NCBI GenBank assembly: GCA_950097015.1
Contig: CATNEN010000024.1
Span: 6,200,001-6,264,000 of the forward strand
Direction: 5' to 3'
DNA length: 64,000 nucleotides
Source: Macrostomum hystrix
Lineage: Eukaryota; Animalia; Platyhelminthes
In this document: piece after piece, positions 1 through 64,000 of the stretch
Layout of the letters: each line of letters opens with the position of its first letter
Position numbering within the stretch: the first letter of the stretch is position 1
Program-made: the position numbers and the translations under genes
The notes under the pieces: model-generated
What the model saw: the letters and a program-made list of their open reading frames with translations, nothing else
Databases searched by the model: none
What the model was told of the DNA's origin: nothing

Positions 1-512
1 ATGAGTTATACCTTCAGGTAGATGGGTAGTTGAAAAAAGCAATTTTTTCTTGTCAAACAACCTTCCTTACTTGTTACCATTTGTGCTATATGTGCATTGA
101 ATCCACATTGAGCACTAATTTAGGTTTGCAATAATTCAATAATTCAGTGAGGCAGCTGCATGCCAACTATGCATGCCATATTTGGTAAACAGCAACATTG
201 CACACCCATATATTTAGGCATGTACTACATAATCCAGTTGATGGTTCACTTTGCTCTATAGGCCCCTATCTGATTTTGTTCTCTCTAGTGTTTCGAAATC
301 ATAAAGCTGTGTACCTATTTATTATATATAAATTATAAATTATAGTTCATGTTGGTAATAAAAAATATATTTAAAATGTTATATAAAACTAGTTACAAAC
401 TAATTTTTGGATATATGCACTGTCTGATATTTATTTTAAAAAAATAAAATCAATAAACTTTCAAATCCTCAATGTGTTTTAATATGTCCTCAATATGATA
501 CATTAATTTTCT

Positions 513-781
513 CATAGGCGTAGGAATGGGGGGACAGTGGGGCCATGGCCCCCACTTTTTAAGTTGGGGGGCCAGTAATGAGATCTGGCCCCCCCACATT
601 TTAAATGCAAAATGTTGACTTTTTGCTTATTTTTTACTATTTTTTTACTATTTTTTACTATTTTTTACTGCAAGGGCAATATTGAAATAATAGCAATTGT
701 CATTTTTGGGATTTTTTTCGTGGAAATGGATCCTCCCCTTGGCCTTGGCCCCCCACTTTTTTAATCATTCCTACGCCTATG
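513..781. mobile_element. hAT-type MITE (269 bp)
   Basis: 16-bp perfect TIR CATAGGCGTAGGAATG (513-528) / CATTCCTACGCCTATG (766-781). Exact 8-bp TSD AATTTTCT at 505-512 and 782-789. No ORF. Confidence 0.85.
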
Positions 782-943
782 AATTTTCTTTAAATTGATT
801 AGCTGCCAATTTTGCATAACCCTCTCTCACTTTAAGTAGCTTTTGGGTTTTATAGATAAAACTGATTCACTGATCCTTATCAGTAGAGAGTAAAAATATG
901 CCCTACATGAGCCTTAAACTAGCAATGACAAAACTAACAAAAA

Positions 944-3900
944 ATGTTCTTATCAATTCTCCAGTCATCTCCAGAGTCCACCTCTTCCTCATCATCAGCA
1001 TCAGCGCTGACTGGGGCAGGTGATGCAGAGCCAAGCCATCGATCGCTGCTGTTGCAGCGCGAGAAGCAGCGTCTACTTCATCTGCTGGATGAGCGGCTTT
1101 CCCACCTGCTGGACAAGCTGGACAATGGCGGTCCCAATACTGCGCCTCACTCTGCTGCTGATGCTGCGAAATCAGCCGGTGATAAGCGAGACTTGCCAGA
1201 GAAAGAGTTTCGTCAGCGCTGCAGTCTACTCACGGAGCTGTTCGAATTGTCTCACTTTCGCACACTTCAGAATGTCTTCATCGCCCTGATGTCAGTCTAT
1301 GGCCTGAGCACTCTTGTGTGCGATACAATGGACGGCAAGTCAATTGTTGACACCCTGTCCCTGCCGCTGCTGCGTTGGGCATTTGGCGGCCTGCCAGACG
1401 CCATCGCCATCTGGATGGTGATGCACGCCGCCGTACTTCTGATGGCCTACCCAGCGTTTCATCATTTCGCTGAAACGCCGCCACGCTCCAAAGAGTGGCG
1501 GGTCGCCTGGGTGTCTCTCTATATCGCTTTTCAGGTGCGTAGCTTCTGCCTAGTGCCAGTCTTGTGCCACTTTTAGTGTCAGTCCTGTACCACTTTTAGT
1601 GTCAGTCCTGTACCACTTTTAGTGTCAGTCCTGTACCACTTTTAGTGTCAGTCCTGTACCACTTTTAGTGTCAGTCCTGTACCACTTTTAGTGCCAGTCC
1701 TGTACCACTTTTAGTGTCAGTCCTGTAGTACTTTTAGCGTCAGTCCTGTACCACTCTTAGTGTCAGTCCTGTACCACTTTTAGTGTCAGTCCTGTACCAC
1801 TTTTATTTCCAGTTCTGCACCAATTTTAGTGCCAAGCCTGTACCACTTTTAAAGCCAGTCCTGTAGTACTTTTAGTGCCAGTCCTGTAGTACTTTTAGTG
1901 CCAGTCCTGTAGTACTTTTAGTGCCAGTCCTGTAGTACTTTTAGTGCCAGTCCTGTAGTACTTTTAGTGCCAGCCCTGTAGTACTTTTAGTGCCAGTCCT
2001 GTAGTACATTTAGTGCTAGTCCTGTAGTACATTTAGTGCCAGTCCTGTAGTACTTTTAGTGCCAGTCCTGTAGTACATTTAGTGCTAGTCCTGTAGTACT
2101 TTTAGTGCCAGTCCTGTAGTACTTTTAGTGCCAGTCCTGTAGTACTTTTAGTGCCAGTCCTGTACCACTTTTTTTGCCAGTCCTGTACCACTTTAGTGCC
2201 AGTCCTGTACAATTTTTATAGCGAGTCCTTTCAAGTGCCATTTTTTGTCAGTCTTTTCTTTCTTTCAAATAGGATCGTGTGCCATATTTTGGTTTGCTTT
2301 TTACGTCACTTTATTGTTTTTTAGCTTTACTTCTTTGCTGGGATTATTAAAGAACTATTAAACTATTTCTGTTCCTCAGGTCGCCTTCCTGGTGTTCCCG
2401 CTGCGCTCCCTGCTGGCCGCTGCGCTGCCCCCAGCCTCCGCGCTGATTGTGCTCACTGAGCAGTCGCGCCTAATGATGAAGCTGCACGCCTTTGTCTGGG
2501 AGAGCTCCAAGCGCGGCGGACCCTGTCCGAGTTTTGGTCACTTCCTATACTTTCTGTTCGCGCCCACACTTGTCTACAGGGACGCCTACCCGCAGGATCG
2601 GCCTACCAGGTCCTTAGCGCTTCGATCTGGCTGCTGTCTGTACACAATAAATCCCACACTACCCCGCTCTGGCCATTCTCAACGTAAACAAGCACCTACC
2701 ACCCCATTTTGGCCATTCTCAACTTTCACAAGCACCCACCACCCCTATTTAGCTCTTCTCAATGTACACAAGCACCCACCACCACTATTTAGCTACACTC
2801 AATGTACATAAGCACCCACCAACCCCTATTAGGCCATTCTCAACGCACACAAGCACACACCACCCCATTTTGGCCATGTTTAATGTACATAACCACCATT
2901 CTGGCCCTTCTCAATGTACTCAAGGCCCTCCAACTCATTCCAATATATACGAGGTATAACACGCATATTTTTTGTGGATTCAGGTGGCGCTACGTGGCCT
3001 CTAACCTAGGCCAGGTGGCCGGCTGCGCCCTATTCGCCCACCTGCTGCTGGTCCGCTACTGCCTGCCTGTGTTCTCTCATTGGCGCCGGCCCAGTCTGGC
3101 GCACTTTGTTCACACCGTGTTTCAGTCCGCTCTACCCGGCGGCCTAGTATTGTTGTTAGCCTTCTTTGCCGTGCTGCATTCCTGGCTGAACGCATTCGCC
3201 GAGATGCTCCGCTTCGGCGATAGACAATTTTATCGCGACTGGTGGAATGTGACGTCCTTTCGCAGCTGGTACAGGTGAGTGCCTTGCCTTAGTGTCTGTA
3301 AATCTACTGTCCAAGTGTCTGTATATCTGCTGTCCAAGTGTCTGTATATCTGCTGTCCAAGTGTCTGTATATCTGCTGTCCGAGTGTCTGTATATCTGCT
3401 GTCCAAGTGTCTGTATATCTGCTGTCCGTGTGTCTGTATATCTGCTGTCCAAGTGTCTGTATATCTACTGTCCAAGTGTCTGTATATCTACTGTCCGAGT
3501 GTCTGTATATCTACTGTCCAAGTGTCTGTATATCTACTGTCCAAGTGTCTGTATATCTACTGTCCGAGTGTCTGTAAATCTGTTGTCCAAGTGTCTGTAT
3601 ATCTACTGTCCTAGTGTCTGTATATCTACTGTCCTAGTGTCTGTATATCTACTGTCCTAGTGTCTGTATATCTACTGTCCAAGTGTCTGTATATCTGCTG
3701 TCCAAGTGTCTGTATATCTACTGTCCAAATGTCTGTATATCTACTGTCCTAGTGTCTGTATATCTACTGTCCAAGTGTCTGTATATCTACTGTCCAAATG
3801 TCTGTATATCTACTGTCCAAGTGTCTGTATATCTACTGTCCTAGTGTCTGTATATCTACTGTCCGAGTGTCTGTATATCTACTGTCCAAGTGTCTGTATA

Positions 3901-4383
3901 TCTACTGTCCTAGTGTCTGTATATCTACTGTCCAAGTGTCTGTATATCTACAACCAGTTCTTGCAACGTTGAATTGCCCTGAATCCTCGCAGAACCTGGA
4001 ACACAGTGGTGCACGACTGGCTCTATGCCTACGTGTACAGGGAGCTGAGCCTCTTCCAGGGCAAGCGGTCCAGCCCGCTAGCCACCGGCCTAGTGTTCCT
4101 GCTCTCCTCCCTGTTCCATGAGTACATCCTGGCCTTCAGTCTTGGCTTCTTCTTTCCGGCTTTATTTGTCTTCTTCTGCGGCGCCGGCTTCGGCCTGATG
4201 TTCGCCAACGGCCGGTCCAGATTCTGGTCCGTGTTTGTCTGGGCCAGCCTGTTCCTGGGCATGGGCGCTCTCATGTGCCTCTACAGCATGGAGTGGTTCG
4301 CCCGACGGAACTGCCCCACAGCTTATCCGGGCCGGCCAGTGCTGGATTTCCTGGTGCCGCGCTCATTCACCTGCCCGCTGTGA
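944..4383 (+). CDS. SOAT1: Sterol O-acyltransferase (ACAT, MBOAT family), about 500 aa; join(944..1534,2380..2609,2984..3274,3993..4383)
   Basis: GT-AG introns with consistent phases give one open frame. Family motifs FLFAPTLVYRDAYP, FGDRQFYRDWWN, RTWNTVVHDWLY and FHEY (catalytic His) are present, with a hydrophobic multi-TM character. Confidence 0.93.
1550..2212. repeat. 23-bp minisatellite in SOAT intron 1
   Basis: Tandem TTTTAGTG(T/C)CAGTCCTGTA(CC/GT)AC units. Confidence 0.92.
2655..2925. repeat. Degenerate ~40-bp tandem repeat in SOAT intron 2
   Basis: About 6 diverged copies of GGCCATTCTCAAC...CACAAGCACCCACCACCCCTATTT. Confidence 0.75.
3290..3950. repeat. 23-bp minisatellite in SOAT intron 3
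   Basis: Tandem GTGTCTGTATATCTACTGTCCAA units. These explain the overlapping repetitive ORFs here. Confidence 0.93.
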
Positions 4384-4640
4384 AATTAGATTTTTTGTTA
4401 ACTCAGTTAACAGTAATAAGACCAAGGGGGTATTTCAAATGCTTACGTTTCTTCTAACAAAATATTCAAAAATGGCCATGAAAGCCCAGAACACATCTTA
4501 AATTTTCCGCTCTTTTCGATTAGGCCAAATCAAGAATCACAAACATCGGCATCGTCGAGATATTGAACGAGTTTCGTCGGGCTGTCTGGTGGTAAAAACC
4601 GGCAATAGAGACAAAATTTTTCTGCTCACAAAATGTCATA

Positions 4641-5207
4641 ATGGAACTATGGAAATTTACCCCCCCTGAAAATGTTTTTGCCAGCGCCTGAATGCTTTGG
4701 GGGTGACTGATTGGTTGACAGACTAGTCGAGGGTGTCCTGTGGTTGAGCTGCGCCTAACAGTTAGGCTTTAACAGTGAAATTGGAGAAATTCGCGTCAGG
4801 GTGTCCATAGTGGCCTAGTTCCACCTGTTGTAGCTCTTGAAGGTCTAGATAGATAAGAGAGATAGATCTAGATAAAGGTAGGTGACCGCCGAAGTCGGAG
4901 ATGATGCAGACACATTCGGGTGACATGCTGATAAAGTTTGAAGGTCTAGAAAGGCCGCACTGAGGCGCAGTGCAAATTCGTGTATAGGGGTGTATGAAAT
5001 ACACTAGCTCTTATGGGAAAAATCGGACCTTCGGCCAGAAACATTGAACATCTCGTCGGTCCGAAGAGCTGGCGACTTGCTTCTTGTTTCAGAAGATGCG
5101 CAACAAAAAGTTGACCCGTGTTCTTGAGTTTCGTGTGCCTTCATTGTTCCGTTCTGGTGCAGCAAAAAAATTGTCAGGGGGGGAATTCCCCCCCTTGGTA
5201 GTTCTAC
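4641..5207. mobile_element. Non-autonomous TIR element, copy 1
   Basis: Homologous over about 500 bp to 6047-6585. Right end CCCCCCTTGGTAGTTCTAC is the reverse complement of the left end of copy 2. A degenerate left TIR lies near 4641-4690. Confidence 0.6.
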
Positions 5208-6046
5208 AGTTAAAATATAATTTTGTGAAAGCACTTAGGTCTAGTTGGGCCAGATGCGCCGCCTGTTGCTAAGGGGTCTTAGTCCGACCCAGACACAATT
5301 ATTTGCTTTTTTATGCTGTCGCTATTATTTCGAACTTGTGGTTATTTTATTCTACACTACTCGTCGGTAATGTGTAATATAGGTTCAAGTGCTCGTACGG
5401 TAGAAAATTTGCGGCATTATTTTTAATTCCTCAATACCACATCATTTTCTTAGATTAATTCAGACATTTCGAGGCTGAATTGTTACATTTTTACGAAAAA
5501 ATGATCCTTGATTTTAGAGTTTCTTTTCCCATCCCTTTTGTTTAGTTCTTACAGTTTTTAGATGCCTTCGTTTTCTAGAGAAGTTAGTATTTTCACTATT
5601 CTTATAAATGTATATTGTGCGGTAATTCTGACTTGAATGCTTTTAACCCGTGCCTAATTTCATATTGCTCTTTCAATAATCAATATTTGTCATTTGTGTG
5701 TTGCTATGGCAATATGCATTCCTAGTCCGAAGTCTTTTAAAAAACTCGGTTGGCTTTTTATTTCACTTTGAACAAAGGACTATTTTTTATCAATAAAACA
5801 TCGATTTTTAATAAAAATAAAAGTATATATATTTAGTTTTAGGAGACATTTACGTTTCAGACGACTTTTAATTTACTCCATTACAACAAATACATTTAAC
5901 TTATATTATGAACTTCGAGTTGGTAGTATTTACGCTCATAAAATTTTGAAGGCTAAGCTCTTGTTTTTGTTTCAGGTAGACTTCAAAATTGAGATCTTGA
6001 GATGCCAAACACTTTATAGCTCGTAAATTTACAATTGATATTGTCA

Positions 6047-6585
6047 GTAGAACTACCAAGGGGGGCAGCGAGCTGGAGGCACCCTGCTGACGGTGCTGAC
6101 AGCGTTGGGGTGGTGACTGATTAGTTGACAGACTAGGCGAGGGTCCTAAGGTTGAGCTTAGCCCAATATTGAGGCTTGATCAGCGAAATGGGAGAAATTT
6201 ACATCAATGTGTCCATATTCGGCTGGTGCCACTTGTTGAAGGTCCAGCAGCTCCGTCTAGGTAAAGGTCGTTGACCACCGAAGTCTGAGATAATGCAGGC
6301 ACATTCGGGTGACGTGCTGATAAAGTTTGAAGGCTTGGCAAGGCCGCGCTGAGGCGCAGTGCAAATTCGTGTATAGGGGTGTATGAAATACACTAGCTCT
6401 TTTGGGAAAATTAGACATTCGACCAGACCCGGTTGATATCTCGACGATCCGAAGGGCTGACGACTTGTTTCTTGTTTCAGAAGATGCGCAACAAAAAGTT
6501 GATCCGTGTTCTTGAGTTTCGTGTGCTTGCGTTGCTCCATTCGAGTGCAGCAAAAATGATAGTCATGGGGAATTCCCCCTTAGTA
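6047..6585. mobile_element. Non-autonomous TIR element, copy 2
   Basis: Starts GTAGAACTACCAAGGGGGG, shares a ~50-bp identical core with copy 1, and ends in a GGGGAATTCCCC palindrome as copy 1 does. Confidence 0.6.
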
Positions 6586-7177
6586 AAACGGGCGGCAAAT
6601 AGGTAGTCCTACTGTTTAGCTTTCTACATTCTTTCCAAACGTTTGCTCAATAAAAAATGAATTATTTTCATTTATATTGCAATAACCACGGCAACGATTA
6701 AAAGTAACGAAGATGAACTGTTAGTAAGATTTTTTAGTATATTGAACTAGCAGATCTCGCCCCTTTCTAAAAATAGCCTGAAATGGATCCCTGACTATCT
6801 AATAGAAATGTTCAGGGAACTTCTTTTCATAGACAGCAAGCATATTAAAAATAATTTCATCACCCGTCATGATAATCAGGTTAGATGGTAACAGTTTGAT
6901 TTCTAAACAGCTAACGCCGAAAAGAAAGAATCTCTTGATCCAGATGAACTGCGTTAGGTGGCAACAATCAAAAGTTAATTCGCACAAGTGTATTTCTCAT
7001 ATTAACGTGTCGGCAATTCGCTTTTAACTTTGAAAGCTGAACACCTTGCTGCACTACCAAGCTCTCAGATGAGCGTCCGGTGTAGAGACATTTAGGGATT
7101 TGGATCGAATTGCAGTCCTTTGCATGTTAAACACCCATGAAAAATTGGATTCATGGATTGGATTGGAGTCAACAGCT

Positions 7178-7684
7178 TTATTTACCCCAGCCGGGAGCGC
7201 GCTTACCCCAGCCAGGAGCGCGCTTGCCCCATCCGGGAGCGCGCTTACCCCATCCGGGAGCGCGCTTACCCCAGCCAGGAGCGCGCTTACCCCAACCAGG
7301 AGCGCGCTTGCCCCAGCCAGGAGCGCGCTTGCCCCAGCCAGGAGCGCGCTTGCCCCATCCAGGAGCGCGCTTGCCCCAGCCAGGAGCGCGCTTGCCCCAG
7401 CCAGGAGCGCGCTTGCCCCAGCCAGGAGCGCGCTTGTCAACCATGACTTCATCTGCAGCATCCAGGGTGAAGTCATTGTCCATAGAAGAGTTCTCGAGAT
7501 CGTCAGCGACAGCAGCGGTCGCCTCATTCTCGTTGGCGTCACCGTCCTGCTTGCCCCAGCCGCGCCTGTCGAGCACCGTGTCGGCGACACCTGCTGTCGC
7601 GGGCGCGGTGGCGGAGACGGCAGCTGAGATGACGGCTGCCACAATGAGAAGCAGCATCAGCAGTCGACTAATCGCGGCTGTCAT
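7178..7684 (-). CDS. APGWamide (cerebral peptide) neuropeptide precursor, 168 aa
   Basis: ATG and hydrophobic signal peptide (MTAAISRLLMLLLIVAAVISAAVSA), an acidic spacer, then 12 APGW-G-K(R) copies with dibasic sites and amide-donor Gly. One extra RR-GW-GK motif. Confidence 0.95.
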   Translation of the reverse strand: MTAAISRLLMLLLIVAAVISAAVSATAPATAGVADTVLDRRGWGKQDGDANENEATAAVADDLENSSMDNDFTLDAADEVMVDKRAPGWGKRAPGWGKRAPGWGKRAPGWGKRAPGWGKRAPGWGKRAPGWGKRAPGWGKRAPGWGKRAPGWGKRAPGWGKRAPGWGK

Positions 7685-7710
7685 TGAACTCGGTATTGGC
7701 TCTTTTGGGT

Positions 7711-7902
7711 CTGGGATGGCGTTGCAAATATGATTACAAAGTTAGCATGACAACAGCGCACGATATATTCGCATGAACACTGACTCACCCTTAGTTTAGC
7801 CTGCACGGTGCAGTGAGATGCTGCTCACTGATGCTGAGTGAAGCTCCTACAGTCCGAGGTGAAGAGGAGGCTTTTGGGAAAGTCGTCAGCATATTTATAC
7901 CT
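7711..7902 (-). promoter_or_regulatory. APGWamide core promoter and 78-bp 5'UTR intron
   Basis: Minus strand: TATAAATA at 7892-7899, donor GTGAGT at 7788, branch CTAAC near 7745, acceptor TCCCAG at 7711. Confidence 0.6.
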
Positions 7903-8292
7903 CAATAGCTGCGCCCCTTCGCTCAGCCAGTCTCTAAGCTGTGAATAAATCCGATTCATCTGTGCTGCAGCGTGTTTGTCGGCCTGTCAAGTAAGTCGAG
8001 TTCGGCCCTCCTGGGCACTGACCCATCCCCTGAAAGATTAGGGACAGCTGCCGCATTTTCCTTTCAGTTGTCGCTAATTAAAAGTCATGCAAACTGCGAG
8101 ATTTGTGGATTACCAACTAAGCAAAGGTGGGACAACCGGTGCCACCTCTTGCTTGATTAAATTTGGATTTAGCTTTCTCTGGCATACATCGGATTTGCCC
8201 AGCTACACGCGAGCTTGTCATGCTGACGACTGTCTTGATGAAAATCGACTGCCAGAAACTGACGACGACGCCTTGTTGATACAGAATCCGAA

Positions 8293-8300
8293 TGACGTCA
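8293..8300. promoter_or_regulatory. Perfect CRE palindrome upstream of the APGWamide gene
   Basis: TGACGTCA about 400 bp upstream of the TATA box. Function is inferred only. Confidence 0.3.
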
Positions 8301-8575
8301 GGCCGCGCTGTCTGTCAACGCTTCGGTGTGAAACAGCCGTCTGCAATGGTTAATATAGATGTGATTTGCAACACGTTTTGACATGTCAAGAGACCTTCGT
8401 GACCTGCCCCCCGTTAGAAAACAGTGCGATATTCTTTTAAATGCAGAACTTAATATTCAGCTAACGCAAAATATGCCTAATTCGCTGAGTTGTAAAAATT
8501 TATGAAGCATGGAAATTAGACACGGACGTGCAATAAATTTACTTAATTTTGTCAATTGACTGAAACACTCTTTTA

Positions 8576-9268
8576 CGAGGGGTGTCCAAAAAATAGTTAT
8601 ACTTTTGGCTATAGATCTTCACTGCATGCTTGAAATGCAATGAGTTTGGTGGCATTTGAAAGTGGAAGGTTTCATTTGACTGAAATATGACGAAATTCGA
8701 ACTACTCAACAAGTTACAACAATATAAACATAGAACAAGGTCCGCCATAGAGTTACAATGAAATCCACAATGCGCAACAGGTCAGCAGGAGTTCCGCAAT
8801 CAGCATCATCATCATCATCTGGCAGGGAAGTTTTTCAGCATAGTTACCACCAGATATCAACACTGACAGCATGATCTTCTGACAGTGTGAGTCTCAGATC
8901 AGGCATGAGGAGCTATGGGACTCATCGGGCACTCGGTTTCACGAAGTCCATGCTGCGCATGGTCAGGCAGAGATGAATTGTTGATGTCGGGGTGTCGAGT
9001 CTATCCGCCATCTCGCGAATTGTCAGCCTTCAGTCTTCTTCCAGGAGGTCCGGAATCCGGTCAGCCATGCTTCTGAACCTGGTGCCAATCATCTTGCTGA
9101 CCTGTGCAAGTCAGCCACATTTTGTCCTTCCCGACTTAAAATTTTCGATCCAGCGCTACACCGTCACACGGTGGATCTCCGCTTTCCAATGACACCAAAC
9201 TCATTGAATCTAAAGCATGCAGTGAATATCTAGAGCCAAAAGTATCACTACTTTTTGGACACCCCTCG
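8576..9268 (-). mobile_element. Internally deleted mariner/Tc1 element with transposase relic
   Basis: TA-flanked termini CGAGGGGTGTCCAAAAA and an inverted repeat of about 95 bp. Minus-strand relic reads TV*RWIENFKSGRT ... ED*RLTIREMADRL..STIH...KPSAR*VP (mariner HTH and WVPxxL linker) with stop codons. Confidence 0.88.
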
Positions 9269-9627
9269 TAAATAAGAATACAGAAACATGCAAGACACTT
9301 GCTCGCCTGTTAGTTCTATTGTCAACCGTTTCAATAGCTGTCCAGTCTTATTGCCTGCTTTAGAAATGTATAGCAGGCCGGTTTGTTTGTGCAAATGTGC
9401 CATGCAAGGTGGTAGCTAACAAGGTGGAATTGAAACTCATGTTTATTTTTGCATAAAAAATGCTTCTTTTAAATCTCTGCTACACTTGACCAACAAATGA
9501 GAAGTGTCTCCCTTATGAAGTTGCTATTCTTTGATGCTTGCCGCTCTGTAGAACTCAACTATAAAGGAAGGCTCCTCTAAAGGATTAGTGCTGCGAATAT
9601 TGAAAGCATATCTCTGGCGTTGGCAAA

Positions 9628-12554
9628 ATGACAGCACCAACTATGGCTAATGCGTAAGTTAACTTTCATAGATTGAATTCTGGTTTGAATGAGTAAAACG
9701 TGAGTTATCGTGTTTGCCTCTCGCACCAACGTCCCTTAGCTCTATTCCGCGGTGAGACCACATTTATTTGGGGTGCAGCCGCGGGGAGAAGGCACACCAA
9801 ATGATGAGCCAATGCCCACAGCCCTCGCACAAAAAAAGATTTATTATTAAAAATTAAGTAGCTAGCTGACTACAATTTGGTCCTCATACTGAGAATTTGC
9901 ATTGAAAATCCTATAGAGAAACTCACCTGAGAGTACTGTGTATGCTACTCAATACGAGTGACATTAAATAATAGAACTATTTGCCAAGTGGCTGCCGGCT
10001 ATGGGGTAACTGAGGGTGGGTGTGGCGTCCCCCAGTCCATGGACTGAACATGGAGCCGCAATAGCTGCGGCTGAGCTGTCGGCTGCACATCTGGCCCTAT
10101 TTTTACTTCGTAATCAATTATGATGACTATTTATTATTATTATCGCTGTTATTAATCCTCAGTGATTGGGACAGCGAGTATCCTGGCGACTGGGAGTTCG
10201 ACAAATTTATGGAATCACTTGAAAGCAAAGGTGAGTGGTTTGACCTTGTCACTTTTTAATCCGGTGCATTTTTTGCTTCGTCTGCCAAGCAGAAATTTTG
10301 CTTACAAAGCAAATTTGAAATTTTGAATATTTTGGTAGATACAGAAAATAATGTCAGTTATTTGAAATACCCCGAGTTCTTTCTACTGTTATAATAGAAA
10401 AGTAAATTATAAAAGTGAACAATAGCGGAGTCTGCGAACACCCGTTCCACCTGTCTTGGAATCAGAAGACACTAGTAAGCCTATTGTGCGCATTGACACT
10501 TAAACAAGTTAATTGAATTGGGTGTGTTCTGGTCTAAACTGTGTAAGACCGTATTAAGCATCACTTCCTTTGTTAGTTATCCGTGCAACTATCCATTGCT
10601 TGAGCCTGGACTCCTATTGTCAAACTGTTTTGCGAGCTAATAAACTTGCACATATATTTGAAAAGGGGTCATTTTCAAGCATCTACATTTGTTAGATAAC
10701 ATATGTCAACAATTTATCACCACTTTTTAATTTCACTTATATTTTTACAGGACAGCAAAGCGTCAAGGACCAGCTTATTAAGGAACTGTCCGACTTTGTT
10801 AAATCAGTTATAGGTAAGGCTGCATTGTTTGCCAGAATCTAATAATAATCCAATTCATATTCACAAGCTACCTTCCCGACCCAGCAATTCTTTCCCTGAA
10901 CTACGATTCCTCCCCCACAACTTGACACATCTCATGACTCACAATGTCATTTCCCTTTTAAATACTTTTCTGACCCACTCTAAATCATTTTCTGAACCAC
11001 AAACTCAATTCCTGACCCACCGATTCGCTTCCTGACCCACCAAGTGATTTCCTGACCCACCAAGTGATTAACTGACCCACCAATTCATTTCCTGACCCAC
11101 CAGTTCGTTTTCTGACCCACCAAGTAATTTCCTGACCCACCAAGTAATTTCCTGACCCACCAATTCATTTCCTGACCCACCAAGTCATTTCCTGACCCAC
11201 CAAGTCATTTCCTGACCCACCCATCCACCCTCGACCCAGAGAGCCGCGATAACCGACCCGACGGTCTCTCCTCGAGGGTCAGGGTGCACGAGGTCATCCT
11301 CATTGTGCTGCTGATCTCGGATGGCGACTGGCACGGCGTCCTGGACTTCCCCGCCGGCCTGTCGGGAATTCTCGCCTTCTGCGACGACCAGGGCAGGCGG
11401 TGCAGCGGCGAGAGCGGCTTCTTCAAGGCGCTGGACACGGAGACGATGGCGCTGCTGTGGCAGCGAATCAAGGGCAACAGGACCGGCAAATACGAGACCT
11501 TCGCCAGGGCCATGAGGTTTGCGGGCCGAGGGCGATGGGGAGCTGGGTGGGATCTTGACCGGCTGGAGGGATCAGCAGTATTGGGCACTGGGTGGGATCT
11601 TGACCGGCTGGAGGGATCAGCAGTATTGGGCACTGGGTGGGATCTTGACCGGCTGGAGGGATCAGCAGTATTGGGCACTGGGTGGGATCTTGACCGGCTG
11701 GAGGGATCAGCAGTATTTGGCACTGGGTGGGATCTTGACCGGCTGGAGGGATCAGCAGTATTGGGCACTGGGTGGGATCTTGACCGGCTGGAGGGATCAG
11801 CAGTATTTGGCACTGGGTGGGATCTTGACCGGCTGGAGGGATCAGCAGTATTGGGCACTGGGTGGGATCTTAAGCAGAGGATGGGATCAGGAAAAGGAAT
11901 GGGATCTGGAACAGAGATGGGATCTGGAACAGATGATGGGATCTGGAACAGAGATGGGATCTGGAACAGATGGTGGGATCTGGAACAGATGATGGGATCT
12001 GGAAAGGGAACGGGATCTGGATCAGATGAGGGGATCTGAAACAGATGATATCAGATCTGGAACACCGGATCGGATCTGGAACAGGGATGGGATCTGGAAC
12101 AGGGATGGGATCTGGAACAGGGATGGGATCTGGAACAGGGATGGGATCTGGAACAGGGATGGGATCTGGAACAAGGATGGGATTTGGAACAGGGATGGGA
12201 TCTGGAACAGGGATGGGATCTGGAACAGGGATGGGATTTGGAACAGGGATGGGATCTGGAACAGGGATGGGATTTGGAACAGGGATGGGATCTGGCACAG
12301 TTGGTGGGATCTGGAACAGATGATCCCATCCTTCCCGTGCCAGGGCCTGCGTCAACGGAGGCTACTTTGGCCCGCCGAGCGCGGACCGATGCCGGCGGAA
12401 ACGTGTCTATCAGCTCGGCGAGAAGTCGTTGGAGGAAGTCGGTCGGTTGCGCCAGACTCTTTGGGAATTCGCGAACCAGCAACAGCAGCAGCGGAGGCAG
12501 CAGCAGCAGCTGAGACGACAGTGGGAGCTGCAGCAACAGCAGCAACAGCAGTAG
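9628..12554 (+). CDS. Divergent ETS-domain transcription factor, 214 aa; join(9628..9653,10163..10230,10751..10813,11240..11516,12344..12554)
   Basis: Phase-consistent GT-AG exons. The spliced product contains GFFKALDTETMALLWQRIKGNRTGKYETFARAMR...RKRVYQLG, matching the ETS pattern FK..D.E..A.LW..K....Y....RA.R...R.VY.FG. Poly-Q C-terminus. Confidence 0.72.
9978..10100 (+). mobile_element. tRNA-derived SINE copy in ETS intron 1
   Basis: Shares GCCAAGTGG, GTCCCCCAGTCCATGGACTGAACA and GCTGTCGGCTGCACATCTGGCCC with the inverted copy at 41720-41862. Confidence 0.6.
10965..11225. repeat. 20-bp minisatellite in ETS intron 3
   Basis: Tandem TTCCTGACCCACCAAGTCAT-like units that run into the acceptor site. 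Confidence 0.85.
11543..11871. repeat. 45-bp minisatellite (7 copies) in ETS intron 4
   Basis: CTGGGTGGGATCTTGACCGGCTGGAGGGATCAGCAGTATT(G/T)GGCA. Confidence 0.9.
11880..12325. repeat. 18-bp minisatellite in ETS intron 4
   Basis: Tandem GGGATCTGGAACAGGGAT units. Confidence 0.88.
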
Positions 12555-12922
12555 CAAGAGAACGATGAAAATGATTTATAAACTCCGTGATGAGTTATGG
12601 ATCATTTTTATTCAAACCTACAGATGTGCTTATTGATAACTATAAGGATGCGCGAGTACTGATTACAGTAGTACATCAAGTTTGTGCGTGCAGCCTTATA
12701 AAGCAAACATTTCTCTTCTGACTTTGTGCTATACATTTTTTCATAACTCTTTCTTAATACTCGTTATAAAGAAATTATTTATTTTCTTGTAACTGCCCAA
12801 TTTATAAATATAACTTTCCTGATTCATTCTGTACTGGTTTTTTAGATTAACCTTTAAAGCAGCTTTTTACAGGCGAATCGGCAACTCCAACTCTGAAGCA
12901 GCAATTCAAGTTTCAAATTCTA

Positions 12923-15900
12923 CATTGAGTATCAGAAGACATTGAGTATCAGAAGACATTGAGTATCAGAAGACATTGAGAAGACATTGAGTATCAGAAG
13001 ACATTGAGTATCAGAAGGCATTGAGTATCAGAAGACATTGAGTATCAGAAGACATTGAGTATCAGAAGACATTGAGTATCAGAAGACATTGAGTATCAGA
13101 AGACATTGAGCATCCGAAGACATTGAGTATCAGAAGGCATTGAGTATCAGAAGGCATTGAGAAGACATTGAGTATCAGAAGGCATTGAGAAGACATTGAG
13201 TATCAGAAGGCATTGAGTATCAGAAGGCATTGAGAAGACATTGAGTATCAGAAGGCATTGAGAAGACATTGAGTATCCGAAGACATTGAGTATCAGAAGA
13301 CATTGAGTATCAGAAGACATTGAGTATCAGAAGACATTGAGTATCAGAAGGCATTGAGAAGACATTGAGTATCAGAAGACATTGAGTATCAGAAGGCATT
13401 GCGTATCAGAAGACATTGAGTATCAGAAGACATTGAGTATCAGAAGGCATTGAGTATCAGAAGGCATTGAGTATCAGAAGACATTCAGTATCAGAAGGCA
13501 TTGAGTATCAGAAGGCATTGAGTATCAGAAGGCATTGAGAAGACATTGAGTATCAGAAGGCATTGAGAAGACATTGAGTATCAGAAGGCATTGAGTATCA
13601 GAAGGCATTGAGTATCAGAAGGCATTGAGTATCAGAAGGCATTGAGTATCAGAAGGCATTGAGTATCAGAAGGCATTGAGTATCAGAAGGCATTGAGAAG
13701 ACATTGAGTATCAGAAGGCATTGAGAAGACATTGAGTATCAGAAGGCATTGAGTATCAGAAGGCATTGAGAAGACATTGGGTATCAGAAGGCATTGAGAA
13801 GACATTGAGTATCAGAAGACATTAAGAAGACATTGAGTATCAGAAGACATTGAGTATCAGAAGGCATTGAGTATCAGAATACATTGAGTATCAGAAGACA
13901 TTGAGTATCAGAAGACATTGAATATCAGAAGACATTGAGTATCAGAAGACATTGAGAAGACATTGAGTATCAGAAGACATTGAGTATTAGAAGACATTGA
14001 GTATCAGAAGACATTGAGTATCAGAAGACATTGAGTATCAGAAGACATTGAGTATCAGAAGACATTGAGTATCAGAAGACATTGAGTATCAGAAGGCATT
14101 GAGTATCAGAAGACATTGAGTATCAGAATACATTGAGTATCAGAAGACATTGAGTATCAGAAGACATTGAGTATCAGAAGGCATTGAGAAGACATTGAGT
14201 ATCAGAAGGCATTGAGAAGACATTGAGTATCAGAAGGCATTGAGTATCAGAAGGCATTGAGAAGACATTGAGTATCAGAAGGCATTGAGAAGACATTGAG
14301 TATCAGAAGACATTAAGAAGACATTGAGTATCAGAAGACATTGAGTATCAGAAGGCATTGAGTATCAGAAGACATTGAGTATCAGAAGACATTGAGTATC
14401 AGAAGACATTGAGTATCAGAATACATTGAGTATCAGAAGGCATTGAGTATCAGAAGGCATTGAGAAGACATTGAGTATCAGAAGACATTGAGTATCAGAA
14501 GACATTGAGTATCAGAAGGCATTGAGTATCAGAAGACATTGAGTATCAGAATACATTGAGTATCAGAAGGCATTGAGAAGACATTGAGTATCAGAATACA
14601 TTGAGTATCAGAAGGCATTGAGAAGACATTGAGTATCAGAAGACATTGAGTATCAGAATACATTGAGTATCAGAAGACATTGAGTATCAGAATACATTGA
14701 GTATCAGAATACATTGAGTATCAGAAGGCATTGAGAAGACATTGAGTATCAGAAGACATTGAGTATCAGAAGACATTGAGTATCAGAATACATTGAGTAT
14801 CAGAAGGCATTGAGTATCAGAAGGCATTGAGAAGACATTGAGTATCAGAAGACATTGAGTATCAGAAGGCATTGAGCATCAGAAGGCATTGAGAAGACAT
14901 TGAGTATCAGAAGACATTGAGTATCAGAAGGCATTGAGTATCAGAAGACATTGAGTATCAGAAGACATTGAGTATCAGAAGACATTGAGTATCAGAAGAC
15001 ATTGAGTATCAGAAGGCATTGAGAAGACATTGAGTATCAGAAGACATTGAGTATCAGAAGGCATTGAGTATCAGAAGGCATTGAGAAGACATTGAGTATC
15101 AGAAGACATTGAGAAGACATTGAGTATCGGAAGACATTGAGAAGACATTGAGTATCAGAAGACATTGAGTATCGGAAGACATTGAGAAGACATTGAGTAT
15201 CAGAAGACATTGGGTATCGGAAGACATTGAGAAGACATTGAGTATCAGAAGACATTGAGTATCGGAAGATATTGAGAAGACATTGAGTATCAGAAGACAT
15301 TGAGTATCAGAAGACATTGAGAAGACATTGAGTATCAGAAGACATTGAGTATCAGAAGACATTGAGAAGACATTGAGTATCAGAAGACATTGAGTATCAG
15401 AAGGCATTGAGTATTAGAAGATATTGAGAAGACATTGAGTATCAGAAGGCATTGAGAAGACATTGAGTATCAGAAGACATTGAGTATCCGAAGACATTGA
15501 GAAGACATTGAGTATCCGAAGACATTGAGAAGACATTGAGTATCAGAAGACATTGAGTATCCGAAGACATTGAGAAGACATTGAGTATCAGAAGACATTG
15601 AGTATCAGAAGGCATTGAGTATCAGAAGATATTGAGAAGGCATTGAGTATCAGAAGACATTGAGTATTAGAAGACATTGAGTATCAGAAGACATTGAGTA
15701 TCAGAAGACATTGAGTATCAGAAGACATTAAGTATCAGAAGACATTGAGTATCAGAAGACATTGAGTATCAGAAGGCATTGAGTATCAGAAGACATTGAG
15801 TATCAGAAGACATTGAGTATCAGAAGACATTGAGAAGACATTGAGTATCAGAAGACATTGAGTATCAGAAGACATTGAGAAGACATTGAGTATCAGAAGA

Positions 15901-18900
15901 CATTGAGTATCAGAAGACATTAAGAAGACATTGAGTATCAGAAGACATTGAGTATCAGAAGACATTGAGTATCAGAATACATTGAGTATCAGAAGACATT
16001 GAGTATCCGAAGACATTGAGTATCAGAAGGCATTGAGTATCAGAAGGCATTGAGAAGACATTGAGTATCAGAAGGCATTGAGTATCAGAAGACATTGAGA
16101 AGACATTGAGTATCAGAAGACATTGAGTATCAGAAGACATTAAGAAGACATTGAGTATCAGAAGACATTGAGTATCAGAAGACATTGAGAAGACATTGAG
16201 TATCAGAAGGCATTGAGAAGACATTGAGTATCAGAAGGCATTGAATATCAGAAGGCATTGAGAAGACATTGAGTATCAGAAGGCATTGAGAAGACATTGA
16301 GTATCAGAAGACATTGAGTATCAGAAGACATTGAGTATCAGATGACATTAAGTATCAGAAGACATTGAGTATCAGAAGACATTGAGTATCAGAAGACATT
16401 GAGTATCAGAAGACATTGAGTATCAGAAGACATTGAGTATCAGAAGGCATTGAGTATCCGAAGACATTGAGAAGACATTGAGTATCAGAAGGCATTGAGA
16501 AGACATTGAGTATCAGAAGACATTGAGTATCAGAAGACATTGAGTATCAGAAGGCATTGAGTATCCGAAGACATTGAGAAGACATTGAGTATCAGAAGGC
16601 ATTGAGAAGACATTGAGTATCAGAAGGCATTGAGTATCAGAAGGCATTGAGAAGACATTGAGTATCAGAAGGCATTGAGAAGACATTGAGTATCAGAAGA
16701 CATTAAGAAGACATTGAGTATCAGAAGACATTGAGTATCAGAAGGCATTGAGTATCAGAAGACATTGAGTATCAGAAGACATTGAGTATCAGAAGACATT
16801 GGGTATCGGAAGACATTGAGAAGACATTGAGTATCAGAAGACATTGAGTATCGGAAGATATTGAGAAGACATTGAGTATCAGAAGACATTGAGTATCAGA
16901 AGACATTGAGAAGACATTGAGTATCAGAAGACATTGAGTATCAGAAGACATTGAGAAGACATTGAGTATCAGAAGACATTGAGTATCAGAAGGCATTGAG
17001 TATTAGAAGATATTGAGAAGACATTGAGTATCAGAAGGCATTGAGAAGACATTGAGTATCAGAAGACATTGAGTATCCGAAGACATTGAGAAGACATTGA
17101 GTATCCGAAGACATTGAGAAGACATTGAGTATCAGAAGACATTGAGTATCCGAAGACATTGAGAAGACATTGAGTATCAGAAGACATTGAGTATCAGAAG
17201 GCATTGAGTATCAGAAGATATTGAGAAGGCATTGAGTATCAGAAGACATTGAGTATTAGAAGACATTGAGTATCAGAAGACATTGAGTATCAGAAGACAT
17301 TGAGTATCAGAAGACATTAAGTATCAGAAGACATTGAGTATCAGAAGACATTGAGTATCAGAAGGCATTGAGTATCAGAAGACATTGAGTATCAGAAGAC
17401 ATTGAGTATCAGAAGACATTGAGAAGACATTGAGTATCAGAAGACATTGAGTATCAGAAGACATTGAGAAGACATTGAGTATCAGAAGACATTGAGTATC
17501 AGAAGACATTAAGAAGACATTGAGTATCAGAAGACATTGAGTATCAGAAGACATTGAGTATCAGAATACATTGAGTATCAGAAGACATTGAGTATCCGAA
17601 GACATTGAGTATCAGAAGGCATTGAGTATCAGAAGGCATTGAGAAGACATTGAGTATCAGAAGGCATTGAGTATCAGAAGACATTGAGAAGACATTGAGT
17701 ATCAGAAGACATTGAGTATCAGAAGACATTAAGAAGACATTGAGTATCAGAAGACATTGAGTATCAGAAGACATTGAGAAGACATTGAGTATCAGAAGGC
17801 ATTGAGAAGACATTGAGTATCAGAAGGCATTGAATATCAGAAGGCATTGAGAAGACATTGAGTATCAGAAGGCATTGAGAAGACATTGAGTATCAGAAGA
17901 CATTGAGTATCAGAAGACATTGAGTATCAGATGACATTAAGTATCAGAAGACATTGAGTATCAGAAGACATTGAGTATCAGAAGACATTGAGTATCAGAA
18001 GACATTGAGTATCAGAAGACATTGAGTATCAGAAGGCATTGAGTATCCGAAGACATTGAGAAGACATTGAGTATCAGAAGGCATTGAGAAGACATTGAGT
18101 ATCAGAAGACATTGAGTATCAGAAGACATTGAGTATCAGAAGGCATTGAGTATCCGAAGACATTGAGAAGACATTGAGTATCAGAAGGCATTGAGAAGAC
18201 ATTGAGTATCAGAAGGCATTGAGTATCAGAAGGCATTGAGAAGACATTGAGTATCAGAAGGCATTGAGAAGACATTGAGTATCAGAAGACATTAAGAAGA
18301 CATTGAGTATCAGAAGACATTGAGTATCAGAAGGCATTGAGTATCAGAAGACATTGAGTATCAGAAGACATTGAGTATCAGAAGACATTGAGTATCAGAA
18401 GGCATTGAGTATCAGAAGACATTGAGTATCAGAAGACATTGAGTATCAGAAGGCATTGAGTATCAGAAGACATTGAGTATCAGAAGACATTGAGTATCAG
18501 AAGGCATTGAGTATCAGAAGACATTGAGTATCAGAATACATTGAGTATCAGAAGGCATTGAGAAGACATTGAGTATCAGAATACATTGAGTATCAGAAGG
18601 CATTGAGAAGACATTGAGTATCAGAAGACATTGAGTATCAGAATACATTGAGTATCAGAAGACATTGAGTATCAGAATACATTGAGTATCAGAAGGCATT
18701 GAGAAGACATTGAGTATCAGAAGACATTGAGTATCAGAATACATTGAGTATCAGAAGACATTGAGTATCAGAATACATTGAGTATCAGAATACATTGAGT
18801 ATCAGAAGGCATTGAGAAGACATTGAGTATCAGAAGACATTGAGTATCAGAAGACATTGAGTATCAGAATACATTGAGTATCAGAATACATTGAGTATCA

Positions 18901-21900
18901 GAAGGCATTGAGAAGACATTGAGTATCAGAAGACATTGAGTATCAGAAGACATTGAGTATCAGAATACATTGAGTATCAGAAGGCATTGAGTATCAGAAG
19001 GCATTGAGAAGACATTGAGTATCAGAAGACATTGAGTATCAGAAGGCATTGAGTATCAGAAGGCATTGAGAAGACATTGAGTATCAGAAGACATTGAGTA
19101 TCAGAAGGCATTGAGTATCAGAAGACATTGAGTATCAGAAGACATTGAGTATCAGAAGACATTGAGTATCAGAAGACATTGAGTATCAGAAGGCATTGAG
19201 AAGACATTGAGTATCAGAAGACATTGAGTATCAGAAGGCATTGAGTATCAGAAGGCATTGAGAAGACATTGAGTATCAGAAGACATTGAGAAGACATTGA
19301 GTATCGGAAGACATTGAGAAGACATTGAGTATCAGAAGACATTGAGTATCGGAAGACATTGAGAAGACATTGAGTATCAGAAGACATTGGGTATCGGAAG
19401 ACATTGAGAAGACATTGAGTATCAGAAGACATTGAGTATCGGAAGACATTGAGAAGACATTGAGTATCAGAAGACATTGGGTATCGGAAGACATTGAGAA
19501 GACATTGAGTATCAGAAGACATTGAGTATCGGAAGACATTGAGAAGACATTGAGTATCAGAAGACATTGAGTATCAGAATACATTGAGTATCAGAAGGCA
19601 TTGAGTATCAGAAGGCATTGAGAAGACATTGAGTATCAGAAGACATTGAGTATCAGAAGGCATTGAGTATTAGAAGATATTGAGAAGACATTGAGTATCA
19701 GAAGGCATTGAGAAGACATTGAGTATCAGAAGACATTGAGTATCCGAAGACATTGAGAAGACATTGAGTATCAGAAGACATTGAGTATCCGAAGACATTG
19801 AGAAGACATTGAGTATCAGAAGACATTGAGTATCAGAAGACATTAAGAAGACATTGAGTATCAGAAGACATTGAGTATCAGAAGACATTGAGAAGACATT
19901 GAGTATCAGAAGGCATTGAGAAGACATTGAGTATCAGAAGACATTGAGTATCAGAAGACATTGAGAAGACATTGAGTATCAGAAGACATTGAGTATCAGA
20001 AGACATTAAGAAGACATTGAGTATCAGAAGACATTGAGTATCAGAAGACATTGAGAAGACATTGAGTATCAGAAGGCATTGAGAAGACATTGAGTATCAG
20101 AAGGCATTGAATATCAGAAGGCATTGAGAAGACATTGAGTATCAGAAGGCATTGAGAAGACATTGAGTATCAGAAGACATTGAGTATCAGAAGACATTGA
20201 GTATCAGAAGACATTGAGTATCAGATGACATTAAGTATCAGAAGACATTGAGTATCAGAAGACATTGAGTATCAGAAGACATTGAGTATCAGAAGACATT
20301 GAGTATCAGAAGACATTGAGTATCAGAAGGCATTGAGTATCCGAAGACATTGAGAAGACATTGAGTATCAGAAGGCATTGAGAAGACATTGAGTATCAGA
20401 AGACATTGAGTATCAGAAGACATTGAGTATCAGAAGGCATTGAGTATCCGAAGACATTGAGAAGACATTGAGTATCAGAAGGCATTGAGAAGACATTGAG
20501 TATCAGAAGGCATTGAGTATCAGAAGGCATTGAGAAGACATTGAGTATCAGAAGGCATTGAGAAGACATTGAGTATCAGAAGACATTAAGAAGACATTGA
20601 GTATCAGAAGACATTGAGTATCAGAAGGCATTGAGTATCAGAAGACATTGAGTATCAGAAGACATTGAGTATCAGAAGACATTGAGTATCAGAAGGCATT
20701 GAGTATCAGAAGACATTGAGTATCAGAAGACATTGAGTATCAGAAGGCATTGAGTATCAGAAGACATTGAGTATCAGAAGACATTGAGTATCAGAAGGCA
20801 TTGAGTATCAGAAGACATTGAGTATCAGAATACATTGAGTATCAGAAGGCATTGAGAAGACATTGAGTATCAGAATACATTGAGTATCAGAAGGCATTGA
20901 GAAGACATTGAGTATCAGAAGACATTGAGTATCAGAATACATTGAGTATCAGAAGACATTGAGTATCAGAATACATTGAGTATCAGAAGGCATTGAGAAG
21001 ACATTGAGTATCAGAAGACATTGAGTATCAGAATACATTGAGTATCAGAAGACATTGAGTATCAGAATACATTGAGTATCAGAATACATTGAGTATCAGA
21101 AGGCATTGAGAAGACATTGAGTATCAGAAGACATTGAGTATCAGAAGACATTGAGTATCAGAATACATTGAGTATCAGAATACATTGAGTATCAGAAGGC
21201 ATTGAGAAGACATTGAGTATCAGAAGACATTGAGTATCAGAAGACATTGAGTATCAGAATACATTGAGTATCAGAAGGCATTGAGTATCAGAAGGCATTG
21301 AGAAGACATTGAGTATCAGAAGACATTGAGTATCAGAAGGCATTGAGTATCAGAAGGCATTGAGAAGACATTGAGTATCAGAAGACATTGAGTATCAGAA
21401 GGCATTGAGTATCAGAAGACATTGAGTATCAGAAGACATTGAGTATCAGAAGACATTGAGTATCAGAAGACATTGAGTATCAGAAGGCATTGAGAAGACA
21501 TTGAGTATCAGAAGACATTGAGTATCAGAAGGCATTGAGTATCAGAAGGCATTGAGAAGACATTGAGTATCAGAAGACATTGAGAAGACATTGAGTATCG
21601 GAAGACATTGAGAAGACATTGAGTATCAGAAGACATTGAGTATCGGAAGACATTGAGAAGACATTGAGTATCAGAAGACATTGGGTATCGGAAGACATTG
21701 AGAAGACATTGAGTATCAGAAGACATTGAGTATCGGAAGACATTGAGAAGACATTGAGTATCAGAAGACATTGGGTATCGGAAGACATTGAGAAGACATT
21801 GAGTATCAGAAGACATTGAGTATCGGAAGACATTGAGAAGACATTGAGTATCAGAAGACATTGAGTATCAGAATACATTGAGTATCAGAAGGCATTGAGT

Positions 21901-24900
21901 ATCAGAAGGCATTGAGAAGACATTGAGTATCAGAAGACATTGAGTATCAGAAGGCATTGAGTATTAGAAGATATTGAGAAGACATTGAGTATCAGAAGGC
22001 ATTGAGAAGACATTGAGTATCAGAAGACATTGAGTATCCGAAGACATTGAGAAGACATTGAGTATCAGAAGACATTGAGTATCCGAAGACATTGAGAAGA
22101 CATTGAGTATCAGAAGACATTGAGTATCAGAAGACATTGAGAAGACATTGAGTATCAGAAGACATTGAGTATCAGAAGATATTGAGAAGGCATTGAGTAT
22201 CAGAAGACATTGAGAAGACATTGAGTATCAGAAGGCATTGAGTATCAGAAGATATTGAGAAGGCATTGAGTATCAGAAGATATTGAGAAGGCATTGAGTA
22301 TCAGAAGATATTGAGAAGGCATTGAGTATCAGAAGATATTGAGAAGGCATTGAGTATCAGAAGACATTAAGAAGACATTGAGTATCAGAAGGCATTGAGT
22401 ATCGGAAGATATTGAGAAGGCATTGAGTATCAGAGGGCATTGAGAAGACATTGAGTATCAGAAGAAATTGAGTATTAGAAGATATTGAGAAGACATTGAG
22501 TATCAGAAGGCATTGAGAAGACATTGAGTATCAGAAGACATTGAGTATCCGAAGACATTGAGAAGACATTGAGTATCAGAAGACATTGAGTATCCGAAGA
22601 CATTGAGAAGACATTGAGAATCAGAAGACATTGAGTATCAGAAGGCATTGAGTATCAGAAGATATTGAGAAGGCATTGAGTATCAGAAGACATTGAGAAG
22701 ACATTGAGTATCAGAAGATATTGAGAAGGCATTGAGTATCAGAAGACATTGAGAAGACATTGAGTATCAGAAGGCATTGAGTATCAGAAGATATTGAGAA
22801 GGCATTGAGTATCAGAAGATATTGAGAAGGCATTGAGTATCAGAAGATATTGAGAAGGCATTGAGTATCAGAAGACATTGAGAAGACATTGAGTATCAGA
22901 AGGCATTGAGTATCGGAAGATATTGAGAAGGCATTGAGTATCAGAGGGCATTGAGAAGACATTGAGTATCAGAAGACATTGAGTATCAGAAGACATTGAG
23001 TATCAGAAGACATTGAGTATCAGAAGACATTGAGTATCAGAAGACATTGAGTATCAGAAGGCATTGAGTATCAGAAGACATTGAGTATCAGAAGACATTG
23101 AGTATCAGAAGACATTGAGTATCAGAAGACATTGAGTATCAGAAGACATTGAGTATCAGAAGACATTGAGTATCAGAAGACATTGAGTATCAGAAGGCAT
23201 TGAGTATCAGAAGGCATTGAGTATCAGAAGACATTGAGTATCAGAAGACATTGAGTATCAGAAGACATTGAGTATCAGATGACATTAAGTATCAGAAGAC
23301 ATTGAGTATCAGAAGACATTGAGTATCAGAAGACATTGAGTATCAGAAGACATTGAGTATCAGAAGACATTGAGTATCAGAAGGCATTGAGTATCCGAAG
23401 ACATTGAGAAGACATTGAGTATCAGAAGGCATTGAGAAGACATTGAGTATCAGAAGACATTGAGTATCAGAAGACATTGAGTATCAGAAGGCATTGAGTA
23501 TCCGAAGACATTGAGAAGACATTGAGTATCAGAAGGCATTGAGAAGACATTGAGTATCAGAAGGCATTGAGTATCAGAAGGCATTGAGAAGACATTGAGT
23601 ATCAGAAGGCATTGAGAAGACATTGAGTATCAGAAGACATTAAGAAGACATTGAGTATCAGAAGACATTGAGTATCAGAAGGCATTGAGTATCAGAAGAC
23701 ATTGAGTATCAGAAGACATTGAGTATCAGAAGACATTGAGTATCAGAAGGCATTGAGTATCAGAAGACATTGAGTATCAGAAGACATTGAGTATCAGAAG
23801 GCATTGAGTATCAGAAGACATTGAGTATCAGAAGACATTGAGTATCAGAAGGCATTGAGTATCAGAAGACATTGAGTATCAGAATACATTGAGTATCAGA
23901 AGGCATTGAGAAGACATTGAGTATCAGAATACATTGAGTATCAGAAGGCATTGAGAAGACATTGAGTATCAGAAGACATTGAGTATCAGAATACATTGAG
24001 TATCAGAAGACATTGAGTATCAGAATACATTGAGTATCAGAAGGCATTGAGAAGACATTGAGTATCAGAAGACATTGAGTATCAGAATACATTGAGTATC
24101 AGAAGACATTGAGTATCAGAATACATTGAGTATCAGAATACATTGAGTATCAGAAGGCATTGAGAAGACATTGAGTATCAGAAGACATTGAGTATCAGAA
24201 GACATTGAGTATCAGAATACATTGAGTATCAGAATACATTGAGTATCAGAAGGCATTGAGAAGACATTGAGTATCAGAAGACATTGAGTATCAGAAGACA
24301 TTGAGTATCAGAATACATTGAGTATCAGAAGGCATTGAGTATCAGAAGGCATTGAGAAGACATTGAGTATCAGAAGACATTGAGTATCAGAAGGCATTGA
24401 GTATCAGAAGGCATTGAGAAGACATTGAGTATCAGAAGACATTGAGTATCAGAAGGCATTGAGTATCAGAAGACATTGAGTATCAGAAGACATTGAGTAT
24501 CAGAAGACATTGAGTATCAGAAGACATTGAGTATCAGAAGGCATTGAGAAGACATTGAGTATCAGAAGACATTGAGTATCAGAAGGCATTGAGTATCAGA
24601 AGGCATTGAGAAGACATTGAGTATCAGAAGACATTGAGAAGACATTGAGTATCGGAAGACATTGAGAAGACATTGAGTATCAGAAGACATTGAGTATCGG
24701 AAGACATTGAGAAGACATTGAGTATCAGAAGACATTGGGTATCGGAAGACATTGAGAAGACATTGAGTATCAGAAGACATTGAGTATCGGAAGACATTGA
24801 GAAGACATTGAGTATCAGAAGACATTGGGTATCGGAAGACATTGAGAAGACATTGAGTATCAGAAGACATTGAGTATCGGAAGACATTGAGAAGACATTG

Positions 24901-27900
24901 AGTATCAGAAGACATTGAGTATCAGAATACATTGAGTATCAGAAGGCATTGAGTATCAGAAGGCATTGAGAAGACATTGAGTATCAGAAGACATTGAGTA
25001 TCAGAAGGCATTGAGTATTAGAAGATATTGAGAAGACATTGAGTATCAGAAGGCATTGAGAAGACATTGAGTATCAGAAGACATTGAGTATCCGAAGACA
25101 TTGAGAAGACATTGAGTATCAGAAGACATTGAGTATCCGAAGACATTGAGAAGACATTGAGTATCAGAAGACATTGAGTATCAGAAGACATTGAGAAGAC
25201 ATTGAGTATCAGAAGACATTGAGTATCAGAAGATATTGAGAAGGCATTGAGTATCAGAAGACATTGAGAAGACATTGAGTATCAGAAGGCATTGAGTATC
25301 AGAAGATATTGAGAAGGCATTGAGTATCAGAAGATATTGAGAAGGCATTGAGTATCAGAAGATATTGAGAAGGCATTGAGTATCAGAAGATATTGAGAAG
25401 GCATTGAGTATCAGAAGACATTGAGAAGACATTGAGTATCAGAAGGCATTGAGTATCGGAAGATATTGAGAAGGCATTGAGTATCAGAGGGCATTGAGAA
25501 GACATTGAGTATCAGAAGAAATTGAGTATTAGAAGATATTGAGAAGACATTGAGTATCAGAAGGCATTGAGAAGACATTGAGTATCAGAAGACATTGAGT
25601 ATCCGAAGACATTGAGAAGACATTGAGTATCAGAAGACATTGAGTATCCGAAGACATTGAGAAGACATTGAGAATCAGAAGACATTGAGTATCAGAAGGC
25701 ATTGAGTATCAGAAGATATTGAGAAGGCATTGAGTATCAGAAGACATTGAGAAGACATTGAGTATCAGAAGATATTGAGAAGGCATTGAGTATCAGAAGA
25801 CATTGAGAAGACATTGAGTATCAGAAGGCATTGAGTATCAGAAGATATTGAGAAGGCATTGAGTATCAGAAGATATTGAGAAGGCATTGAGTATCAGAAG
25901 ATATTGAGAAGGCATTGAGTATCAGAAGACATTGAGAAGACATTGAGTATCAGAAGGCATTGAGTATCGGAAGATATTGAGAAGGCATTGAGTATCAGAG
26001 GGCATTGAGAAGACATTGAGTATCAGAAGACATTGAGTATCAGAAGACATTGAGTATCAGAAGACATTGAGTATCAGAAGACATTGAGTATCAGAAGACA
26101 TTGAGTATCAGAAGGCATTGAGTATCAGAAGACATTGAGTATCAGAAGACATTGAGTATCAGAAGACATTGAGTATCAGAAGACATTGAGTATCAGAAGA
26201 CATTGAGTATCAGAAGACATTGAGTATCAGAAGACATTGAGTATCAGAAGGCATTGAGTATCAGAAGGCATTGAGTATCAGAAGACATTGAGTATCAGAA
26301 GACATTGAGTATCAGAAGACATTGAGTATCAGATGACATTAAGTATCAGAAGACATTGAGTATCAGAAGACATTGAGTATCAGAAGACATTGAGTATCAG
26401 AAGACATTGAGTATCAGAAGACATTGAGTATCAGAAGGCATTGAGTATCCGAAGACATTGAGAAGACATTGAGTATCAGAAGGCATTGAGAAGACATTGA
26501 GTATCAGAAGACATTGAGTATCAGAAGACATTGAGTATCAGAAGGCATTGAGTATCCGAAGACATTGAGAAGACATTGAGTATCAGAAGGCATTGAGAAG
26601 ACATTGAGTATCAGAAGGCATTGAGTATCGGAAGATATTGAGAAGGCATTGAGTATCAGAGGGCATTGAGAAGACATTGAGTATCAGAAGACATTGAGTA
26701 TCAGAAGACATTGAGTATCAGAAGACATTGAGTATCAGAAGACATTGAGTATCAGAAGACATTGAGTATCAGAAGGCATTGAGTATCAGAAGACATTGAG
26801 TATCAGAAGACATTGAGTATCAGAAGACATTGAGTATCAGAAGACATTGAGTATCAGAAGACATTGAGTATCAGAAGACATTGAGTATCAGAAGACATTG
26901 AGTATCAGAAGGCATTGAGTATCAGAAGGCATTGAGTATCAGAAGACATTGAGTATCAGAAGACATTGAGTATCAGAAGACATTGAGTATCAGATGACAT
27001 TAAGTATCAGAAGACATTGAGTATCAGAAGACATTGAGTATCAGAAGACATTGAGTATCAGAAGACATTGAGTATCAGAAGACATTGAGTATCAGAAGGC
27101 ATTGAGTATCCGAAGACATTGAGAAGACATTGAGTATCAGAAGGCATTGAGAAGACATTGAGTATCAGAAGACATTGAGTATCAGAAGACATTGAGTATC
27201 AGAAGGCATTGAGTATCCGAAGACATTGAGAAGACATTGAGTATCAGAAGGCATTGAGAAGACATTGAGTATCAGAAGGCATTGAGTATCAGAAGGCATT
27301 GAGAAGACATTGAGTATCAGAAGGCATTGAGAAGACATTGAGTATCAGAAGACATTAAGAAGACATTGAGTATCAGAAGACATTGAGTATCAGAAGGCAT
27401 TGAGTATCAGAAGACATTGAGTATCAGAAGACATTGAGTATCAGAAGACATTGAGTATCAGAAGGCATTGAGTATCAGAAGACATTGAGTATCAGAAGAC
27501 ATTGAGTATCAGAAGGCATTGAGTATCAGAAGACATTGAGTATCAGAAGACATTGAGTATCAGAAGGCATTGAGTATCAGAAGACATTGAGTATCAGAAT
27601 ACATTGAGTATCAGAAGGCATTGAGAAGACATTGAGTATCAGAATACATTGAGTATCAGAAGGCATTGAGAAGACATTGAGTATCAGAAGACATTGAGTA
27701 TCAGAATACATTGAGTATCAGAAGACATTGAGTATCAGAATACATTGAGTATCAGAAGGCATTGAGAAGACATTGAGTATCAGAAGACATTGAGTATCAG
27801 AATACATTGAGTATCAGAAGACATTGAGTATCAGAATACATTGAGTATCAGAATACATTGAGTATCAGAAGGCATTGAGAAGACATTGAGTATCAGAAGA

Positions 27901-30900
27901 CATTGAGTATCAGAAGACATTGAGTATCAGAATACATTGAGTATCAGAATACATTGAGTATCAGAAGGCATTGAGAAGACATTGAGTATCAGAAGACATT
28001 GAGTATCAGAAGACATTGAGTATCAGAATACATTGAGTATCAGAAGGCATTGAGTATCAGAAGGCATTGAGAAGACATTGAGTATCAGAAGACATTGAGT
28101 ATCAGAAGGCATTGAGTATCAGAAGGCATTGAGAAGACATTGAGTATCAGAAGACATTGAGTATCAGAAGGCATTGAGTATCAGAAGACATTGAGTATCA
28201 GAAGACATTGAGTATCAGAAGACATTGAGTATCAGAAGACATTGAGTATCAGAAGGCATTGAGAAGACATTGAGTATCAGAAGACATTGAGTATCAGAAG
28301 GCATTGAGTATCAGAAGGCATTGAGAAGACATTGAGTATCAGAAGACATTGAGAAGACATTGAGTATCGGAAGACATTGAGAAGACATTGAGTATCAGAA
28401 GACATTGAGTATCGGAAGACATTGAGAAGACATTGAGTATCAGAAGACATTGGGTATCGGAAGACATTGAGAAGACATTGAGTATCAGAAGACATTGAGT
28501 ATCGGAAGACATTGAGAAGACATTGAGTATCAGAAGACATTGGGTATCGGAAGACATTGAGAAGACATTGAGTATCAGAAGACATTGAGTATCGGAAGAC
28601 ATTGAGAAGACATTGAGTATCAGAAGACATTGAGTATCAGAATACATTGAGTATCAGAAGGCATTGAGTATCAGAAGGCATTGAGAAGACATTGAGTATC
28701 AGAAGACATTGAGTATCAGAAGGCATTGAGTATTAGAAGATATTGAGAAGACATTGAGTATCAGAAGGCATTGAGAAGACATTGAGTATCAGAAGACATT
28801 GAGTATCCGAAGACATTGAGAAGACATTGAGTATCAGAAGACATTGAGTATCCGAAGACATTGAGAAGACATTGAGTATCAGAAGACATTGAGTATCAGA
28901 AGACATTGAGAAGACATTGAGTATCAGAAGACATTGAGTATCAGAAGATATTGAGAAGGCATTGAGTATCAGAAGACATTGAGAAGACATTGAGTATCAG
29001 AAGGCATTGAGTATCAGAAGATATTGAGAAGGCATTGAGTATCAGAAGATATTGAGAAGGCATTGAGTATCAGAAGATATTGAGAAGGCATTGAGTATCA
29101 GAAGATATTGAGAAGGCATTGAGTATCAGAAGACATTGAGAAGACATTGAGTATCAGAAGGCATTGAGTATCGGAAGATATTGAGAAGGCATTGAGTATC
29201 AGAGGGCATTTAGAAGACATTGAGTATCAGAAGAAATTGAGTATTAGAAGATATTGAGAAGACATTGAGTATCAGAAGGCATTGAGAAGACATTGAGTAT
29301 CAGAAGACATTGAGTATCCGAAGACATTGAGAAGACATTGAGTATCAGAAGACATTGAGTATCCGAAGACATTGAGAAGACATTGAGAATCAGAAGACAT
29401 TGAGTATCAGAAGGCATTGAGTATCAGAAGATATTGAGAAGGCATTGAGTATCAGAAGACATTGAGAAGACATTGAGTATCAGAAGACATTGAGTATCAG
29501 AAGATATTGAGAAGGCATTGAGTATCAGAAGACATTGAGAAGACATTGAGTATCAGAAGGCATTGAGTATCAGAAGATATTGAGAAGGCATTGAGTATCA
29601 GAAGATATTGAGAAGGCATTGAGTATCAGAAGATATTGAGAAGGCATTGAGTATCAGAAGACATTGAGAAGACATTGAGTATCAGAAGGCATTGAGTATC
29701 GGAAGATATTGAGAAGGCATTGAGTATCAGAGGGCATTGAGAAGACATTGAGTATCAGAAGACATTGAGTATCAGAAGACATTGAGTATCAGAAGACATT
29801 GAGTATCAGAAGACATTGAGTATCAGAAGACATTGAGTATCAGAAGGCATTGAGTATCAGAAGACATTGAGTATCAAAAGACATTGAGTATCAGAAGACA
29901 TTGAGTATCAGAAGACATTGAGTATCAGAAGACATTGAGTATCAGAAGACATTGAGTATCAGAAGACATTGAGTATCAGAAGGCATTGAGTATCAGAAGG
30001 CATTGAGTATCAGAAGACATTGAGTATCAGAAGACATTGAGTATCAGAAGACATTGAGTATCAGAAGACATTGAGTATCAGAAGACATTGAGTATTAGAA
30101 GACATTGAGTATTAGAAGACATTGAGTATCAGAAGACATTGAGTATCAGAAGACATTGAGAAGACATTGAGTATCAGAAGACATTGAGTATCAGAAGGCA
30201 TTGAGTATCAGAAGATATTGAGAAGGCATTGAGTATCAGAAGACATTGAGTATTAGAAGACATTGAGTATCAGAAGACATTGAGTATCAGAAGACATTGA
30301 GTATCAGAAGACATTGAGTATCAGAAGACATTGAGTATCAGAAGACATTGAGTATCAGAAGGCATTGAGTATCAGAAGACATTGAGTATCAGAAGACATT
30401 GAGTATCAGAAGACATTGAGAAGACATTGAGTATCAGAAGACATTGAGTATCAGAAGACATTGAGAAGACATTGAGTATCAGAAGACATTGAGTATCAGA
30501 AGACATTAAGAAGACATTGAGTATCAGAAGACATTGAGTATCAGAAGACATTGAGTATCAGAATACATTGAGTATCAGAAGACATTGAGTATCCGAAGAC
30601 ATTGAGTATCAGAAGGCATTGAGTATCAGAAGGCATTGAGAAGACATTGAGTATCAGAAGGCATTGAGTATCAGAAGACATTGAGAAGACATTGAGTATC
30701 AGAAGACATTGAGTATCAGAAGACATTAAGAAGACATTGAGTATCAGAAGACATTGAGAAGACATTGAGTATCAGAAGGCATTGAGAAGACATTGAGTAT
30801 CAGAAGGCATTGAATATCAGAAGGCATTGAGAAGACATTGAGTATCAGAAGGCATTGAGAAGACATTGAGTATCAGAAGACATTGAGTATCAGAAGACAT

Positions 30901-33900
30901 TGAGTATCAGAAGACATTGAGTATCAGATGACATTAAGTATCAGAAGACATTGAGTATCAGAAGACATTGAGTATCAGAAGACATTGAGTATCAGAAGAC
31001 ATTGAGTATCAGAAGACATTGAGTATCAGAAGGCATTGAGTATCCGAAGACATTGAGAAGACATTGAGTATCAGAAGGCATTGAGAAGACATTGAGTATC
31101 AGAAGACATTGAGTATCAGAAGACATTGAGTATCAGAAGGCATTGAGTATCCGAAGACATTGAGAAGACATTGAGTATCAGAAGGCATTGAGAAGACATT
31201 GAGTATCAGAAGGCATTGAGTATCAGAAGGCATTGAGAAGACATTGAGTATCAGAAGGCATTGAGAAGACATTGAGTATCAGAAGACATTAAGAAGACAT
31301 TGAGTATCAGAAGACATTGAGTATCAGAAGGCATTGAGTATCAGAAGACATTGAGTATCAGAAGACATTGAGTATCAGAAGACATTGAGTATCAGAAGGC
31401 ATTGAGTATCAGAAGACATTGAGTATCAGAAGACATTGAGTATCAGAAGGCATTGAGTATCAGAAGACATTGAGTATCAGAAGACATTGAGTATCAGAAG
31501 GCATTGAGTATCAGAAGACATTGAGTATCAGAATACATTGAGTATCAGAAGGCATTGAGAAGACATTGAGTATCAGAATACATTGAGTATCAGAAGGCAT
31601 TGAGAAGACATTGAGTATCAGAAGACATTGAGTATCAGAATACATTGAGTATCAGAAGACATTGAGTATCAGAATACATTGAGTATCAGAAGGCATTGAG
31701 AAGACATTGAGTATCAGAAGACATTGAGTATCAGAATACATTGAGTATCAGAAGACATTGAGTATCAGAATACATTGAGTATCAGAATACATTGAGTATC
31801 AGAAGGCATTGAGAAGACATTGAGTATCAGAAGACATTGAGTATCAGAAGACATTGAGTATCAGAATACATTGAGTATCAGAATACATTGAGTATCAGAA
31901 GGCATTGAGAAGACATTGAGTATCAGAAGACATTGAGTATCAGAAGACATTGAGTATCAGAATACATTGAGTATCAGAAGGCATTGAGTATCAGAAGGCA
32001 TTGAGAAGACATTGAGTATCAGAAGACATTGAGTATCAGAAGGCATTGAGTATCAGAAGGCATTGAGAAGACATTGAGTATCAGAAGACATTGAGTATCA
32101 GAAGGCATTGAGTATCAGAAGACATTGAGTATCAGAAGACATTGAGTATCAGAAGACATTGAGTATCAGAAGACATTGAGTATCAGAAGGCATTGAGAAG
32201 ACATTGAGTATCAGAAGACATTGAGTATCAGAAGGCATTGAGTATCAGAAGGCATTGAGAAGACATTGAGTATCAGAAGACATTGAGAAGACATTGAGTA
32301 TCGGAAGACATTGAGAAGACATTGAGTATCAGAAGACATTGAGTATCGGAAGACATTGAGAAGACATTGAGTATCAGAAGACATTGGGTATCGGAAGACA
32401 TTGAGAAGACATTGAGTATCAGAAGACATTGAGTATCGGAAGACATTGAGAAGACATTGAGTATCAGAAGACATTGGGTATCGGAAGACATTGAGAAGAC
32501 ATTGAGTATCAGAAGACATTGAGTATCGGAAGACATTGAGAAGACATTGAGTATCAGAAGACATTGAGTATCAGAATACATTGAGTATCAGAAGGCATTG
32601 AGTATCAGAAGGCATTGAGAAGACATTGAGTATCAGAAGACATTGAGTATCAGAAGGCATTGAGTATTAGAAGATATTGAGAAGACATTGAGTATCAGAA
32701 GGCATTGAGAAGACATTGAGTATCAGAAGACATTGAGTATCCGAAGACATTGAGAAGACATTGAGTATCAGAAGACATTGAGTATCCGAAGACATTGAGA
32801 AGACATTGAGTATCAGAAGACATTGAGTATCAGAAGACATTGAGAAGACATTGAGTATCAGAAGACATTGAGTATCAGAAGATATTGAGAAGGCATTGAG
32901 TATCAGAAGACATTGAGAAGACATTGAGTATCAGAAGGCATTGAGTATCAGAAGATATTGAGAAGGCATTGAGTATCAGAAGATATTGAGAAGGCATTGA
33001 GTATCAGAAGATATTGAGAAGGCATTGAGTATCAGAAGATATTGAGAAGGCATTGAGTATCAGAAGACATTGAGAAGACATTGAGTATCAGAAGGCATTG
33101 AGTATCGGAAGATATTGAGAAGGCATTGAGTATCAGAGGGCATTGAGAAGACATTGAGTATCAGAAGAAATTGAGTATTAGAAGATATTGAGAAGACATT
33201 GAGTATCAGAAGGCATTGAGAAGACATTGAGTATCAGAAGACATTGAGTATCCGAAGACATTGAGAAGACATTGAGTATCAGAAGACATTGAGTATCCGA
33301 AGACATTGAGAAGACATTGAGAATCAGAAGACATTGAGTATCAGAAGGCATTGAGTATCAGAAGATATTGAGAAGGCATTGAGTATCAGAAGACATTGAG
33401 AAGACATTGAGTATCAGAAGACATTGAGTATCAGAAGATATTGAGAAGGCATTGAGTATCAGAAGACATTGAGAAGACATTGAGTATCAGAAGGCATTGA
33501 GTATCAGAAGATATTGAGAAGGCATTGAGTATCAGAAGATATTGAGAAGGCATTGAGTATCAGAAGATATTGAGAAGGCATTGAGTATCAGAAGACATTG
33601 AGAAGACATTGAGTATCAGAAGGCATTGAGTATCAGAAGATATTGAGAAGGCATTGAGTATCAGAAGATATTGAGAAGGCATTGAGTATCAGAAGATATT
33701 GAGAAGGCATTGAGTATCAGAAGATATTGAGAAGGCATTGAGTATCAGAAGACATTGAGAAGACATTGAGTATCAGAAGGCATTGAGTATCGGAAGATAT
33801 TGAGAAGGCATTGAGTATCAGAGGGCATTGAGAAGACATTGAGTATCAGAAGACATTGAGTATCAGAAGACATTGAGTATCAGAAGACATTGAGTATCAG

Positions 33901-36900
33901 AAGACATTGAGTATCAGAAGACATTGAGTATCAGAAGGCATTGAGTATCAGAAGACATTGAGTATCAGAAGACATTGAGTATCAGAAGACATTGAGTATC
34001 AGAAGACATTGAGTATCAGAAGACATTGAGTATTAGAAGACATTGAGTATTAGAAGACATTGAGTATCAGAAGACATTGAGTATCAGAAGACATTGAGTA
34101 TCAGAAGACATTGAGAAGACATTGAGTATCAGAAGACATTGAGTATCAGAAGGCATTGAGTATCAGAAGATATTGAGAAGGCATTGAGTATCAGAAGACA
34201 TTGAGTATTAGAAGACATTGAGTATCAGAAGACATTGAGTATCAGAAGACATTGAGTATCAGAAGACATTGAGTATCAGAAGACATTGAGTATCAGAAGA
34301 CATTGAGTATCAGAAGGCATTGAGTATCAGAAGACATTGAGTATCAGAAGACATTGAGTATCAGAAGACATTGAGAAGACATTGAGTATCAGAAGACATT
34401 GAGTATCAGAAGACATTGAGAAGACATTGAGTATCAGAAGACATTGAGTATCAGAAGACATTAAGAAGACATTGAGTATCAGAAGACATTGAGTATCAGA
34501 AGACATTGAGTATCAGAATACATTGAGTATCAGAAGACATTGAGTATCCGAAGACATTGAGTATCAGAAGGCATTGAGTATCAGAAGGCATTGAGAAGAC
34601 ATTGAGTATCAGAAGGCATTGAGTATCAGAAGACATTGAGAAGACATTGAGTATCAGAAGACATTGAGTATCAGAAGACATTAAGAAGACATTGAGTATC
34701 AGAAGACATTGAGTATCAGAAGACATTGAGAAGACATTGAGTATCAGAAGGCATTGAGAAGACATTGAGTATCAGAAGGCATTGAATATCAGAAGGCATT
34801 GAGAAGACATTGAGTATCAGAAGGCATTGAGAAGACATTGAGTATCAGAAGACATTGAGTATCAGAAGACATTGAGTATCAGAAGACATTGAGTATCAGA
34901 TGACATTAAGTATCAGAAGACATTGAGTATCAGAAGACATTGAGTATCAGAAGACATTGAGTATCAGAAGACATTGAGTATCAGAAGACATTGAGTATCA
35001 GAAGGCATTGAGTATCCGAAGACATTGAGAAGACATTGAGTATCAGAAGGCATTGAGAAGACATTGAGTATCAGAAGACATTGAGTATCAGAAGACATTG
35101 AGTATCAGAAGGCATTGAGTATCCGAAGACATTGAGAAGACATTGAGTATCAGAAGGCATTGAGAAGACATTGAGTATCAGAAGGCATTGAGTATCAGAA
35201 GGCATTGAGAAGACATTGAGTATCAGAAGGCATTGAGAAGACATTGAGTATCAGAAGACATTAAGAAGACATTGAGTATCAGAAGACATTGAGTATCAGA
35301 AGGCATTGAGTATCAGAAGACATTGAGTATCAGAAGACATTGAGTATCAGAAGACATTGAGTATCAGAAGGCATTGAGTATCAGAAGACATTGAGTATCA
35401 GAAGACATTGAGTATCAGAAGGCATTGAGTATCAGAAGACATTGAGTATCAGAAGACATTGAGTATCAGAAGGCATTGAGTATCAGAAGACATTGAGTAT
35501 CAGAATACATTGAGTATCAGAAGGCATTGAGAAGACATTGAGTATCAGAATACATTGAGTATCAGAAGGCATTGAGAAGACATTGAGTATCAGAAGACAT
35601 TGAGTATCAGAATACATTGAGTATCAGAAGACATTGAGTATCAGAATACATTGAGTATCAGAAGGCATTGAGAAGACATTGAGTATCAGAAGACATTGAG
35701 TATCAGAATACATTGAGTATCAGAAGACATTGAGTATCAGAATACATTGAGTATCAGAATACATTGAGTATCAGAAGGCATTGAGAAGACATTGAGTATC
35801 AGAAGACATTGAGTATCAGAAGACATTGAGTATCAGAATACATTGAGTATCAGAATACATTGAGTATCAGAAGGCATTGAGAAGACATTGAGTATCAGAA
35901 GACATTGAGTATCAGAAGACATTGAGTATCAGAATACATTGAGTATCAGAAGGCATTGAGTATCAGAAGGCATTGAGAAGACATTGAGTATCAGAAGACA
36001 TTGAGTATCAGAAGGCATTGAGTATCAGAAGGCATTGAGAAGACATTGAGTATCAGAAGACATTGAGTATCAGAAGGCATTGAGTATCAGAAGACATTGA
36101 GTATCAGAAGACATTGAGTATCAGAAGACATTGAGTATCAGAAGACATTGAGTATCAGAAGGCATTGAGAAGACATTGAGTATCAGAAGACATTGAGTAT
36201 CAGAAGGCATTGAGTATCAGAAGGCATTGAGAAGACATTGAGTATCAGAAGACATTGAGAAGACATTGAGTATCGGAAGACATTGAGAAGACATTGAGTA
36301 TCAGAAGACATTGAGTATCGGAAGACATTGAGAAGACATTGAGTATCAGAAGACATTGGGTATCGGAAGACATTGAGAAGACATTGAGTATCAGAAGACA
36401 TTGAGTATCGGAAGACATTGAGAAGACATTGAGTATCAGAAGACATTGGGTATCGGAAGACATTGAGAAGACATTGAGTATCAGAAGACATTGAGTATCG
36501 GAAGACATTGAGAAGACATTGAGTATCAGAAGACATTGAGTATCAGAATACATTGAGTATCAGAAGGCATTGAGTATCAGAAGGCATTGAGAAGACATTG
36601 AGTATCAGAAGACATTGAGTATCAGAAGGCATTGAGTATTAGAAGATATTGAGAAGACATTGAGTATCAGAAGGCATTGAGAAGACATTGAGTATCAGAA
36701 GACATTGAGTATCCGAAGACATTGAGAAGACATTGAGTATCAGAAGACATTGAGTATCCGAAGACATTGAGAAGACATTGAGTATCAGAAGACATTGAGT
36801 ATCAGAAGACATTGAGAAGACATTGAGTATCAGAAGACATTGAGTATCAGAAGATATTGAGAAGGCATTGAGTATCAGAAGACATTGAGAAGACATTGAG

Positions 36901-39632
36901 TATCAGAAGGCATTGAGTATCAGAAGATATTGAGAAGGCATTGAGTATCAGAAGATATTGAGAAGGCATTGAGTATCAGAAGATATTGAGAAGGCATTGA
37001 GTATCAGAAGATATTGAGAAGGCATTGAGTATCAGAAGACATTGAGAAGACATTGAGTATCAGAAGGCATTGAGTATCGGAAGATATTGAGAAGGCATTG
37101 AGTATCAGAGGGCATTGAGAAGACATTGAGTATCAGAAGAAATTGAGTATTAGAAGATATTGAGAAGACATTGAGTATCAGAAGGCATTGAGAAGACATT
37201 GAGTATCAGAAGACATTGAGTATCCGAAGACATTGAGAAGACATTGAGTATCAGAAGACATTGAGTATCCGAAGACATTGAGAAGACATTGAGAATCAGA
37301 AGACATTGAGTATCAGAAGGCATTGAGTATCAGAAGATATTGAGAAGGCATTGAGTATCAGAAGACATTGAGAAGACATTGAGTATCAGAAGACATTGAG
37401 TATCAGAAGATATTGAGAAGGCATTGAGTATCAGAAGACATTGAGAAGACATTGAGTATCAGAAGGCATTGAGTATCAGAAGATATTGAGAAGGCATTGA
37501 GTATCAGAAGATATTGAGAAGGCATTGAGTATCAGAAGATATTGAGAAGGCATTGAGTATCAGAAGACATTGAGAAGACATTGAGTATCAGAAGGCATTG
37601 AGTATCAGAAGATATTGAGAAGGCATTGAGTATCAGAAGATATTGAGAAGGCATTGAGTATCAGAAGATATTGAGAAGGCATTGAGTATCAGAAGATATT
37701 GAGAAGGCATTGAGTATCAGAAGACATTGAGAAGACATTGAGTATCAGAAGGCATTGAGTATCGGAAGATATTGAGAAGGCATTGAGTATCAGAGGGCAT
37801 TGAGAAGACATTGAGTATCAGAAGAAATTGAGTATTAGAAGATATTGAGAAGACATTGAGTATCAGAAGGCATTGAGAAGACATTGAGTATCAGAAGACA
37901 TTGAGTATCCGAAGACATTGAGAAGACATTGAGTATCAGAAGACATTGAGTATCCGAAGACATTGAGAAGACATTGAGAATCAGAAGACATTGAGTATCA
38001 GAAGGCATTGAGTATCAGAAGATATTGAGAAGGCATTGAGTATCAGAAGACATTGAGAAGACATTGAGTATCAGAAGACATTGAGTATCAGAAGATATTG
38101 AGAAGGCATTGAGTATCAGAAGACATTGAGAAGACATTGAGTATCAGAAGGCATTGAGTATCAGAAGATATTGAGAAGGCATTGAGTATCAGAAGATATT
38201 GAGAAGGCATTGAGTATCAGAAGATATTGAGAAGGCATTGAGTATCAGAAGACATTGAGAAGACATTGAGTATCAGAAGGCATTGAGTATCAGAAGATAT
38301 TGAGAAGGCATTGAGTATCAGAAGATATTGAGAAGGCATTGAGTATCAGAAGATATTGAGAAGGCATTGAGTATCAGAAGATATTGAGAAGGCATTGAGT
38401 ATCAGAAGACATTGAGAAGACATTGAGTATCAGAAGGCATTGAGTATCGGAAGATATTGAGAAGGCATTGAGTATCAGAGGGCATTGAGAAGACATTGAG
38501 TATCAGAAGACATTGAGTATCAGAAGACATTGAGTATCAGAAGACATTGAGTATCAGAAGACATTGAGTATCAGAAGACATTGAGTATCAGAAGGCATTG
38601 AGTATCAGAAGACATTGAGTATCAGAAGACATTGAGTATCAGAAGACATTGAGTATCAGAAGACATTGAGTATCAGAAGACATTGAGTATCAGAAGACAT
38701 TGAGTATCAGAAGACATTGAGTATCAGAAGGCATTGAGTATCAGAAGGCATTGAGTATCAGAAGACATTGAGTATCAGAAGACATTGAGTATCAGAAGAC
38801 ATTGAGTATCAGAAGACATTGAGTATCAGAAGACATTGAGTATTAGAAGACATTGAGTATTAGAAGACATTGAGTATCAGAAGACATTGAGTATCAGAAG
38901 ACATTGAGTATCAGAAGACATTGAGTATCAGAAGACATTGAGTATCAGAAGGCATTGAGTATCAGAAGACATTGAGTATTAGAAGACATTGAGTATTAGA
39001 AGACATTGAGTATCAGAAGACATTGAGTATCAGAAGACATTGAGTATCAGAAGACATTGAGTATCAGAAGACATTGAGTATCAGAAGACATTGAGTATTA
39101 GAAGACATTGAGTATCAGAAGACATTGAGTATTAGAAGACATTGAGAAGACATTGAGTATCAGAAGACATTGAGTATCAGAAAACATTGAGTGTCAGAAG
39201 GCATTGAGTATCAGAAGACATTGAGTATCAGAAGACATTGAGTATCAGAAGACATTGAGTATCAGAAGACATTGAGTATCAGAAGACATTGAGTATCAGA
39301 AGACATTGAGTATCAGAAGACATTGAGTATCAGAAGACATTGAGTATCAGAAGACATTGAGTATCAGAAGACATTGAGTATCAGAAGACATTGAGTATCA
39401 GAAGACATTGAGTATCAGAAGACATTGAGTATCAGAAGACATTGAGTATTAGAAGACATTGAGAAGACATTGAGTATCAGAAGACATTGAGTATTAGAAG
39501 ACATTGAGTATCAGAAGACATTGAGTATTAGAAGACATTGAGAAGACATTGAGTATCAGAAGACATTGAGTATTAGAAGACATTGAGTATCAGAAGACAT
39601 TGAGTATTAGAAGACATTGAGTATTAGAAGAC
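12923..39632. repeat. 26.7-kb satellite array of 17-bp monomers plus 11-bp deletion variants, with higher-order repeats
   Basis: Monomer CATTGAGTATCAGAAGA, variant CATTGAGAAGA. Diagnostic variants (GGGTATCGG, AGAGGGCATT, AGAAATTG, GAGAATCAG, GATGACATTAAG) recur in fixed order at kb periodicity. Confidence 0.98.
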
Positions 39633-39751
39633 GTCAGCTAGCTGTGGCGCGTGTAATCAGGCGCCTCAACATCAATATATTGCTTCTTTCTCGTAGTGTA
39701 TTTTTTAGTTTTTTTTATCTCAGCGCCAGTTTCTAAGAAATTTTCAGCCGC

Positions 39752-40086
39752 TCAGGCGTAGAACTTGTCAAATTCGTCAGCCAGCACTGGGCGGTGCCGC
39801 CTGTAGAAATCTTCGGCATCGGTGTAGAACACCGGCTGGTAAGGTGACCGCTTGCCCCAGCCAATGGAGCGCAGTGGCCGCTGCCAAGGCTGCTGCTGCT
39901 GCTCTAGCTGCTGACTTGTCTGGACTGTCGGCTTGCCTGTGATAACAAATTAAAATGATTTAAAAGGAGTGTTTAGGATGTTATACAACGTGTCCATGTC
40001 TCCCAACACAATGTCCTACCTTCGCACTGGATGACCATCAATAGGCCGGCTGCCACAGCGATCAGAACGATGCAGAGCTTAGACAT
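39752..40086 (-). CDS. Small GWamide neuropeptide precursor, 83 aa; complement(join(39752..39936,40020..40086))
   Basis: MSKLCIVLIAVAAGLLMVIQCEG | KPTVQTSQQLEQQQQPWQRPLRSIGW-GKR-SPYQPVFYTDAEDFYRRHRPVLADEFDKFYA*. Signal peptide, phase-1 83-bp GT-AG intron, G-KR amidation/cleavage site, TATA about 110 bp upstream. Confidence 0.85.
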
Positions 40087-40192
40087 ACCCGGGAGCGATC
40101 TGCTCTAGACTGGAACCGATTGGCAGTGAGACTGAGTTAGTCGGGGCAGGAGCTGGTGTGGAGCGGCTGCTTGAGAGCCGGCGAGCGCGACA

Positions 40193-40202
40193 ATTTATAC
40201 CT
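40193..40202 (-). promoter_or_regulatory. TATA box of the GWamide gene
   Basis: AGGTATAAAT on the minus strand, identical to 7893-7902. Confidence 0.55.
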
Positions 40203-40935
40203 GAAATCCCACAGTCAAAGCCGAGCGCCTTTCAGGAAATTGAGACTGGCGAGTCCGCTAACTGGGCTGGCCCCTCCTCATCAGGTGAAGAGCGGAACTC
40301 ATTATGAAAGCGGCGGCGGCGGCGACTGCGCCACCCATTCTCCCGAGACGATCCTCTGGGCGCGCGACCGTCTTGAGTCACGCATGCAGGCATCCAGGAT
40401 GCGCGATGGATACAACTCGACTATTTGAGCAGCTATTTGAGCAGCCGGTGGGGATTCAATTTATCTCTAAAACGCTCGTTATAAGCTACGCAAGTTCTGT
40501 CTTGTCTAACTCGAAACTGGTTTCACACCCCCAAAAATTAAATATAATAAATGAGTCGCGAGAGAGACCTTGTTTGGTGTCACGCGACTGTAAAACCAAG
40601 TCGCTTTTAGAGCTGAACTGCATGCCGCCTGTATGAAAGGCACAGTTTATTGTTTCTTTATGGCCCCAATGCCTATTAAAAAAATGCAACACTTTCTCCA
40701 TTGCCGACTAAATGAGACAGGAAGGATTGCTCAGGATAAAATATATTGCTCAAGAATCGGTACATTTTTAATGAAGGAATTAGCTATTGCCTCTTCCCAA
40801 AATAGCTTTAAAGATGTGCAGGTGTGAAATCGGGTAGCTGTCACCTTTTGCCATCTGTCGAGTTGCTTTTAACTCTGCTGTGACAGTTTAATCAATTAAT
40901 GAGCACCGATACTACTAATGCGTACTACTGAGTGA

Positions 40936-41100
<165 letters not shown>

Positions 41101-41719
41101 CTCTCGTTTGTATCAAGTACTAACATTTTCAAAGCTAAAGAAAATGAACATTACAAGCCATTTTATTTTACGCTGCTACATGTTTTTCGCTTGCTGTTTA
41201 CTGCTGTTTGCTATGTCTCGCTGCATTTTTTTCTGTTTTATTAAGAATATATAAGTTTAACACATGAAAAATAATAAGTTGCATTTAGACTTCTATTTAA
41301 AGTATTCTACCAGTAACCTCATAAAATGCTAACTACAATGATCAGGGTGACATGAGTATGCCATGAGTACAAAGCATTTATTAAACAGCTAATTCTAAAA
41401 CATGAATGTTCTAAAACAACTTTACAGCTTAATTAAAAATTAGCAATCAGTTGTACGCATGAAAATAAAAAATTAAATTAAAATGAAAATTTCATTTAAA
41501 ATGATACAAAATACAGTGTTAATTTTGCACTAGCTTGTCAAGTAGTTCTGCATTATTTAAACAATTTAGCAAGTACAAAACAAGAGAATAGAGAATATCG
41601 CATTCAAATCCGTGCTCTTTCTAAAAAACTCAGTTATTTTGAGTTAAACAAATTTTAAAATGTTAAGTTTTTTTGTGATCTTAATAATAATATATATAAC
41701 TATAATTACTTACACCCAA

Positions 41720-41862
41720 TCGGGCCAGATGTGCAGCCGACAGCACAGCCGACAGCTATTGCGCTGCGCATCTGAAGGCTGCGTACTTGCTGTTCAGTCC
41801 ATGGACTGGGGGGACACCACACCCAAACCTCAGTCCGACGCTCTAACCACTTGGCTACAACC
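41720..41862 (-). mobile_element. tRNA-derived SINE copy
   Basis: Minus-strand head GGTTGTAGCCAAGTGGTTAGAGCGTCGGACT (A-box-like). Body homologous to 9978-10100. Confidence 0.62.
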
Positions 41863-41979
41863 TCCTATTCGCGATCTTAGAATAAAATAAAATATACTCT
41901 TTTCGTACTTTCGTCTTTTCGTACTCCTGGTTACCTGGACAGTTTCTGGTCTTTCTTCTGATGAACTGCAAGGTAAAAT

Positions 41980-60665
<18,686 letters not shown>

Positions 60666-61349
60666 CTACAGATTCCCTACACCGCCAGCTCATAGGCAAA
60701 GTCGGTATCAAGTTCACTTCTTTTCGGAGTCCATTTCCGCGCGATACCTCAATTAAAAGTTTAATAAGCAGAACCCTGCTCGCGCATGTGTAGAGTTAGT
60801 CAGCGGTCTGCGTAATTCAGGTGAGCCGTGAGAGAGAGAAAGGTAGAAAGCGCTCCAGAGCAGAAAACCGGTGTGCACTCGGACCTGCTGGCACACACCC
60901 AAAGGCTTTTTAGACTGGAATTAAATACCTAAATTTCTGCGGTGAAGCCCTAATCACTTCTCACGCTAAAAACTGTGCTCATTAGCCTCACAAAAAACAG
61001 GACAAAAACTTTCAGAGCCTCAGTGCTGCAAAAAGCACACGACACTCAGTTTTGTCTAATTTTATCGCTGAGCAATTGCATTTCGGAGTAAAAAACTAGA
61101 AAAAATATTAGCTTTAAATTTATATTCAAGCCAATAAAGTCTGTAACGCTCGTATAAGCTTAAAGTCAACTGGCTTGCTCAAATGCTCGTAAAGATAAAT
61201 CTGAGTAATGGCAGTCTTGTGCTTAAACTAAGCTGTTTAAGTTGCGTCAAACGCAACGATGCATAATACGTCTCGGATATTACAACCTTCCAATTTAGGC
61301 AGGTTAGTAAGTGGTGACAGATTCGGAAGATCTGGGAGGTTGGAGCCGG

Positions 61350-62105
61350 AGGAAGGTTGGTGATTTAATCTGAGGATCTGGCAAGGTTGGTGATTTAATC
61401 TAAGGATCTGGGAAGGTTGGTGATCTAATCTGAGGATCTGGGAAGGTTGGTGATTTAATCTGAGGATCTGGGAAGGTTGGTGATTCAATCTGAGGAGCTG
61501 GGAAGGTTGGTGATTTAATCTGAGGAGCTGGGAAGGTTGGTGATTTAATCTGAGGATCTGGGAAGGTTGGTGATTTAATCTAAGGATCTGGGAAGGTTGG
61601 TGATTTAATCTGAGGATCTGGGAAGGTTGGTGATCTAATCTGAGGATCTGGGAAGGTTGGTGATCTTATCTGAGGATCTGGGATGGTTGGTGATTTAATC
61701 TGAGGATCTGGGAAGGTTGGTGATTTAATCTGAGGAGCTGGGAAGGTTGGTGATTTAATCTGAGGATCTGGGAAGGTTGGGGATTGAATCTAAGGATCTG
61801 GGAAGGTTGGTGATTTAATCTGAGGATCTGGAAAGGTTGGTGATCTTATCTGAGGATCTGGGAAGGTTGGTGATTTAATCTGAGGATCTGGGAAGGTTGG
61901 TGATTTAATCTGAGGATCTGGGAAGGTTGGTGATTTAATCTGAGGATCTGGGAAGGTTGGTGATCTTATCTGAGGATCTGGGAAGGTTGGTGATTTAATC
62001 TGAGGATCTGGGAAGGTTGGTGATTTAATCTGAGGATCTGGGAAGGTTGGTGATTTAATCTGAGGAGCTGGGAAGGTTGGTGATCTAATCTGAGGATCTG
62101 GGAAG
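61350..62105. repeat. 30-bp minisatellite
   Basis: GGGAAGGTTGGTGATTTAATCTGAGGATCT tandem units. Confidence 0.95.
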
Positions 62106-62894
62106 GTAGTTTATTTAACTAAACATAATCTCATAAATAATGAAATTAAAAAAGAGCAAATATACTATAAGCAATCGTTTATAAGCTAAGAGGCAGCAGC
62201 TGTGTTCAGTAAAATAAAGGATGTTGTTCCCAAGAGTTATTTTACCGTATATATATATATTACGAGTAATTCAAGTATAGTTTCGGATATTTTACAATCC
62301 ATTTTTACAGTGAAGCAGTGCGCAAATGATTTTAAACCAATTACTGTGATCAACGTAAAATAAAAGTTGAAGGTGTTAGACAAAGCTAGGTTAATAAACT
62401 GGTTAAAGCCAGGTTAAACCAAAAAAGGTTGGCTAAATGTCTAAACAGACTCAAACCTTCATGCAGATTATTAACTACAGCCGCTTTGGATTGATGTAAA
62501 TAATATTTTTTTCTGAGACATTCGGACAGTCCACTTAACCGCTTTAGTTATCATTTTAGAGCTACGACGAGTATTAAAGAGAAAATAGCAGGTAAAAGAA
62601 ACAAGACAGGCAGAGAGAGGTAAAAAAGGTCTGTAAATGGGGAAAATTCAAGCAGGCAGCTAGCGATTCAGCAGAGGCAGACTTTTTTTACTGCCGATTG
62701 TTTGTTCAAATCGCTCTTTACTTACATTTTTGAACATTGGAATAATTGTTACGAAAAAATCCTCGAAACATTCACAAAGATTTATTGGCTAATCCTCATA
62801 AGGTACTCACTTAATCCCCCACGGAGTATAATATATCAATCCACAAACAGAAGGTAATACTCGTATTTTAATCCACAAATACGCTCGTAGAGGC

Positions 62895-63375
62895 TAAACC
62901 CTTAATCCAAAAATAGAGGGTAAACCCTTAATCCAAAAATAAAGGGTAAACCCTTAATCCACAAACAGGGGGTAAACCCTTAATCCAGAAATAGAGGGTA
63001 AACCCTTAATCCACAGACAGGGGGTAAACCCTTAATCCACAAACAGGGGGTAAACCCTTAATCCAAAATAGAGGGTAAACCCTTAAATCCACAAACAGGG
63101 GGTAAACCCTTAATCCAAAAATAGAGGGTAAACCCTTAATCCACAGACAGGGGGTAAACCCTTAATCCACAAACAGGGGGTAAACCCTTATTCCAAAAAT
63201 AGAGGGTAAACCCTTAATCCACAGACAGGGGGTAAACCCTTATTCCAAAAATAGAGGGTAAACCCTTAATCCACAAACAGGGGGTAAACCCTTAATCCAA
63301 AAATAGAGGGTAAACCCTTCAATCCACAAACAGGGGGTAAAACCCTTAATCCAAAAATAGAGGGTAAACCCTTAA
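62895..63375. repeat. 26-bp minisatellite with alternating dimer
   Basis: GGGTAAACCCTTAATCC followed alternately by AAAAATAGA or ACA(A/G)ACAGG. Confidence 0.9.
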
Positions 63376-64000
63376 CCAACAAATATAAGGTTATCCTCTA
63401 ATCTTGACATAGACGGGGGAAGTTTTTGGAGATCTTTGATGTTAAATCTACATAAAAACAGTATAATGTCTCTAAGAGATTCAACAATTAAGCAGCTGGC
63501 CGATGAAATAAAAAAACGCAGAGAAGAATTATTTTTCTTTTAGGAAAAGAAATCGGACATAATGACGCACAGCAAAAGGCGGTTGCAGAAGTCCAAACTA
63601 GTAAATGAATGTTAAAACTAAATGTAAAAAGCCGCGCGATACACACTACTAATAAGTAGAACGAGAAGTACATTTAAGCAAACAGACAGCTGGTGACGAA
63701 GATCAACAAAGAAAAAAACTAAAAAACACGCTAGCAAGCACTGGTTGATGGGTCGATGCGAGGCGTTGACTAAAATCGAAACTGAACTAAAAATTAACTA
63801 TTTAGGTTGCAGTACTGTGTTTAACGTTTAAAAAGCTGGTCTATAAGGATAAAAACGACTTAAATTAATCAAGAACTCGGTAGCCACGCCATAGTTAGTT
63901 AGAGCAGCGGTAGAGTAAGCTGCAGAAATTCAATCATTTATGAAATTCCACCCGCGCTCAGAACAGATTCTTCAGGTCGAGCAGAGCGCGACAGATTTGG

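Follow-up and report, generated by a model that had tools for sequence, protein, structure and literature searches.

We find a real, spliced small gene on the minus strand at 39752-40086 of the window, which is the whole 64,000-nucleotide stretch of Macrostomum hystrix DNA that we analysed. We call it the SIGW gene after the four residues that precede its predicted amidation site. The best explanation, which we consider probable, is a genuine, expressed two-exon Macrostomum gene whose product, a secretory prepropeptide of 83 aa, is of neuropeptide or peptide-hormone type. Exact splicing, an open reading frame (ORF) starting at the first AUG, a GC3 of 0.72, a hydrophobic core, a single WGKR and an RxxR site support this prohormone reading. 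Judged from its sequence, the gene appears GW-amide prohormone-like in its working, and we could not place it in any named family. The parts of the gene are as follows.

40194-40199, minus strand: TATAAA box of the promoter; the contig 5' ends at 40156 and 40152 follow 38-43 nt downstream
40087-40156, minus strand: 5' UTR, minimum extent (70 nt) from the contig ends
40020-40086, minus strand: exon 1, coding, 67 nt, ATG at 40086; encodes MSKLCIVLIAVAAGLLMVIQCE and the first base of Gly23
39937-40019, minus strand: intron, 83 nt, GTAGGA...CACAG, phase 1, GC 0.35
39936-39752, minus strand: exon 2, coding, 185 nt, GC 0.60, GC3 0.72; translation KPTVQTSQQLEQQQQPWQRPLRSIGWGKRSPYQPVFYTDAEDFYRRHRPVLADEFDKFYA, then stop
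39752-39754, minus strand: stop codon TGA, from the sequence and its translation
39634-39751, minus strand: 3' UTR, minimum extent from the contig end, reaching the edge of a 17-bp satellite

The two coding parts add up to 252 nt (67 + 185), giving 83 codons and a stop, and the intron splits a Gly codon as G/GC. Re-reading the minus strand, we recovered the coordinates, the 83-bp GT-AG intron and the 83-aa product of the original prediction without change. A retained intron leads to an in-frame stop after 37 aa. The 70-nt 5' UTR is free of ATG, which makes the ATG at 40086 the first in the transcript. The GC3 of exon 2 compares with a GC of ~0.38-0.40 in the surrounding region. The 3' UTR has no canonical AATAAA, showing only the variants GATAAA and AATATA.

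By run index, the SIGW transcript is present in six public runs (X1-X6) from two studies (P1 and P2). Comparing the assembled contigs of four runs (X1 and X2 from P1, X3 and X4 from P2) to 39645-40330, we found in every run one contig that skips exactly 83 nt, the intron at 39937-40019. In these four contigs the skip ends in CT..AC on the plus strand, that is GT..AG on the minus strand, and they match the window with zero other differences. The original prediction had suggested mapping transcripts across this junction, and contigs from four runs and two studies cross it in the spliced form. The spliced contigs span 40156 down to at least 39645, and the X3 contig extends 11 letters further, up to the satellite edge. 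The TATAAA at 40199-40194 precedes their 5' ends by about 40 nt. We take the X1-X4 runs as cDNA, though they are not recorded as RNA, because each amounts to 42-202 Mb in short contigs, and the SIGW contigs lack the intron and end like transcripts. The SIGW gene is probably well expressed.

Runs with three organism labels, X1 (organism A), X2 (organism B) and X3-X6 (organism C), hold the identical spliced transcript, including the 5' UTR. This identity could come either from near-synonymous labels or from cross-sample carry-over within study P1, and it is not evidence of cross-species conservation.

The 83-residue precursor is composed of MSKLCIVLIAVAAGLLMVIQCE from exon 1, then Gly23, and KPTVQTSQQLEQQQQPWQRPLRSIGW-GKR-SPYQPVFYTDAEDFYRRHRPVLADEFDKFYA from exon 2. 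The signal peptide claimed in the original prediction agrees with what we see in exon 1, which looks signal-peptide-like by its Lys3 and the 16-residue hydrophobic core that follows (9-residue Kyte-Doolittle means 2.0-3.5). After the core comes Q-C-E-G, with the small residues Cys21 and Gly23 at candidate -1 positions. Residue inspection finds small residues at the candidate -3 positions of the putative signal peptide as well, and a signal peptidase cut after Cys21 or Gly23 is plausible. The remaining precursor reads KPTVQ...PWQRPLRSIGW-GKR, followed by a cysteine-free acidic, aromatic tail. Its parts, as translated, are listed below.

39869-39936, minus strand: N-terminal propeptide part (G)KPTVQTSQQLEQQQQPWQRPLR, ending in R-P-L-R
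39880-39869, minus strand: RxxR site R-P-L-R, by the RxxR rule of PMC8557429
39857-39868, minus strand: SIGW, C-terminal core of the predicted amidated peptide
39848-39856, minus strand: G-K-R, amide donor Gly and dibasic site
39755-39847, minus strand: C-terminal associated peptide SPYQPVFYTDAEDFY-RR-HRPVLADEFDKFYA, with an internal RR site

The W-G-K-R at 39859-39848 is the sole WG(K/R)(K/R) site in the gene. Gly followed by a dibasic pair is the amidation signal, handled by prohormone convertase, carboxypeptidase and the peptidylglycine amidating enzyme. The single W-G-K-R with the acidic aromatic tail behind it bears out the G-KR amidation and cleavage site that had been claimed. Between the putative signal peptide and this GKR there is no dibasic site, and beyond the putative signal peptide there is no Cys. 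A microsatellite-like CAG run codes for the Gln stretch QQLEQQQQ.

Reading the layout in order, exon 1 would be removed as a signal peptide at one of the two positions above. Prohormone convertase would then cut after G-K-R, carboxypeptidase would trim the K-R and the amidating enzyme would turn the Gly into the amide, leaving ...SIGW-amide. The tail may be cleaved at RR to give two peptides, both acidic and aromatic, and the released SIGW peptide would act on a G-protein-coupled receptor.

The N-terminus of the mature peptide could be set in two ways. The original prediction did not include the candidate site RPLR/S (the slash marks the cut), where a further Arg stands three residues ahead of the Arg at the cut. 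In spiralian precursors, mass spectrometry supports cleavage at a lone Arg that has another basic residue 3-6 positions before it (Thiel et al., PMC8557429). By analogy, cleavage at RPLR/S could yield the tetrapeptide SIGW-amide, which would be of the same size as APGW-amide. With the signal peptidase alone setting the N-terminus, the product could be a 26-28-mer amide. We slightly favour the short SIGW-amide, or a mixture with the long form, over the long form alone. The N-terminal propeptide stretch may be either a spacer or part of the mature peptide. Its Gln stretch suggests a spacer rather than a bioactive core, because it is coded by a CAG run in a genome rich in microsatellites. Of the "unusual long GWamide" first proposed, the GW-amide C-terminus is again predicted here, but the long form is one option only, as RPLR/S permits SIGW-amide. 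The pyroGlu suggested for the Gln run would require a cleavage that nothing predicts.

As protein queries we used the two exons one at a time. In Pfam, exon 2 had no match above threshold, with Arc_C below it at E 0.12. A word-indexed search of 5.8 billion proteins returned 0 candidates, and the JGI metagenome scan found no relative. Among ESM Atlas look-alikes, recognition stayed under a useful level. In the full text of the literature, SIGWamide-type strings occurred only in unrelated contexts, the flatworm lists of McVeigh 2009 and Koziol 2016 lying outside this coverage; the supplements of planarian (PMC2953531) and polyclad papers have no SIGW entry. The original prediction had recognised no named family, and we likewise obtained no match in Pfam, in the two large protein searches or in the literature. 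Nor did an already catalogued prohormone turn up in the protein searches, the metagenome scan or the paper full text. Blank searches are weak evidence of absence in the genus, since the collections evidently lack the transcript ORFs of this species and the small unannotated ORFs of M. lignano.

The other large search, an exhaustive phmmer run against 1.84 billion representatives, gave three weak matches (E 8e-5 to 6e-4). We rejected them as coincidences due to repeats or low complexity: one is a repeat protein, the second a YDPALKYMGLGKR polyprotein and the third a trypsin-like protein whose repeats read SIGWG..SPYQ.

The original prediction leaned towards a long, single-copy Wamide of the MIP/allatostatin-B type, which would keep both Trp residues and signal via a MIP/sex-peptide-type receptor. 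The precursor resembles MIP in its predicted C-terminal Trp-amide with a second Trp upstream, and the W-x8-W spacing pointed out before is indeed there, with 8 residues between the two Trp. The pattern W-Q-(R/K)...G-(L/G)-W-amide, present in some MIPs of nematodes and insects, also counts in favour. MIP receptors read both tryptophans (PMC7270403), and a polyclad flatworm larva is reported to have MIP (PMC10396302). However, MIP/Wamide precursors are repetitive, with several copies of 9-12 aa peptides and cleavage sites on each side (PMC7270403), whereas the SIGW precursor has one copy. MIP peptides carry an N-terminal and a C-terminal Trp; in the SIGW precursor, no cleavage site stands before the first Trp that would release a peptide beginning near it. 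Its Trp spacing of 8 also differs from the 4 of npp-5 and the about 6 of arthropod MIPs. Planarian Smed-npp-5, with SAWRDMPW-amide x5, is multi-copy with W-x4-W (PMC2953531 supplement) and dissimilar, and the sequence searches link the SIGW precursor to no MIP or npp-5. The claimed MIP likeness did not carry beyond the spacing, and we regard a MIP-type peptide as unlikely.

A small gland-secreted protein or peptide (prostate/seminal fluid, adhesive or antimicrobial), non-neuronal and with its G-K-R unused for amidation, would account for the signal-peptide-like exon 1. It would also agree with the contig depth, which is fairly high in whole-animal type assemblies, depth being a poor measure, and with the lack of homologues that is usual for fast-evolving secreted reproductive proteins. 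But a lone Trp-Gly-Lys-Arg 26 residues past the putative signal peptide with an RxxR just ahead is the standard prohormone layout, and the precursor has no cysteines for stabilising a secreted mini-protein. On these grounds we regard a gland product as unlikely. That the locus is a transcribed non-functional or very young ORF, with peptide-like features by chance beside a satellite, is very improbable: it abuts the 26.7-kb satellite, carries a CAG-repeat tract and has no homologue in protein or metagenome searches, but a TATA box, a GT-AG intron removed in 4/4 runs, a first-AUG ORF, a GC3 of 0.72, a leader and an amidation site would be improbable by chance.

In the surroundings of the SIGW gene in the window, the satellite occupies 12922-39632 (26.7 kb) and adjoins the 3' UTR of the SIGW gene. 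It is built of about 1,700 copies of a 17-bp unit, ACATTGAGTATCAGAAG, at 77% matches and with a 45-bp higher-order period, and it shows strong GC and AT skew. The ETS domain encoded by an exon at about 11.2-11.6 kb shares 88% identity with M. lignano A0A1I8GJB6. This match places the DNA in Macrostomum, where prohormone processing is known, but not in M. lignano itself. Searching with this exon, we matched three M. lignano UniRef proteins only, two of them more weakly than A0A1I8GJB6, and M. lignano may have three ETS copies. At 11176-12568 on the plus strand, the ETS exon runs in frame into tandem repeats, which are GWDLDRLEGSAVLGT units and an 18-bp array at 12000-12319.

A 244-aa Gln/Pro/Tyr-Gly-rich ORF at 41980-42714 on the minus strand closely precedes the SIGW promoter. 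Among proteins of 134-427 aa it has no homologue with an E of 0.001 or lower, and it may represent the exon for the cytoplasmic tail of a neuregulin-like gene at 44743-45482. Minisatellite and microsatellite arrays at 40937-41102, 43000-44300, 48800-50400 and 50700-51600 give spurious long ORFs in several frames; examples are SATNYTLL x60, PVSHLSRVSSLPCLIS repeats and a TAC x55 tract.

Scanning the window in six frames for W-G-(K/R)-(K/R), we found a second GW-amide gene, which the original prediction for the SIGW gene did not include.

7684-7178, minus strand: canonical APGW-amide precursor gene, ORF of 168 aa with 13 APGW copies; wider locus 7178-7950; possible parent or paralogue of the SIGW gene

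Its precursor runs from a signal peptide through DRR-GW-GKQ and an acidic spacer to KR-(APGW-GKR)x12-APGW-GK-stop. A TATAAA lies near 7894, an AATAAA overlaps the stop codon, and a 5'-UTR intron is likely, with GTGAGT near 7787. The precursor is without the two C-terminal cysteines described for other spiralian APGW/RGWamide precursors, and an exact look-up of its sequence gave no match.

The APGW and SIGW genes are on the same strand, 32 kb apart. The satellite makes up 26.7 kb of this gap, and the ETS-like gene fills most of the non-satellite DNA between them. Performing pairwise BLASTP, we aligned RSIGWGKRSP with RAPGWGKRAP at 7/10 (E 0.004), the common motif being RxxGWGKRxP. At the DNA level, identity is limited to the 15-nt GWGKR core, apart from weak 10-11-mers. 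The two signal peptides do not resemble each other, and the genes are built differently. The tie between the two genes, as we infer it, comes from this 10-residue motif and the linkage. We tentatively suggest, as the likeliest origin of the SIGW gene, that it diverged from this multi-copy APGW-amide gene, because two GW-amide genes within a few kb of unique DNA would be unlikely by chance if such genes are few. Since RxxGWGKRxP is mostly dictated by the processing signal, we infer this origin rather than read it from the alignment.

If confirmed, the SIGW gene adds one more unannotated signalling peptide to Macrostomum, a model for regeneration and sexual conflict. It opens no long-standing question, and its significance is modest because orphan amidated prohormones are common in flatworms, with dozens of orphan prohormones in planarians alone. 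The linked APGW/SIGW pair offers a concrete locus for asking how spiralian GW-amide peptides diversify. The orthology of APGW and RGWamide was settled only in 2021, and flatworm data are sparse. A further reading, which we think rather improbable, is a new flatworm peptide family. This would be either a long W-x8-W-amide on a MIP/sex-peptide-type receptor (Drosophila sex peptide likewise has W-x8-W) or a SIGW-amide split from APGW-amide by tandem duplication, with its own receptor. If true, the locus would show, caught in the act, how a single-copy gene for a new peptide emerges from a multi-copy tetrapeptide gene.

We compared the SIGW precursor with further named families. It resembles AKH/RPCH/GnRH/corazonin precursors in the order of (putative) signal peptide, one peptide, GKR and associated peptide, and GW-amide is the C-terminus of many AKH and RPCH peptides. 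But in AKH, GnRH and corazonin a Gln (pyroGlu) comes right after the signal peptide, whereas the SIGW precursor has E-G-K-P-T-V there. Those peptides are 8-12 aa long, compared with 26-28 aa or 4 aa for the predicted SIGW peptide, which also misses the F/Y-S motif of AKH-type peptides. The likeness to luqin/RYamide lies in a single peptide near the signal peptide followed by GKR, with W-Q-R-P loosely recalling W-R-P-Q, though its position relative to the C-terminus does not correspond. Luqins carry a C-terminal R-(F/Y/W)-amide and usually a Cys-x10-Cys pair (PMC7041311), and deuterostome luqins end in RW-amide (PMC7041311; PMC7270403). The SIGW peptide would end in GW-amide without the penultimate Arg, and its precursor has no C-terminal Cys-x10-Cys.

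Precursors of the APGW/RGWamide family carry several peptide copies in their N-terminal half and, towards the C-terminus, two cysteines separated by 20-30 residues, with a phase-0 intron lying between the two (PMC8557429). In contrast, the SIGW gene has a single copy, its precursor is Cys-free after the signal peptide, and its sole intron is in phase 1 after the signal peptide. The units differ as well, with Ala/Val/Thr-Pro or Arg before GW in the family and Ser-Ile in SIGW; APGW units are preceded by KR, the SIGW unit by RxxR. A short GW-amide tetrapeptide as in APGW/RGWamide would form from the SIGW gene only if RPLR/S were used. What the two share is a predicted GW-amide C-terminus from GW-G-K-R and a basic residue directly ahead of the four-residue unit. 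Planarian Smed-cpp-1 yields VPGW- and TPGW-amide from ...KR-VPGW-GKR-SYQWIKK-TPGW-GKR-TYQW... (PMC2953531 supplement), and its GW-GKR-SYQW is echoed by the GW-GKR-SPYQ of the SIGW gene.
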